DNA of 64,000 nucleotides from Bacillota bacterium (GTDB taxonomy: Bacteria; Bacillota_I; Bacilli_A; RF39; UBA660). Below, piece by piece: positions 1 through 64,000 of the stretch (position 1 is the stretch's first letter; each line of letters begins with the position of its first letter). The stretch covers positions 14,017 to 78,016 of the forward strand of contig SVAM01000006.1 of assembly GCA_015059425.1 (NCBI GenBank), given 5' to 3'. The notes beneath the pieces are model-generated. The model was not told the DNA's origin and did no database searches. It worked only from the letters and a program-made list of their open reading frames with translations. The position numbers were made by a program, and so were the translations under genes.

Positions 1-1
1 A

Positions 2-97
2 GATAAATTTAAACTAGAACAAGTAGAAAAAATAGAACATTTTATAGATAATATTACTTTAAAAAATTTAGAGAAATTAAATAATATTATAAATTAA
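2..97 (+). CDS. 3-prime end of an unidentified gene entering from the left edge (partial)
   Basis: Frame open from the window edge (DKFKLEQVEKIEHFIDNITLKNLEKLNNIIN*). Stop TAA at 95-97 is followed directly by a palindromic terminator. Confidence 0.3.
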   Translation, partial: DKFKLEQVEKIEHFIDNITLKNLEKLNNIIN

Positions 98-124
98 AAA
101 AAGTATTGTTAACAATACTTTTTA
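96..124. terminator. Bidirectional rho-independent terminator between convergent genes
   Basis: Perfect palindrome aagtattgtt/aacaatactt (101-120), flanked by an A-run upstream and a T-run downstream. Confidence 0.7.
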
Positions 125-820
125 ACTAAATAAATAACTAATTAATACAGGAGCAAGTATAATAAGCATCATAATAGGCACAAAAAATATAACACTTATT
201 ACACTAACTTTTGTGGGTAATTTTGCTATTTCAGCTTTAACATCTAACATTTGTTTTTCTCTTAAATAATCTATTTGAGTGTACATAGAATCTATAATAC
301 TATTTCCAAAAGTATTTGATTGTATCATATTAAGTATAGCATTATTTATTGTATCACTTGGAATTCTTTTTTTCATCGCTTCTAAACTTTCATTTAGGCT
401 TTTGCCAAGATTTACTTCTGCTAAAGTTTTTCTGAATTCTAAAGAAATTTCTGAATCTATATTTTCTGTTGTTAAATTAAGCGCATGTTTTAAACTTCTA
501 CCGCTTTCTAATGTTAAAGCTAATACTTCAAAAAAGAATAAAGCTTCTTTTTCTAATTTTTTTATTCTTTTCTTTACTGGATAATCGAGTACAATATATT
601 CTAATGTAAAATAGAATATTAATGATAATCCTAAAGCTAATATATAACCATATTTAGAAAATATTAAAGTTATAATAAATATACTTACTGTTAATAACAA
701 TCTTACAGTTAGAAAATCAAATGTATTATATGTATTATAAATTCCTAATAATTTAATTTTACTATCTATTTTTAAAATGGTTTTTTTAGGATAAATTTTA
801 TTTAATAAATTATTTTTCAT
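122..820 (-). CDS. tadC: Tad pilus inner-membrane platform protein, TadC-like (type II secretion system F family)
   Basis: Polytopic membrane protein with a central soluble T2SS-F-like segment. It overlaps the TadB-like gene by 4 nt and is last in the CpaF-TadB-TadC order. Confidence 0.7.
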   Translation of the reverse strand: MKNNLLNKIYPKKTILKIDSKIKLLGIYNTYNTFDFLTVRLLLTVSIFIITLIFSKYGYILALGLSLIFYFTLEYIVLDYPVKKRIKKLEKEALFFFEVLALTLESGRSLKHALNLTTENIDSEISLEFRKTLAEVNLGKSLNESLEAMKKRIPSDTINNAILNMIQSNTFGNSIIDSMYTQIDYLREKQMLDVKAEIAKLPTKVSVISVIFFVPIMMLIILAPVLISYLFS

Positions 821-1812
821 AATTCCACCCTTAAAACTTTCTTTATAACTAAAATATATAAAATATATAATAATATAGTAAATACTAAAACAATTATTCC
901 AAAAGGTGTAGTAATCATTGGGTTAAAATAAGTTGGGTTTAATATGAAAATAATAGATATTAATATAAAAGGCATTGCTACTAACATTTTAAATACAAAA
1001 TTACTAGATGCTGTTAAACTATTTAGTTCGTTTTTTAAATTCTTTTTATCAAATATTGATTTTTCAATCATAGAAAATACTTTTACAATATCTCCACCTG
1101 TTTTATTAAGTAATGTTAATGATGAAGTAATATATTTTGCATCTTCTAACTCTACTCTTTCATAAAATCTTTTAAAAACTAAATCCAAATCTAGTCCATA
1201 AGTAATATCAAGATATATTTTTTCAAACTCATCTTGAATTGGTCCTTTAAGCTCTTTTTTTACAGTTTCTACCGCTTGTATAATATTTCTACCACTACTA
1301 AAAGCATTGTTCATAATTATTATAGCTTTTAGTAAATCTTCTTCTACTTTTTTTCTTTTTTTAGAATATTCTATATTAAGCATAATATCTGGTATAAAGA
1401 AACTTATAATAAATATTGTTAGTAAGAACATAAAATCTATATTTATTTCATGAAACATTTGAGTTATAAAACTAAGAACTATAACTATAAATCCTAATAA
1501 TAATTTTATAGATATATAATCCATTCCCTCTTTTTCATTTCTATTTTCATATGAAATATATTTCTCATATTTTAAAGCATATTTTTTTAATATTTCAGAT
1601 TTTATTAAAATTTTAGATAACTTTTTTATTATCTTAGAGATATTTTCATAAAGATTATCAAATAAAGATAATTCATTATCTTTATTTGATACTATTGAAA
1701 AAGGTGCAATTCTTTTTTCAAGTTTTACCGCACGATAAAGACGAAGTAAATATAGTATTACTCCAATAACTAATAATATTAAGAAAATTTGTAATATTTT
1801 TACTCCATCCAT
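817..1812 (-). CDS. tadB: Tad pilus inner-membrane platform protein, TadB-like (type II secretion system F family)
   Basis: N- and C-terminal TM segments flank a soluble T2SS-F-like domain. The gene sits immediately downstream of the CpaF ATPase. Start moved to ATG at 1812 (MDGVKIL), which has a GGGTG RBS. Confidence 0.7.
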   Translation of the reverse strand: MDGVKILQIFLILLVIGVILYLLRLYRAVKLEKRIAPFSIVSNKDNELSLFDNLYENISKIIKKLSKILIKSEILKKYALKYEKYISYENRNEKEGMDYISIKLLLGFIVIVLSFITQMFHEINIDFMFLLTIFIISFFIPDIMLNIEYSKKRKKVEEDLLKAIIIMNNAFSSGRNIIQAVETVKKELKGPIQDEFEKIYLDITYGLDLDLVFKRFYERVELEDAKYITSSLTLLNKTGGDIVKVFSMIEKSIFDKKNLKNELNSLTASSNFVFKMLVAMPFILISIIFILNPTYFNPMITTPFGIIVLVFTILLYILYILVIKKVLRVEL

Positions 1813-1828
1813 ATTAACACCCAAATCT

Positions 1829-3271
1829 TTATTTTATTCCGTCATATTTGCCTTTATCTGCAATAACTTTTGTTTTAACTGTTTTTTCTTCTGTTTCTTT
1901 TTTAGTAATTTTTTTTACTTTTTCCTCAGTTATTTTTTTTGTTTTTTCAGGGAAGAAAATATCATCAATATCTTCAATTCCTCTGGCTTTTATTTTCTTA
2001 TAAACACGAGGTATCCCTTCATATAATGTAAATTCTCCATCTACTTCACCAGTTTCAGTTAAGCCAAATTGATTGAAAGCAAATATTTCTTTTAATTTAA
2101 TTTCTCCGTTTTCATATCCTTCAATTTCAGAAATACTTGTTACTTTTCTTCTACCATCGCTCATTCTTTCAATATTAACTATTAAATCAATTGCACTAAA
2201 AATATATTCTCTAATTGCTTTTATTGGTATTTCTATTCCACCCATTAAAACCATTGTTTCTAATCTATTTAATGCATCAATTGGTCCATTAGCATGCATC
2301 GTAGTTAATGAGCCATCATGACCTGTATTCATTGCCTGTAACATATCAAAAGCCTCTTTACCTCTAACTTCTCCTACAACAATTCTATCAGGTCTCATAC
2401 GTAGGGAATTAATTACTAAATCACGTATAGTAATTTCATTATCATTACCATAATTTGTATTTCTTGTTTCTAAAGATATAACATGACTTTGATTTAATTT
2501 TAATTCCGCAGCATCTTCTATAGTAATTATACGTTCATTATCTCCTATAAAGCCACTTAATATATTAAGTAATGTTGTTTTACCAGAACCTGTTCCTCCA
2601 CAAATAATCATGTTACATTTTCCTCTTACCGCAGCATCTAAAAATCTTGCCATGTAAGGTGTTAAAGTACCTATTCTAATAAGTTCATCTATATTAGACA
2701 TAGATTCTCTAAATTTACGAATTGTAACTACCGGTCCTTTTGTTGATAAAGGAGGAATTACAGCATTAATTCTTGAACCATCAAGTAATCTTGAATCTAC
2801 CATTGGATTATTTGAATCAATAGTTCTACCTACTGGACCAATTAATCTTTGAACAGTTCTTATAATATGTTCATCATTAATAAATGAAACACTATCATCA
2901 CGAGAAATTACACCATCTATTTCAATATACACTTCATTAGGAGAATTTACCATTATTTCTGTAACATTATCGCTATTTAATAATTCTGTTATTGGTCCAT
3001 AGCCATTTATCTCATTATCTATTAAATTAAATAAATGGCTGCGTTCTAAATTTGATAGATCATAACCCTCTATCGCTTCATCAATCTTTTCATTTACCCA
3101 TTCATTTAAAGAAATATTGCTAGGCATATCATTATCAATTAAAGACTCTACAATTTCTGTTCTAAACTTATCTAATAATTTTTTATCTTGAAATATTTCA
3201 TAGTCGCTTAGAATATTTATATTTTTTTGCTTTATTTTAATATCAAAAGCTTCTCTTAAAGTTTGTTTCAT
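1829..3271 (-). CDS. cpaF: CpaF/TadA family type IV filament secretion ATPase
   Basis: Walker [14 protein letters not shown], Asp box [10 protein letters not shown], Walker B/His box [12 protein letters not shown]...[12 protein letters not shown]. These are typical of the VirB11/CpaF family. Confidence 0.95.
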
Positions 3272-4029
3272 TATTCTTCCTCCTTATACATATCAGTTAT
3301 TATTTGCATAAGAGTTGTATAATCTTTTGAAAAAGTAAGTGGAGCTTTACTATCTAATGTAATAATTTTGCCATTCATAACAAATGTATCAATGTTTTTA
3401 ATAAAGAAATCTTTACTTATCACATAGTCAATATTTGCTTTGATAATATTTTTTATATCGTATAGCCCAAAATATTTTTTAAATGGAGATATACTTTCAT
3501 TTAAAATAATTTTGTAATTATCATAATTAACATCTTTTAATATAGCAATTAAACTTCGCATGTTTTTTAAATCCAAAGGATCATTTGTAACTATAAATAA
3601 TAGATTATCTACTAAATCCATAGTTAAGATATTAAAATCATCTAAATTATGATTTGTATCTATTAAAACAATATCATAATTATATACCGCTTTATCTAGA
3701 ATTAGTTCAACATATTTTGGATCTATTTTCCCTGCTTGTCTAGGGTCTTTAGGGCTTGCCAAAACATCAATTGAATCATCATAACTTACTACATAATTTT
3801 TAAAATCTTTATAACGATTATTATTATAATCATCAACAAAATTATAAACACTTCTTGGTGATTGTAAATTTAAGGCTGCACTAATACCTCCACCGGCAAG
3901 ATCAAAATCTACAATTAAAACTTTTTTATTTAAAGTTTCAAATATACCAGCTAGATTTAAAGTAGTAATAGTCTTCCCTACTCCACCTTTAGCAGATGAT
4001 ATACATATTGATAATCCTTTATTCTTCAT
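3271..4029 (-). CDS. TadZ/CpaE-like ParA/MinD-family ATPase (pilus assembly localisation factor)
   Basis: Deviant Walker A SSAKGGVGKTITT, then VLIVDFDL. The gene abuts the cpaF start codon. Confidence 0.85.
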   Translation of the reverse strand: MKNKGLSICISSAKGGVGKTITTLNLAGIFETLNKKVLIVDFDLAGGGISAALNLQSPRSVYNFVDDYNNNRYKDFKNYVVSYDDSIDVLASPKDPRQAGKIDPKYVELILDKAVYNYDIVLIDTNHNLDDFNILTMDLVDNLLFIVTNDPLDLKNMRSLIAILKDVNYDNYKIILNESISPFKKYFGLYDIKNIIKANIDYVISKDFFIKNIDTFVMNGKIITLDSKAPLTFSKDYTTLMQIITDMYKEEE

Positions 4030-4046
4030 TTTTATTCACCCTCTAA

Positions 4047-4412
4047 TTATTCAAATATTACTCTTTCATTTTGATATTCACCAATAATATTAATTTTTAT
4101 ATCATATTCTGTAATACCAATTATTGAGCCAAATACACTTTTAATACTTATTTTATTTTTTATTTCGATTTTTTTATTTATTTTATTTATTTCTAAATTA
4201 TCTATTAAAATATCGTTTTTTATAAATAATTCTTTAGCTTCACTTTCATTAATTTTATCTTTTAATAAATCTTTAATAACCATTTTAGTTACTTCTTCAA
4301 TATGATTTTTCTTGTTAGTAACTATGCCTGTATCCACAATAATAGCCATTAAAATAATTATTAATGGAATTAATAAAACAAACAAAACTAAAGTTTGACC
4401 ATGCTTATTCAT
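4047..4412 (-). CDS. TadE/TadG-like minor pilin / pilus assembly protein
   Basis: N-terminus MNKHGQTLVLFVLLIPLIIILMAIIVDTG resembles the TadE/G-like N-terminal helix. Located inside the Tad operon. Confidence 0.6.
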   Translation of the reverse strand: MNKHGQTLVLFVLLIPLIIILMAIIVDTGIVTNKKNHIEEVTKMVIKDLLKDKINESEAKELFIKNDILIDNLEINKINKKIEIKNKISIKSVFGSIIGITEYDIKINIIGEYQNERVIFE

Positions 4413-4749
4413 TTATTATACTCCTACTTATTTCTAATTTATATGGATTATTAAAAATTAAATTTAATCCTGGAGTAATAAGCTCTATTTCTTTAATAAG
4501 TTTTACATTTGTATATTCTTTATCATTGTTAATAACTATGGAATATTTGTTATCTAATTTTAACTTATTTTTGATATCTTCAACATTATCATTTTTTTCA
4601 TAATAAGTAACTACATCAGATATAACATCTTCCACAACAATTTTAGAATATAAAATCTTACCAATATCTATAATTCCTAATAATAACATTATAAAAATTG
4701 GTAAAATAATAATAAATTCAACTAAAGCTTGTCCCTTTTTATTCATCAT
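4405..4749 (-). CDS. TadE-like minor pilin
   Basis: N-terminus MMNKKGQALVEFIIILPIFIMLLLGIIDIG matches the G/QALVEF prepilin-type motif of TadE proteins. Confidence 0.7.
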   Translation of the reverse strand: MMNKKGQALVEFIIILPIFIMLLLGIIDIGKILYSKIVVEDVISDVVTYYEKNDNVEDIKNKLKLDNKYSIVINNDKEYTNVKLIKEIELITPGLNLIFNNPYKLEISRSIINE

Positions 4750-4773
4750 ACTACCCCTTTTTTAGATTTTAAG

Positions 4774-4983
4774 TTACTCAGTTTTTTTATCTAAATCACC
4801 ACTACAATATGCTTCTCCAGGCTTATTTCCTTTAAAATATTCTTCATCAACTAAACTACATGAAGTTTTAGTTATTGCATCTTTTAAATACCCACCTAAA
4901 TAGTTAACAAGTGATATTGCAATTACACTTATTAATGCAATAATAAGAATATATTCAACTAAAGCTTGTCCTCGCTTATTCAT
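4774..4983 (-). CDS. flp: Flp family type IVb pilin (major Tad pilin)
   Basis: MNKRGQALVEYILIIALISVIAI contains the Flp motif G/xxxxEY followed by a hydrophobic helix. Start moved to the internal ATG at 4983, which has an AGGGTGA RBS. Product is 69 aa with 2 Cys in the tail. Confidence 0.85.
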   Translation of the reverse strand: MNKRGQALVEYILIIALISVIAISLVNYLGGYLKDAITKTSCSLVDEEYFKGNKPGEAYCSGDLDKKTE

Positions 4984-5006
4984 AACTTTCACCCTTATCA
5001 TAAATA

Positions 5007-5035
5007 ATCATATAATAAAATCATATAAAAGTCAA
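5007..5035 (-). promoter_or_regulatory. Sigma-A type promoter of the flp-tad operon
   Basis: Minus strand reads TTGACT-17 nt-TATGAT, about 25 nt upstream of the flp start. Confidence 0.55.
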
Positions 5036-5099
5036 TTTCTGAACTCAAAAAAAGTAATATTTTTATGCCTATTATGATACAATTATTATAGGTGATAAA

Positions 5100-5429
5100 A
5101 TGTACTTAAAAATAAATAAAAATAGCTATGATATTGTATTAGCAAATAATTTTTATAAAAGATTAACTGGACTTATTGGTAAAACAAATATAGATTATGG
5201 TATGTTATTTCCAAAATGTAATTCAATCCATACTTATTTTATGAAGGAAAATATTGATGTGATTGGCTTAGATGAGAATAATGAAGTTATTTATAAATAC
5301 GAAAATTTACCTAAAAATAAAGTTATAAAGATAAATAATGAAAGAAAAAAAACTAATATTTTAGAGTTACCAGCTAACTCAAGTAAAAAAATTAAAATCG
5401 GAACTATTCTAATTATTGAGGAAGACTAA
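5100..5429 (+). CDS. DUF192 family protein
   Basis: 109 aa. The pattern ...RLTGLIGK...GMLFPKCNSIHTYFM...IDVIGLD resembles DUF192/COG1430. Divergent from the flp operon. Confidence 0.55.
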   Translation: MYLKINKNSYDIVLANNFYKRLTGLIGKTNIDYGMLFPKCNSIHTYFMKENIDVIGLDENNEVIYKYENLPKNKVIKINNERKKTNILELPANSSKKIKIGTILIIEED

Positions 5430-5465
5430 TAATCTTTCTTTTTAATTTAATTTAAATTCAACCAC

Positions 5466-5492
5466 AAAAAAAGTACATTTAATGTACTTTTT
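5466..5492. terminator. Bidirectional terminator between DUF192 gene and obg
   Basis: Hairpin agtacatt-t-aatgtact, flanked by an A-run and a T-run. Confidence 0.7.
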
Positions 5493-5493
5493 A

Positions 5494-6768
5494 TTATTCT
5501 TTAAACTCAAAAATATAATCACAGATTTGAACTTCATCTCCACGTTTTGCTCCCAAACGTTCAAGTTCCTCATCAACACCCATACCTTTTAATTTACGTG
5601 CAAAACGTATTACAGCATCATCTTCGTTAAATCTTGTCATTTTAAACAATTTTTCAAGTTCTTTACCTTCTAATAACCAGACATCATCAAGTTTAGTAAT
5701 AGTAAAAGGTCTTTCGTTTTTAAATTTATACATAACATGACTTTCGTATTCAGCTTCATCATATAATGGATCATTATCTATGATATCTAAAGTATCTGCT
5801 AATTTACACATTAACTCATCAAATCCAATATTTGTTACTGAACTAATTGGAATAATTTCTTTATCTGAAAAAGCTTTTTTAAACTCTATTAAATTAGCTT
5901 CTGCATTTTCTAAATCCATTTTATTAGCAATAATTATCTCTTTTTTATTTGCAAGTTTTTCATTATATTTTTCGATTTCTGAACGAATAGTTTTGTAATC
6001 TTCAACAGGATTTCTTCCTTCTTCACTTCCCATATCAATTACATGAGCTAGAATTTTGGTACGCATCGCATGTCTTAAAAATTTATGTCCTAACCCTATG
6101 CCTTCATGTGCTCCTTCAATTAATCCAGGCAAATCTGCCATAATAAAAGAACGTTCATCTTTTAATTTAACAACACCCAAATTTGGAGCTAAAGTTGTAA
6201 AATGATAACTAGCAATTTTAGGAGTCGCTGCACTTATAACAGATAAAATTGTAGATTTACCAACACTTGGGAAACCAATTAATCCAACATCAGCAATCAT
6301 TTTAAGTTCAACTTTTAATATTCTAATTTCTCCCGGTTCTCCAAGTTCGCTAAATTTAGGAGCAGTATCTGTTTGAGTTTTAAATGCAACATTCCCTCTT
6401 CCACCTCTGCCACCATGTGCAACAATTACTTCTGTATTTTCTCCAACTAAGTCTGCAATAACTAAATTAGTATCGGCATCAATTACAGTAGTACCTTCTG
6501 GCACTTTAATAATTATATCTTCTGCATTAGCGCCATTTCTATTTTGGCCACTACCATTTTGTCCTTTATTACCTTTAATGATTTTCATATAACGTAAGTC
6601 AACTAATGTTTTTAAACCTTTATCTACTTTAAAAATGATACTAGCCCCTTTACCACCATTACCGCCATTTGGTCCCCCCATAGGTTCGCATTTTTCTCTT
6701 CTAAAAGATGTACATCCATCTCCACCTTTACCTGCTATAACTTTAATTGTTAATTCATCTACAAACAT
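5494..6768 (-). CDS. obg: GTPase Obg/CgtA
   Basis: Gly-rich Obg fold (GGDGCTSFRREK...GGNGGKGASI), G1 GFPSVGKST, G3 DLPGLIEGA, G4 NKMD, and a C-terminal OCT domain. Confidence 0.97.
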   Translation of the reverse strand: MFVDELTIKVIAGKGGDGCTSFRREKCEPMGGPNGGNGGKGASIIFKVDKGLKTLVDLRYMKIIKGNKGQNGSGQNRNGANAEDIIIKVPEGTTVIDADTNLVIADLVGENTEVIVAHGGRGGRGNVAFKTQTDTAPKFSELGEPGEIRILKVELKMIADVGLIGFPSVGKSTILSVISAATPKIASYHFTTLAPNLGVVKLKDERSFIMADLPGLIEGAHEGIGLGHKFLRHAMRTKILAHVIDMGSEEGRNPVEDYKTIRSEIEKYNEKLANKKEIIIANKMDLENAEANLIEFKKAFSDKEIIPISSVTNIGFDELMCKLADTLDIIDNDPLYDEAEYESHVMYKFKNERPFTITKLDDVWLLEGKELEKLFKMTRFNEDDAVIRFARKLKGMGVDEELERLGAKRGDEVQICDYIFEFKE

Positions 6769-6784
6769 TTAATTCACCTTATCT

Positions 6785-7504
6785 TTATTTAATTTCTATA
6801 TCTTCATATGTATTTATCTTTTCTTTATTTATTTTACTATCTTTAATAAAATATTTATATTCTTCTATAATATTTTTCTTTTTAGTACTTTTATCCTCTA
6901 AAACATATAATTCATTATCTTTAATTTTGACTAAATATAAATCATCATCTTTTTTATATGAATCTAATAAATCAGATATATACTCTTTATTATTAAACAA
7001 AATTATACCATTTTTATCTGAAACTAATTTTCCATTATCATCAAAAATGAAATACTTTTGTAAAACATTATCTTTTTTATAACCAATTTTGATTATTAAA
7101 TAATCTTTATCTGTACTTATAATTTGAAAGCTTTTTTCATCAAACCCTATTATATTAAAAGTATTTTTATCTTTTGTTAAATCCTCTAAAAAACATTTTT
7201 CACAATCAAGTACATCTTGTTTTATAATTAAATTCCCATCTAAATATATATTTAAATCAACATTATTTTTTTCTTCATCAACCATATATTCTAATTTAAC
7301 TTTGTACTTTTCTTCATTTAAGTAAATATTATATATTTCTGCTAAAATATTATTAGATAAATTAGAACTTACTTTAACAATCGTTTTTGTTACTTTTTGT
7401 GTTGTTTCTTTTTTTACTCCTGCATTAAAAAGAATAAAACCAGTATATCCTATAATACTTGTTAAAGCTACAAATAAAATAATCATACTAATTATTTTTT
7501 TCAT
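6785..7504 (-). CDS. Membrane-anchored hypothetical protein
   Basis: N-terminal signal/anchor MKKIISMIILFVALTSIIGYTGF followed by a Lys/Asp-rich soluble domain. No motif recognised. Confidence 0.5.
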   Translation of the reverse strand: MKKIISMIILFVALTSIIGYTGFILFNAGVKKETTQKVTKTIVKVSSNLSNNILAEIYNIYLNEEKYKVKLEYMVDEEKNNVDLNIYLDGNLIIKQDVLDCEKCFLEDLTKDKNTFNIIGFDEKSFQIISTDKDYLIIKIGYKKDNVLQKYFIFDDNGKLVSDKNGIILFNNKEYISDLLDSYKKDDDLYLVKIKDNELYVLEDKSTKKKNIIEEYKYFIKDSKINKEKINTYEDIEIK

Positions 7505-7554
7505 AAAAAAGCTCCTTTTCTGTTATATTATATCAACAATCTAATATTTTTAAA

Positions 7555-7584
7555 ACAAAAAAGTTACTATTTTTAATAGTAACT
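7555..7584 (-). terminator. Rho-independent terminator closing the pilin-like operon
   Basis: Hairpin agttactat/atagtaact (7562-7584), followed on the minus strand by a T-run. Confidence 0.65.
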
Positions 7585-8585
7585 TATTTAAAAATATTAA
7601 AAAGTTTGGTTTTATTAGAATTACTTCCATTGATTCTTGAAAAACCTAAAGCAACTAGGAAATCATCAAGCACTTGTATATGTTCTTTTTTATCATCAAC
7701 ATATGGTATATTGTAGAATACTTTACTGTCTGCCTCATGTTCAAAATCACTAATATCTTTACTTGTCAAAATACTTTTATTTAATATAATCTTTTTATCT
7801 TTTAGCTTTTCAAAAGCCTCTCGATCTTTACGAATTAATTTATTAAGTTTGATTAACCCAGGTTCTATGAGATAAACCACATCATTACATAGTTTTTCTT
7901 GCATTGAATCATTCAAATCTAATAAAATTACTTCTGCTTCAGGATGATTAGCTATATTAAAAGATAAATCTTGAGATATAGTAGATTGCAATGATTTATC
8001 ATTTAGATATTTAAAATCTTCACTATCAACTTCTATAGCAACAACATTATAAGCTACTTCTAAATGTTTTTTCAACATATAAACCAATGTAGTTGCACCA
8101 GCATGAGCAGTCACATTTTTAAAACCAATTATTCTTAAGCCGCCACTTGCAGTAGTAGAAGAAAATGTATCAATCCCAACAGACTCCATGTTAATTTCAT
8201 TTCCATTTAAATTATGATATTGCGCAACATCTTTATAAGAATTTGGATTATCTATTAAAAATTTAACAGCATTTATATTACGTGTAAAATTATAAATTCC
8301 CATTGATACTAATTGTGATAAATAAGCACCACTATTAACAGCGGCGGAATCATCAAGTAACACAATTATTTTACTTGTATCAAAATTAACGGATAATTTT
8401 TGAATATTTTTGATATTTTGATATCCTTTAATAGCAGTTAAATCTATAATCATTTTATTAAAATAAAAATTTGTAAACACACTAACTAACTCTTCAACAT
8501 CAAATTCGCCAGTAATTGTTTTTATAACATCAATATTTAATGTTCCAAGCATATTTTGATATTTATTAGAAACTATTACGTTCAT
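7584..8585 (-). CDS. TadZ-like protein: receiver-like N-domain plus ParA/MinD-like domain with degenerate P-loop
   Basis: The C-terminal half, RIIGFKNVTAHAGATTLVYMLKKHL..NVVAIEVDSED...VILLDLND, aligns with the KGGVGKTT..VLLVDLD pattern. The P-loop reads AHAGATT, with no GK[ST] lysine. The N-terminal ~120 aa has an alternating beta/alpha receiver-like pattern (..IIDLTA..KIIVLLDD). Confidence 0.5.
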   Translation of the reverse strand: MNVIVSNKYQNMLGTLNIDVIKTITGEFDVEELVSVFTNFYFNKMIIDLTAIKGYQNIKNIQKLSVNFDTSKIIVLLDDSAAVNSGAYLSQLVSMGIYNFTRNINAVKFLIDNPNSYKDVAQYHNLNGNEINMESVGIDTFSSTTASGGLRIIGFKNVTAHAGATTLVYMLKKHLEVAYNVVAIEVDSEDFKYLNDKSLQSTISQDLSFNIANHPEAEVILLDLNDSMQEKLCNDVVYLIEPGLIKLNKLIRKDREAFEKLKDKKIILNKSILTSKDISDFEHEADSKVFYNIPYVDDKKEHIQVLDDFLVALGFSRINGSNSNKTKLFNIFK

Positions 8586-8599
8586 TATGTCCCTTCTTT

Positions 8600-9088
8600 C
8601 TACTTACTATAATTATTATCATATCGAGGCGTATCATCATTAGAGTGAAAACTAGATGTAGTGCCTTTTATATTAAATTTAGAAGCATCACCTATAACAG
8701 GTAGATTAAAACTATAAAATAAAGTAATTTGATAATAATTTGTTAAATTAGGTGCTTTAAATTTTTTTACACAGTAATAATAATCCACACCATTTTCTGC
8801 TTCAACTAAATTTTTAGCATCTAAATCTACAGCGCCATAAACACCGCTTACTCCATCTTCACTTACGCATTTTGATTTAGCAATATAGCCATTTCTAATT
8901 AAATAATTATTTACTAATGAAATTGATTTATCATTTAAACCTTCATTTTTTTCAATCATAGTTAATATTTCATTTTTCTGTTTAACTACTTTATTATAAT
9001 TTATAGTTAGTACAATAAATCCAACAAAAAGTAGTATAAATAAAATCATTAATTGTAATAACCATGTAGTTCCTATTGACTGACGCAT
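8600..9088 (-). CDS. Pilin-like protein P4 (putative minor pilin, paralogue of P3)
   Basis: Leader MRQSIG followed by the hydrophobic helix TTWLLQLMILFILLFVGFIVL. Shares ..KC..EDG.., YYCVKK and F.LPVIG...F.IKGTT with the 9120-9596 product. 2 Cys. Confidence 0.5.
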   Translation of the reverse strand: MRQSIGTTWLLQLMILFILLFVGFIVLTINYNKVVKQKNEILTMIEKNEGLNDKSISLVNNYLIRNGYIAKSKCVSEDGVSGVYGAVDLDAKNLVEAENGVDYYYCVKKFKAPNLTNYYQITLFYSFNLPVIGDASKFNIKGTTSSFHSNDDTPRYDNNYSK

Positions 9089-9119
9089 ATTTCACCACCA
9101 TCTAATTATTAAAGTTTTT

Positions 9120-9596
9120 TTATTCATTAGGCGAATAAATTTTAGGTGTCTCACCTTTTACTGAAAATCTAAATAATTGCCCTATAATAGGTAGATCAAA
9201 TCTATAAAATACTTCTACTTGATAATAAACCACATTATTAAATTCTGAATTTCCAGCAGATATACTTTTTACACAAAATGCTACATTTTTATTTGGATCA
9301 TCAATTCTTAAACCATCTCTACCAAAGCCAATCCAACCATCTTCACATTTTCCACTATTTTGATAATTAACTTCTTTAAAATAATCCTGAATTTGAACAT
9401 AAAAATTATAACAAACTACATTAGTAGGATCATTTGAAGTACATATCCCATTTTGATTTTTAATAATATTTATAATTTCGTTTTTTATATTATATGCCTT
9501 AGAATAGTTAATTGATATACTTACATAACCTGTAAAAAGTAGCACAAATACAATAACAATGTTAAATAATGAAAAACCACCAATTGATTCTTTCAT
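9120..9596 (-). CDS. Pilin-like protein P3 (putative minor pilin)
   Basis: Leader MKESIG followed by the hydrophobic helix GFSLFNIVIVFVLLFTGYVSI. C-terminal FDLPIIGQLFRFSVKGET. 4 Cys. Confidence 0.5.
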   Translation of the reverse strand: MKESIGGFSLFNIVIVFVLLFTGYVSISINYSKAYNIKNEIINIIKNQNGICTSNDPTNVVCYNFYVQIQDYFKEVNYQNSGKCEDGWIGFGRDGLRIDDPNKNVAFCVKSISAGNSEFNNVVYYQVEVFYRFDLPIIGQLFRFSVKGETPKIYSPNE

Positions 9597-9615
9597 ATAG
9601 CCACCCCTTTAAAAA

Positions 9616-9858
9616 TTAACCTTTCCAAGCGCATGTAATTTCTTTCGTGCTTCCCTTTGCACGACAAGTATAGTCCTTACATACTCCACCTTCATAAGTT
9701 GGATCATTACACACACATATCGCTTCATCACAAGCAGTATTATTATCTAAATTAGCTTTAATTGTAGGCCATAAATAGCCAAAGAAAAAAAGAGACAACA
9801 TAGCTACTATAATTGCCACTATTACAGCTGCATTAAGTTCACCTGTAGCCTCTTTCAT
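9616..9858 (-). CDS. Small Cys-rich pilin-like protein P2 (80 aa)
   Basis: Leader MKEATG, then ELNAAVIVAIIVAMLSLFFFGYLWP, then a 6-Cys tail. Strong GGAGG RBS. Confidence 0.55.
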   Translation of the reverse strand: MKEATGELNAAVIVAIIVAMLSLFFFGYLWPTIKANLDNNTACDEAICVCNDPTYEGGVCKDYTCRAKGSTKEITCAWKG

Positions 9859-9887
9859 ATTCTTTTACCTCCTAAAAATAAATTATG

Positions 9888-10160
9888 TTACCCACCCATT
9901 CCTGGTAAATCTACTGCACCTTCATTTTGTTTATCAAAATATGACTTACAATTTAAGCCAGTTTGTTCCGTACCATCTTTATCCATATATTCACAATTTT
10001 GATAGTTTTCGTCACATCCATAAGCTTGTGAACAATAAGTACTTGTGTTTATAGAGTTTCTAATCCCTGGCCAAACAAATGCATAAAAGAATGCAGCTAC
10101 GGCAGCTATTGCTACAACTGTAACAACTGTCATATTTAATTCTCCAGTTGCTTCCTTCAT
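9888..10160 (-). CDS. Small Cys-rich pilin-like protein P1 (90 aa)
   Basis: Leader MKEATG, then ELNMTVVTVVAIAAVAAFFYAFVWP, then a 4-Cys tail. GGGAGGA RBS. First gene of the operon. Confidence 0.55.
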   Translation of the reverse strand: MKEATGELNMTVVTVVAIAAVAAFFYAFVWPGIRNSINTSTYCSQAYGCDENYQNCEYMDKDGTEQTGLNCKSYFDKQNEGAVDLPGMGG

Positions 10161-10193
10161 AAATAAATTCCTCCCTTTATTTTATATATTATT

Positions 10194-10222
10194 ATTATAA
10201 CTAATTTTTTTTTAAATATCAA
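10194..10222 (-). promoter_or_regulatory. Near-consensus sigma-A promoter of the pilin-like operon
   Basis: Minus strand reads TTGATA-17 nt-TATAAT, about 35 nt upstream of the P1 start. Confidence 0.6.
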
Positions 10223-10280
10223 TAATGACATTTATATTTTGTAAAACTTATATAAAATCATTGTCTACAATTATGTTTTT

Positions 10281-10991
10281 ATGATAATATTAATTAAGAA
10301 TAGAGTTGATAATATGAATAGTGAAAAGTTAAAAATAATATTAGATAAAACAAAAAGTATTTTAATTGGTATAGGAACTATTTTATTATATTTTTTTGTA
10401 GCATTAATAGGAAATATGATTTTTGGTAAATACTATAAATCAAGTAACTTAGTTATTGCTACCTTATCTCAATTAGGTACGTATGCTCTTATATTATTAA
10501 TTCTAGTAATTATATATCATAAAAAACTTATAATAGATGCTAAAAACTTTAAAAAGGAATATTTTGAGGTTGCTATTAAAAATTGGATTTTAGGATTAGG
10601 AATAATGATTATTAGTAACATAATAATAACTACATTTACTAATGATATATCTGTTAATGAAGCCGCTAACAGAGAATTATTAATGACCTATCCCATAAGT
10701 AATATAATTTCAATGGTAATTATTGGCCCTTTTATCGAAGAAATAACTTTTAGATTATCTTTTAAAAAAGCTTTTACTAAATGGTATACCTTTGCACTAG
10801 TAACTAGTATATTATTTGGGTTAATGCATATCGCAGATTTTAAATTACTAGAATTTTTTTTTATAATCCCTTATGGCGCTTTAGGTTTCTTCTTTGCAAA
10901 AGCAATGTATGAAACAGATAATGTATTTACATCATTTATAGCACATATGATACATAATGCTATATGCGTTGTAATAATATTATTATTTTAG
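10281..10991 (+). CDS. CPBP family intramembrane glutamic endopeptidase (CAAX protease-like)
   Basis: Polytopic protein with motifs GPFIEEITFR, FGLMH and FIAHMIHN (the EExxxR / FxxxH / HxxxN triad of the CPBP family). The start could instead be the ATG at 10314. Confidence 0.8.
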   Translation: MIILIKNRVDNMNSEKLKIILDKTKSILIGIGTILLYFFVALIGNMIFGKYYKSSNLVIATLSQLGTYALILLILVIIYHKKLIIDAKNFKKEYFEVAIKNWILGLGIMIISNIIITTFTNDISVNEAANRELLMTYPISNIISMVIIGPFIEEITFRLSFKKAFTKWYTFALVTSILFGLMHIADFKLLEFFFIIPYGALGFFFAKAMYETDNVFTSFIAHMIHNAICVVIILLF

Positions 10992-11000
10992 GAGTTAAAT

Positions 11001-11819
11001 ATGAAAAAGAAATATAAACCTAAAAAAGGTGTAAAAATATTTAGTATTTTAATAATATTTATAGTATCTTTTTATTTGTATGGAAGATATATTAATAGTA
11101 GTAATTTAAAAGTATATGAAAAAGCTATATATAATGAAAAATTACCTAAAGATTATAATGGTTTAAAAATAGCACATTTTACTGACTTGCATTATGGAAG
11201 AACTACAAATGAAGAAATGCTAAAAAAAGTAGTTAAAGAAATAAATGAATTAAATGCTGATATAGTTATATTTACTGGTGATATATCTGATAACACTGAA
11301 ATAAATGAGAGTAATAAAAAAATACTTACAAAATATTTAAATAATATAAATGCTAAATTATTTAAATTTGCAATTATTGGCGATTATGATAAAAAATATT
11401 TAGATGACTATAAAGAAATATTAGCTAATAGTAATTTTATTCTTTTAGATAATGAAAATAAATTAATTTATTATAATACTAATAAACCTATAAATTTTAT
11501 AGGTTTAACAAACACTGATAATATAGATGAAATATATATAGAGGATAATTTTAATATTACATTAATTCATAAACCGGATTTAATAAAAAATATAGAAAAA
11601 TCCAATATAGTTTTTGCAGGCCACTCTTTAGGCGGACAAATAAGAATACCTTTTATAGGTGGAATCAAAAAAATTGATGGCGCAAAAACTTATTTAGATG
11701 AATACTATAAAATAAATGGTATTGATACTTATATATCAAATGGAATTGGAACTCAAGATATAAGTATTAGAATGTTTAATTCACCTTCTATAACATTATA
11801 TAGATTATATAACAAGTAA
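11001..11819 (+). CDS. Membrane-anchored metallophosphoesterase (YkuE-like)
   Basis: N-terminal TM segment. Calcineurin-like motifs IAHFTDLHYG, FTGDISD and FAGHSLGGQIR. Confidence 0.8.
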   Translation: MKKKYKPKKGVKIFSILIIFIVSFYLYGRYINSSNLKVYEKAIYNEKLPKDYNGLKIAHFTDLHYGRTTNEEMLKKVVKEINELNADIVIFTGDISDNTEINESNKKILTKYLNNINAKLFKFAIIGDYDKKYLDDYKEILANSNFILLDNENKLIYYNTNKPINFIGLTNTDNIDEIYIEDNFNITLIHKPDLIKNIEKSNIVFAGHSLGGQIRIPFIGGIKKIDGAKTYLDEYYKINGIDTYISNGIGTQDISIRMFNSPSITLYRLYNK

Positions 11820-11860
11820 GTTATATAATTTTTTATTTAAAAAGAATGTATTACTACATT

Positions 11861-13282
11861 CTAATTAGTATATAAAGCATTAATTTTATTTTTAGCATTA
11901 ATCACTGTATCAATATCAGGGTTCATTACATATAGTTTTGTACTACCAAAAGAATAAGTATAATCATAAGCATCTGTTCCATCTAAACTATAATTATCAA
12001 TTTCCCATGAAGGCATATCTGATACCTGCATTTTTATAAATTCAGTAATAGAATTTGTATCTAAGTTAGTAATAAATAAATCACTTAAAGCAGTAAGTAA
12101 AGATGAATAGTTTGTTATTATTGATGGGCTAACTGCTTTATCAATTAAAGCTTTAATTAAAGCGGCTTGATTCTCAACTCTTACCCTATCTCCCCCAATA
12201 AATGATTTTCTTTCTCTAACAAATGATAAAGCTTTTTCGCCGTCAACATAATTATATCCTACATTATATGAATATCCATCTTGTGAAATAAATTTATGTT
12301 TTGAATAAACATTGACACCATTTAAAGCATCAACAACTTTTATTACTGAGGAAAAATTAACTTTTACATAATAATTTATTTTAGTACCTAATAAGTTTTC
12401 TATAGTTTTTACACTAGTCTCAATTCCATATATACCGGCATGCGTAAGTTTATCTTTACTATTTGTATTATACAATTCTACATAATAATCTCTTGGTATA
12501 GATGTAATTAATATCTTATGAGTATTAGGATTAACTGTAATAACCATGTTAACATCACTTCTAGATACACTGCTAACAGTACCATATGTATCAATTCCAG
12601 ATATATAGATATTAAAAGGAGTATTAGTAATATTAACTTCATGTGCAATATCTTCAGTTTCTACATCAAGAGAAAATTTATAAATTGATTTATAAGAGCT
12701 TGCAAATTCTCCATCATTTTCAATTATAATATTTAAAATAGAATCTTCAATTAACATTGCTTCTATCTCTTCATTTATAAATGATTTTTTTAAATCTTCA
12801 ATTTTATCATATAATTCAATCTTACATTCAATTTTATTTTTTATTTTTTCTGAAGCACTTTTCAAACCTTCATTAGTTAAAGCTAAACTACCTATATTTT
12901 TTGTGTTTAAATCAGTTATATTTACAAAGTCACTATTTTTTAATACTAAAACACTGTAATTTTCAGTCTTAAAATTTTTAAAACCTATTTTTTTCAAAAA
13001 ACCTATAGTATTTAATTCATATATAATTACTAATATTAAAAATATAATATATATTATAGAAATTATAGTTCCAACAACTCTTTTTTTTACACTTTTTTTA
13101 GCTAAAACTAACAATGCTAAAGTAAATGTAATTAATGCTAGGAATATTGTTAAAATTAAAAAGTATTCACCTGGAAGTATATCAATAAATTTGAATAAAC
13201 TTAAAGTAATAATTGATATAACTATCATTGTAAAAACTATATATTTAAAAAAAGGCATTATTTTTTCTTTTTTCTTTGACAT
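11861..13282 (-). CDS. LCP (LytR-CpsA-Psr) family cell-wall polymer transferase
   Basis: N-terminal TM region. NIYISGIDT...SRSDVNMVITVNP...ILITSIPRDYYV...R.SF.GGD..R..NQ are typical of the LCP domain. Confidence 0.85.
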   Translation of the reverse strand: MSKKKEKIMPFFKYIVFTMIVISIITLSLFKFIDILPGEYFLILTIFLALITFTLALLVLAKKSVKKRVVGTIISIIYIIFLILVIIYELNTIGFLKKIGFKNFKTENYSVLVLKNSDFVNITDLNTKNIGSLALTNEGLKSASEKIKNKIECKIELYDKIEDLKKSFINEEIEAMLIEDSILNIIIENDGEFASSYKSIYKFSLDVETEDIAHEVNITNTPFNIYISGIDTYGTVSSVSRSDVNMVITVNPNTHKILITSIPRDYYVELYNTNSKDKLTHAGIYGIETSVKTIENLLGTKINYYVKVNFSSVIKVVDALNGVNVYSKHKFISQDGYSYNVGYNYVDGEKALSFVRERKSFIGGDRVRVENQAALIKALIDKAVSPSIITNYSSLLTALSDLFITNLDTNSITEFIKMQVSDMPSWEIDNYSLDGTDAYDYTYSFGSTKLYVMNPDIDTVINAKNKINALYTN

Positions 13283-13319
13283 AAAATCACCATCTTTAAT
13301 AAATTATACCATAAAATAT

Positions 13320-13925
13320 TTATAAAACAAATTGTAATATATGTATGAAAAATATTATATAACCAGAAGAAATTAAAAAACCCCCAATAACATCACTAAT
13401 GTAATGTACTCCTAAATATATTCTACTAAAACCTATTAAAATAATTAACAAAATTAGTAAAAAGACTAATAATAGTTTTGTTATTATTAATAAAGGACTT
13501 ACTATAATAAAATAAATTATTAAACCATAAAAGGATATAGCATTCATGGTATGACCAGACGGATAACTATAGCCTCTTTCGTTAATTAATCTATTAATAT
13601 TAGGTCTTTCTCTTTTTAAAACAAGTTTTAATAATTGATTTATAAATGCATTTAAAAGTAGACTAATAAAAAAATATAAAGCCATAAATTTATCCAAAAA
13701 TAAATAAAGCAATAAAATTATAAAAAACAAAAATAAAGTATTAGCAAAACTAGTAATTATTTTTAATCCAAAAGTTAATATATTATTTATGTATAATTTT
13801 TGATAAATATATTTATCAAAATTACATAAATATCCTTTTAACATTGCTATTGTCCAAAAAATAAATAAAATTGTTATTATTATAGAAATTATAATCATAC
13901 TTATCACTTTATAATTATATAACAA
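13320..13925 (-). CDS. PAP2-family phosphatase (undecaprenyl-diphosphatase/BcrC-like)
   Basis: Polytopic protein with PAP2 motifs KxxxxRERP, YPSGH and SRIYLGVHYISDVIGG. Confidence 0.8.
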   Translation of the reverse strand: MLYNYKVISMIIISIIITILFIFWTIAMLKGYLCNFDKYIYQKLYINNILTFGLKIITSFANTLFLFFIILLLYLFLDKFMALYFFISLLLNAFINQLLKLVLKRERPNINRLINERGYSYPSGHTMNAISFYGLIIYFIIVSPLLIITKLLLVFLLILLIILIGFSRIYLGVHYISDVIGGFLISSGYIIFFIHILQFVL

Positions 13926-14079
13926 AATATAAAATAAAAGAAGAAAATTAATTAGATTAAAGCAATTAAAATAAATTAAGTAGATTAAATTTGAAAGTGC
14001 ATAAACATATCATATTTGAAAGTATATTAAAACTCGAACTAACAAATAAATTTGAAAAAGTTCGATTTTCTTAACAATC

Positions 14080-14110
14080 TGGTGCCGGAAGGATTCAGTT
14101 AATGAACCCC
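14080..14110 (-). other. Fragment resembling a tRNA 3-prime end (T-arm/acceptor/CCA), interrupted
   Basis: Minus strand reads GGGGTTCATTAACTGAATCCTTCCGGCACCA. Compare the intact tRNA-Thr 3-prime end GGTTCAAATCCTCTTTCCAGCACCA at 48021-48045. No complete cloverleaf is present. Confidence 0.3.
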
Positions 14111-14189
14111 AAAACCTTGTTTAATGTATATCTAAATTCTACTGTAATTTTTAAATTTAGTAAACACTTTTTTAACAGAAAGTTGCAAA

Positions 14190-14597
14190 TTATTTAACTT
14201 TTTTATAACTTTCAGATAACAGGCTTTTGTTTAAAGATAAAACTCTATCAATAACATCTTCGTTACTATATGAATCATATCTTGGAGCTCTTTCTAATTC
14301 AGGAACATCAAACATTTCCCAATATTTTAATTTAATATGATATGTAGCAATTCCCTCTGGAGTATTAATCCCTGCTATAAAGCTATCATTAAACATAGGG
14401 TCATTTTCTTCATCAAAATGTTTTTTTGATTTCCATGATATTTCAGGTAGTAAATTACATAAAGTGCAAAACAAGGTAATTCTATGTCTATACAAATCAC
14501 CAAAAGTATGGTGTCCATCACTAATTTCTTTAGTAGATATCTCACCAGAAGTTTTACTTTCAAGAATCAAATTATTTATATCATCTATTTTTGACAT
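14190..14597 (-). CDS. Hypothetical protein (135 aa; SDGHHTFGDLYRHR motif)
   Basis: Start moved to ATG at 14597 (MSKIDDINN), which has a GGAG RBS and an upstream TGTTATAAT extended -10. The longer ORF-track version would read through a terminator hairpin. The ISDGHHTFGDLY..R motif is reminiscent of small phage/prophage-associated proteins, but this is not verified. Confidence 0.55.
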   Translation of the reverse strand: MSKIDDINNLILESKTSGEISTKEISDGHHTFGDLYRHRITLFCTLCNLLPEISWKSKKHFDEENDPMFNDSFIAGINTPEGIATYHIKLKYWEMFDVPELERAPRYDSYSNEDVIDRVLSLNKSLLSESYKKVK

Positions 14598-14638
14598 ATT
14601 ATCAGCTCCATGTTTTTTTATTATAACACAATTGTATG

Positions 14639-14664
14639 AAAAAACGAACCTTTGTGGGGTTCGT
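14639..14664 (-). terminator. Rho-independent terminator
   Basis: Stem acgaacc/ggttcgt with a 7-nt loop, followed on the minus strand by TTTTTT. Confidence 0.65.
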
Positions 14665-14780
14665 ATCAAATCTTTATGGTGCTGTAGCTTAACCTTATAT
14701 GAACTGTTCCTCGTTGACAAAAATAGCATATCACAAACTTTTTAAAACATCTATACAAAAACTACTATATGTTTCATTTC

Positions 14781-14905
14781 TGATTATTTTCCGAATAATT
14801 TCCGATTTACTATCTGATCCACTACCTGCTCAATTTCCGATTATTTTCCGTTTCATTTACATCAGTACTTTTTATCACTACACCAACAAAAAAAAGATCA
14901 TTTTT
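14781..14905. repeat. Copy A of a ~130-nt noncoding module with phased TTTCCGA-like repeats
   Basis: TTTCCGA at 14788, 14799 and 14834, and TTTCCGT at 14845 (spacings 11, 35, 11). Alignable with 15851-15985: tgatt..gaataatttc[ct]g[at]tttact ... tatcactaca ... A-rich tail. Confidence 0.6.
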
Positions 14906-14917
14906 CTGTTCTATAAA

Positions 14918-15751
14918 TTAATTAACCTTTTTTAAACATTTCTCTTTTATTTCATATATTGGCAAACTTTGTTTATTTATCATTTTTATAATATCTAAAT
15001 ATTTAGGATTTTGAATTCCATATTTTAATGACCATAAATACTGTAATATATCTCCCAATACATCTTTTAAATCTTTTCCATATTCTTTTCTTTGTGTTTT
15101 AATAGCGGATTCAATCCATTTTTCTGGTGATTCATATTCTTCTATTATATTCCATAACTGTTCATGACTTACCTTTAGTTCATCTATATAATTACGAGGT
15201 ATTTTCTGTCTAAAATATTCTTCAGTACATTTTAGCCAATTATTTATGTAACTTCTAGTGTAACAAGATAAATCATTAGGCAAACAATTAACTTGATTGA
15301 TTGTTAAATTTGATAAATGTTCTGGAAGCATAATTCCTTCGATTTTTGATTTATCTACTGATTGAAAACAAAATATTTCATCATCAAAATAAGTTTGTCT
15401 AACACCTTCTTTTGAAACACCTATTTGTTTATTAATCAATAAAGATAAAGATGTTAATGTATGTAATGTAAAGGATTCAAACATCGTATTAAAACTACAA
15501 TCATCCGTATATTCCGATAACGATACAAACATATCACCGTTTTTAGAATCAAAATCACTACTGAAATGAGTATAAATATTTGATAATCCATTCTTTTCAA
15601 TTAACTTTTTAGAAAGAATTCCGTATTGTAAAATAGTATCTAATTTAATTAAATTTAAATCTATTAACGAATGATAATAATATTGTTTAAAAAAATCATT
15701 ATTTTCTTCTACTACACTAATATATTTTTTTATATCACGAATTTTATCCAT
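14918..15751 (-). CDS. Hypothetical protein (277 aa), no recognisable motif
   Basis: Long ORF with a GGCGGTGGAG RBS region, flanked on both sides by the homologous noncoding modules. Confidence 0.55.
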   Translation of the reverse strand: MDKIRDIKKYISVVEENNDFFKQYYYHSLIDLNLIKLDTILQYGILSKKLIEKNGLSNIYTHFSSDFDSKNGDMFVSLSEYTDDCSFNTMFESFTLHTLTSLSLLINKQIGVSKEGVRQTYFDDEIFCFQSVDKSKIEGIMLPEHLSNLTINQVNCLPNDLSCYTRSYINNWLKCTEEYFRQKIPRNYIDELKVSHEQLWNIIEEYESPEKWIESAIKTQRKEYGKDLKDVLGDILQYLWSLKYGIQNPKYLDIIKMINKQSLPIYEIKEKCLKKVN

Positions 15752-15850
15752 GTTTCTCCACCGCCTTTAGAAACCTATAAATTAATAAGTATCTTAAAAA
15801 TTTAGTTATTATTATATCATACTTTTATTGTAATGTTTTATTTATGCTTG

Positions 15851-15985
15851 ATTTTTGAATAATTTCTGTTTTACTTCCTACTAATTTCCGATTGATTTCC
15901 ATATTTTTTCCGATTCATATATATTAGACATTTTCATTTTATAAATATCACTCACTCATATCACTACAAAATTTAAAACAAACAA
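15851..15985. repeat. Copy B of the noncoding module with five 11-bp-phased repeats
   Basis: TTTCTGT 15863, CTTCCTA 15874, TTTCCGA 15885, TTTCCAT 15896 and TTTCCGA 15907, exactly 11 bp apart. Confidence 0.6.
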
Positions 15986-16011
15986 AAAATCACTCTTCTA
16001 AAACAGTGATT
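15983..16011 (-). terminator. Terminator downstream of tRNA-Leu
   Basis: Stem aatcact/agtgatt, followed on the minus strand by a T-run. Confidence 0.55.
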
Positions 16012-16056
16012 TTCCTTTATAAAACTTGACTTTTAACAGTTCAAGTGAAACTCTTA

Positions 16057-16142
16057 TGGTGCTTGTGGTGGGACTTGAACCCACACGAACTCGCATTCGC
16101 CAGATTTTGAGTCTGGTGCGTCTACCATTCCGCCACACAAGC
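16057..16142 (-). tRNA. tRNA-Leu (anticodon CAA), class II with long variable arm, CCA encoded
   Basis: Reverse complement GCTTGTGTGGCGGAATGGTAGACGCACCAGACTCAAAATCTGGCGAATGCGAGTTCGTGTGGGTTCAAGTCCCACCACAAGCACCA. Acceptor GCTTGTG/CACAAGC, anticodon loop CTCAAAA. Confidence 0.93.
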
Positions 16143-16169
16143 AACTAAAAATATTATAGCATATTTTAA

Positions 16170-16787
16170 TTAATCTTCAAGTATTATTCCTTTATCGCTT
16201 AATATTTCTATCATATTTAGTATAGATAATTTTGATGTTATTAAATCATCTACATTTATACTAATATCATTAAAATAACTTGTTTTTAAATCGCATTTAT
16301 TAAAGTTTGTATCCATAAAAATATCCTTATTAAAATTACATTTGTAAAAGTTAATATCAGCAAACTTATTTTTTCTAAAAATATTTTCTACAAATCTAAC
16401 ATCATCATATAAACCAACATCAATTTTTAAATTTTCAAATTTAGAATATTGAATAAGACTTTCTATAAATTGAATATTATCAATATTTAAATTAAATAAA
16501 CTTAAAGAAGTTAATTTAGAATTACTAAAAATTACTTTATTAAAATTACATTCTAAAAAATTAACATTTATAAATTCTGAATTTTCAAACATAACTTTAC
16601 TAAAAAAAGAGTTATTAAAAGTAATATTTATAAATTTACAATTAACAAATTTAACTTCTCGAAAATCTGCATAATTAATGTCTAAATTCTCTATTATATC
16701 TTTATTAAAAATAATTCCTGTTAATGTTAAATCTTCATAATTTATAAATTCTTCTTCTTTTAAGTTATATCTAAATTCCCACTTCAT
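16170..16787 (-). CDS. Pentapeptide-repeat protein
   Basis: Repeated A(D/N)(L/F)xx units throughout (ADFREVKFVNCKFINITFNNSFFSKVMFENSEFINVNFLECNFNKVIFSNSKL...). Confidence 0.8.
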   Translation of the reverse strand: MKWEFRYNLKEEEFINYEDLTLTGIIFNKDIIENLDINYADFREVKFVNCKFINITFNNSFFSKVMFENSEFINVNFLECNFNKVIFSNSKLTSLSLFNLNIDNIQFIESLIQYSKFENLKIDVGLYDDVRFVENIFRKNKFADINFYKCNFNKDIFMDTNFNKCDLKTSYFNDISINVDDLITSKLSILNMIEILSDKGIILED

Positions 16788-17346
16788 CTATTCCCTCTTT
16801 ATATATAGAAGTAAATAATTCGGTCTCTTCATCAATATCTTTATTTTCATTAATTTCTGGAAGTTCACTTAAACTAGCTAAACCAAAAGCATCTAAAAAT
16901 TCATGAGTTGTTCGGTAAAGATTAGGTCTACCTGGCATTTTAGATTTACCCGCTTCTTTAACTAATCCTTTAGCCACTAATTTTCTAATAATATGCGAAC
17001 TACTTACACCTCGCATTTCATCTACTTCTACTCTAGTAATTGGTTGATTGTAAGCTATAATAGCTAAAACTTCTAATGTCGATGGACTTAAAATATTATT
17101 ATCAGGGTTATCAATTAATTTTTGGTAATATTCTTTATGTTCTTCTTTTGTTGTTAATTTAAAAGCATCTCCTAAATAACTGATTCTAATTCCTCTATCT
17201 TCTTTTTCATAATTATTTTTTAATGTTAAAAGTAATTCTTTCGCTTCTTCATTAGTTATTTCCATTATTTCACAAAGGCTATTAAGATTAATCCCTTCAT
17301 CTCCTACAACAAATAATATTCCTTCTAAAACGCCTAATTTATTCAT
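16771..17346 (-). CDS. scpB: Segregation and condensation protein B
   Basis: LEGILFVVGDEG....L, LEVLAIIAYNQPITRVEVDEMRGV and GRPNLYRTT..FLDAFGL. Start moved to ATG at 17346, which has an AGGAGGG RBS. Confidence 0.93.
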   Translation of the reverse strand: MNKLGVLEGILFVVGDEGINLNSLCEIMEITNEEAKELLLTLKNNYEKEDRGIRISYLGDAFKLTTKEEHKEYYQKLIDNPDNNILSPSTLEVLAIIAYNQPITRVEVDEMRGVSSSHIIRKLVAKGLVKEAGKSKMPGRPNLYRTTHEFLDAFGLASLSELPEINENKDIDEETELFTSIYKEGIDEVGI

Positions 17347-18073
17347 GAATTTCCCTCCTTTCAATCATAATAGGTTTAAAATTATTCTCTTGAGATAAAT
17401 AAATCTCTTCATTTTTACTCATAGTTAATACTGATAAAAAAGTAACTATTAAAAAATCTTTATCGTTTTCATTAAAAAGTTCTAAAAATTCTACTTTATC
17501 TCTTACTAATAATACTTTTCTTATATCATCAATTCTTTTTTCAATGCTATATTCCCTTTTAGTAATTTTAGTACTAAGAGGTTTCATAAACTTTTCCCTT
17601 GCTTTAAAATTCTTTAGTGCATTTACTAAATCTTCAACAGAAACATCTCCAAAATTAATACTCTTATTTTCTACTATATCACTTAAGTTCATAGGACTTT
17701 TAGTATAAAAATTATTTCTTTTAAGTCTTTGAACTTCCAATGATTCAGTTAATTTCTTATATTTTTCATATTCAATTATTTTCCTTTTTAAATCCTCTTC
17801 TGAATCAATATGAAATTCATCATTATTATTTTCATCAACCGAATCATCATTTACAAGCATTTTACTTTTTAAATGTATAAGTTCTGCGGCCATAACTAAA
17901 TACGAACTCGCTATATCTATGTTTCTATTTTTTTCTTGTTCTATAAAATTTAAATATTCTTCTATGATTATTCTAATATCGATCTCATAAATATCCATTT
18001 TAGATGTTTTTACAAGATGTAAAAGAAGGTCTAATGGACCTTCAAAATCATTTATACAAAATTTATATTCCAT
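17339..18073 (-). CDS. scpA: Segregation and condensation protein A
   Basis: FEGPLDLLLHLV....MDIYEIDI..I..EYL, typical of the ScpA kleisin. Located directly upstream of scpB. Confidence 0.93.
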   Translation of the reverse strand: MEYKFCINDFEGPLDLLLHLVKTSKMDIYEIDIRIIIEEYLNFIEQEKNRNIDIASSYLVMAAELIHLKSKMLVNDDSVDENNNDEFHIDSEEDLKRKIIEYEKYKKLTESLEVQRLKRNNFYTKSPMNLSDIVENKSINFGDVSVEDLVNALKNFKAREKFMKPLSTKITKREYSIEKRIDDIRKVLLVRDKVEFLELFNENDKDFLIVTFLSVLTMSKNEEIYLSQENNFKPIMIERREIHE

Positions 18074-18093
18074 GAAATCACTTCCTTTTTTAT

Positions 18094-19038
18094 TTATTTA
18101 CAATCAAATCCTTGAGCTTCCATTTCAAAACTTACTACTTTTGGTATCGTATTTAATTTAAATGTATCTGCATTAAATATATAAGTATCTGAAATATTTT
18201 TTAAATCAACATTAGTGATTATATTATAACCAGTTTCGTATTCTACTAAAGTTGAAATAATACCTTCTTTATTATTGTAAGAATTAACTAATTTTTTTTG
18301 TTCTTTAAGAATATTTTCATAATCCTTATCTTCAATTTTATATGAAATTTCACTTATTACTTCTGTTAATTGATAATCATTAAAACGATAAGTTACTTTT
18401 TCATGATCTTTAGTACATACGATTGAACCAATATCATCTTCTATTTGCATACTAACTTCAGGATATTCGACTGTAGATTTTTTAACTAATATAATATAAC
18501 CTATTGAATTAGCAGCTTCAATAGTAATATTTTTTGTTATTTCTCGATAAGCTCCATTTTCTAAAACTAAATTACTTACAAGTTTTACTCTTTCTATTAA
18601 TGTTTTTTCATTATTGTAAATTTCGATATAATAATTTAATTCATCTATATCCATTTTTTTTCTATTATTAGTTATAGTATAAATTAATTCACTATTATTA
18701 ACATCTACTCTAATATTAGTTAAAGATATATCTTCATTGTTTATTTTTAAATTTTCAGCATATGGCACAAATCGTTCTTCTAAGCTTGGATTATTATTAT
18801 CTGAAGGATTAATTATATTACCAGGCCTATTTGGATTAGGTATGTTAGAAGAAATGGGATTTAAATACTTATTAATTAATGAAGATATTTCAGGTAAAAA
18901 GAAAATAAAAATTACAAATAAAGATAATATAAAAAATATACCTATAGATGTTTTTTTTCTAGATTCAAAAGTACCTATAGTGACAGGTTTTAATTCTTCT
19001 TCATCTATTTTAAAATTTTCTATTTGCTTTTTAGCCAT
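18094..19038 (-). CDS. Membrane-anchored hypothetical protein
   Basis: A single TM segment (IGIFFILSLFVIFIFFL) after a ~30 aa cytoplasmic tail. No motif recognised. Confidence 0.5.
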   Translation of the reverse strand: MAKKQIENFKIDEEELKPVTIGTFESRKKTSIGIFFILSLFVIFIFFLPEISSLINKYLNPISSNIPNPNRPGNIINPSDNNNPSLEERFVPYAENLKINNEDISLTNIRVDVNNSELIYTITNNRKKMDIDELNYYIEIYNNEKTLIERVKLVSNLVLENGAYREITKNITIEAANSIGYIILVKKSTVEYPEVSMQIEDDIGSIVCTKDHEKVTYRFNDYQLTEVISEISYKIEDKDYENILKEQKKLVNSYNNKEGIISTLVEYETGYNIITNVDLKNISDTYIFNADTFKLNTIPKVVSFEMEAQGFDCK

Positions 19039-19098
19039 AATATCCCTTCTTACTCTAAAAAGATTATATCAAAAATAAACCAAAATAAAAAGGATTAA

Positions 19099-19449
19099 TT
19101 AATCCTTAGGTTTAAAAATTAAAGCAACTAATCCTGCAAAAACTACTGCTCCAACAACTGCTGCTCCACCATAAGTAAATAATCCTGTAAAAAGTCCTAA
19201 TACTCCTTGTTCTAAATATCCTTCATAAGCACCTTTATAAAGCAAATAACCAAAGTTAGAAATTATTGTAGATGCACCTCCACCTGCAAGTTTTATTAAT
19301 TTATCATATAAACCAAAGAATGCAAGTATAGCACCCAAAACTGTAAATAAACTAGTAATGTGTCCTGGAGTAAGTTTCGTATTATCAATTATTATTTGAG
19401 CTACTACACAAAATAATCCTGCTATAATAAATGCCCATATAAATGTCAT
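19099..19449 (-). CDS. spoVAE: Stage V sporulation protein AE (SpoVAEB-type)
   Basis: 116-aa membrane protein with GHITSLFTVLGA...GGGA. Third gene after spoVAC and spoVAD. Confidence 0.85.
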   Translation of the reverse strand: MTFIWAFIIAGLFCVVAQIIIDNTKLTPGHITSLFTVLGAILAFFGLYDKLIKLAGGGASTIISNFGYLLYKGAYEGYLEQGVLGLFTGLFTYGGAAVVGAVVFAGLVALIFKPKD

Positions 19450-20423
19450 TACATAACCTCCAAACTAATAGCATGCGCTATTCCTGGTATACCTAATTTT
19501 TGATTAGCAAGCTGAACAGATTGTAATGAACCCGTTGCTATTACTAATATTTTTTTATATTTTTTACAACTTAAAACACGTTCAAATAATACTAAAGGTA
19601 AAGCTACCGGACCACTTGCACCTGCATATGTTTCTTGGTTAGTTGTATATATTTCACATCCAGCATCCATATATTTTTTTAAATTAATATTATAAACCTT
19701 ATTTAACATATCTAAAAATATATCTTTACCAACTTTACCTAAATCACCGGTTAGTATTAAGTCATAATAATTAATATTTCTTTTCATTTCAATTAAATGA
19801 GTATTTAAAACTTCGGCTGCTGCTGGAGCCATAACAGCTCCCATATTATTTGCATCTTTAACACCCATATCCAAAGCTTTTCCAATTGTTGCACTTTCTA
19901 TCTTTATATGAGATGGCTCATTTGTAAGTAAAGTTGCAACTGCTCCAGTAGTGGTAAATGTAGTTGTATGTTTTTTTATAGCTCCATACTCTACTGGATA
20001 TCTAAATTGTCTTTCGGCATTTAGATTATGGCTACTAGTAACCGCAACTACATTTTTAGCTAATTTAGCAGTTATAAAAGTTGCACCTATAATTAGTTCC
20101 TCAATATAAGTTGCACATGCACTATAAGTACCTAGATATGGAATTCTAAATAAACTGGCATTATAGCTAGATATACTAATTTGATTTATTAAATCTCCAC
20201 CTATTAATAAATCAATTTTACTATCAGTTAATTTATTATGTTGTAATAAATTATTTACTACTTGTCTTTGCATTTTAATTTCTGCTTGTTCAAAAGTTTT
20301 TTCACCATAGTAATAATCATCCATTAATAAATCATAATTTTTAAGTAATCCTTCGCTTTCTAATGGACCCACAATTGAAACATTATCTTTTATATAAACA
20401 TTATTAAATTTCTTACTAGCCAC
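19449..20423 (-). CDS. spoVAD: Stage V sporulation protein AD
   Basis: Thiolase-like fold of ~325 aa (GGDL.NQ...S...L.IP..G.Y.ACAT) in the conserved position between spoVAC and spoVAE. Confidence 0.9.
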   Translation of the reverse strand: MASKKFNNVYIKDNVSIVGPLESEGLLKNYDLLMDDYYYGEKTFEQAEIKMQRQVVNNLLQHNKLTDSKIDLLIGGDLINQISISSYNASLFRIPYLGTYSACATYIEELIIGATFITAKLAKNVVAVTSSHNLNAERQFRYPVEYGAIKKHTTTFTTTGAVATLLTNEPSHIKIESATIGKALDMGVKDANNMGAVMAPAAAEVLNTHLIEMKRNINYYDLILTGDLGKVGKDIFLDMLNKVYNINLKKYMDAGCEIYTTNQETYAGASGPVALPLVLFERVLSCKKYKKILVIATGSLQSVQLANQKLGIPGIAHAISLEVM

Positions 20424-20853
20424 TTATTATCACCTTCACAATCGCTAAAATAAAAGCACTTAAAATACCATACAAAATAACTGACCCAGCAAGTTTAAAA
20501 AAATTGGCACCCAATCCTGTTATTAAACCTTCTTTTTTATAATCTAAAGCACTACTTGATACAGAATGAGCAAATCCCGTTGTAGGAAGAAGTAGCCCAG
20601 CTTTAGCTTTAGTCATCCAGTTATCAAAAAAACCTAAAGCTGTAAACAAGCTTGATACAAAAATGACAATTAAGCAAGTCCAAGTACTAGCAGTTACCCT
20701 ATTTATATTATAAATATTCATTAGTAGAACAATTATTCCTTCTACTATAAACCCTACAGTTCCACCAATTAAAAAAGCATAAATGGTATTATGAAGTTTA
20801 TCTTCTCGTGGTTCATGTTTTTTTACTAATTTTTGATATTCATCTTTATTCAT
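20416..20853 (-). CDS. spoVAC: Stage V sporulation protein AC
   Basis: 145-aa membrane protein with AFLIGGT.G...E, GFFD......AGAGLL.PTTGFAH. First gene of the spoVA tricistron. Confidence 0.9.
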   Translation of the reverse strand: MNKDEYQKLVKKHEPREDKLHNTIYAFLIGGTVGFIVEGIIVLLMNIYNINRVTASTWTCLIVIFVSSLFTALGFFDNWMTKAKAGLLLPTTGFAHSVSSSALDYKKEGLITGLGANFFKLAGSVILYGILSAFILAIVKVIISG

Positions 20854-20869
20854 ACATAACCTCCACTTT

Positions 20870-20898
20870 TATTATGAGTATTTTAAAAAAAGTTATAC
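20870..20898 (-). promoter_or_regulatory. Forespore (sigma-G/F-type) promoter of spoVAC-AD-AE
   Basis: Minus strand reads GTATA-17 nt-CATAATA, about 15 nt upstream of the spoVAC start. It matches the GnATA/CATAnTA pattern known for sigma-G promoters. Confidence 0.5.
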
Positions 20899-20917
20899 AA
20901 AAGTTACTCAATAAAAA

Positions 20918-20946
20918 TTGACAAAAAGAATATAATATAATAAAAT
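20918..20946 (+). promoter_or_regulatory. Sigma-A promoter of tRNA-Cys
   Basis: TTGACA-17 nt-TAAAAT, ending about 21 nt before the tRNA 5-prime end. Confidence 0.6.
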
Positions 20947-20967
20947 AAATGTACATGAATTATTTAT

Positions 20968-21041
20968 GGGGCTTTAGCCAAGTGGTAAGGCATGGGACTG
21001 CAACTCCCCGAGCACCGGTTCAAATCCGGTAGGCCCCTCCA
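20968..21041 (+). tRNA. tRNA-Cys (anticodon GCA), CCA encoded
   Basis: GGGGCTTTAGCCAAGTGGTAAGGCATGGGACTGCAACTCCCCGAGCACCGGTTCAAATCCGGTAGGCCCCTCCA. Anticodon loop CTGCAAC, T-arm ACCGG/CCGGT. Confidence 0.92.
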
Positions 21042-21128
21042 ATTAAAAAGACATACAAAATTTTTGTATTTCAGATAAAGAGCCATTGTAAAAACTACAG
21101 TGGTTTTATTTTAGGAGTTGAATTCATT

Positions 21129-21404
21129 TTGGAATTAATAAAAAAGAAATATGAAATAATTTATACATATTGTAGGGAAAATAAAGAATTGCTTGAAAGA
21201 TATAAGAGGTGTACTTGCCTATACTGTGGGAAAACATTTGAATGTACTTTTATAAAAGAATGGATAAATGACAGAAATGATAAAACTGCTATATGTCCGT
21301 ATTGTAATATTGATTCAATAGTTCCAACAGAAGTTAATAACAATATTGATAAATATTTATTGACAAAAGAAATGCAAGAAGAAATAAAAAAAATTTATTT
21401 TTAG
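21129..21404 (+). CDS. Small zinc-ribbon-like protein (CxC..CxxC ... CPYC)
   Basis: 91 aa with RCTCLYCGK and ICPYCNIDS Cys pairs. TTG start as given in the ORF track, so the start is uncertain. Confidence 0.4.
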   Translation: MELIKKKYEIIYTYCRENKELLERYKRCTCLYCGKTFECTFIKEWINDRNDKTAICPYCNIDSIVPTEVNNNIDKYLLTKEMQEEIKKIYF

Positions 21405-21572
21405 TGGCTAAAAATTTTTTTGAAATCATTTTATATTGACTCAAGCTTGGTACTTTTTGAGTTTTAATATATAAAAATTTATGCTAGAATAAAAATAAAT
21501 TCAAATTGAATTATCAATTTAGAAACACACTTGTAATCAGTTAAAACAAATTACAGTATTATATTAAATGGG

Positions 21573-22394
21573 ATGATAATATATATGGAAAATCAGCAAA
21601 TTAAAAAATTTATTGCACAAGTAAAATTAGAATCAACATATAGAAAAATTCTAGAATGCGATATTATTTATCAACTAATAAACATTTTTAATGTTGAAAT
21701 TGATAAACAAAGTTACTCTTGTGAAATCGAAAATCCTTTAAAAATTGCTCTTCAATTTTATAAAGAATATAATACTCAATACTACAATACAATTATAGAA
21801 CAAATTAAAAGCAAGAGAATTGTCATAAGCCAAAATAATGGTAAATCGTTCACTGATACTGAAAATAACACAGCACATATTAGATTATATGGAAATGATG
21901 GAGATCTTTTTACTATAGTTCATGAGTTAGCACATTTTATTGATAGAAATAATAATCCTCCAATTATTCCTGATAAGTATTGGTTTTTATCTGAAACTTT
22001 TGCATTTTATATTGAAAAAAAATTAGAGATTTGGTTAAAAAATAAAAAATATAAAGACTTAATTTCTACTAGAAAAAATAATAGAATTTATTTTGAAAAT
22101 AATATGTTAAAAGCCATTGAAAATGAATTATATTATGAAAGTTTATTTAGACAAAAAGGAACAATTGAAGTAAGTGATATTGATATAAAAAAAATTAAAT
22201 CTATAATGCAATTTGATATTTCTTCTAATATCATAAATTATTTATTACAGTATCCACTTGCAAATATTCTTTCAGATTATATAATAAATAATCATTTGCT
22301 ATCAAATGATTGTGAGTTAGCTGAAATATGCATCAATATAGATTTATACAAAATGTTAGAAAATTATTTATCAAATAAAAAAATCAAAAGATAA
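21573..22394 (+). CDS. Putative zinc metallopeptidase (HExxH)
   Basis: FTIVHELAHFIDRNN contains HELAH. No signal peptide. The start may be ATG at 21585. Confidence 0.45.
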   Translation: MIIYMENQQIKKFIAQVKLESTYRKILECDIIYQLINIFNVEIDKQSYSCEIENPLKIALQFYKEYNTQYYNTIIEQIKSKRIVISQNNGKSFTDTENNTAHIRLYGNDGDLFTIVHELAHFIDRNNNPPIIPDKYWFLSETFAFYIEKKLEIWLKNKKYKDLISTRKNNRIYFENNMLKAIENELYYESLFRQKGTIEVSDIDIKKIKSIMQFDISSNIINYLLQYPLANILSDYIINNHLLSNDCELAEICINIDLYKMLENYLSNKKIKR

Positions 22395-22537
22395 GCACTC
22401 CCTTTTTTAAAGTTTCCGTGACCAATGTGTTTAAACTTTAGAGAGCTTAAATAAAACAAATTTAAAAGTTGTTTTTTATTTTTATATAAATTAATTCATA
22501 TGATATAATATTTATATAACTATTATAGGAGTTTAAA

Positions 22538-23782
22538 ATGAATGATAAATGGTATGAATTAGATAATGCAGCAAAAATATTTCCACCAACTACAACTTAT
22601 TATGATCCTAAAATATTTAGATTTTCTGTATTATTAAGTGAAAATGTTAATAAATTAAATTTAGAAAAAGCTTTAAATCTAACTTTAGATGATTTCCCAA
22701 TTTTTAAATCAGTTTTAAAAAAAGGTTTATTCTGGTATTACTTAGAAACAAGTGATATAAAAATAAATATAAACGAAGAAAAAACTAGTCCCTGTGAAAA
22801 ATTAAGTAGTCCTCTTTTATTTGAAGTAAGTTATTTTAACAATAAAATAAATTTAGAAGTATATCATGCTCTAAGTGATGGATCAGGGTGCATAACTTTT
22901 TTTAGAGTTTTAATCTACAATTATTTGAAAATTAATTATAATATTAAAGAAAAGGATATTTTAAATAAAAGCTCGGAATACGAAAAAGAAAGCGATAGTT
23001 TTAAAAAGTATTACAACCCAAAAGAAAAAATTAAAATTCCTTCTAGAAAAAATGCTTATCAATTTAGAGGTAGTTGGTATCCGGAAGGCAAAATAAAAAT
23101 TATAAGCGGAATTACTTCTACTAAAAGACTTAAAGAATTAGCTAAAATTAATAACACTACCATAACTGGTTTCTTAATAGCAGTATTAATTAAAAGTATT
23201 GGCGAAGAAATGAATTATAAAGATAAAAACCTACCTATATCAATAACAGTTCCTGTTGATTTAAGAAATCATTTTGAATCTAACACAGTACGTAATTTTT
23301 TTAATGTTACAAATATAAATTATAATTTTAATAATAGTGATAAATTAGAGGATATAATTATAGAAGTTAACAAAGCTTTAAAAAATAATTTAACTGAAGA
23401 GGCAATAAAAAGTAAAATGAACAGAACTATTTTTGCAGAAAACTTCTTTCTTATAAGACTAATTCCATTATTTATGAAAAATATAGTTTTAAAACATATT
23501 TATAAAAGTACAAGAAAAAAACAAACAATGGGTTTATCAAATGTAGGAATTATTAAAATGCCTGAGAGTGTTAAAAATTATATAAATAGTATCTTTGTTT
23601 TTAATAGTACAGATGCTAAAGAATTGTGTATATGTTCCTATGAAGATAGAATAAGTTTTAATTTTTCCACGCATTTTTTGAATAACGAGACTGAAAAAAA
23701 CTTTTTCAGATTATTAAGTTTATATGAATTAGATATAGAGATATTTACCAACGAGATTTATGGAGTCGATAATTATGAATAA
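22538..23782 (+). CDS. Condensation/alcohol-acetyltransferase-like acyltransferase (HxxxDG)
   Basis: LEVYHALSDGSGCITF carries the HxxxDG catalytic motif of the condensation / wax-ester-synthase / PapA5-like superfamily. 414 aa. Confidence 0.6.
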   Translation: MNDKWYELDNAAKIFPPTTTYYDPKIFRFSVLLSENVNKLNLEKALNLTLDDFPIFKSVLKKGLFWYYLETSDIKININEEKTSPCEKLSSPLLFEVSYFNNKINLEVYHALSDGSGCITFFRVLIYNYLKINYNIKEKDILNKSSEYEKESDSFKKYYNPKEKIKIPSRKNAYQFRGSWYPEGKIKIISGITSTKRLKELAKINNTTITGFLIAVLIKSIGEEMNYKDKNLPISITVPVDLRNHFESNTVRNFFNVTNINYNFNNSDKLEDIIIEVNKALKNNLTEEAIKSKMNRTIFAENFFLIRLIPLFMKNIVLKHIYKSTRKKQTMGLSNVGIIKMPESVKNYINSIFVFNSTDAKELCICSYEDRISFNFSTHFLNNETEKNFFRLLSLYELDIEIFTNEIYGVDNYE

Positions 23783-24434
23783 TTGTGATAAATGTAATGT
23801 TAAAATACATACTTCAGAAAATATTTGCCCTTTATGCAAAAATAAGATTGATTTTAAAAATAATAATAGTATATTTCCGCAAATTAAACCAAAGTATAAA
23901 AGGCATAATTTACTAAAAAAAATAACAATGTTTCTTTCAAGTTGTGGAATTATATTTTCTTTATTAATTAATTATACTATTAACAAAGGTTTTTCTTGGT
24001 CACTATTTGTTGTACTAGGAATTATATCTTTTTGGCTAACTTTTATTAATGGAATTAAAAAAAGACATAACTTTTATAACTTATTAATAACAGAAATTAT
24101 ATCTTTAATTATACTTTCTATAATTTGGGACTATTATACCGGATTTTATAAATGGTCTTTAATTTTTGTTTTACCATTTTTATGTGTAGCATATACTATT
24201 ACTTTTTTAATATTAAGAATTTTCACTAATAAAACAAATAAAGATTATATAGTATATACCTATTTAAACTGTTTAATAGGTTTAATACCTATGTATTTTA
24301 TATTTACTAATAAATTTAAAATAATATGGCCTGCTTATATATCAGTAACTACTAGTATATTCACAATAATTTTTTTAGTAATATTTAATCATCGCACTTT
24401 AGAAAAAGAAATAGAAAAAAGATTTCATATTTAG
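23775..24434 (+). CDS. Zinc-ribbon membrane protein (N-terminal CxxC..CPLC, then 5-6 TM segments)
   Basis: MNNCDKCNVKIHTSENICPLCKN followed by a polytopic region. Start set to ATG at 23775 (GGAG RBS), which overlaps the acyltransferase gene by 8 nt and suggests translational coupling. Confidence 0.55.
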   Translation: MNNCDKCNVKIHTSENICPLCKNKIDFKNNNSIFPQIKPKYKRHNLLKKITMFLSSCGIIFSLLINYTINKGFSWSLFVVLGIISFWLTFINGIKKRHNFYNLLITEIISLIILSIIWDYYTGFYKWSLIFVLPFLCVAYTITFLILRIFTNKTNKDYIVYTYLNCLIGLIPMYFIFTNKFKIIWPAYISVTTSIFTIIFLVIFNHRTLEKEIEKRFHI

Positions 24435-24922
24435 TTAACAATTACACAAATTATATCAGTTATAAATAATATTATAAAAAGAATCGTTATATACCAAGGA
24501 ATTTTATTTGCTAAATTATCTAGTGCTGGTGTTAATAAATAATTAACAAAAGTTGCAAATAAGCCCCATCCTAAAGAAGTTTCTAGTGAAATATAATAGC
24601 CATAATTAAATTTTAAATTAGTATAATCCCAATAAACAATATGAAACATTTTTTCAATTAACATTCCCCCACTATACTCAATTATTGTCATAAGTATAGT
24701 AGCACCTATAAAAAACAGAAGTATTTTAAGCCATTTTTTTAGGTTGGATTGATTTAAAAACTTATTAAGAAGAAGTAATACAAATATTGCAATACCATAT
24801 ATAAAAGTCCAAGGCCCATATAATATACCACTATTAAAATTGGTATTTCCTATGCAAGCTACAACATTTTCAAAAATAAAACCTAAAAAAGAATAAATAA
24901 AAAACATATTAATATAAAACAT
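24431..24922 (-). CDS. Polytopic membrane protein (putative ABC-transporter type IV / DUF1113-like)
   Basis: FFIYSFLGFIFENVV...GPW..IYG pattern. Start moved to ATG at 24922 (GGTGA RBS). The ORF-track start at 24970 lacks an RBS and overlaps the upstream gene. Confidence 0.5.
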   Translation of the reverse strand: MFYINMFFIYSFLGFIFENVVACIGNTNFNSGILYGPWTFIYGIAIFVLLLLNKFLNQSNLKKWLKILLFFIGATILMTIIEYSGGMLIEKMFHIVYWDYTNLKFNYGYYISLETSLGWGLFATFVNYLLTPALDNLANKIPWYITILFIILFITDIICVIVN

Positions 24923-24953
24923 CTTATCACCATTTAATAATCTGCTAATATAT

Positions 24954-25460
24954 TTATTTAATATACCCATTATGAACTACTTTTGTATCTTTAACAACAA
25001 TAAAGGCATTATTATCATATTTTTTTATGAATTTAATAACTTCATTTGTATTTTTACTTTTAACATCTACAAATAATAAATCTTTGGGCTCATTATAAGC
25101 ATTTTTTAAAGAAATTATTGAAACAGCAAATCCTTTATTTCTAAGAGCATTAATTAATTTTTTATTATTTCTATTAGTTGTAACTTCAATACTATTTACA
25201 TTTTTTATAAACTTTCTTGATAAAAACCCACCTATATAAGTCCCTGTTGCATACCCTAAGCTATAACAAATGGGAATTATTATACTATTAATTTCTGTGT
25301 TTAGTGCCTTACGTGCAGCCATGAACCAAATAAAAACTTCGCAGAATGCTAAAATGGGTGTAATAAAACTTTTTTTCTTCACCATAAGCATAGTTCTAAA
25401 AGTTGAAATAGAAACATCAACAATTCTTGCAAAAAAAATAGTTAAACATGTAAAAAGCAT
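24954..25460 (-). CDS. UPF0316/DUF2179 family membrane protein
   Basis: N-terminus IFFARIVDVSISTFRTMLMVKK (DUF5698-like) plus a C-terminal soluble DUF2179-like domain. Confidence 0.6.
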   Translation of the reverse strand: MLFTCLTIFFARIVDVSISTFRTMLMVKKKSFITPILAFCEVFIWFMAARKALNTEINSIIIPICYSLGYATGTYIGGFLSRKFIKNVNSIEVTTNRNNKKLINALRNKGFAVSIISLKNAYNEPKDLLFVDVKSKNTNEVIKFIKKYDNNAFIVVKDTKVVHNGYIK

Positions 25461-25495
25461 AATATCACCTTTAGTATTATGCTTCTTTTTTTATA

Positions 25496-25774
25496 TTACA
25501 TAACTTTTAATATTGCAAAAACAATTAAAATTATAACTACAATAATAATTATAACAGCTCCTAAATATTTATTATCTTTGTTTTTGCTATAATCTCTATT
25601 AATAGGATTACTGCTATATTTATCAGAAAGAAAATTTAATTCAATTCTTTTATTTTCTTCATTTCTGATATGTTCTTTTTGTTCCTTTATTTGATCTCCG
25701 TCCATTAAACATCCACAAGATTTACAAATAAAACCTCGACTTGGAAGAGCTGCTCCACATTTTTTACAGTACAC
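25496..25774 (-). CDS. Zinc-ribbon protein with C-terminal TM anchor
   Basis: MYCKKCGA...CKSCG, then a C-terminal hydrophobic helix. Confidence 0.5.
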   Translation of the reverse strand: MYCKKCGAALPSRGFICKSCGCLMDGDQIKEQKEHIRNEENKRIELNFLSDKYSSNPINRDYSKNKDNKYLGAVIIIIVVIILIVFAILKVM

Positions 25775-25849
25775 AAATCCTCACCTCTTATATTATATCC
25801 TATATATTTATATATCTTATTTTTATTTAGTTTTACATAGTTATTTACA

Positions 25850-26695
25850 TTATAAATTATTATATATTTTATTAAATATTTCTTTCGTTATATTTAAAGT
25901 AATATTATCTTTATCTTTTAACGGATTAAATTCTACGATATCTAACGATTTTATAATATTTTTATGTTTTATAATATCGTCTACAATTTGATATGCATCT
26001 TCTTTAGATATACCATTTTTAGCAGGTACAGAAACACCTGGAGCTAATTCTGGATCAATTAAATCTATATCGTAACTTACATGAACCCCTAAAGTATTAT
26101 TTGAAGCAATTTGAAAAGCTTTTTGACATATAGCTAATGCTCCATACTTTTTAATATCTTCAGTAGTAAATACTGTAATATTACATTTCTTTAAATTTTC
26201 TTTTTCTAATTCATCTAAATCTCTAGCACCAACAATTACTGTATTTTTATAATTATATTTTTTACCATTATGGAAATCTGCTAAATGCTTATTTTCAAAA
26301 CCAGTTATAACTGCTAGAGGTAGTCCATGTATATTACCAGTTATTGTTGTTAAAGAATCATTAAAATCTCCATGAGAATCAAACCAAATAATACCTAAAT
26401 TATTATACTTTTTTATTGAAGCAAGTGCTGTTGCTATAGCTATAGAATGATCTCCTCCAACTGTAATGGGAAGCATATCTTTATCTAAGACATCTAAAAC
26501 TTGACTATAAAGTTTAGAATTAAAGTCATTTAAAGCTTTCAAATTTTTTAATTTACTCTTATTTTCTTTTATATTTATACTTTTTATACTATATATATCA
26601 TTTTTTATATGTGAAGTTATCAATTCTGAAGCTAGTTCAGTACCATCTACATCAACACCTAAACTACAACATGCATTAATTACCGCTTTCTTCAT
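25850..26695 (-). CDS. Arginase/agmatinase/formiminoglutamase (ureohydrolase) family enzyme
   Basis: Mn-binding motifs GGDHSIA, WFDSHGDFN, SYDIDLIDP and DIVEFNP. Confidence 0.85.
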   Translation of the reverse strand: MKKAVINACCSLGVDVDGTELASELITSHIKNDIYSIKSINIKENKSKLKNLKALNDFNSKLYSQVLDVLDKDMLPITVGGDHSIAIATALASIKKYNNLGIIWFDSHGDFNDSLTTITGNIHGLPLAVITGFENKHLADFHNGKKYNYKNTVIVGARDLDELEKENLKKCNITVFTTEDIKKYGALAICQKAFQIASNNTLGVHVSYDIDLIDPELAPGVSVPAKNGISKEDAYQIVDDIIKHKNIIKSLDIVEFNPLKDKDNITLNITKEIFNKIYNNL

Positions 26696-26715
26696 AATAA
26701 CTTGAAATAACCTTT

Positions 26716-27417
26716 CTATTTAATAAATTTCCGATAAAACTCTTGTAATCTTGCATTATATGCATTTAAAACTTCTTCTTCAAATTCTAATTTTGTATTT
26801 TCTAGTCCCATCATTTTTAATATTTTTTTAGTAAATAAAGGATTTAAGATAAGTATAGGCCCAATAACTGATGTTCCAATAAAATTATTTATTTTAATAC
26901 CTTCAAGATTAGAATTATTACATCCTATACCTAATTTTAGTTCTAAAAAATATTTATCACTATTATTACCATACATTGTAGTAAATTGGCTTTGAAAACC
27001 TACGATTTCAATATCTTCAAAAGAACCTACAACATTACTATTAAGTCTATTTAACATATTTCTTTTAGAGAATATATCAAAAATATCTAAACATCCTATT
27101 TTAGTTCCATCTTCTTTTTCAATATATTTACCTAGTAATTCTAAACTATTTCCAATAAGTAAGAACACAACATTTTTATTTATTAATTCTTCTATTTTGT
27201 CTTTATAAGGCATTAATTTTCTTAATACTAGTTCTTGGGAATTTTCAGACATCGGGCCAATATAAATTAAATTAATATCTTCTTTTAAAAATGCAGGTTC
27301 ACTATTATATGAAGTCTCTATTATTTCTGCTTCAGGAATACATTTTTTTAAATAATTAATATTACTTAAATCTCCATATAAATTACCAAATTCAGGAAAT
27401 AAAACTTCTATTTTCAT
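26716..27417 (-). CDS. gatD: Lipid II isoglutaminyl synthase glutaminase subunit GatD (CobQ-type amidotransferase)
   Basis: ~230 aa CobB/CobQ-like GATase with the N-terminus LFPEFGNLYGD. Its start abuts the end of the MurT-like gene. Confidence 0.8.
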   Translation of the reverse strand: MKIEVLFPEFGNLYGDLSNINYLKKCIPEAEIIETSYNSEPAFLKEDINLIYIGPMSENSQELVLRKLMPYKDKIEELINKNVVFLLIGNSLELLGKYIEKEDGTKIGCLDIFDIFSKRNMLNRLNSNVVGSFEDIEIVGFQSQFTTMYGNNSDKYFLELKLGIGCNNSNLEGIKINNFIGTSVIGPILILNPLFTKKILKMMGLENTKLEFEEEVLNAYNARLQEFYRKFIK

Positions 27418-28787
27418 TATTTAATCTCCTCTATCATACTTTTTATTTTATTTTTAATATTGTTTGTTTCTTCAATCGAATAAAGATCATGTAAAATGAC
27501 TACTTTATTTATACCTTCTAAATTTGCTTTACTAGTTGCTTCTATTTCATCTTTAATATATACTATCTTTTCTTTTGGTACTCCGGCCAGTAACATTCTA
27601 ACATAACTATCTAAATATCTAGGTCCGGCAATAATTACTTGTTTAATACTTTCATCATTTAAAAATTCATAATCTGTATCATATTGCCAAGCGATATTTT
27701 CAGTACCTTTATGATCTTCATGTAAATCATCCACTAAAACTATAGCAATTTTACTCCCAGTCGTATTTTTAGCATAATGAAATGCCCTAGAACATGCTAT
27801 AGGATTCATACCTTTAGCTAAATGTGTGACTATATTAATACCTTCATAAAGTTCTTCACTAAATCTTGTTTCAACTATTTTTAATTTCTTTAAACCATTA
27901 TTAATTTTTTGAGCGCTAAGACCTATTTGTTTTAAAAGTGTAATAACTGCTAATACATTATATATATTTATAATATTAGTATTAGGTAAATAATATTTTT
28001 CTTTTTTATCATTATTTTTAACAAGCATATTTTTATTATCAATGTCAATTGTTTCAACTAAAAATTCAGCTTCAAAGTTTTTAAAATCGCAATTTGGACA
28101 TTTAGCTTTTCCAATATGATGATATCTTACATATTCATACTCTAGTTTTGTATTACATTTAGGACAAACTCTAATATCTCTAACTATATTATTACATTCT
28201 AATGTATCACTTTCTAATCTATTAATACTAAAAAGAACTCGTTCATTATTAGGAGCAATATTACTACTAATTAAATCATCAGCATTTACAATTAACTTTG
28301 TATCTTTATGCATATTATTAGTTAAAATATCAGCTATAAATTCTGTGTGTGCATTTCTCATTAATGAATCTCTAAATAAATTAGTGCAGACTAAATAAGT
28401 TGGTTTTAAATATGGGAATACTTTAGGAGCGCTTCTTTCATCAATTTCTAATACTGCTAAATCTTTTTTTGATTTATTAAAAATACTTACTCCATAAATT
28501 AAAGTAGTAGTAATACCATTATTAATATTAGAACCATATTTATTATCAATAAAATCATAATTATTTTCTCTTAAAACATCTTCAATCATATTACAAACAG
28601 TAGTCTTACCATTTGTTCCAGTAACCCCAATAATAGTTTTTGGTTTACTTATTTTTTCCATAAAATTAGAATCTATTGTTAATGCAAATTTTCCTGGAAA
28701 AGATGAAGCATTTCTCCTTAATAATTTTAATAAAACTATACTAAATTTTGCTCCCCACAGAGCTATATAAAATTTTAAAGACTTCAT
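27417..28787 (-). CDS. murT: Lipid II isoglutaminyl synthase MurT (Mur ligase family with Cys4 ribbon and DUF1727)
   Basis: P-loop GVTGTNGKTT, Cys4 CPKC...CPNC, and Mur-ligase central and C-terminal domains. Confidence 0.85.
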   Translation of the reverse strand: MKSLKFYIALWGAKFSIVLLKLLRRNASSFPGKFALTIDSNFMEKISKPKTIIGVTGTNGKTTVCNMIEDVLRENNYDFIDNKYGSNINNGITTTLIYGVSIFNKSKKDLAVLEIDERSAPKVFPYLKPTYLVCTNLFRDSLMRNAHTEFIADILTNNMHKDTKLIVNADDLISSNIAPNNERVLFSINRLESDTLECNNIVRDIRVCPKCNTKLEYEYVRYHHIGKAKCPNCDFKNFEAEFLVETIDIDNKNMLVKNNDKKEKYYLPNTNIINIYNVLAVITLLKQIGLSAQKINNGLKKLKIVETRFSEELYEGINIVTHLAKGMNPIACSRAFHYAKNTTGSKIAIVLVDDLHEDHKGTENIAWQYDTDYEFLNDESIKQVIIAGPRYLDSYVRMLLAGVPKEKIVYIKDEIEATSKANLEGINKVVILHDLYSIEETNNIKNKIKSMIEEIK

Positions 28788-28866
28788 TTTAACATCTCAC
28801 TTTACTTATTAAGTATACCATTATTAAAAAAAATATACAATAAAAAGACTCGCTATAATATACGAG

Positions 28867-29619
28867 TTACCTACTCTTATGTGTTTGGATATTGTATGCA
28901 ATCGTTAACGCAAGTTTATTAGGAGCAAATCTATTTAAAAATAATGCTATTTTCATGAAAAGAGTCGGAACAATAATCATTTTACGTTTAAACAACTTAT
29001 CAATAGCATACTTTGCCACTTTGTAACTATCAGCTTCTCTAATACTAAAAGTTCCATGAGCCACCTTATTAAATTCTGTAGCAACTGGTCCTGGGCATAA
29101 TGCACTTATCACTATATTACTTTTTCTTTTTCTTAGCTCTTCATTTATAGCCATTGTAAGCTTTGTAACATAATTTTTAGTAGCATAATATGTTGATAAT
29201 TTAGGTCCGGCCATAAAACCGGCACTAGAACACACATTTAAAATGTAACCTTTATCCTTTTTAATAAAATCCTTTAAAAATAATTTTGTTAATATATGAT
29301 ATGCTTTGACATTTAAATCAATCATTTTAAGTTCTGTATCTAAGTCAGTTTCATGAAATTCTCCAAATAAACCAAAACCAGCATTATTAATCACAATATC
29401 TATATCTTCATTTTTAACACTTTCATAAAGTTTAAAAACGTTATCTTCTAAAGATAAATCCAGTTTAATAATCTTAGTGTTATTATTTAATTTCTTAGCT
29501 AGTTTATTTAATTTATCTTCCCTTCTAGCTACTAAGATTAAATCATATCCTTCATCTGCAAGTACTCTTGCTAAGTCTCTTCCTATACCAGAAGATGCTC
29601 CTGTAATAAGCGCAAGCAT
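28867..29619 (-). CDS. SDR family oxidoreductase
   Basis: TGASSGIG, NNAG and YxxxK (YYATKNY) motifs. Confidence 0.9.
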   Translation of the reverse strand: MLALITGASSGIGRDLARVLADEGYDLILVARREDKLNKLAKKLNNNTKIIKLDLSLEDNVFKLYESVKNEDIDIVINNAGFGLFGEFHETDLDTELKMIDLNVKAYHILTKLFLKDFIKKDKGYILNVCSSAGFMAGPKLSTYYATKNYVTKLTMAINEELRKRKSNIVISALCPGPVATEFNKVAHGTFSIREADSYKVAKYAIDKLFKRKMIIVPTLFMKIALFLNRFAPNKLALTIAYNIQTHKSR

Positions 29620-29660
29620 AATATCACCTCTTATATATATTTTTTAAAAAAACGAATATA

Positions 29661-31277
29661 TTATACTCGTTTTTCAATAACTCTAAGTAAAGCTGGAAGC
29701 ATTTGTATTTTTCTTGATACTAATTCATCAATATATATTCCTTCTTTAATATTTTCAATATCAAAAGCTTCACTAATTATATCTTCTGCTTTTTTATTAT
29801 AAATAACATAAGAACCATTTTTATAAACATCTGTAATAAATAGTACTACACATAAATAATTTCTACTAATTTCATCTAATTTATCAATATATTCTTCAAT
29901 ATTTCCTTCGATTTCATCAAAATCCATAGTCATAACTTGACTAATTCCTATTTGATGATTACCAACATTATAAGATTTAAAGTCTTGATTTATTAAATCG
30001 CTAGCGTTTAATCCCTTAATACTTGAGGCTGCTTTAAACATCTGATAACTGTATTCTTCAATATTAACTTTTGCTATTTTTGCAAGCTTACTTGCGGCAA
30101 AAATATCGTCTTCAGTTGTAGTTGGAGATTTAAAAACTAGTGTATCAGATAAAATAGCACTAAGCATTAAACCTGCAATATATGAAGGTATACTTACTTT
30201 TCTTTCTACAAACATATTATAAATAATAGTACATGTTGAACCAACTGGCATACTTCTAAAATTAATTGGTACATTAGTACCTATAGCACTTAAATTATGG
30301 TGGTCAATAATTTCGATAATATCCGCTTCATCAAGGCCTATAGCACTTTGACTCATGGAATTATGGTCAACCATAATAACTTTTTGCTTTTCATAATTTT
30401 CTGCATTAGTTACTTTTATTAATCCTAAACATTCATTTTTATTATTAACAACTGGATAGTTAGTATGTCCAACTTTATTAGCTAAACTTAAAAAATCAGT
30501 GCGATAAGATTTATTGTTAATACTTATTGGTTTATAATTAATATTTATAGATTTAATTCTATTACTTAAAATTAATTTGTTTGCAGTTTCATAACTATTA
30601 TATTCAGTCATAATTATATTAACTTGATTTTTTAATGCTTTTTTATGCAATTTCTTAGGCAGTTCATGTTTACCAGTTAAAACAATCAATTTTACTTTAG
30701 AATCAATCGCATATTCAAGTATTTTATATCTATCTCCTACAATTAATATATCATCACTTGTTAAAATAATTTCATCTTGAAATGTTTTACTTTGATATGA
30801 TGCTACTAAAACTTTACCGTTAATCTTATTATCAAATTTAAATAATGATGTTCCCTTTAAGCAATTAATAATATTATCATAACTTGTTTCAACTTTATCT
30901 TTATCACCATTAATTAAATATTTTGCTATTTCTTTTAATGTTACAAAGCCACTTAATTTTTTAAAATCATTAATTAAGGGAATTCCTGTAATATTTAACT
31001 TTTGCATAAAGTTAAAGGCATTTAAAATAGTATCATTTTCATGAATAAATGCCTTTTTATTAAATTTAATATCTTTAATTTGCACTTTAGTATCATTTAA
31101 ATATTCAGGACATTTAACATCAAAGTAATCTAATACAAACTTAGTTTCTAAATTTATATGGCTCAATACTTTAGGAACTGTATTTCTTCCTTCTTCGTTT
31201 AATAAATATGATAAAGCTATACTAGCACAAACACTATCAGTATCAGGATTTCTATGCCCAAAAATAAACGTTTGCAT
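29661..31277 (-). CDS. ppaC: CBS-domain-containing family II (DHH/DHHA2) inorganic pyrophosphatase
   Basis: GHRNPDTDS, CBS pair insertion, VDHNS, and DHHA2 with ILSDT..FKSPTTT. Start moved to ATG at 31277 (MQTFIFGH), which has an AGGAG RBS. Confidence 0.85.
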   Translation of the reverse strand: MQTFIFGHRNPDTDSVCASIALSYLLNEEGRNTVPKVLSHINLETKFVLDYFDVKCPEYLNDTKVQIKDIKFNKKAFIHENDTILNAFNFMQKLNITGIPLINDFKKLSGFVTLKEIAKYLINGDKDKVETSYDNIINCLKGTSLFKFDNKINGKVLVASYQSKTFQDEIILTSDDILIVGDRYKILEYAIDSKVKLIVLTGKHELPKKLHKKALKNQVNIIMTEYNSYETANKLILSNRIKSININYKPISINNKSYRTDFLSLANKVGHTNYPVVNNKNECLGLIKVTNAENYEKQKVIMVDHNSMSQSAIGLDEADIIEIIDHHNLSAIGTNVPINFRSMPVGSTCTIIYNMFVERKVSIPSYIAGLMLSAILSDTLVFKSPTTTEDDIFAASKLAKIAKVNIEEYSYQMFKAASSIKGLNASDLINQDFKSYNVGNHQIGISQVMTMDFDEIEGNIEEYIDKLDEISRNYLCVVLFITDVYKNGSYVIYNKKAEDIISEAFDIENIKEGIYIDELVSRKIQMLPALLRVIEKRV

Positions 31278-31355
31278 TCTATCAACTCCTTTTATAACTA
31301 TCAAAATCATATCATAAAATTTAATAAAATAAAAGAAAAAAAGCATTGCTGCTTT

Positions 31356-32549
31356 TTATTTACCTATTTTACAAATGTAACCTTTATTTTGATAAAAAGA
31401 TTTTAATTCGCCAAAATTTAAAGGTACTATATCATCATCTTCATTATTTAAATCATCATAAGAAATTTCTTTATTTATAGATAAAATCAGGTTATTGTCA
31501 TTATAATTGGGAGCTCCAGTTATATTTTTATATGTAACATCTTCCTTATCTTTATTGTTATCTTTAAAAGTATTATATTCTTCTTGATTATCAAAATGAA
31601 ATTCGTAAGTTCTATTTGTATATTTATTAAACATACTTTCAACAATCCCAAATTTATTAGTTATTTTATAATCTTCAAAGTCTTTAGTACAGATCAAATA
31701 TAGGCTTGGTACATCTTCACTAACAATTAATTCAACTGTAACAACTGTTGTATTCTTTGCTTCATCACTTACTATAATATTTACATGATAAGATTCAGGA
31801 GTCTTTAAATGATTCATAACTTTACTTTCATTTTCAAATTTATAAAAACATTTTTTACTATTATCATTACATTCGGAAATAAATGATTCTGCAGTAATAT
31901 TTCCATTAACGCCGATAGTAACTTTTTTTGTTTTTACTTCTGGTGGTTTAGTATCAATAACTGTTAAAGTACCAGTATAAGATTCATTATTACAAATAAT
32001 TTTATATGTATATTTTGCTCCTAATTTAATGTCTTTTACACTAGAAGTATCTAATGAACAATTATTACTATTAACGTTTTTAAATATAGCATAATCATTT
32101 TTGTTGGTAGATACTTCATCTCCTATTTCTAAACTTACTTCTTTTGTTATAATTGTTGCTTTACTATTTGCATTGTGAAGTAAAAAATACACTATAGAAC
32201 CTACTAAAAATAATGAAATAATAATTATTATTACAAAAAGTGTTTTATTTATCCCTTTTTTTGGTTTATTTTCATTTAAATTTTCAGAAAAATTATCATT
32301 TTTTTCCAATGGTGGAACTATTCCAATGTCATTAAAAATAGGAGTTATATTAAAATTATTTATAGGCTCCGGTATATCATATTCATTAACATAATTAATA
32401 TCTTCTGTATTGTTGTTTATAAATTCATTAGTTTCGTCAATACTATTAAAATCATTGCTATTCTCTAATGGAACAGGAGAGATATTATTATCATGTTCCA
32501 TATTGCCCAAAGGTATAGAATTTAAACTTTCATTATTTTCATTATTCAT
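31356..32549 (-). CDS. Membrane-anchored hypothetical protein with Asn-rich cytoplasmic N-terminus
   Basis: ~100 aa low-complexity N/E/I-rich region, one TM segment (LFVIIIIISLFLVGSIVYFLL), and a ~270 aa external domain. Confidence 0.5.
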   Translation of the reverse strand: MNNENNESLNSIPLGNMEHDNNISPVPLENSNDFNSIDETNEFINNNTEDINYVNEYDIPEPINNFNITPIFNDIGIVPPLEKNDNFSENLNENKPKKGINKTLFVIIIIISLFLVGSIVYFLLHNANSKATIITKEVSLEIGDEVSTNKNDYAIFKNVNSNNCSLDTSSVKDIKLGAKYTYKIICNNESYTGTLTVIDTKPPEVKTKKVTIGVNGNITAESFISECNDNSKKCFYKFENESKVMNHLKTPESYHVNIIVSDEAKNTTVVTVELIVSEDVPSLYLICTKDFEDYKITNKFGIVESMFNKYTNRTYEFHFDNQEEYNTFKDNNKDKEDVTYKNITGAPNYNDNNLILSINKEISYDDLNNEDDDIVPLNFGELKSFYQNKGYICKIGK

Positions 32550-32627
32550 AATAGACAGCCCCTTTATTATATGTTAATTATAACTTAAACACATTTAAAT
32601 TGCAATCCATATAAAAGAGAAATATTT

Positions 32628-33476
32628 CTATTTCTCTACTATATTAAGTTTAGCGGTTTTTTCTAAAGTTAAAACTTCTTCTCTATAGTTTAAAGCTAAA
32701 CCAATTGTAAACATATATGATAACAAATATAACCATAACATTAAGACAACAATGCTTGCTAAATTGCCATAAAAAACATCATATCTAGCAAAATGAGTAG
32801 TATAAAGCGAGAATATATAAGTAACTATTATAAATGTTATAGTTGTAAATATTGCCCCTTTATTTACTTCATGACTTTGTATTTTTTTGTCAGGTGCCAT
32901 TGTATAAATAATTTTGATAAACAAAAATATTATAAACCAGGAAACTGGGCCTTTTAATATACTAATAACTAATGTTATATTTGTAATTACTTTTCTGCTT
33001 ATATCCATTAATTGAAACATTTCAATTAATTTGCTACCAAATAAATTAAATATTATTAAAAATATGAATAATAAAATTATTAATAAAATCATTATTAATG
33101 CTTTTAATCTTCTTTTTATAAAACTAGCATTTTTTATACCATAAATAGTATTACTACTAACTATAACAGATGCAGTTCCATTACTAGCAATTATATAAGC
33201 TATAAATAAAGTTAAGAAGAAATTCACTTCTGCGCTTATAACTATATGATTATTAAAAAGCATATTAGCAAATTCTGCACTAAAAGCTTTTGTAATAAAA
33301 TCACTTAAAAATGTCATGTCCACATTAAATACACTAGCAATATATGCAAGAATTGTTAATGTTGGAACTATTGAAAGAACAAAAGAAAATGCAAGATGTC
33401 CTGGTAGAATTTCCATTTCAGGTTTAGAAATAATCTTTAAAATATTACTAAGTCCTTTTTTTAATTTATCTAACAT
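32628..33476 (-). CDS. YihY/BrkB family membrane protein
   Basis: 6-TM protein. The N-terminal GHLAFSFVLSIVP pattern is typical of the YihY family. Confidence 0.7.
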   Translation of the reverse strand: MLDKLKKGLSNILKIISKPEMEILPGHLAFSFVLSIVPTLTILAYIASVFNVDMTFLSDFITKAFSAEFANMLFNNHIVISAEVNFFLTLFIAYIIASNGTASVIVSSNTIYGIKNASFIKRRLKALIMILLIILLFIFLIIFNLFGSKLIEMFQLMDISRKVITNITLVISILKGPVSWFIIFLFIKIIYTMAPDKKIQSHEVNKGAIFTTITFIIVTYIFSLYTTHFARYDVFYGNLASIVVLMLWLYLLSYMFTIGLALNYREEVLTLEKTAKLNIVEK

Positions 33477-33477
33477 T

Positions 33478-35502
33478 TTATTCTCCCACTTCTTTTTTCT
33501 TTTGCTTTTTCATTTCATCAGTTGCTTCAAGAATTGCATCTTCAACTGTTTTAATGTCGTCTGTAATCATAGAATAACCAAATTCAGCACCATATTCATA
33601 TGGTAATTTTTTAAATTCTTTATTTAATTTATGGATATAATTGGTTACTTGTTTTTGAGTATAACCCACTAAATAAACTAAAAATTCATTACCATCTGTT
33701 CTCATTACATCACTATTATCTAATTGTGTTTTTATTAGTATATTTGCAGCAGCTTGTATTTGTTTATCTCCTTCTTCATAACCTAATGTATCATTTATAA
33801 ACTGGATATTATTTAAATCGATTACTATCATAGTTTGTGGATAAATAGTGTTGTTATTCCAATTATTAATATATTCGTTTAAATAGTTTCTATTTTTTAA
33901 TGAAGTTAATTGATCTATAAACTTAAGTTTATTCTCTTTTTTAATTTTTTTAGCAACTTTTATTTTTTTACTACTTTTATAATATATAGCTATTGCTATT
34001 ATAATAATTACTAATGAAATTAATATATATTTAGCAACAGTAACTAAAACATTTCCAGTTTTAACGGTTAAACTATGATTATACATTCCTTTGTATATCA
34101 TTTCTTGACTGTCTAAAACCATGACATATTTACTAAATAGTTTATAAAAAGCACTATTAGTTTTAGATTTAAAATTGAATGTTACTGAAAGACTATCACT
34201 GTATCTTTCAGTATAATTTGATAAATTACTTCCTGAATATAAATTATATATATTTTTATCTAATACTATTATTACATCTTTTTTATTTAATTTTTTTAGT
34301 TCATTATCATTATCATATGTTTTAATATTTATACCTTTAATAGTTTCAATATATTTAGCAATAAGACTGTCTTTTTCAACATAAACTGTTTTTCCAACTA
34401 AACTAGCAGCAGAATTGATTACCAAATTATTACTGTTTTTGGCAATAATACTATATTTTGCAAGAATATATGAGTCAATTTTGAAATAATTATCTTGTAA
34501 ATTATAATAATTAAAATATAAATCAATATTATTCGCAGATATGGCTTTTTTAAATTTATTTATATTACGATATTTTGTATAATTAAAATCTATATCACTA
34601 AATTTACTAAAATTATTTAAATACATAGCTATTATTCCACCATAATTGCCACTCATTATTACTTCATATGGACTATTATTTACAAAGCCATAATTATAGG
34701 TAATACTTTGCATTGCATCTATTTCAGTTTCGCTTATGTTTAAAACATTTACAAATAAATTAAATTGTTCTCTGTTATAATATTGTTCTAGATTTTCTTT
34801 ATGCCATAATTTATAGAATTTTGTGATAATAGAACTTAATTCTTTATAATTATTATTTTTAGTTATTGTATAATAAATTTTAATATCAGACATGTGATTT
34901 ATAATATAATAATTATTTTTTAAAATTTCATCTAAATAAATATTTAAAGGGACTATAATATATTCAATATCTTTATTTTCATTTAATGCTGTTAATAAAT
35001 CATTTTTGTTATCGTATGAAGTTAAACTAACATTATAGTCAGATATATAATTAGATATATATGATAATTCTTCTTTTATAACCCCTATTTTTTTATTACC
35101 TAAATCATTATAACTAGATATAATTTCATTATTTTTACTTACAAGAACATAATGATCAGTATAAAAAACCTCGTCGTTTTCATTTAATGAATTTTTTAAA
35201 CCCAAAGTAATACCATTAACCATATCTTTATAATTATATGTTACAGGATTAATTTGTAATTTGTATTCTAATTCTAAATCATTTAAAAAATCATAAAACA
35301 CACCAGTACCATTATTACCAAAGATATTTATATTATTAACTACATTTATGTTATATACATTATTTAAATTATTATTAATCCATCTTTTTTCTGATGCTGT
35401 TAATTTATTTTCATCTGTTAGTACATTATACGTAATAAGAGCAGCTATCACAACTGCTAAGATCACAATTATTGTTATTATTACACTTTTTTTATTTTTC
35501 AT
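33478..35502 (-). CDS. Membrane receptor with large extracytoplasmic domain and degenerate GGDEF domain
   Basis: TM segment, then ~470 aa external region, then a second TM segment, then DQLTSLKNRNYL...VIDLNNIQFINDTLGYEEGD...RTDGNEFLV. The GGDEF signature reads DGNEF. Confidence 0.75.
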   Translation of the reverse strand: MKNKKSVIITIIVILAVVIAALITYNVLTDENKLTASEKRWINNNLNNVYNINVVNNINIFGNNGTGVFYDFLNDLELEYKLQINPVTYNYKDMVNGITLGLKNSLNENDEVFYTDHYVLVSKNNEIISSYNDLGNKKIGVIKEELSYISNYISDYNVSLTSYDNKNDLLTALNENKDIEYIIVPLNIYLDEILKNNYYIINHMSDIKIYYTITKNNNYKELSSIITKFYKLWHKENLEQYYNREQFNLFVNVLNISETEIDAMQSITYNYGFVNNSPYEVIMSGNYGGIIAMYLNNFSKFSDIDFNYTKYRNINKFKKAISANNIDLYFNYYNLQDNYFKIDSYILAKYSIIAKNSNNLVINSAASLVGKTVYVEKDSLIAKYIETIKGINIKTYDNDNELKKLNKKDVIIVLDKNIYNLYSGSNLSNYTERYSDSLSVTFNFKSKTNSAFYKLFSKYVMVLDSQEMIYKGMYNHSLTVKTGNVLVTVAKYILISLVIIIIAIAIYYKSSKKIKVAKKIKKENKLKFIDQLTSLKNRNYLNEYINNWNNNTIYPQTMIVIDLNNIQFINDTLGYEEGDKQIQAAANILIKTQLDNSDVMRTDGNEFLVYLVGYTQKQVTNYIHKLNKEFKKLPYEYGAEFGYSMITDDIKTVEDAILEATDEMKKQKKKEVGE

Positions 35503-35508
35503 AAAAAC

Positions 35509-36012
35509 CTACTCTTCTTCTGCCTCTTCTATAACTGTATTATTATTCCATACTATTCCGCCAGTACCATTAACATTATGGGAACCCATAATTTGGAAAC
35601 CATCAGTCTCTTCAGTTGAATCTGCTTTAATTAAAAATTCAATATCATAAAACTTTAAAATATCTTCTTCAAAATAATCTAAAGAAGCTAAAGATTTACT
35701 TTGCGCCTCTACCAAAGAAGTTTTTGTAACAAAATTTATAATTAAATAAATTGTTTTTGTATCTGAAACTCTAATACTAACATTTTCGACTAATTCATCT
35801 TCTTCTAATTTTTCAATTATGTCATTTTTTAATTCTTTAGAAAATGGATGATTTTCAATTCCTTCTAATCTTTCGCCATATTTTGAACTAGAATCTCCTA
35901 CAAAATAAGTTAAGACAACTACTGAAATTGCTATTACACAAGCTGTTAAAATAGCAAATAAAACTAATAAAATACTATTTTCATCCCAAAATTTTTTTAT
36001 TCTTTTCATCAT
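35509..36012 (-). CDS. Membrane-anchored hypothetical protein
   Basis: N-terminal TM anchor followed by a small soluble domain. The gene lies 7 nt upstream of the GGDEF receptor gene. Confidence 0.5.
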   Translation of the reverse strand: MMKRIKKFWDENSILLVLFAILTACVIAISVVVLTYFVGDSSSKYGERLEGIENHPFSKELKNDIIEKLEEDELVENVSIRVSDTKTIYLIINFVTKTSLVEAQSKSLASLDYFEEDILKFYDIEFLIKADSTEETDGFQIMGSHNVNGTGGIVWNNNTVIEEAEEE

Positions 36013-36113
36013 ATCACCTCATATGCTTTAATATTATATCATTATTTGGTAAAACTAGCAATTTATACTTAATTTACTAAACTATACATATAAAAACGTA
36101 AATGTTTTGTATA

Positions 36114-36599
36114 TCATTTACGTTTAATTACATAACTATCTGAATTATATAAATCATTAAATCTATTTAAAAAGTTAATTGACTCCTCTATTAAATCACT
36201 AACACTATCAAACATTTTAGTATTCTCATCAATAACCAATACTTGTTGTGAAGTAATACCTGGATTTATAGTTCTTGTTATACATACACTTTTTGCATTT
36301 TTAATGTTTTCAGAAAAATTATCTTCTAGAATTAATTTTAAACAATTCATTTCTAACAACTTATAAAACTCTTTTAACTCTATTTCAGCTCCTACAACAT
36401 ATCTTATTGTTGCGTGATTTAATAAAATTTCTAAATCCTTATTAATAAAAGGTATATTATATGTGAACTCTACCCAAGAAATACCTTCATTTAAATTATT
36501 ATTATTGAATCTTCTTAATACTTCAAATTGGGAAAATTCTTGCGAAAAGCCACTTATATATCCTAACTTTATTTTAATATTATTTTCTAAATTTGACAT
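36114..36599 (-). CDS. Hypothetical cytoplasmic protein
   Basis: 161-aa ORF with no recognised motif. Confidence 0.45.
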   Translation of the reverse strand: MSNLENNIKIKLGYISGFSQEFSQFEVLRRFNNNNLNEGISWVEFTYNIPFINKDLEILLNHATIRYVVGAEIELKEFYKLLEMNCLKLILEDNFSENIKNAKSVCITRTINPGITSQQVLVIDENTKMFDSVSDLIEESINFLNRFNDLYNSDSYVIKRK

Positions 36600-36654
36600 C
36601 CAAAACCACTCATTTCAAAAGCTATTAAATTATATCATAATTTTAAGTTTCTAA

Positions 36655-39538
<2,884 letters not shown>

Positions 39539-39596
39539 AAAATATCCTCCATTTTTATATTAATATTATAACATTTAATTATTTATTTAACAATTA

Positions 39597-41678
39597 TTAC
39601 ATTTTCTTTAAGCTTTTGTGATTTTTCATTAATTTTCTAACCCCAAAATTACGAGCAAAAGCAACACTAACAAACTTATCATCAATACCTATAACAACAC
39701 CTCTACCATAGATAGTATGCATAACTATATCTCCATTCTTATATTCTACTTCATCACTAGAATACATTTCACTTTTATCTATAACTTTTTCTTCTTTTAC
39801 ACTATAGTTACTAGATTCAATAACGTCTTTATCTACTTCACTAATAAATCTAGATGGTGCATTAACAGTTGTTTTACCATAAAGCATTCTTTTCTTAGCA
39901 TTGGTTAAATAAAGTTTTTCTTTAGCTCTAGTAAACCCAACATAACATAAGCGTCTTTCTTCTTCAATTCCTTCATCACCTTCCATAAAGGCATTTTGAT
40001 GTGGAAATATTCCTTCTTCCATACCAGTAATAAATACTATAGGAAACTCTAACCCTTTAGCACTATGAAGAGTCATCAATGTTATTACTTCATCACTATC
40101 TTGATGTTCTGAAATATCTGCAATTAAACTTATTTCTTCTAAAAAATCTCCTAAATTAACAGAACCAGTACGAGCTTCAAACGAAGCAGTAATACTCTTA
40201 AATTCCATTAAGTTTTCAAGTCTTAGTTCACTATCTAAAGTTTTTTCAGCCTCTAATTCTTTTTTCATACCACTTTTATCTAGTACATAATCAATTAATT
40301 CAGTTAAAGAAAGATTTAAAGCATCATTTTGTAATTCTCTTATTAAGTTTTTAAATTCTAATTCTTTACCGGAATCTATTGCCTCAAACATAGATACATT
40401 TAAATGATTAGCAACACCTTCTAAATCTTGTACAGACTTATCACCTATTTTTCTTTTAGGAACATTTATAATTCTTCTTAAACTAATATCATCATTAGTA
40501 TTATTTATTAATCTTAAATAACACAATAAATCTTTAATTTCTTTACGGTTATAGAAATAAAAACTACCAAATACTTTATATGGGAAATTATTTTTAAGCA
40601 TAACTTCTTCTACATTTCTTGATTGCGCATTAGTTCTATAAAATATGGCAATATCTTTATAACTATAACCTTCACTTAATAATCTTTTTATTTCATCAAC
40701 AATTAAAGTTATTTCATGTTTTTCATCATAACTTCGTAAATACTTTACTTTAACGCCATCACCTAAAGTACTATAAAGTTCCATATCTTTCCGCTCTTTA
40801 TTATTTTTAATAACACTATTAGCAGCATCTAATATATTTTTAGTACTACGATAATTTTGTTCTAAAGGAATAACACATGCATCACTATAATCTTTTTCAA
40901 AGTTTAATATATTTCTAAAATTAGCCCCTCTAAAAGAATATATACTTTGATTTGCATCACCAACAACAAATATATTTTTATATTTATTTCCAATTAATTT
41001 ACTCATTTTATATTGTACTTCATTAGTATCTTGATACTCATCAATTAATATATATTTATAATGTTCTTGATATTTATCAATTATTTCTTTATTACTTTTA
41101 AATAATTTAACAGGAAGAACTAATAAATCATCAAAATCTACTGAATTGTTTCTTCTTAAAACTCTATCATACTCATGATATATTTCTATAACTTTTTGTT
41201 CAGCAGGCGTATTAAAAAATTTATCTAAATCAGCATCTGTTAGTAATTCATTTTTTATAAAACTTATTTTAGTTCTAACAAAATATGGACTAACTACTTT
41301 AGGATCAATATTTTTTTCTTTCATAATCTTTTTAATCAGACTTAAAACATCATCACTATCTATTATAGTAAAGTTTTTATCCATGCCTAAAGCATCTAAA
41401 TTTTCTCTTAATATTTTTAAACCAAAAGAGTGAAATGTACCTACAAAAACATGATTATCAGGAACTAATAAATTAAGTCTTTCTCTCATTTCTTTAGCAG
41501 CTTTATTAGTAAATGTTATAGCTAAAATATTATAATCACTTATTCCACTTTCTATTAAATGCGCTATACGTGTTGTAAGTACCTTTGTCTTACCTGACCC
41601 AGCCCCTGCAATAACTAAACAAGGCCCATCAACATGCATAACCGCTTCTTTTTGTCTATCATTTAATTTATCAAACAT
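39597..41678 (-). CDS. pcrA: ATP-dependent DNA helicase PcrA (UvrD/Rep superfamily 1)
   Basis: AGAGSGKT, ILIDEYQDTN, QNYRS, TLHSAKGLEF and YVGFTRA motifs. Confidence 0.95.
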   Translation of the reverse strand: MFDKLNDRQKEAVMHVDGPCLVIAGAGSGKTKVLTTRIAHLIESGISDYNILAITFTNKAAKEMRERLNLLVPDNHVFVGTFHSFGLKILRENLDALGMDKNFTIIDSDDVLSLIKKIMKEKNIDPKVVSPYFVRTKISFIKNELLTDADLDKFFNTPAEQKVIEIYHEYDRVLRRNNSVDFDDLLVLPVKLFKSNKEIIDKYQEHYKYILIDEYQDTNEVQYKMSKLIGNKYKNIFVVGDANQSIYSFRGANFRNILNFEKDYSDACVIPLEQNYRSTKNILDAANSVIKNNKERKDMELYSTLGDGVKVKYLRSYDEKHEITLIVDEIKRLLSEGYSYKDIAIFYRTNAQSRNVEEVMLKNNFPYKVFGSFYFYNRKEIKDLLCYLRLINNTNDDISLRRIINVPKRKIGDKSVQDLEGVANHLNVSMFEAIDSGKELEFKNLIRELQNDALNLSLTELIDYVLDKSGMKKELEAEKTLDSELRLENLMEFKSITASFEARTGSVNLGDFLEEISLIADISEHQDSDEVITLMTLHSAKGLEFPIVFITGMEEGIFPHQNAFMEGDEGIEEERRLCYVGFTRAKEKLYLTNAKKRMLYGKTTVNAPSRFISEVDKDVIESSNYSVKEEKVIDKSEMYSSDEVEYKNGDIVMHTIYGRGVVIGIDDKFVSVAFARNFGVRKLMKNHKSLKKM

Positions 41679-41723
41679 ATTATTACCACCTTACCTATAA
41701 ATTATATCAAAATTAATACATAT

Positions 41724-41749
41724 AAAAAAGTAACTTTACATAAGTTACT
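41724..41749 (-). terminator. Rho-independent terminator
   Basis: Stem agtaactt/aagttact, with a T-run on the minus strand. Confidence 0.6.
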
Positions 41750-41911
41750 TTAAAAACTATTATTAAAACACATTACAAGTATTTTATTTTAAAATTAAAT
41801 ATAGATGTATTAATTTTAAATTTAAATTGTTGTTATTTTAGAAAATTCTTTTACATTACCAATAAAATATTTTAATTTTATAATATATTTATCTAGCTTT
41901 TATATTGTAAG

Positions 41912-43303
41912 TTATTCAAGAATAACTTTATAAGGCTCTTGTATGGTTCCTAAACCAGTTAAAGGAATATTTCCTTTTAGGTTTATAACAGGACGAATAC
42001 TCATATTCATTCCGGGGGAATAATCAGCTAATTCACCATATTCAAGTAAATAACAGAAAGCCATACCATCATCATTATCATCATATTGGCATGGTGACAT
42101 TGTTCCAGTTTCCAAACCACTATATAGGTAAAAACTTCTATTACCGGTATTAGAACCAGCACTTCCGGCAAAACTTGCTTCATCGGCAGTTATTAAACCT
42201 ATAGGAGCAAATAAAAGCCCGTTCCCTATACCCGAACCTGATACGGTATATAAATAAGAATTTAAACAGCTAAATTTAGGGGTTGGATTGGTAGTATAAA
42301 GTAATCTATCATATGCACCATAGTTATAAATATAATAGCCATCCGAACCGTCTGCATATACATAACCGCTTCTATCACTACAGAAACCTGATTCTTTATC
42401 TAGATAATCATCAAAACCAGGCATTCCTATGTAATTATCATACCAATCATATAAATGATCATTTAATGTTACTGTATTTTCAAAGTTCATACATTCTTGA
42501 CTATCACACGTACCATGAAAAGTACTATCAACAGCTGCATAAGTTAATCGGGTATTTGAATCATTGTAACCATTTGCAAGAACTGTTTCTTTTCCAGCAG
42601 TATCTACATTGAACTTATCTCCACTGTATATCATTCTTATTGAACCATTTTCATTTATTCTGATTATTCTCCAATAAAAGCCTAAAAATTCAACATAATT
42701 ATCTGTAACGTTGCCACGATAGAAATACGTCTTATTTACACTTGTGTCTGTACAAGCAGTATTAGTGTTAACATCCCAGCAGTATAACCCTACTGTTTGT
42801 TCTTCACAATTGGTTACATTGCCATTGTGATCTTTATTAGTACCATTTGTACAACTTGTATTATCAAAGTTTGGAGTTCCACTTCCCATTGTACTATTTG
42901 CTAAAATTAATGATTTTGCTGTAGGTACAAAATAAAAATAACATCTTGAATTTTTTTGAATATTTGATATTACATGTTCTCCATTTGAATTAGTGTATAA
43001 TTTAACATTTTCGTCTTTTTCACCTAATACTTCACAATAACTATCAGAACTTATTGCATAATCATTTCCATTTGGCATTGCATTAATATCTTCATATTTA
43101 TTAGCGTCTGAATTAAATTGTTTTAAAGCCATTATTTTCATATCAGGTATTATATAATTTACTGTACCTTCAGAAATATTAATTGTTGTTGTTTTTTTAT
43201 AAGCTGCAAAACTTATTGCCAAAGCTATAGTAATACCTAATATAAGAAAAATTATTATATGTATCAGTAATTTTTTATTACTTTTTATTCTTTCAAATTT
43301 CAT
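41912..43303 (-). CDS. Secreted/anchored protein carrying the conserved YxYRG-VTDNY-FxGFYWRIIRIN-NGSIRMIYxGD module
   Basis: N-terminal TM/signal segment. Its C-terminal ~330 aa is paralogous to the C-terminal part of the 52439-54043 product (also shared: ESGFC.DRS, PIGLITADEA.FAG, RPVIN.K). Confidence 0.6.
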   Translation of the reverse strand: MKFERIKSNKKLLIHIIIFLILGITIALAISFAAYKKTTTINISEGTVNYIIPDMKIMALKQFNSDANKYEDINAMPNGNDYAISSDSYCEVLGEKDENVKLYTNSNGEHVISNIQKNSRCYFYFVPTAKSLILANSTMGSGTPNFDNTSCTNGTNKDHNGNVTNCEEQTVGLYCWDVNTNTACTDTSVNKTYFYRGNVTDNYVEFLGFYWRIIRINENGSIRMIYSGDKFNVDTAGKETVLANGYNDSNTRLTYAAVDSTFHGTCDSQECMNFENTVTLNDHLYDWYDNYIGMPGFDDYLDKESGFCSDRSGYVYADGSDGYYIYNYGAYDRLLYTTNPTPKFSCLNSYLYTVSGSGIGNGLLFAPIGLITADEASFAGSAGSNTGNRSFYLYSGLETGTMSPCQYDDNDDGMAFCYLLEYGELADYSPGMNMSIRPVINLKGNIPLTGLGTIQEPYKVILE

Positions 43304-43426
43304 ATTATCATCCTATTCATAATTAACTATCTTACTCTACATTTATAATATACAATAAGATGTCAAATTTTTCAAGTTATTAATTACGTATTTAAAAAAA
43401 TTTCTAAATAATTATTAGAAATTTTT

Positions 43427-44014
43427 TTATTTTCTTTTTTGATAACTTCTTATTAATTTATCACAAGAAATGTCAGGGGTCTCTTCTAGTATACTATCAA
43501 ATCTGTTTTCATCTATACAAACACCACTATTTAATACGGTAGTAGTAATTTGTTTTTTTAACATACGTTGTGCTTTTTCTAATAAATAATATTGATACAT
43601 CAATTTAAGTTCATATTCTTCATCTAGTTTTTTAAAATGTATACTATATTTCTTTTTTACAGTTGTTTCATCATCTAAATCAGTATATATATCTTTTGAA
43701 TATAGAAGTAATATTAAATCCATAGGTAATAAACTAGCAAATGCATTTCTTAGCTCATCAATATTATATAATGGTTTTAATCTATATATAGTTTCATTTT
43801 CTACCTTTATACTTTCAATATATTTTTCATATTTACTTTCATCATAAATTGGTTTAGTCCAAAAATCTTTATTGTTTAATTTAGCTATTTTTATAAGTTT
43901 ACTTTTTATATAATTAAGTTCAGACAAAGTTACAATTCTTCTTTGTTTTAAATCATTTAAAACAATAATAACAGTTGCTATAAAATCATCATAATTAATA
44001 TTTAACGTTTCCAT
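43427..44014 (-). CDS. Hypothetical cytoplasmic protein
   Basis: 195-aa ORF with no recognised motif. Confidence 0.45.
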   Translation of the reverse strand: METLNINYDDFIATVIIVLNDLKQRRIVTLSELNYIKSKLIKIAKLNNKDFWTKPIYDESKYEKYIESIKVENETIYRLKPLYNIDELRNAFASLLPMDLILLLYSKDIYTDLDDETTVKKKYSIHFKKLDEEYELKLMYQYYLLEKAQRMLKKQITTTVLNSGVCIDENRFDSILEETPDISCDKLIRSYQKRK

Positions 44015-44056
44015 TTTAACTCCTTAGATAAAAAAGATAAAGAATAATATCTTTAC

Positions 44057-46234
44057 CTATTTATCTTTCTTTTTAAATTTTTTATCTTCTTTCTTATCCT
44101 CTTTTTTATCTGGTTTTGGTAATGCTTGTTTACGAGATAAATTAAGTCTTCCACGATTATCATAACCTAGCGCTTTAACAATTATTTTGTCTCCAACACT
44201 AACTACATCTTTTGGTTTTTCAACACGTTTATAATCAAGTTCAGATACATGTACTAACCCTTCACATCCAGGCCATAATTCTACAAAGCATCCAAAATCT
44301 TCAACTTTAACAACTTTACCATTATATATAGCATTAGTTTCTACTTCACGTATAACTTCTTCAATCATCTTACGTGTTCTTTGTATAATTTCTGCATCAG
44401 TATGATATATAATTACTCTTCCATCATCTTCAATATCAACTTTAACTGCATCTTTATCATTAACAGTTTTAACGTTACTAGCCTCAAGAATAATTTTAGT
44501 AATCATTTCGCCACCACGACCAATAACATCTTTAATCTTTTCTGGATTAATTTTAAATGTATCAATTTTTGGAGCGTATTTACTTAGACTCTTACGTGGT
44601 TCTTCAATACAACCCTCCATAACATCAAGAATTTGCATACGAGCTTTTTTAGCTTGCGCTAAAGCTTCTTTTAATATTTTTTCAGTTACACCTTTAATTT
44701 TAATATCCATTTGTAAAGCACAAATACCTTTTCTAGTACCCGCTACTTTAAAGTCCATATCACCCATATGATCTTCTAAACCTTGAATATCAGTTAAAAT
44801 AGTATATTTTTTACCATTTTCAATTAATCCCATTGCTATACCTGCTACTGGAGCTTTTATTGGTACTCCTGCAGCCATTAAGCTTAAACATCCAGCACAA
44901 ATTGTAGCTTGTGAACTTGATCCATTAGACTCTAAGATTTCACTAACTACACGAATTGTATATGGGAATTCTTCTTCACTAGGTATTACTTGAGCTAAAG
45001 CTCTTTCACCTAAAGCGCCATGTCCAATTTCTCTTCTTCCTGGAGCTCCATATCTTCCTGTTTCACCTACAGAGAAAGCTGGGAAGTTATAATGTAACAT
45101 AAATCTTTTTGAATCTTCTAAACCTAAGCCATCAAGAATTTGATGTTCTCCAATAGCACCTAAAGTTGTAGTAGCTAAAGATTGAGTTTCTCCTCTTGTA
45201 AATACAGCCGAACCATGAGTACGAGGAAGTAAATCAATTTCACAAGAAAGTGGTCTAATTTCATCCATTTTTCTTCCATCAGGTCTAATTTTTTTATCAG
45301 TAATTAATTTTCTAACTTCATTAGCTTCTATTAAATGAACAATTTTTTCAACTTGTTTTAATTTTTCATCTTTATCTTCATCTTCAGCATAAACTTCTGC
45401 AAAGTTTTCTAAAGTTCTTTCTTTAACAGCATCAATAGCAGCATATTTTTCTAATTTTTCTTTAATTTGAATAGCTTGAAGCATATCTTTAGTTGCAAAT
45501 TCTTCAACAGCATTTTTAACTTCTGGATCAAATTCAGCTTTTGGAAGTTCAATTTTTTCTTCACCAATTTCAGCAATAATTTCTTGTTGGAATTTACATA
45601 ATTTTTTCAAATTATCGTGTCCAAACATTAAAGCTTCAAGCATTTCTTTTTCACTTAATTCTTGAGCTCCTGCTTCAACCATGCATATTGCATCCATAGA
45701 ACCAGCAACAGTTAAAGATAAACTACTTGCTTCTACTTGTTCTGCAGTTGGGTTAATAACTAATTCTTTACCAACTTTACCAACTACTACACCAGCAACA
45801 GGTCCATCAAAAGGTATTTTGGAAATACCTAAACATAAGCTTGTACCAAATAGTGCAGCCATTTCTGGTGAATTATCTGGATCAACTGACAACACAGTGT
45901 TAACAATTTGTATTTCTTGGCGTAAATTTTCATCAAACATAGGACGAATCGGTCTATCAATTAAACGTGCTGCAAGTGTAGCTTGATCACTTGGTCTACC
46001 TTCTCTTTTTATAAATCCTCCAGGTATTTTACCTACAGAATATAATTTTTCTTGATATAAAACTTGTAACGGAAAGAAATCTTGTCCCATAACTTCTTTA
46101 CCCATAACACAAACAGAAAGAACTACAGTATCTCCATAACGAACTAATACAGCACCATCAGTTTGTTTGGCAAGTTCTCCTGTTTCAACGATTAAATCTC
46201 TACCTAAGAAATCTAATTTAAAAACTTTTTTCAT
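44057..46234 (-). CDS. pnp: Polyribonucleotide nucleotidyltransferase (PNPase)
   Basis: Two RNase PH domains, a KH domain and an S1 domain ([15 protein letters not shown]), and a Lys-rich tail. Confidence 0.97.
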
Positions 46235-46257
46235 AATACTCTCCTCTAATTTTCTAT

Positions 46258-46283
46258 AAAAAAAGACACTAAAAACATTAGTG
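46258..46283 (-). terminator. Hairpin/terminator between rpsO and pnp
   Basis: Stem cactaa/ttagtg with a T-run on the minus strand, directly after the rpsO stop codon. It sits at the classic rpsO-pnp intercistronic position. Confidence 0.55.
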
Positions 46284-46286
46284 CCC

Positions 46287-46556
46287 TTATTTTCTTAAAT
46301 TTAATTTACTAATTACATTTCTATAACTAACAACATCATTTTCTTTTAAGTAAGCAAGTAATTTTCTTCTTTTACCAACTTTCATTAAAAGTCCACGATT
46401 TGAATGATAGTCATGTTTATGAACTTTTAAATGTTCAGTTAAATCATTAATTTCATGTGTAAGAATAGCAATTTGTACTTCAGTTGAACCACAATCTTTT
46501 TCATTCTTACCAAACTCTTTAATTAATTTAGCTTTAGTTTCTTTTGTAATAGCCAT
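46287..46556 (-). CDS. rpsO: 30S ribosomal protein S15
   Basis: 89 aa with [13 protein letters not shown]...HKHD.HS.RGL. Confidence 0.97.
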
Positions 46557-46688
46557 ATTTTTTCCTCCTTTTTTAATTAATCGGTTTAATCCAAGTATAA
46601 ATTTAAGGAGTAAATTTAAACCTAGAAATAAACTTCATAAGTATTATATTATATTAATTTATAAAAATCAACTTTTATTTAATCTAAA

Positions 46689-46970
46689 TTATAATTTATC
46701 ATAATGCGTCCACATTCTTAAAATGTGTATTTCATTTTTTTCTTCATCTACTTCATATACTATACGATGTTGTCTATTAATTCTTCTTGAATATAAGCCA
46801 CTTAAATCACCACTTAATTTTTCATAAGATGGTGGATAACAAAATGGATCCTTTTGCATTAAAATTAAAATATTCTTACAATTTTTATCTAATCCTGAAC
46901 TTTTTAATTTTATCTTATCTTTTAACGCTTGCTTTGAAAATTTAATAATATACTCTTTACCATTCTTCAT
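46689..46970 (-). CDS. yoeB: YoeB/Txe family mRNA interferase toxin
   Basis: LSGDLSGLYSRRIN.QHRIVYEV and a C-terminal ...MWTHY. Start set to ATG at 46970, which overlaps the antitoxin gene end. Confidence 0.85.
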   Translation of the reverse strand: MKNGKEYIIKFSKQALKDKIKLKSSGLDKNCKNILILMQKDPFCYPPSYEKLSGDLSGLYSRRINRQHRIVYEVDEEKNEIHILRMWTHYDKL

Positions 46971-47217
46971 CCGGACTAAACTCCTTAGCAGTTTCCCAAT
47001 TTTCATTTTTTCTAATATTATTTATATCCTCTACAAGGCCAGGTATGCTAGATAAAAACAAAGTTTCCTCTATATTTTTCCACTCTTCTTCTGAAATTAA
47101 AACTGCATTTTTACCTTTATTATTAACTATTGTTATAGGATTAAAACCAACATTAACATCTGCAACAAGTTGAAATAAGTTTTGTCTTGCATTTGTTATA
47201 TTTATAGTGCTCATCAT
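46957..47217 (-). CDS. yefM: Phd/YefM family antitoxin
   Basis: ITNARQNLFQLVADV......PITIVNNKGKNAVLISEEEWKNIEETL is typical of YefM. Confidence 0.88.
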   Translation of the reverse strand: MMSTINITNARQNLFQLVADVNVGFNPITIVNNKGKNAVLISEEEWKNIEETLFLSSIPGLVEDINNIRKNENWETAKEFSPDEEW

Positions 47218-47233
47218 ATCACCTCACAAACTT

Positions 47234-47262
47234 ATTATAACGTACTTTTTTGCGTACGTCAA
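47234..47262 (-). promoter_or_regulatory. yefM-yoeB promoter with embedded GTAC-core inverted repeat (putative operator)
   Basis: Minus strand reads TTGACG-17 nt-TATAAT. The inverted repeat ACGTAC/GTACGT spans the -35 element and the spacer, with its halves at 47240-47245 and 47254-47259. Confidence 0.6.
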
Positions 47263-47315
47263 GTTTTTTTTGTAACCTTTATTATTTTATGTGTTAAGTA
47301 TCTTATATATACAAA

Positions 47316-48007
47316 TTATTTAACTAACTTTAAACTATTAAAAATATCACTTTTAACTAATTCTAAAACTTCTTCAAAATCTAAATAATTATCATAAGTA
47401 TCATTTGTCATAGTATTTTTATAAAATGACACAACTTCACCTTTTTTATTTATATAAAATTCTATTTTACTTATTATTTCTTTATGCTCATTACGTATAT
47501 AAAAGTACGCTACAGCAACGTCTTCATCATAATCCTTCACTGTCTTAAATTCACTAATATAGTTATAATACGGCGTTAATAATTTTTTATTATTAATATC
47601 AAATAAAGCACAAATAGGTAATTCATCATCAATACTTTTTAAAATAAGTATATTATTATCAACAACTTGATAGTCACTAGCTAATAAATTATATCTAGTT
47701 TTTAAATCATCTTTTGGTATTAAGAAGACATAATCATCATTATCAGTTAACTTTTCTGTATACTGAATAATTATATCATTAGGAAATAAATTATACTTCT
47801 AATAAACCTTTTAGGAAATAAATCAATTATAAAATTATAATCTTCATCGACAATACCAATTAACGGTTCATCAACAATTAAATTATCATATTTCATTTTA
47901 AAATATGCATTAACAATACCAGAACCATTTTTAAATTTAACATTATTTTTAGGCAACAATATTTCATATCCTTCAAATATAGTTTTAAAGCAATTATTCA
48001 TAACCAA
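47316..48007 (-). pseudogene. Unknown gene split by a frame-disrupting 32-bp segment
   Basis: ORFs 47771-48007 and 47316-~47797 are in different frames. The downstream frame is open with no ATG until a GTG at 47540. Removing 32 bp between the 13-bp direct repeats ttaggaaataaat (47779-47791 and 47811-47823) gives one 219-aa ORF. Confidence 0.6.
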
Positions 48008-48020
48008 AACACCTCAATAA

Positions 48021-48095
48021 TGGTGCTGGAAAGAGGATTTGAACCTCCGACCTACGTATTACGAGTACGTTGCTCTACCCCTGAGCTATTCCAGC
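48021..48095 (-). tRNA. tRNA-Thr (anticodon CGT), CCA encoded
   Basis: Reverse complement GCTGGAATAGCTCAGGGGTAGAGCAACGTACTCGTAATACGTAGGTCGGAGGTTCAAATCCTCTTTCCAGCACCA. Anticodon loop CTCGTAA. Confidence 0.92.
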
Positions 48096-48137
48096 ATTAA
48101 TATTATTATAACAAGAAAAAACACTTTATTAAAGTGT

Positions 48138-48779
48138 TTATATTAATTGCGCACGCATTTTTTCTAAACTTTTCTTTTCATAACGAGATACCATTACTTG
48201 AGTCATATTAAGTTTACGCGCTACTTCTGATTGTGTTAAATCTTCATAATAACGCGATCTAATTATTTCTTGTTCACAACTATTTAAAACCTTAAAACTA
48301 TCATCTAAATCTATTTTTAAATCACTATTTATAGATTTCTTATCTGGTATAACTTCATGTAAATTAAGTTCACTCGCTTCATCATCTAAACTCATCATTA
48401 CTTGAGCACTATTTATAGCATCATTTACCATATTAATATCTAATTCTAAAAACAATGCTACTTCTTCATTAGATGGAATTCTTTTCATACGTTGGGCAAG
48501 TTCATAACGAGTTTTCTCAACCATTTTATATATTTTTAATAAATCTTTACTTATCTTTATATTACGATTACTATTTACAAGCTGATACATTTCTCCAAAT
48601 ATATAAGTATAAGCATAAGTACTAAATTTAGTTTCGCCATTATCTTTAAAGTTTTGATATGCTTTTAATAGGCCAATTACTCCTACTTGTATTAAATCTT
48701 CTTTCTCAGTATTATAAAATTTGTTTGCTATTTTTCTAATAAGTCCCATATTAGAATTTATAAGTTCATTAGTAGTCAT
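48138..48779 (-). CDS. Group 3 sigma-70 family sigma factor (SigF/SigB-type)
   Basis: Region 2 (DLIQVGVIGLLKA...F......KFSTYA...I.GE), region 3, and the region 4 HTH (LTQSEVARKLNMTQVMVSRYEKK). The start codon abuts the STAS gene stop. Confidence 0.85.
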   Translation of the reverse strand: MTTNELINSNMGLIRKIANKFYNTEKEDLIQVGVIGLLKAYQNFKDNGETKFSTYAYTYIFGEMYQLVNSNRNIKISKDLLKIYKMVEKTRYELAQRMKRIPSNEEVALFLELDINMVNDAINSAQVMMSLDDEASELNLHEVIPDKKSINSDLKIDLDDSFKVLNSCEQEIIRSRYYEDLTQSEVARKLNMTQVMVSRYEKKSLEKMRAQLI

Positions 48780-49111
48780 TATATATTAATTAAATGATTA
48801 GCCGCTAGTTCATTAGAAGCCACTTTCATTCTTACCCTTTTAATTTTATTACTAATAAAATCACTTACTTCACACAAACAAATTTTACCTTTATTGGATT
48901 TAATAGCGCATTTAGTATTTAATAAAGCATCTAATCCGCATTCGTCAATATCTTTTAAATCAAATAAATTAAAAACTAAATATTTAATTTTATGCTTTAA
49001 TACTACTGGTATTATATAATTATTAATTTTATAAGTAGCTTTTCTATCTAATACTCCATTTAATCTAACATATAAAATACCATTATTATATTCCATATCT
49101 ACTTTAAGCAT
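48779..49111 (-). CDS. STAS-domain anti-sigma-factor antagonist (SpoIIAA/RsbV-like), Cys at the phospho-Ser position
   Basis: 110 aa starting from ATG at 49111. LVFNLFDLKDIDECGLDALL aligns with the SpoIIAA segment LNLEDLSFMDSSGLGVIL. Confidence 0.7.
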   Translation of the reverse strand: MLKVDMEYNNGILYVRLNGVLDRKATYKINNYIIPVVLKHKIKYLVFNLFDLKDIDECGLDALLNTKCAIKSNKGKICLCEVSDFISNKIKRVRMKVASNELAANHLINI

Positions 49112-49204
49112 CTTATCACCTCTGCCTACTTTAATATAGAACAAATAAAATGTATTTTAAACACGTTCGACAAACTATATCAAAAGTTCTAAAAAAATGC
49201 AAAA

Positions 49205-49223
49205 TAAAAAAGCACTAAGTGCT
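49205..49223 (-). terminator. Terminator after rpsR
   Basis: Stem agcact/agtgct with a T-run on the minus strand. Confidence 0.6.
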
Positions 49224-49438
49224 TATTTTACATATGGTATTAAAGCCATAAATCTTGCATATTTAATTTGTCTTGCAATATGTCTTTGATGTTTAGCACA
49301 TGCTCCAGTCATACGTCTAGGCATGATTTTTCCTTTATCATTAATATATTTATTAATAATCATAACATCTTTATAATCAACGCTTTTACCAGCACACATT
49401 TGACAAATTTTCTTTTTCTTACGATAAAATTCTGCCAT
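49223..49438 (-). CDS. rpsR: 30S ribosomal protein S18
   Basis: 71 aa with C......DYKD...L..YI...GKI.PRR.TG.CAKHQR....IK.AR..AL.PY. Confidence 0.96.
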   Translation of the reverse strand: MAEFYRKKKKICQMCAGKSVDYKDVMIINKYINDKGKIMPRRMTGACAKHQRHIARQIKYARFMALIPYVK

Positions 49439-49454
49439 TATTTATTCCTCCTTT

Positions 49455-49922
49455 TTAGAATGGTAAATCATCATCACTTAAAGTAATTTCTTCACCAAAA
49501 TCTTTAAATGGATCTTCTGAAATATCAGTAGTAGGCATTTCACTAGGCTCCATTGGAGCTTGATAATTGTTATCTACAAAAGGATTTGCACTACCTTGAT
49601 TATCATTTTTTGTCCCTAGGAAGGTAATATTATCACACATAACTTCTGTAACATATCTTTTACTACCATCTTGTGCAGTATAATTTCTTGTTTGAATGCG
49701 TCCTTCAACTGCAATTTGGCTTCCTTTACGACAGTATTTAGCTAAATTTTCAGCTTGTCTTCTCCATACTACACAGTTTATAAAATCTGTTTCAGGAGTT
49801 CCACCTTGTGAATTAAATGGACGAGATACTGCGATAGAAAATGTAGCAACACTTAAATTAGATGGTGTTGTTCTAAGTTCTGGATCTCTTGCTAACCTTC
49901 CGATTAAAATTACTTTATTCAT
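49455..49922 (-). CDS. ssb: Single-stranded DNA-binding protein
   Basis: MNKVILIGRLARDPELR OB fold and an acidic C-terminal tip DDDLPF. Confidence 0.96.
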   Translation of the reverse strand: MNKVILIGRLARDPELRTTPSNLSVATFSIAVSRPFNSQGGTPETDFINCVVWRRQAENLAKYCRKGSQIAVEGRIQTRNYTAQDGSKRYVTEVMCDNITFLGTKNDNQGSANPFVDNNYQAPMEPSEMPTTDISEDPFKDFGEEITLSDDDLPF

Positions 49923-49925
49923 ATT

Positions 49926-50216
49926 TTACTCCTCATCTAATTTAATAATTAAATGTCTTAATATTGTTTCATCAATTAATGCACGACGATCAAATTCATG
50001 TATTGTTTCGCTATCAGCTTCAACTTTTAATACATAGTAATATCCAGTTAATTCTTTCTTAATTGGATATGCTAATTTTCTTTCGCCCATCTCCTTAGTT
50101 TCTACTATTTTACCTTTACCATCAGTAATAATTTTTTTCATACTTTCGATAGTTTTCTTAATATTTTCAGATTCCATAGTAGTTTTAACGATGAACATGA
50201 TTTCATAATTAGTCAT
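49926..50216 (-). CDS. rpsF: 30S ribosomal protein S6
   Basis: YEIMFIV......E........G.RKLAYPI.K...G.Y. First gene of the rpsF-ssb-rpsR operon. Confidence 0.95.
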   Translation of the reverse strand: MTNYEIMFIVKTTMESENIKKTIESMKKIITDGKGKIVETKEMGERKLAYPIKKELTGYYYVLKVEADSETIHEFDRRALIDETILRHLIIKLDEE

Positions 50217-50319
50217 TTTTCCACCTCCTCATGGTCTATTGGCTTAAAAACTTAATTTTAAGCAAGGAGTAATTCATTTACTCGCTTAGTAGTATAACAA
50301 AAAAATATTGATTTGTAAA
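50217..50319 (-). promoter_or_regulatory. rpsF operon promoter plus structured leader
   Basis: Minus strand reads TTTACA-17 nt-TATACT (50291-50319). The leader contains the imperfect hairpin AAGCGAGTAA..TTACTCCTTGCTT before the GAGGAGGTGG RBS. Confidence 0.5.
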
Positions 50320-50359
50320 CTATAATTACTATAAATTTATATGTATATAAATAAAGAAA

Positions 50360-50956
50360 TTACTTAATTTCCTTAAATAATTTCTTAATATCTTTAGCTT
50401 TTGTATAAATCATAAATAAATTAGCAATTTCTAATATACAAGAAAGAACTATAAATATACCAGTCAACTGGATGATATCCATAGATGCCATTGGATTAAT
50501 AAGCATTAATAATCCAAAAATAAATAGTAAAATACTAGTAACTAACATGATTATCCAACCATCATAACTAATTTTTTTTAATTTGAAAGTCTCCAATAAT
50601 TTAACTGTAGAAATTACAATTAAATACATGCCTATGGTAAGAGTCAATATTTTAATAATTTTTAGTGGATTTAACATTACAAACAAGCCTAATATTAATA
50701 ATAATACTCCCATAAATATTTTAAATTTAAAAATTGGTAAATCTTTTCTCATTAAAAATTCATAGATAGCAAATATTCCAAAAAATATAAAATATAAACC
50801 TATAATAATGCCTACGATATTCGCTGTCACGTATGGATTCATATAAATAATAAATCCAAATACTAAAAATAAAATATTAAGTACTATATCTGCTAAAATA
50901 ATTTTATTAAATTCAAAACTTATTTTTTCTAAAAAGCTTTTTTCTTTCTTTTTCAT
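50360..50956 (-). CDS. HdeD/DUF308 family membrane protein
   Basis: Six regularly spaced TM helices with a repeated G..L...G......NP pattern. Confidence 0.6.
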   Translation of the reverse strand: MKKKEKSFLEKISFEFNKIILADIVLNILFLVFGFIIYMNPYVTANIVGIIIGLYFIFFGIFAIYEFLMRKDLPIFKFKIFMGVLLLILGLFVMLNPLKIIKILTLTIGMYLIVISTVKLLETFKLKKISYDGWIIMLVTSILLFIFGLLMLINPMASMDIIQLTGIFIVLSCILEIANLFMIYTKAKDIKKLFKEIK

Positions 50957-51132
50957 TTTTATCCTCCTATTATTATTATACTATGTTTTAAGTAGTAGTC
51001 AAATAAATATTTTGTCGTAAAACTTTATATTTTTAATATTTTATTTACGCGTTTAGTAAATATTTTTTTAACATAAATAGACAAAAAGACTAGATTATGC
51101 TATAATATATTTCCTTTGAAAGGGGAATAAAA

Positions 51133-52374
51133 ATGCATATTAAAGAATTAACTATTGCAGAATTTGATGCTTATGCTAAAGCAAATATCTTAGGTTCATA
51201 TTATCAAAGTTCATCTTACGCTTTATTAATGGCAGAAAACAATTTTGATTATGATTTAATTGGGTATGTAGATGAATTAGGTGTTATACAAGCTGCTGCT
51301 TTAATATTAATTAAAAAAATTGGTATGTATAAATATGGCTATTCTCCTAAAGGTTTTTTAATTGATTATTTTAATTATGATTTATTAAAATCATTTACAG
51401 GAGCTATAAAAAAATATTATTCTAAAAAACTTGCTTTTATAAAAATTAACCCTGAAATTGCAATCGGTGAAATAAATAAAGAAAACAAATTAACTAATTA
51501 TAATCAAAATATAGTTATTAGAGATTATTTAAAAGAGCTAGGGTATAAAAAATTAAAAGATAATTTATATTTTGAAGCATTATTCCCAAGATTTAATGCA
51601 ATTGTAAATTTAGAAGAATATGATTTTAATAATCTAAATAAAAATACTAAAAATAAAATAAGAAAAGCTGATAAAAAAGGATTAGTTATAGAAAAAGTTG
51701 AACGTGAAGGTTTAGATATATTATTTAATTTTATTAAAAATAAAAAAAATAGAAATGAATTTTATTATAAAAATTATTTTAATGTTTTTGAAAAAAATAA
51801 TTCATGTGATCTGTTTTTAATCAAAATAGATTATGAAAAATATTTATTGAATAGCAAAAATTTATATGATAAAGAGTTAGAAAAAAATAATATATTATCC
51901 CATAATTTAATTAATGATCCTAGCGAAACAAATATAAATAAAAAAATGAATTCTGATAAAGCACTACTATCATATAAAAATGATATTGAATACGCTACTC
52001 ATTATTTAAATAAAAACGAAAAAACCTATATAGCTGGAGCTTTAACTATTAAATTTAATAATAGAATTAATATTGCAATTAGTGGTATTGATACTAAATA
52101 TAAAGCATTTAATGCTAATTATTATTTGCATTATAAAATATTAGAATACTATAAAGATGCTTATAAATTTGTAGATTTAAATGGGATTACTGGCGATTTT
52201 ACAAATAATAATCCATATAAAGGTTTAAATGATTTTAAATTAGGTTTCAATCCCCATTTATATGAATTTATTGGAGAATTTGATTTAATTCTAAACGAAA
52301 ATGCTTATTATACTTTAAATAAAAAAGGATTGCTAGCTAAAGAATTTAATCATAATAAGCCTAAAAAACAATAA
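51133..52374 (+). CDS. FemAB family peptidoglycan interpeptide-bridge aminoacyltransferase
   Basis: ~410 aa with an N-terminal ...F.QS..Y......NGF.......VD pattern, a central coiled insertion, and a C-terminal ...D.NGI.G......PY.GL..FK.GF. Confidence 0.8.
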   Translation: MHIKELTIAEFDAYAKANILGSYYQSSSYALLMAENNFDYDLIGYVDELGVIQAAALILIKKIGMYKYGYSPKGFLIDYFNYDLLKSFTGAIKKYYSKKLAFIKINPEIAIGEINKENKLTNYNQNIVIRDYLKELGYKKLKDNLYFEALFPRFNAIVNLEEYDFNNLNKNTKNKIRKADKKGLVIEKVEREGLDILFNFIKNKKNRNEFYYKNYFNVFEKNNSCDLFLIKIDYEKYLLNSKNLYDKELEKNNILSHNLINDPSETNINKKMNSDKALLSYKNDIEYATHYLNKNEKTYIAGALTIKFNNRINIAISGIDTKYKAFNANYYLHYKILEYYKDAYKFVDLNGITGDFTNNNPYKGLNDFKLGFNPHLYEFIGEFDLILNENAYYTLNKKGLLAKEFNHNKPKKQ

Positions 52375-52386
52375 TTTTAATTTATT

Positions 52387-52415
52387 AAAAAAATATTCAA
52401 ATTGAATATTTTTTT
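52387..52415. terminator. Bidirectional terminator between convergent genes
   Basis: Palindrome aatattcaa-a-ttgaatatt, flanked by an A-run and a T-run. Confidence 0.7.
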
Positions 52416-52438
52416 CGTATATTTCTAAATTTATTATA

Positions 52439-54043
52439 TTAAGGAATATAATACGGACTGTTTATAGTTCCTGTTCCAGCTATTTTATTTGGTTTTATAT
52501 TTATCACTGGGCGGACAACTGTTCCATTTGAATTTATAACGGTGTAACAGATGTCACCATTAATTCTGATTCGCAAAACATACGACGTCCCGCCAGAAGA
52601 ATAGGTTGGGGACATTGTCCAATATTCTACACCCGTATATAAATAATATTCTTTATTATTTCCTTCTTCGCTAGATATATTATAATGTAAAGCTCCAGCA
52701 AAAGCTGCTTCATCTGCAGTAATTAAACCAATCGGATAGTCTAATGATTTATTTCCATTACCTGAAATACTTGTTGTATATAGATTATTTTTAATGTCAG
52801 GACATTTAAATGATGGATTTTTGATTGACCTGCTTAATCTAACATAAACTCCGTAATATGTGTTAGTAGTTCCTGTCCCTCCACCTTCTATTGTTCCATT
52901 GGAGTTTGTATATGCGCTTCTATCTCCACAAAATCCAGATTCAATATCTAAGTACTCTTCATAATCTTGTAGTTCATTATCTTCACTCTCATACCATGAT
53001 TCTAGAGCTTTTAACACTTCTGATTTTGTTCCATTACCATTTGCAGTACCCAATGTATATTTAAATCCTACATATTCTGCTTGATCTTTGCTTGTATTAA
53101 ATGCGCTTTCCCCTATTTGAAAATATGTGGTTTCACTATCATCATATCCATTAGATAATACTTCTTCTCTGTTTTCTAAATTATCTATAACACTGGCATC
53201 TCCGGTATATATCATTCGTATAGAACCATTACCATTTATTCTAATAATTCGCCAATAAAATCCAGCAAATTTCATATAGTTATCAGTTACATCTCCACGA
53301 TAATAATAAGTAGTACCATCATCATCTGCAGCTTTATAAATACCTACTGTTGCTTCACATGTTGTATCATTTGCAGTATCACATGTTGAATAACTTGTTT
53401 TACTAAAATTAGGTGCCCCTTCACCTATTTTACTATGAGCAAGGATATAATCTTTAACTCCTCCTGCTTCACTTATAATATCTAGTTTAAAGTTAGCGGT
53501 CTTATTCTCTATATCTTCACTAATTAAACTATCATCTAACCATATTCTTAAATACTTAGTTTCTGTTTGGGTTCCTATTTCTAAAACTCCACTTTCAATT
53601 TTATAATAATTTATTCCATTTTGTGTAAACGAACCATCTTTATCTATTAAACTTGATAATATAACTGGTTCAGTGAACTCATTACCGTTATCACTTATTG
53701 ATATGTATATATAATCATGATTTACTGTATTTGTTTCATTTGTGTATAAATATATTTCATATGTGGCAGGTATATCACTATTTGAATTACTTATTGTATA
53801 AGAAATTGGTTCTAATTCTTTAGCTTCATCTAAACTTATAACATTTGATACATTAATAGGATTATTATTATTTACGCCACTTATAGATAATTCTAAGGTT
53901 CCTGCTTTTATAACTTGATTTAATTCATTTGATTTTACATCAAAAAAGATAGCATAACTTATTCCAATTAATGCTATGGAAATTAGTACTATAGCAAGTG
54001 CTATAACAGTAGTTTGTTTTTTTATGATATCCTGTACTTTCAT
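52439..54043 (-). CDS. Secreted two-module protein: TasA/camelysin-like N-terminal module plus conserved C-terminal module
   Basis: N-terminus ...ALIGISYAIFFDVKSNELNQVIKAGTLELSISG fits the SipW-type signal-peptide/TasA pattern (A.F.D....N.....AGTL.L). The C-terminal module is paralogous to that of the 41912-43303 product. Confidence 0.65.
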   Translation of the reverse strand: MKVQDIIKKQTTVIALAIVLISIALIGISYAIFFDVKSNELNQVIKAGTLELSISGVNNNNPINVSNVISLDEAKELEPISYTISNSNSDIPATYEIYLYTNETNTVNHDYIYISISDNGNEFTEPVILSSLIDKDGSFTQNGINYYKIESGVLEIGTQTETKYLRIWLDDSLISEDIENKTANFKLDIISEAGGVKDYILAHSKIGEGAPNFSKTSYSTCDTANDTTCEATVGIYKAADDDGTTYYYRGDVTDNYMKFAGFYWRIIRINGNGSIRMIYTGDASVIDNLENREEVLSNGYDDSETTYFQIGESAFNTSKDQAEYVGFKYTLGTANGNGTKSEVLKALESWYESEDNELQDYEEYLDIESGFCGDRSAYTNSNGTIEGGGTGTTNTYYGVYVRLSRSIKNPSFKCPDIKNNLYTTSISGNGNKSLDYPIGLITADEAAFAGALHYNISSEEGNNKEYYLYTGVEYWTMSPTYSSGGTSYVLRIRINGDICYTVINSNGTVVRPVINIKPNKIAGTGTINSPYYIP

Positions 54044-54132
54044 ACTATCCCACCGTATTATAATAATAACATAAAAAACAGATAAAATAAAGGTTATTTT
54101 ATCTGTTTAGAAAATAATTTTTTTGATATATC

Positions 54133-54720
54133 TTATTCTATATTTTCTTCAGCTACTTCACTAATTATATATAAATTTATTGTTACAGTCTCTTCTTTGA
54201 TATCTTGTGTTATCATATCTTCATCTAACCATAATCTTAATTCTGTTGTTGTTCCAGTTACTCCAGGCTGTAATGTATTTGAATCTATTTTATAATAAGT
54301 ATTATTATCTACTGTTAATATATCATTCTCACTTAAATCTGTTATACCAAAATATTCTTCTTCATCAATTGATAATTTGACATAATCTAATATATTTTCA
54401 TTTTGTATGTCTAGGTATATAGTATATGAAGCTGGTAAAGTACTTTCTTCTGTATGATTAACTGTATATGTAGCAATTGGTGAAGATGATATTCCAACAT
54501 CATTTATCATTACTAAAGAATCCCCATCAATATTTGTTAATTCTTCTTCAGTTGCTGATATAATTAATTTTAAAGTTCCTGCGGTTATAACTTGATTTTT
54601 AGTATTTGCTTTTACATCAAAAAATATTGCATAACTTACCCCAGTTAATGTAAGTGCTACTAATACTATAGCAATAGCTACTACTGTAGTTTGATTCTTC
54701 AATATATCCTTTATTTTCAT
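54133..54720 (-). CDS. Secreted TasA/camelysin-like single-module protein
   Basis: MKIKDILKNQTTVVAIAIVLVALTLTGVSYAIFFDVKANTKNQVITAGTLKL. Paralogue of the first ~190 aa of the downstream gene product. Start set to ATG at 54720. Confidence 0.65.
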   Translation of the reverse strand: MKIKDILKNQTTVVAIAIVLVALTLTGVSYAIFFDVKANTKNQVITAGTLKLIISATEEELTNIDGDSLVMINDVGISSSPIATYTVNHTEESTLPASYTIYLDIQNENILDYVKLSIDEEEYFGITDLSENDILTVDNNTYYKIDSNTLQPGVTGTTTELRLWLDEDMITQDIKEETVTINLYIISEVAEENIE

Positions 54721-54786
54721 TCTACTCACCATATCATAATAATAACATAAAAAAGTGATAAAATAAACTTATATTTTATCACTTTT

Positions 54787-55236
54787 TTAAAAAACATTGT
54801 TTTCAATGAAATCGTATGAATAATTATTGTTTTTACCAATGATTGTTGGCTTTATATCAAAATAGTTTGTATCTGCAGATATATATGTATCAACTAACGT
54901 ATATATTTCTTTATTTCCTTTATTTTCACTATAAAAATCTTTTAAATTATAATTTTCTTCATTGATTTTTATTGTTGAATTTAATACATCAATATCTTCA
55001 TTTACTACTAATAATATTTTATAATTCTTATTTATATAATACTCATTTGTAGCTATAATTGTATCTATATCATTTTCTTCATAAATATCAAAGTACATAT
55101 TATAATCATCTAATGTTGTTACTTTAGCTGTACTAAATCTCTCTTCAAAATTTTTCCATATAGGTATAGAAATTATTACAAAACCTATTACAATAATTAT
55201 TTCGACAATTTTTCCCCAAATTAACTTGTCAACCAA
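54787..55236 (-). CDS. Membrane-anchored hypothetical protein
   Basis: N-terminal TM segment (IVEIIIVIGFVIISIPIW). TTG start as given in the ORF track. First gene of the three-gene secreted-protein cluster. Confidence 0.4.
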   Translation of the reverse strand: MVDKLIWGKIVEIIIVIGFVIISIPIWKNFEERFSTAKVTTLDDYNMYFDIYEENDIDTIIATNEYYINKNYKILLVVNEDIDVLNSTIKINEENYNLKDFYSENKGNKEIYTLVDTYISADTNYFDIKPTIIGKNNNYSYDFIENNVF

Positions 55237-55289
55237 AATATATATCCCCCTTAATTACAGTAATTATAGCATATTTACATAAAAATGTC

Positions 55290-55312
55290 AAAAAGTGTCA
55301 TATTAGACACTT
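55290..55312 (-). terminator. Rho-independent terminator after fic
   Basis: Stem agtgtc/gacact with a T-run on the minus strand. Confidence 0.6.
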
Positions 55313-55315
55313 TCT

Positions 55316-56293
55316 TTATTTTACTTTCCAATATCCACCATTATCAGGGCCAATTCTTTCTATAAAATTATTGTCTATTAATTTTTTTAAATTATATTTA
55401 ACGCCATCAGTAGTAATCTTAAGTTCTTTTGCTAATTCATTTCTTGTTATTTTTGGATTATCTTTTATAAGATTTATTATTCTTATTTGACTGTGGTTTA
55501 ACTTTATTTTCTGGGTAGTTTTCTGGGTAGTTTTATTTAATGATGAATTAATGCAATTTAACATAAACTTTATAAATATATTAGCATTACCATTTATATG
55601 ACAAGTTGCTATTGAATTATAATACTCTTCATGATTTAAATATATTTCTTCTTCAATTGGTATATATTTAAAATTTGAATTCCAACTAGTTAAAATTAAA
55701 CTTACCCAAAATCTGGCTATTCTTCCATTACCATCACTAAATGGATGAATATAAACAAAATAATAATGAAATACGGCTGATAAAATTAATGGATGTATTA
55801 GGTTTTCATTATCTTTTAAATATTTAAATAAACTTTTCATTAGTGGTGGCACTAATATAGATTCAGGCGCTGTATAAATTATATTATTTCCCTTTTTTAC
55901 TGCTTCACCATGATTTCTATAGCATCCGTTATCATCTTCAAAATACTTCATTAAAAGAGTATGTGCTTTTAAAAAATCTTCTTCACTTTTCCAATCATAT
56001 TTATCTATATTTTCATATAATTCGTTTGCATTTTTTACTTCTTGAATTTCTTTTCTATCACCTAACACCACTTCATTATCAATGATTCTTTCAACTGAAT
56101 TTAAGGATAAAGAATTAGCCTCTATAGCAAGAGAAGAATAAATAGATCTAACTTTAGATTTTATTTGCAAGTTTCTTTTTTTACTGTTATCATTTATAAC
56201 TATTAAAGAAAGTTTTTTTTCTATTTTTTTAATACTATTTTTGTTTTCATCGCTTATGTAAAATATTGGTTCTATGGTATCTATATTTCTCAT
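55316..56293 (-). CDS. fic: Fic family protein with C-terminal winged-helix domain
   Basis: Canonical Fic motif HPFSDGNGRIARF. The C-terminus IRIINLIKDNPKITRNELAKELKITTDGVKYNLKKL is wHTH-like. Confidence 0.9.
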   Translation of the reverse strand: MRNIDTIEPIFYISDENKNSIKKIEKKLSLIVINDNSKKRNLQIKSKVRSIYSSLAIEANSLSLNSVERIIDNEVVLGDRKEIQEVKNANELYENIDKYDWKSEEDFLKAHTLLMKYFEDDNGCYRNHGEAVKKGNNIIYTAPESILVPPLMKSLFKYLKDNENLIHPLILSAVFHYYFVYIHPFSDGNGRIARFWVSLILTSWNSNFKYIPIEEEIYLNHEEYYNSIATCHINGNANIFIKFMLNCINSSLNKTTQKTTQKIKLNHSQIRIINLIKDNPKITRNELAKELKITTDGVKYNLKKLIDNNFIERIGPDNGGYWKVK

Positions 56294-56316
56294 TCTAACC
56301 TCATTTTCAACTCGTT

Positions 56317-58707
56317 TTATTTAACAACTATATTAACTATTTTTCCTTTAATAATTATTATTTTAACTATTTCTTTACCATCAATATGTTTTAATACATT
56401 TTCGTTTTGTAAAGATTTTTCTTTGATTATTTCTTCAGAATCCTCCGTACTAATTGTTATTTCACCACGTAATTTACCATTTACCTGTATTCCTATAGTT
56501 TTTTCATTTTCAATAGTTTTAGCTTCGTCATATGTTGGCCATGGTTCATTTGCTATAGACTCATTATGTCCTAATTTTTCCCATATTTCTTCTGTCATAA
56601 ATGGTGTAATTGGGTTTAATAATTTAATAAATCCTTCAGCATAAGCTCTTGGAAATACATTTTCTTTATATACGGCATTTATAAATATCATCATTTGACT
56701 TATTGCAGTATTAAAGTTAAGTGTTTCATAATCATTTGTAACTTTTTTTACTGTTTGATGATAAATCATTTCTAAGTTTTTATTTTCTTCATCTTTTATT
56801 TTATTTTCTTCAGTATATAATCTCCATACCCGGTCTAAGAACTTACGACTTCCTTCAACTGCACTATTATTCCATGGTTTATCAGCTTCAAGTGGTCCCA
56901 TAAACATTTCATAGAATCTTAATGTATCTGCACCATACTTATTTACTATATCATTTGGATTAACTGAATATTCTGGATATCTTTTACCCATTTTAATACC
57001 ATTTGAGCCTAAAATCATTCCTTGATGAACTAACTTTTTAAATGGTTCTTTAACTGGCACTAAACCTTTATCATATAAATAATTGTTCCACATACGTGAA
57101 TATAATAAATGCCCTACTGCATGTTCAGGTCCACCTACATATAAATCTACTGGCATCCAATGTTTTAATAATTCTTGGTTAGCAAACTCTTTATCATTAT
57201 CTGGGTCAATATATCTTAAGAAATACCAACTAGATCCGGCTGATCCTGGCATTGTAGATGTTTCTCTTTTAACTTTCTCACCTTTGTAAGTTAATTCTTT
57301 CCAATCCGTAGCACTTTCTAATGGACTTAAACCATTCTTAGGAGAATAATCTTCTAATTCTGGTAATACAAGTGGTAAATCTTCATCATCTAAAGCCATA
57401 GATGAACCATCTTCTTTATGTACTATTGGAATTGGTTCTCCCCAATATCTTTGACGAGCAAAAATCCATTCTCTTAAACGATAATTTATTTTCTTTTTAC
57501 CAATATTATTTTCTTCTAACCATTCAATCATTTTATTAATAGCAGTAACTTTGTCTAAACCATTTAAAAATTCAGAATTAATATGTACTCCGTCTCCAGT
57601 ATAAGCTTCTTCTAAAACATTTCCACCCTCAATTACTGGTATAATATCTATATTAAACTTTTTAGCAAATTCATAGTCTCTTTCATCGTGAGCTGGTACT
57701 GCCATTATGGCACCTGTACCATAACTTGCTAAAACATAATCGCTTATCCAAATAGGTATTTCTTTATTATTAACAGGATTTATAGCATATGCTCCAATAA
57801 AAACTCCTGTTTTTTCTTTATTTAATTCTGTTCTTTCTAAATCTGATTTTTTAGCACATTCTTTTTTGTAATTATCAACTTCTTCTTTAAATTCTTCTGT
57901 AGTTATTTCATCTACTAAAATATGTTCAGGTGATAATACACAGTAAGTTGCTCCAAATAATGTATCACATCTCGTTGTAAATACTGTAAATGTTTTATCA
58001 CTATCTTTTATTTTAAAATCTACATGCGCTCCAATACTTTTTCCTATCCAATTTCTTTGTATTTCTTTGGTAGATTCTGGCCAATCTATTTCATTTAAAC
58101 CTTCTAATAACTTTTCAGAATACTTAGGCATATCAATTACCCATTGACGCATATTTTTTCTAATTACTGGATATCCGCCACGTTCACTTTTGCCATCAAT
58201 AACTTCATCATTAGCTAAAACTGTACCTAATTCTTCACACCAGTTAACTGGCATTTCTATTTCTTTAGCTAAACCATCTTCATAAAGTTTTTTAAATATC
58301 CATTGAGTCCATTTATAGAATTTAGGATCACTTGTACTAACTTGTCTATCCCAATCATAAGCAAAACCTAACATCTTTAACTGATTAGTAAAAGTTTTAA
58401 TATTTTCTTCAGTAAAAATGCCTGGATGATTACCTGTTTTTATTGCATATTGTTCTGCTGGTAAACCAAACGAATCAAAGCCCATTGGATGTAATACATT
58501 AAAACCTTGCATTTTTTTCATACGGCATACAATATCTGTAGCAGTATAACCTTCAGGATGTCCAGCATGTAAGCCTACTCCTGATGGGTAAGGAAACATG
58601 TCTAATGCATAATATTTAGGCTTAGTAAAATCCCATATGTCTGTTTTAAAAGTTTTATTCTCTTCCCAATATTTAATCCATTTTGTTTCTATTTCTTTTG
58701 TGTTCAT
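56317..58707 (-). CDS. leuS: Leucine--tRNA ligase
   Basis: 796 aa class I synthetase with [15 protein letters not shown] (HIGH region), a CP1 editing domain, and a KMGK(R) KMSKS-like loop. Confidence 0.96.
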
Positions 58708-59099
58708 TTTTTATCCTCTTTTCTTTTTAAATAACTTCCGTATATTTCGTATAGTGAATATATAAGTCCAAATAATAAGACAAATGCGATTAATAATTGC
58801 CACATTATTTTAAACGGAAACATTATTATTACACTTGATACAATTGATATAATAAAACTGTTAATTATAGATATCCATAAAATCATATTTTCTTTATTTA
58901 ATTTTCTCTTGTCTAGTTTGAATTTTGCAACTAAATAATCAATTTCACTTATATTTTTAACTTTTTTCTTTTTACCTTTTTTAGTAGTTCCATTATTGTT
59001 TAATAACTTTAATTTCCTTTTATTGATAAAAAAATAATCCACTATAAATATAATTATAAATAAGGTTAAAAAAATTAATAAACTCTCTTCGTATTTCAT
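58704..59099 (-). CDS. Small membrane protein (3 TM segments, Lys-rich loop)
   Basis: 131 aa. GGAGGA RBS directly after the T-box terminator. The stop overlaps the leuS start (ATGA). Confidence 0.55.
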
Positions 59100-59104
59100 A
59101 TATC

Positions 59105-59275
59105 CTCCTAAAATAAAAAAGTGGTACTATCAAGGGCGAATTAATCGCGGTACCACCTTTATTTATTACTTTATTAGTCTTTAAGGGAACTATCCCACAT
59201 ACTCTAAAAAGCAAGTTCATAATCTTTTACGTTAATTTTCACCAACCATTAACTCTCTATAGGTAAAATTAATTA
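59105..59275 (-). promoter_or_regulatory. T-box riboswitch leader (probable Leu specifier)
   Basis: The minus strand contains AGAGAG..GGTGAAA (stem I elements) and GAACUUG (candidate CUU specifier at 59213-59215). It also has the T-box core AAAGGTGGTACCGCG (59146-59160) and a terminator GTGGTAC...GTACCAC plus T-run that competes with it. Confidence 0.75.
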
Positions 59276-59312
59276 CTACTACTCTTTTTTTCAACGTATT
59301 TATCATATTTTA

Positions 59313-61718
59313 CTAAAATTCTTTAACATAATCAAGTAGTTTTATAAACATTTTTATAAACTCGTCTGATAATCCTTTTTTCTTTAATTTTTTTAGTGCT
59401 ATTCTCTTTTTATTAATAGCTTCTTCATTAAAAATTATAGCAGCGATATCTTCTTTTAAACTTGTTATTATGTTTAAATCATTTATTATATTGTTAATAT
59501 CTTCTTTAATTAATCTACCCGAATCTATTTCAATATTTTTACCACTACATTTGATTTTCAACTCTGTAACAGTTGATACATTATTAGCTATAATTATTAA
59601 GTCATTATCTTCTTCATATGCTTCTAATGCTATTTCTTTATCGTTTATGTATCCTTTTATTTCTTCAGCTTGTTTTGTATTTCTAAATCTAATTTTATAA
59701 TTACGATTGTTTGGTATTATTCCTGACTTACCCTCAATTGGTTTAATAACTAATGTGTAATTATTTGCTAAATAAGTATAATCTATTGCTGTTATAATAT
59801 AATAACCTTCTTCATGTAATCTTGAAATACCATCATCTTCATATAGTTTGTAGATATTGCTTCTGCCTGGAAAAACATGAATTTCCATATTAACTGGTGC
59901 ATTAGTATCATTTAAGTTTTCAGGTAAAATTGCTAAAGGAATTATTGCTCCACTTTTAGCAAATACTGGATAATCCTCATCTTTATAAAATGCTATGTAC
60001 CTTCTATCTCCACTAAATTTTTTACCAGTTTTAAAATCATACCATATTCCTTTAGGTAAAAATATTTCTTCTACACATCTATTCATAGTAAGATCTTTAG
60101 GTTTGGTAATCGGTTTTACTAACAATTCACTACCAAAATAATATTCATTTTTATATTTTGGTTCATCATATATTTCAGGGTACGTATAATATAAAGGTTG
60201 GATAAGAGGTAGTCCTATCTTATGATATTTATAGCCTTCTGTATAAATATATGGTATTAAACGATGCCTTAAATTACAATAGTCTTTAGCTATAGTATAA
60301 GTTAAAACATCCCATTCCCATGGTTCTCTTTTGTAATAGTGGCCTCTTTCACATGCTAATCTAAATATTGGACTAAATGTTCCTAATTGTACATATCTTC
60401 TATATAATTCAGGATCTTCTTTACCACCTTTGAATCCTCCGATATCATGGCTCCACCATGAAACTCCAATATTACTTGCACTAGAATTGAATGAAGGTAA
60501 GTAATCTAAAGTATCATAACCAACATTTGTGGGGCCTGAATAATGAATTCCATATAAATGAGATGCGGTTAATCCATTTCTTGAGAAAACAAGTGGTCTA
60601 TATCTATTATCTTTTATATAATTATTAAAATGATAATGATTTAAAGCTTTTAAACTTTGTAAATTATATTTGTAATCTATCCAATAAAAATCAATTCCTA
60701 AACTATCTAATGGTTTAATTAAATTTTCAAAATATATTTTTATAAATGTTCTATCAAAAATGTTAAAAGGAATATTTCTAGCATTAACTAATCCTAATTC
60801 ATTGGTAATTTTTTTAAATTTTTCTTCTTGATATCCAATACCTTCTACGGGATCAATGTTAAGTCCTATATGTATGCCTCTATCGTGCATATAATTTGTA
60901 AATTCATAAGGGTCCGGAAATAATTCTTTAGAAAATGTAAATCCTGTTTTAAATTTATTTAAATTGTTTTTATCTTTAATATGCCAAAATTCATTTAATA
61001 AAATTATTGATAAAGGTACGTTGTGATTATTAAATGTTTTTATTAGTTTTATTGTATCTTTAAATGAATATATAACATCTTTGTGCCACCAAATACCTAA
61101 CGCATACCTTGGTATTAATGGGGGATATCCCGTTAAAGTATAATAATCTTTTAAGCATAATCCAAAATCTCTTCTATAAATAAATAAATAGGTATCTACT
61201 CTTTTTTCAGAAGGTTTTACTAAGAAACCATCTTCCATAAATACTAAATTATTTGAATCATCAATTGATGTAAATCCATCGGTAGAATATAAACCTTTTT
61301 CTAATGGTTCATTGATATCGTTTTCTAAAGATGTTTTAGTTGCTCCATAATTTCTTACTTCAGGATGATTGTAATACCATATTTTATCACTGTTAGTTAA
61401 ACTTACTTTTAAGTTTTGATCAGGAGCATATTTAGGACCAATAAATGGTTTGTCTTTTATATATTTTAAAATAAAATACTTAGTTTTAATTACTAGTTTT
61501 TTGTCATTTTCTTCAACTTGAAATTCAGGTACAGAAAAATTACGGAATCTTGCAAATTCAGTTGGTTGGTCAAAAAAAATGCCTTTTTCATTATATTCAA
61601 ATCTTATTAATCTCTCTGATAATATCGTTATTCGATATTTACTACCTTGAAAAATTGATTTTGGATTACTAATGGCATTTTGGTAATTTACTTTGAAATG
61701 TGAATCTAAATTAGCCAC
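59313..61718 (-). CDS. Glycoside hydrolase family 31 (alpha-glucosidase/alpha-xylosidase-like)
   Basis: GIDFYWIDY and WWSHDIGGF motifs typical of GH31. GTG start with a GGGAG RBS. Confidence 0.85.
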   Translation of the reverse strand: MANLDSHFKVNYQNAISNPKSIFQGSKYRITILSERLIRFEYNEKGIFFDQPTEFARFRNFSVPEFQVEENDKKLVIKTKYFILKYIKDKPFIGPKYAPDQNLKVSLTNSDKIWYYNHPEVRNYGATKTSLENDINEPLEKGLYSTDGFTSIDDSNNLVFMEDGFLVKPSEKRVDTYLFIYRRDFGLCLKDYYTLTGYPPLIPRYALGIWWHKDVIYSFKDTIKLIKTFNNHNVPLSIILLNEFWHIKDKNNLNKFKTGFTFSKELFPDPYEFTNYMHDRGIHIGLNIDPVEGIGYQEEKFKKITNELGLVNARNIPFNIFDRTFIKIYFENLIKPLDSLGIDFYWIDYKYNLQSLKALNHYHFNNYIKDNRYRPLVFSRNGLTASHLYGIHYSGPTNVGYDTLDYLPSFNSSASNIGVSWWSHDIGGFKGGKEDPELYRRYVQLGTFSPIFRLACERGHYYKREPWEWDVLTYTIAKDYCNLRHRLIPYIYTEGYKYHKIGLPLIQPLYYTYPEIYDEPKYKNEYYFGSELLVKPITKPKDLTMNRCVEEIFLPKGIWYDFKTGKKFSGDRRYIAFYKDEDYPVFAKSGAIIPLAILPENLNDTNAPVNMEIHVFPGRSNIYKLYEDDGISRLHEEGYYIITAIDYTYLANNYTLVIKPIEGKSGIIPNNRNYKIRFRNTKQAEEIKGYINDKEIALEAYEEDNDLIIIANNVSTVTELKIKCSGKNIEIDSGRLIKEDINNIINDLNIITSLKEDIAAIIFNEEAINKKRIALKKLKKKGLSDEFIKMFIKLLDYVKEF

Positions 61719-61806
61719 ACTAACCTACTCCCTTTTCTACTATTAATATAATAACATATTTAAAAAAACAAAACAATAATTATATAATTAAAAAAAGATT
61801 AATAAT

Positions 61807-62805
61807 TTAATCTTTAAATAATACTTTTGCAGTTCTTAACATTTGTGCCGTATATCCATATTCATTGTCATACCATGCTACTACTTTAACTAAATTGTTG
61901 CTTACGTTAGTTAATAAACCATCAACTAATGCTCCATGTTTTTTACCTAATATATCACTTGATACTACTGGGTCAAAAGTAATTTTTATTGTGTCATCTT
62001 GATTATTTTTAAATATATTATTTATTTCTTCTACTGTAGTTTCCCTTTTTGGAATAAATGTTAATTCTACTAATGAACCATCTTCTACGGGAACACGATA
62101 AGAACCTCCATCAAGTTTACCATTTAATTCTGGTATAACTTTACCTATAGCAGATGCTGCACCTGTGGAAGTAGGTACAATATTTGAAGCACATGCCCTT
62201 CCTCTGCGAGCTTTAATTCCTTTCTTGTGTGAAATATCTAATGTTGCTTGATCGTTGGTATAAGCATGGATAGTAGACATAAACCCATTTTCTATACCTA
62301 TGTTACGTTCTAAGATGTTTACTATAGGTGCTAAACAATTTGTTGTACAACTTGCTGCTGAGATTACTTCTTCAGTGCCATCTAAAATATTTTCATTAAC
62401 ACTATAAACTATTGTTTTTACATTGTCTGATTTAGATGGTGCAGATATTAATACTTTTTTTGCTCCTGCTTTTATGTGTTTATAAGCTTTATCATATTCT
62501 GTAAATTTACCAGTACACTCAAGAACTAAATCAACACCAAGTTCTTTCCATGGTAAATTCTCTGGATCTAATTCATTATATACTTTTATTTTTTTTATAT
62601 TGTTGATAACAATGTCATTATCAACATAACTAATTAAATCTTCATGAAATGCACGATGAACTGTATCATATTTTAATAAATAAGATAGTTCTTCAGCCGT
62701 ACCTAAATCATTAATTGCTACTATATCGAAATCTGTAGATGTTATAATTTGTCTAAAAGCTAATCTACCTATACGACCAAAACCGTTTATCGCTACTTTA
62801 ATCAT
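61807..62805 (-). CDS. gap: Type I glyceraldehyde-3-phosphate dehydrogenase
   Basis: INGFGRIGR, ASCTTNCLAP and WYDNEYGY motifs. Confidence 0.96.
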   Translation of the reverse strand: MIKVAINGFGRIGRLAFRQIITSTDFDIVAINDLGTAEELSYLLKYDTVHRAFHEDLISYVDNDIVINNIKKIKVYNELDPENLPWKELGVDLVLECTGKFTEYDKAYKHIKAGAKKVLISAPSKSDNVKTIVYSVNENILDGTEEVISAASCTTNCLAPIVNILERNIGIENGFMSTIHAYTNDQATLDISHKKGIKARRGRACASNIVPTSTGAASAIGKVIPELNGKLDGGSYRVPVEDGSLVELTFIPKRETTVEEINNIFKNNQDDTIKITFDPVVSSDILGKKHGALVDGLLTNVSNNLVKVVAWYDNEYGYTAQMLRTAKVLFKD

Positions 62806-64000
62806 GCTTTCCTCCTCCTATGAATTCTCTTAAAATACTTGATTTACTTACATAATCACTGCTTATTGGGTAGAAACTACGTAAAAAATATAATAATCTT
62901 CGAGCTTCTTCATAATATTCTGAGTTTGTATCTATTGATAATAATAATGGTTCAATGTATACTTTTAAAACACCTAATTCGTACGGTAATGCTGTATTAA
63001 TTATAGTGTTGGCTTGATGGGTAAATGGGAAAATATATTTTGATTCGCCATTTCTAACGCTTTGCCATCCTTCAATTGTTTTACTAACATCGTGTCCTCT
63101 AGTTCTATTATCTCTTATTATTCTTCTAATTAATCTTAAATCAATAGTTGATATATAATTGTGTCTGTCTATATTTAATGGTATAAATGGGCTTAAATAT
63201 ATTTTATATTTATACTTTTGAGGAATAAATGGTGTCAAATCATCATTTAAACAATGTAGTCCTTCCATTAATATTATGCTGTTTTCTTTTAATTTTATTA
63301 TATTATTATGATATTCTTTTTTGCCTGCAATAAAATTATATGTTGGTACGTTTATTTCTTTACCTTTTAATAAATTAATTAAATCTGTATTCATTAAATT
63401 GATATCGATGGCATTTAAACATTCAAAATCGTAATTTCCTAACTCATCTTTTGGTGTATCTACTCTATCTACAAAATAATCATCAGTTGAAATACATATT
63501 GGGTCATATCCTCTACTTCTTAAGTATGCTCCTAAAATTCTTGTTGTAGTTGTTTTACCACTACTTGAAGGTCCTGCAATCATTATAAACCGTGTTTCAT
63601 TATTTCTAATTATTTCATCACATGCTTGTTTAATTTGACTTGTAAATTGTAATTCACATGATTCAATAAATCCCTCTATTTTACTACTACTAACTAAATT
63701 ATTTAAATCAGATACGTATGGCGCATTTAGTTTTTTAAGCCATGTTGCCCCTTCGTAAAATGATTTAATAATATTTTCATGATGTACATATTCTGGTATT
63801 TCTCCAAATGATAAATTACTTGGATATAAAATTACTATACGATTATTATCTAAGTATTTAATATCAAATTTACTTATACTCTTAGTACTATATGGCATTG
63901 GTGTATAGAAATAATTTAAATAATCTTTTAATTTATATAATGTGACAATGTGGTCGCATGTTCTTGCATTATTTGCTTTTTCGGGTGATAATGAAGAACT
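62798..64000 (-). CDS. Uridine-kinase/PRK-family P-loop nucleoside kinase-like protein (5-prime partial, continues past the right edge)
   Basis: Walker A GPSSSGKTTT. The frame stays open upstream of the ORF-track Met through position 64000 (..VLSLSPEKANNARTCDHIVTLYKLKDYLNYFYTPM..). Confidence 0.7.
   Translation of the reverse strand, partial: SSSLSPEKANNARTCDHIVTLYKLKDYLNYFYTPMPYSTKSISKFDIKYLDNNRIVILYPSNLSFGEIPEYVHHENIIKSFYEGATWLKKLNAPYVSDLNNLVSSSKIEGFIESCELQFTSQIKQACDEIIRNNETRFIMIAGPSSSGKTTTTRILGAYLRSRGYDPICISTDDYFVDRVDTPKDELGNYDFECLNAIDINLMNTDLINLLKGKEINVPTYNFIAGKKEYHNNIIKLKENSIILMEGLHCLNDDLTPFIPQKYKYKIYLSPFIPLNIDRHNYISTIDLRLIRRIIRDNRTRGHDVSKTIEGWQSVRNGESKYIFPFTHQANTIINTALPYELGVLKVYIEPLLLSIDTNSEYYEEARRLLYFLRSFYPISSDYVSKSSILREFIGGGKHD

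Follow-up and report, generated by a model that had tools for sequence, protein, structure and literature searches.

A conserved gene cluster of uncultured gut Bacilli that probably encodes pilin-like subunits and a TadZ-like protein of a divergent Tad-like type IV filament

We propose that five consecutive genes, here called P1 to P5, probably encode parts of a type IV filament that is Tad-like, highly divergent and specific to one lineage, with P1-P4 as its subunits and P5 as its TadZ-like organiser. In most related genomes P1-P5 lie beside a very divergent Tad-type motor, and it is for this reason that we regard them as probably a new form of type IV filament. The genes were found in a stretch of 64,000 nucleotides (the window), for which an earlier note had described a self-contained operon of pilin-like genes with a common leader and suggested a divergent, possibly undescribed pilin set. 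What was observed about the operon as a whole is confirmed here; the interpretation is supported in part.

All five genes are on the minus strand between 10160 and 7584, as had been reported, and each is an open reading frame preceded by a Shine-Dalgarno sequence: P1 (9888..10160, 90 aa), P2 (9616..9858, 80 aa), P3 (9120..9596, 158 aa), P4 (8600..9088, 162 aa) and P5 (7584..8585, 333 aa). The promoter that had been noticed, TTGATA-17-TATAAT, is located at 10194..10222 on the same strand and agrees with the consensus at 11 of 12 positions. Matches of the TTGATA-TATAAT type are no commoner than in shuffled sequence (41 found versus 36 expected). In about 20 orthologous upstream regions both hexamers are invariant and the AAAGGAGG ribosome-binding site is also kept, while the flanks diverge. 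A terminator-like hairpin followed by a U-run lies directly after P5 (7552..7590, minus strand), where the note had placed it. It overlaps the P5 stop codon and has an A+T-rich stem of 11 bp with an RNAfold dG of -10.5 kcal/mol; since it contains fewer than three G-C pairs, it was missed by a terminator scanner.

The N-termini of the first four products, MKEATGELN in both P1 and P2, MKESIGGFS in P3 and MRQSIGTTW in P4, bear out the claim of a shared leader, and the synonymous codon differences between the leaders of P1 and P2 are real. A single transmembrane helix is predicted in each protein at residues 8-29, right after the hexapeptide. This is the arrangement by which pilins are recognised: a short charged leader ending in Gly and then a hydrophobic helix of about 20 residues. 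The consensus across P1-P4 is M-[KR]-[EQ]-[AS]-x-[G>S/A]. In the small family (P1/P2), Gly6 is present in 137 of 144 sequences and Asn9 in all 144. In relatives of P3/P4, Gly6 is found in 123/148, the remainder having Ser or Ala and, once, Asn; position 6 of these cluster representatives therefore carries one of the three residues G, S and A in 147/148. At position 2, 145/148 have K or R. Conservation of the Gly, on which the earlier reading had been made to depend, thus stands as far as a small residue is concerned and fails as a strict Gly in part of P3/P4. The predicted mature ends, ELNMT, GFSLF and TTWLL, have no Glu at +5 of the [FM]xxxE kind, and the mismatch already pointed out is genuine: P1-P4 contain neither of the canonical motifs, G|FxxxE or G|xxxxEY. 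Glu directly follows the Gly in P1 and P2 and is missing from this position in P3 and P4. The hexapeptide does not vary in length and equals the adjoining helix in conservation; such constancy is unusual for a substrate of A24 peptidases or for a leader that is discarded. An A24-like GxGD motif was found neither in the 64-kb window nor in 84 related loci (L001-L084), and precomputed annotations covering the next 10 kb to the left of the window list no Peptidase_A24 match. A prepilin peptidase for the host of this system probably exists, because the same genome encodes the canonical substrates Flp (MNKRG|QALVEY) and TadE, and relatives have KGFTLIE pilins.

The family of P1 and P2 comprises 1895 clusters, none of which has an informative name. 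Across 72 species, residues 1-33 of P1 are 89% identical versus 19% for the tail with its four Cys. With its conserved head and variable tail P1 resembles major pilins, and it is our candidate for the major subunit; the hypervariable, presumably exposed tail suggests diversifying pressure from host or phage. P2 constitutes a separate orthologous group with a conserved C-terminus, C-x-W-K-G, and is a candidate second small subunit. The even number of Cys residues remarked upon earlier is correct for P1-P4 (4, 6, 4 and 2) and holds in 153/154 members of the small family; it does not extend to the P3/P4 family, where the number is often odd and two Cys are invariant. P1/P2 have no match in Pfam, PF04964 (Flp) and PF18895 (VirB2-like T4SS pilins) included, or in NCBIfam. 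The Pilin_N and Class_IIIsignal HMMs give nothing significant (E 0.43 for P1), and the hhalign probability is 4% against the genome's own Flp and 5% against PF18895. Membership of P1/P2 in PF18895 was considered separately and rejected: they have one transmembrane helix where the criterion is two, and no profile match.

Being small and rich in Cys capable of forming disulfides, P1 and P2 could also be exported bacteriocin or signalling peptides. A protease that might mature or neutralise them is encoded next to P1, namely a divergently oriented CPBP (Rce1-like) intramembrane protease (10281-10991), and this gene has the same adjacent, divergent position in the window and in all loci of the clade whose upstream sequence is long enough (22/22; 23 copies with that of the window). 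In loci of the other arrangement, however, it is adjacent in just 1 of 46. Moreover, the hydrophobic segment is not a leader: it makes up a complete transmembrane helix, and conservation in the protein is highest there. The dominant signal is the association with P5 and, in most of the relatives, with a cluster that includes an ATPase and a CpaB-like protein. We consider peptides of this kind a very improbable explanation.

P3 and P4 are paralogues with 33-34% identity, and P3 is a candidate minor subunit. Their family has 1556 clusters at 50% identity; among the matches listed, all begin at residue 1. In the AF2 model of P3, which is confident (pLDDT 85), a 45-residue N-terminal helix (4-48) is packed with a second helix (60-76) and a four-stranded sheet; the predicted ectodomain is alpha/beta. 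A Foldseek search of this model against the PDB returned no significant fold and no pilin (best E 0.28, TM <=0.3). P3/P4 match nothing in Pfam or NCBIfam, TadE (PF07811) included, and the hhalign probability against the genome's own TadE is 1.7%. The suggestion that these families are undescribed is therefore upheld, as P1-P4 are unannotated and without a Pfam or NCBIfam match. Their placement among pilins by profile or fold is not: Pfam Flp, TadE, class III and N-methyl, hhalign with Flp and TadE (<=4%) and Foldseek with P3 were all negative.

P5 has no predicted transmembrane helix and is presumably cytoplasmic. Its AF2 model (pLDDT 78) contains two alpha/beta domains, a receiver/flavodoxin-like one at the N-terminus and a ParA/MinD-like one. 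Foldseek relates the model to ParA, MinD, HypB and BcsQ at E ~1e-3, and to TadZ (3fkq) over both domains at E 5e-3 with probability 0.94. P5 thus models as a TadZ-like two-domain protein. Its Walker A motif is degenerate (HAGATT, without the GK[ST] lysine), its sequence profiles match nothing in Pfam, NCBIfam or PDB sequences, and hhalign against the genome's own TadZ yields a probability of 1%. The P5 family has 6031 clusters, with relatives in at least 430 species-level genomes. Linkage to a TadZ-like gene, another point on which the earlier reading turned, proves to be universal: P5 is present in 85/85 loci.

Each of the P1-P5 families has more than 1000 sequence clusters, all from uncultured gut Bacilli, a low-GC lineage that we take to be RF39-like. 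Of 70 informative related genomes, 46 have the gene order DUF5411, CpaB-like, ATPase, polytopic protein 1, polytopic protein 2, P1, P2, P3, P4, P5, and most of the metagenome loci (n=80) share the order from DUF5411 to P5. The ATPase of this dedicated block matches T2SSE (1e-27) as well as VirB11, TrbB, TadA and FlaI models. Compared with the genome's own TadA, it gives an hhalign probability of 99.6% at 26% identity. The CpaB-like protein matches TIGR03177 at 2e-10. Both polytopic proteins have the transmembrane layout of this genome's TadB and TadC; no T2SSF signature was detected in them by Pfam, hhalign or PDB profile. The stoichiometry is constant, with two small and two mid-size genes in 63/68 loci, and the two mid-size genes, P3 and P4, co-occur in nearly all. 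The machinery distinct from the neighbouring Tad genes that the note had allowed for therefore does exist, in those 46 of 70 genomes where a CpaB-like protein, a T2SSE-superfamily ATPase and two polytopic proteins precede P1-P5.

DUF5411 of the relatives starts with M-[KR]-E-S-Y-W-G, resembling the head of P3/P4. No Pfam match connects DUF5411 (PF17424) with P1-P4, and hhalign against P3/P4 gives a probability of 10%, confined to the N-terminus. Counted in this way, the hexapeptide is common to three families and to five genes per cluster, P1, P2, P3, P4 and, in relatives, DUF5411.

The description of the operon as self-contained holds in the clade of this genome and fails in most relatives, which carry P1-P5 as the distal part of a longer cluster. 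Judged by gene order, the operon is no independent unit but a piece detached from that larger conserved cluster. The detached arrangement, with no adjacent motor block, is shared by this genome and 22 relatives. DUF5411 is absent from the 64-kb window, and the dedicated motor block both from the window and from the 10 kb beyond its left end. Split arrangements do occur: at least eight metagenome loci have the motor block without P1-P5. The loci L043 and L053 have P1-P5 without the motor block. A gene for a single-pass membrane protein of 239 aa (6785..7504, minus strand) follows P5 in the window and in all 21 loci of the detached (type B) arrangement whose sequence reaches far enough past P5, which makes 22 copies; loci of the other arrangement never have it there. 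This protein matches no family profile, and its association with the operon is putative.

What could drive P1-P4 in this genome? One candidate is the canonical Flp/Tad locus on the same strand (122..5001), with Flp, two TadE-like proteins, TadZ, TadA, TadB and TadC (Pfam TadE, AAA_31/ParA and T2SSF). Its Flp (4774-5001) matches Flp_Fap at E 9e-6 with 25.8 bits, below the cut-off of 32.2; a TadE (4405-4749) has a TadE N-terminal domain match at 5e-11; and TadA (1829-3271; PF00437, T2SSE) is the sole TadA-type ATPase in the window. The TadA, TadB and TadC of this locus (122-3271) could have replaced the ancestral dedicated motor in assembling P1-P4, and the peptidase acting on Flp (MNKRG|Q) could then also cut MKEATG|E. 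P1-P5 lie about 2.6 kb upstream of the Tad genes, and the two are adjacent in all those loci of the clade (6/6) with sequence reaching that far. The surrounding sequence described above contains no dedicated ATPase or platform genes, and both sets of subunits have leaders of 5-6 residues ending in Gly. Yet the Tad locus is already supplied with a Flp, two TadE-like proteins and a TadZ whose Walker A is a normal GKT. P5 is 58-65% identical to orthologues beside the dedicated motor (genome loci), which suggests that its partner was retained, and the 26% identity between the dedicated ATPase and canonical TadA is low. Related metagenome contigs also contain detached motor blocks, which establishes a split layout as an alternative. 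A takeover by the Tad machine thus appears unlikely to us, and we infer instead that the dedicated motor block is encoded elsewhere in this genome.

In 41/54 relatives VirB2-like T4SS_pilin genes come directly after P1-P5, and farther on there are TrbL/VirB6-like, PrgI/VirB3-like and VirB4-like genes. Since the cluster continues into T4SS-like genes, the machine may be something other than a simple pilus. P1-P4 might be uncleaved single-pass parts of an envelope-spanning apparatus for secretion or conjugation-like transfer. In that case the hexapeptide would serve P5 or the ATPase as a docking tag, and the ectodomains would form a static structure across the wall. A tag would fit the fixed-length M-[KR]-E-[AS]-x-[GSA], conserved like its helix in P1/P2, P3/P4 and DUF5411, and the finding of no A24 peptidase nearby. 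The P3 model, with no pilin fold match, and the ATPase, whose best NCBIfam match is VirB11, point the same way, as do the T4SS-like genes themselves. On the other hand, the invariant helix and hypervariable tail of P1 are more in keeping with a polymer subunit that is exposed than with a buried structural part, and the clade of this genome keeps the block intact with no adjoining T4SS genes; no PF18895-like, VirB6-, VirB3- or VirB4-like genes were found in the 64-kb window. Monoderm T4SSs are also not known to use CpaB-like or TadZ-like proteins or paired TadB/C-like membrane proteins. On balance a static apparatus is improbable.

A more speculative suggestion, which we regard as doubtful though worth stating, is that M-[KR]-E-[AS]-x-[G/S/A] is not a classical A24 leader but a new pilin signal at the N-terminus, fixed in length and sequence. 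The subunits would either be cut by an enzyme other than A24 or remain uncut and leaderless, Glu3/Glu7 taking the place of Glu5, on a platform that has diverged beyond recognition. In most genomes this machine would be fused to a T4SS, relaxase-less in appearance, with VirB2-like arrays, and together the two would make up a composite contact apparatus used by gut symbionts with reduced genomes.

If the reading as a divergent Tad-like filament is correct, P1-P4 would be inserted with the short N-terminus in the cytoplasm and the C-terminus outside, and the hexapeptide would be cut off after the small residue 6 or otherwise recognised at the membrane. A VirB11/TadA-superfamily ATPase on a two-protein membrane platform would extract the subunits and stack them via their N-terminal helices, and the CpaB-like protein would belong to the same machine. 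P1, with its invariant helix and hypervariable, presumably disulfide-bonded tail, may be the major subunit and P2 the second small one. P3 and P4, having no Glu after the Gly, may be minor, priming or tip subunits. P5 would position or dock the machine, like TadZ/CpaE.

Such a system would matter for several reasons. The families are large and unannotated (1895, 1556 and 6031 clusters) and belong to uncultured Bacilli with reduced genomes; these bacteria are common in the guts of humans and animals, and almost nothing is known of their surface biology. A new class of pilins, with a very divergent motor and platform, would join the type IV filament superfamily; whole systems in monoderms would currently be overlooked by HMM-based surveys; and there would be a concrete candidate for the attachment of these Bacilli to hosts or partner cells. 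With its fixed hexapeptide the system would also lend itself to finding out cleanly to what extent the recognition of prepilins can diverge.

The closest known system is the Tad/Flp (type IVc) pilus, including its monoderm form. As with P1-P4, a small major subunit is accompanied there by larger pseudopilin-like proteins, and all of these have a single hydrophobic helix behind a short N-terminus ending in Gly; the cluster of the relatives shares with it a T2SSE-superfamily ATPase, a CpaB-like protein, two polytopic proteins of TadB/TadC topology and a two-domain TadZ-like protein. Unlike Tad/Flp proteins, P1-P4 have neither a Flp/TadE profile match nor G|xxxxEY, their six-residue N-terminus is fixed and conserved, and their tails are Cys-rich. 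P5 has no deviant Walker A lysines, the platform-like proteins of the relatives have no T2SSF signature, and their cluster is contiguous with T4SS-like genes. Archaeal type IV pilins with class III signal peptides (PibD/EppA substrates) have very short leaders with Gly, Ala or Ser at -1 and do not require Glu at +5. The G/S/A at position 6 of P3/P4 is similar, but the host here is bacterial and the other machinery looks Tad-like rather than archaeal.

Three predicted or described systems of other bacteria are also comparable. Miller et al. 2022 (PMC9523054) predicted a system of DUF5411, CpaF and PilC/GspF in gut Clostridia. There, as in our relatives, DUF5411 adjoins a CpaF-like ATPase in Gram-positive gut bacteria, among many neighbours that cannot be annotated; that system differs in its recognisable PilC/GspF, and the P1-P5 families are not described there. 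In the uncultured gut order TANB77 (PMC11680825), a Tad-like cluster (CpaB, TadZ/CpaE, TadA and a fused TadC-TadB) is followed by short one-helix proteins that were called pilin-like from context alone. The lineage and protein families are different, the machinery can be recognised from its sequence or structure, and a common N-terminal hexapeptide was not reported. Finally, monoderm-type T4SSs with arrays of VirB2-like (PF18895) pilins have been described in Patescibacteria and in ICEs of Mollicutes (PMC12102498). P1/P2 are not members of PF18895 and the window contains none of the genes of these T4SSs, but the relatives of the P1-P5 locus resemble them in having, directly after P5, PF18895-like arrays with VirB6-, VirB3- and VirB4-like genes, and there too the hosts have reduced genomes.

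The five closely packed genes P1-P5 form a minus-strand operon spanning 10222 to about 7552: P1 (10160-9888, 90 aa), P2 (9858-9616, 80 aa), P3 (9596-9120, 158 aa), P4 (9088-8600, 162 aa) and P5 (8585-7584, 333 aa), each with a Shine-Dalgarno sequence. Re-examination of the ORFs, leaders, promoter and terminator confirmed the earlier note's observation of a pilin-like operon. The first four products begin with MKEATGELN (P1 and P2), MKESIGGFS (P3) and MRQSIGTTW (P4), and in each of them residues 8-29 are a single strongly hydrophobic segment, which P5 does not have. P1 and P2 do, as had been claimed, encode the same leader peptide with differing synonymous codons. The proposed terminator is also present: a minus-strand hairpin with an 11-bp A+T-rich stem and a U-run (dG -10.5 kcal/mol) overlaps the P5 stop codon.

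The promoter requires more caution. The near-consensus site is there (TTGATA-17-TATAAT, 10222-10194, minus strand, 11 of 12 positions matching consensus), but such matches are no commoner than in shuffled sequence (41 found against 36 expected in this 25% G+C genome), so that the match alone is weak proof. Better evidence comes from aligning the sequences upstream of the operon's orthologues in about 20 related genomes, where the two hexamers and the AAAGGAGG ribosome-binding site never change although the flanking bases do. Some 20 nt farther upstream than the -35 hexamer, at ~10240-10255 of the window, stands another conserved block, TTT[TG]AC-AAAAT, which recurs at the same position in most orthologous upstream regions of type B loci, those in which P1-P5 stand near a canonical Flp/Tad locus as in the window. 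It might serve as an operator or an UP element, or else belong to the promoter of the divergent CPBP protease. An Rfam scan gave no regulatory RNA near the operon. Ordinary features unrelated to it are a T-box leader (59129-59303, minus strand; 94.8 bits, narrowly over the gathering threshold) and three tRNA genes (16060-16142, minus; 20968-21038, plus; 48024-48095, minus).

The first six residues of P1-P4, the hexapeptide, are conserved well beyond this genome. Among 144 unique small-family (P1/P2) sequences the N-terminus is M-K-E-A-T-G-E-L-N-M-T-V, with G6 in 137, E7 in 138 and N9 in all 144. In 148 representatives of the P3/P4 family at 50% identity, position 1 is M (148), position 2 R/K (145), position 3 E (120) or D/Q (16), position 4 A/S (140), position 5 I/V (119) and position 6 G (123), S (14), A (10) or N (1); among the matches listed, all start at protein residue 1. 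DUF5411, encoded in the loci that we call type A, starts with M-[KR]-E-S-Y-W-G, meaning that M-[KR]-E-[AS] is common to up to five genes per cluster. P1 and P2 are distinct orthologous groups. Over 72 species, mean identity of P1 is 89% for residues 1-33 and 19% for the remainder; P2 keeps a C-terminal C-x-W-K-G. The suggestion that the cysteine count is always even holds for the small proteins (153 of 154 sequences) and fails for the P3/P4 family, where just two cysteines are invariant and odd totals are common.

Profile checks did not place P1-P4 among known pilins. Neither P1-P5 nor the 239-aa neighbour had a significant match in Pfam or NCBIfam, whereas the same scans did recognise the genome's own Flp, TadE, TadZ, TadB and TadC with their Pfam families, Flp at a score under the Pfam cut-off. 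When every new family was compared by hhalign with this genome's Flp, TadE, TadZ, TadB and TadC, only the ATPases proved related, P1-P4 thus being negative against Flp and TadE. Structure gave a mixed answer. P3 is modelled with confidence (pLDDT 85, pTM 0.75), and the model combines an N-terminal helix of 45 residues with another helix and a sheet of four strands, a predicted layout that is the general architecture of pilins. Foldseek against the PDB, however, returned no match above noise (top hits levivirus coats and LptE, TM ~0.25-0.3).

P1-P5 are unannotated but not rare, the families comprising 1895 clusters (P1/P2) and 6031 clusters (P5) at 90% identity and 1556 clusters (P3/P4) at 50% identity and E <= 1e-3. 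Wherever the source names a member, the name is 'hypothetical protein'. In a scan with one genome per species, at least 430 genomes had a P5 relative. Each of them is an uncultured gut MAG of the 'Bacilli', 'Tenericutes' or 'Mycoplasma sp. CAG:776' type, and we take these to be RF39-like; one named genus is placed by NCBI in Bacilli incertae sedis. Literature on DUF5411, RF39 pili and PF18895 yielded no description of the P1-P5 families, which are widespread yet undescribed.

In the AlphaFold2 model of P5 (pLDDT 78), a disordered linker connects a flavodoxin/receiver-like domain (1-116) to a SIMIBI-type NTPase domain (150-320). Foldseek matched it to ParA, MinD, HypB and BcsQ (E ~1e-3, TM 0.4-0.55), to the two-domain IcmF (E 7e-7) and, over both domains, to 3fkq of Eubacterium rectale (E 5e-3, probability 0.94), whose PDB title is 'NtrC-like two-domain protein' and which is known as TadZ. 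P5 proteins share the Walker A pattern G-x-x-N-x-T-x-x-A-G-[AS]-T-T, in which the GK[ST] lysine is missing. Searches of the PDB sequences with the P5 sequence and the P5 profile found nothing. Taken together, the modelled domains, the Foldseek matches and the Walker A region point to a TadZ/CpaE architecture in a protein that is not a member at the sequence level. In the fetched genome loci where P5 adjoins a dedicated motor block, it is 58-65% identical to that of the window; a three-sequence alignment gave 53% for L001 and 56% for L004. In type B, P5 is always followed by the 239-aa single-pass membrane protein (6785-7504, minus strand) wherever the sequence extends far enough past P5, and the gene for this protein has an apparent promoter-like site of its own, with a TG extension (7554-7527).

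To see what surrounds P1-P5 in relatives, we fetched 84 loci and labelled every ORF in them by its BLAST matches to reference proteins. Two small genes, two mid-size genes and P5 are found together in 63 of 68 loci. Type A comprises 46 genomes, with the order ~1000-aa secreted protein, DUF5411, one or two CpaB-like proteins, ATPase, two polytopic proteins and P1-P5. Type B comprises 22 genomes and the window, with the order PAP2, LCP, metallophosphoesterase-like, divergent CPBP protease, P1-P5, 239-aa protein, Obg and Flp-TadE-TadE-TadZ-TadA-TadB-TadC. Two loci (L043 and L053) have P1-P5 with neither upstream block, and 12 are truncated. The ~1000-aa protein heads the type A cluster in 42 loci (e.g. 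L027, 1169-4075); it is Ser- and Asn-rich, has a signal peptide and no Pfam match, and could be an adhesin of the system.

The flanks of P1-P5 are housekeeping genes in conserved synteny, and therefore we set aside a mobile-element origin in favour of a chromosomal, vertically inherited feature. A link with the CPBP/Rce1-like intramembrane protease (10281-10991, plus strand, divergent from the operon; PF02517, 4.5e-14) was also set aside, its adjacency being confined to the type B clade: all 22 type B loci with enough upstream sequence and 1 of 46 type A loci (L028). Of the 54 non-type-B loci whose sequence continues far enough past P5, 41 have one or more PF18895-like (VirB2-like) genes directly after it; TrbL/VirB6-like, PrgI/VirB3-like and VirB4-like genes come farther downstream. 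These genes make up a T4SS-like block on the chromosome, joined to the Tad-like block. Arrays of the PF18895-like genes carry a common QKEDEIKKGQQ motif (L001 11481-20462; also L027, L033, L034, L036 and L045).

The ATPase of type A loci is a T2SSE-superfamily member (Pfam 1e-27). It scores below cut-offs on VirB11, TrbB, TadA-like, FlaI and ComGA models and, by hhalign (99.6%), is clearly homologous to this genome's TadA, with which it shares only 26% identity. The CpaB-like protein matches TIGR03177 at 2e-10, below the family cut-off. In the arrangement of their transmembrane segments the two polytopic proteins agree with TadB and TadC; similarity to T2SSF was detected by neither Pfam, hhalign nor a PDB profile, hhalign detected none between the two, and a member-by-member Pfam scan of the TadC-like family gave no T2SSF match. 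They are candidate platform proteins, a label taken from position and topology alone.

We consider it rather likely that P1-P5 belong to a divergent Tad-like type IV filament system. This reading is suggested by the N-in topology with one helix and a small residue whose position does not vary, the invariant helix and hypervariable tail of P1, the constant complement of two small and two larger paralogues, the TadZ-like protein linked in every case, and the secretion ATPase, CpaB-like protein and two TadB/C-like proteins linked in most. Minor pilins without Glu5 exist in T2SS and T4P. By analogy, P3 and P4 might be priming or tip subunits, since neither has the Glu found directly after Gly6 in P1 and P2.

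Which motor would serve this genome? Its canonical monoderm Flp/Tad locus is complete (122-5001, minus strand): Flp (MNKRG|QALVEY), two TadE-like genes that share 8 nt, a TadZ whose GKT Walker A is normal, and TadA, TadB and TadC. Searching the window for the dedicated block by tblastn found just the distant TadA, and the 10 kb past the left end of the window hold FeoAB, RmuC, LexA and M16 peptidases, with no motor. We moderately favour a dedicated motor block elsewhere in the genome, because P5 is so similar to motor-adjacent P5s, because L043 and L053 have P1-P5 without a motor block, and because detached motor blocks exist. A metagenome scan with the TadC-like profile gave at least eight loci, from at least two clades, in which unrelated genes, and not P1-P5, come after the motor block of DUF5411, CpaB-like protein, ATPase and two membrane proteins (L113, L115, L140, L148, L150, L151, L155, with L164 doubtful; also L108 and L104). 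In L108 a VirB2-like gene directly follows the block, likewise in L104, where only ~500 bases of room remain. These loci are the mirror image of the window's arrangement; none could be tied to the window's organism. Second comes the possibility of a takeover by the canonical Tad locus, which lies 2.6 kb off; for this speaks its adjacency in all six clade loci that extend far enough.

Leader cleavage raises a similar question. A regular expression for the A24 GxGD motif matched no ORF of the window or of the 84 loci (L001-L084), and no A24 peptidase lies in the 10 kb past the left end. The genome nevertheless very probably encodes one, since canonical substrates, Flp and TadE, are present. Relatives carry KGFTLIE pilins; KGFTL[IV]E type IV pilin or ComG-like genes lie just upstream of P1-P5 in L043 (5251-7319), L053 (6372-6815) and L055 (12025-13986), so a conventional prepilin system exists in those lineages also. 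A24 leaders vary among paralogues, whereas the hexapeptide is fixed in length and conserved across paralogous families, which is atypical for such a leader. This keeps alive the idea that the hexapeptide is a docking tag or a non-A24 signal. We regard it as unlikely as a rival to the filament reading, and as somewhat less unlikely, though still doubtful, in the form of a new signal.

There are related precedents: a predicted DUF5411 + CpaF + PilC system in gut Clostridia (PMC9523054), a pilin-like cluster defined by context in TANB77 (PMC11680825), and T4SSs with VirB2-like arrays in Patescibacteria (PMC12102498), of which the T4SS-like block after P5 in relatives is reminiscent. Among known systems the Tad/Flp pilus comes closest; P1-P5 differ from it in failing membership for Flp, TadE, T2SSF and, at the sequence level, TadZ. 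The P1-P5 system stands outside these families, although it probably works like them.
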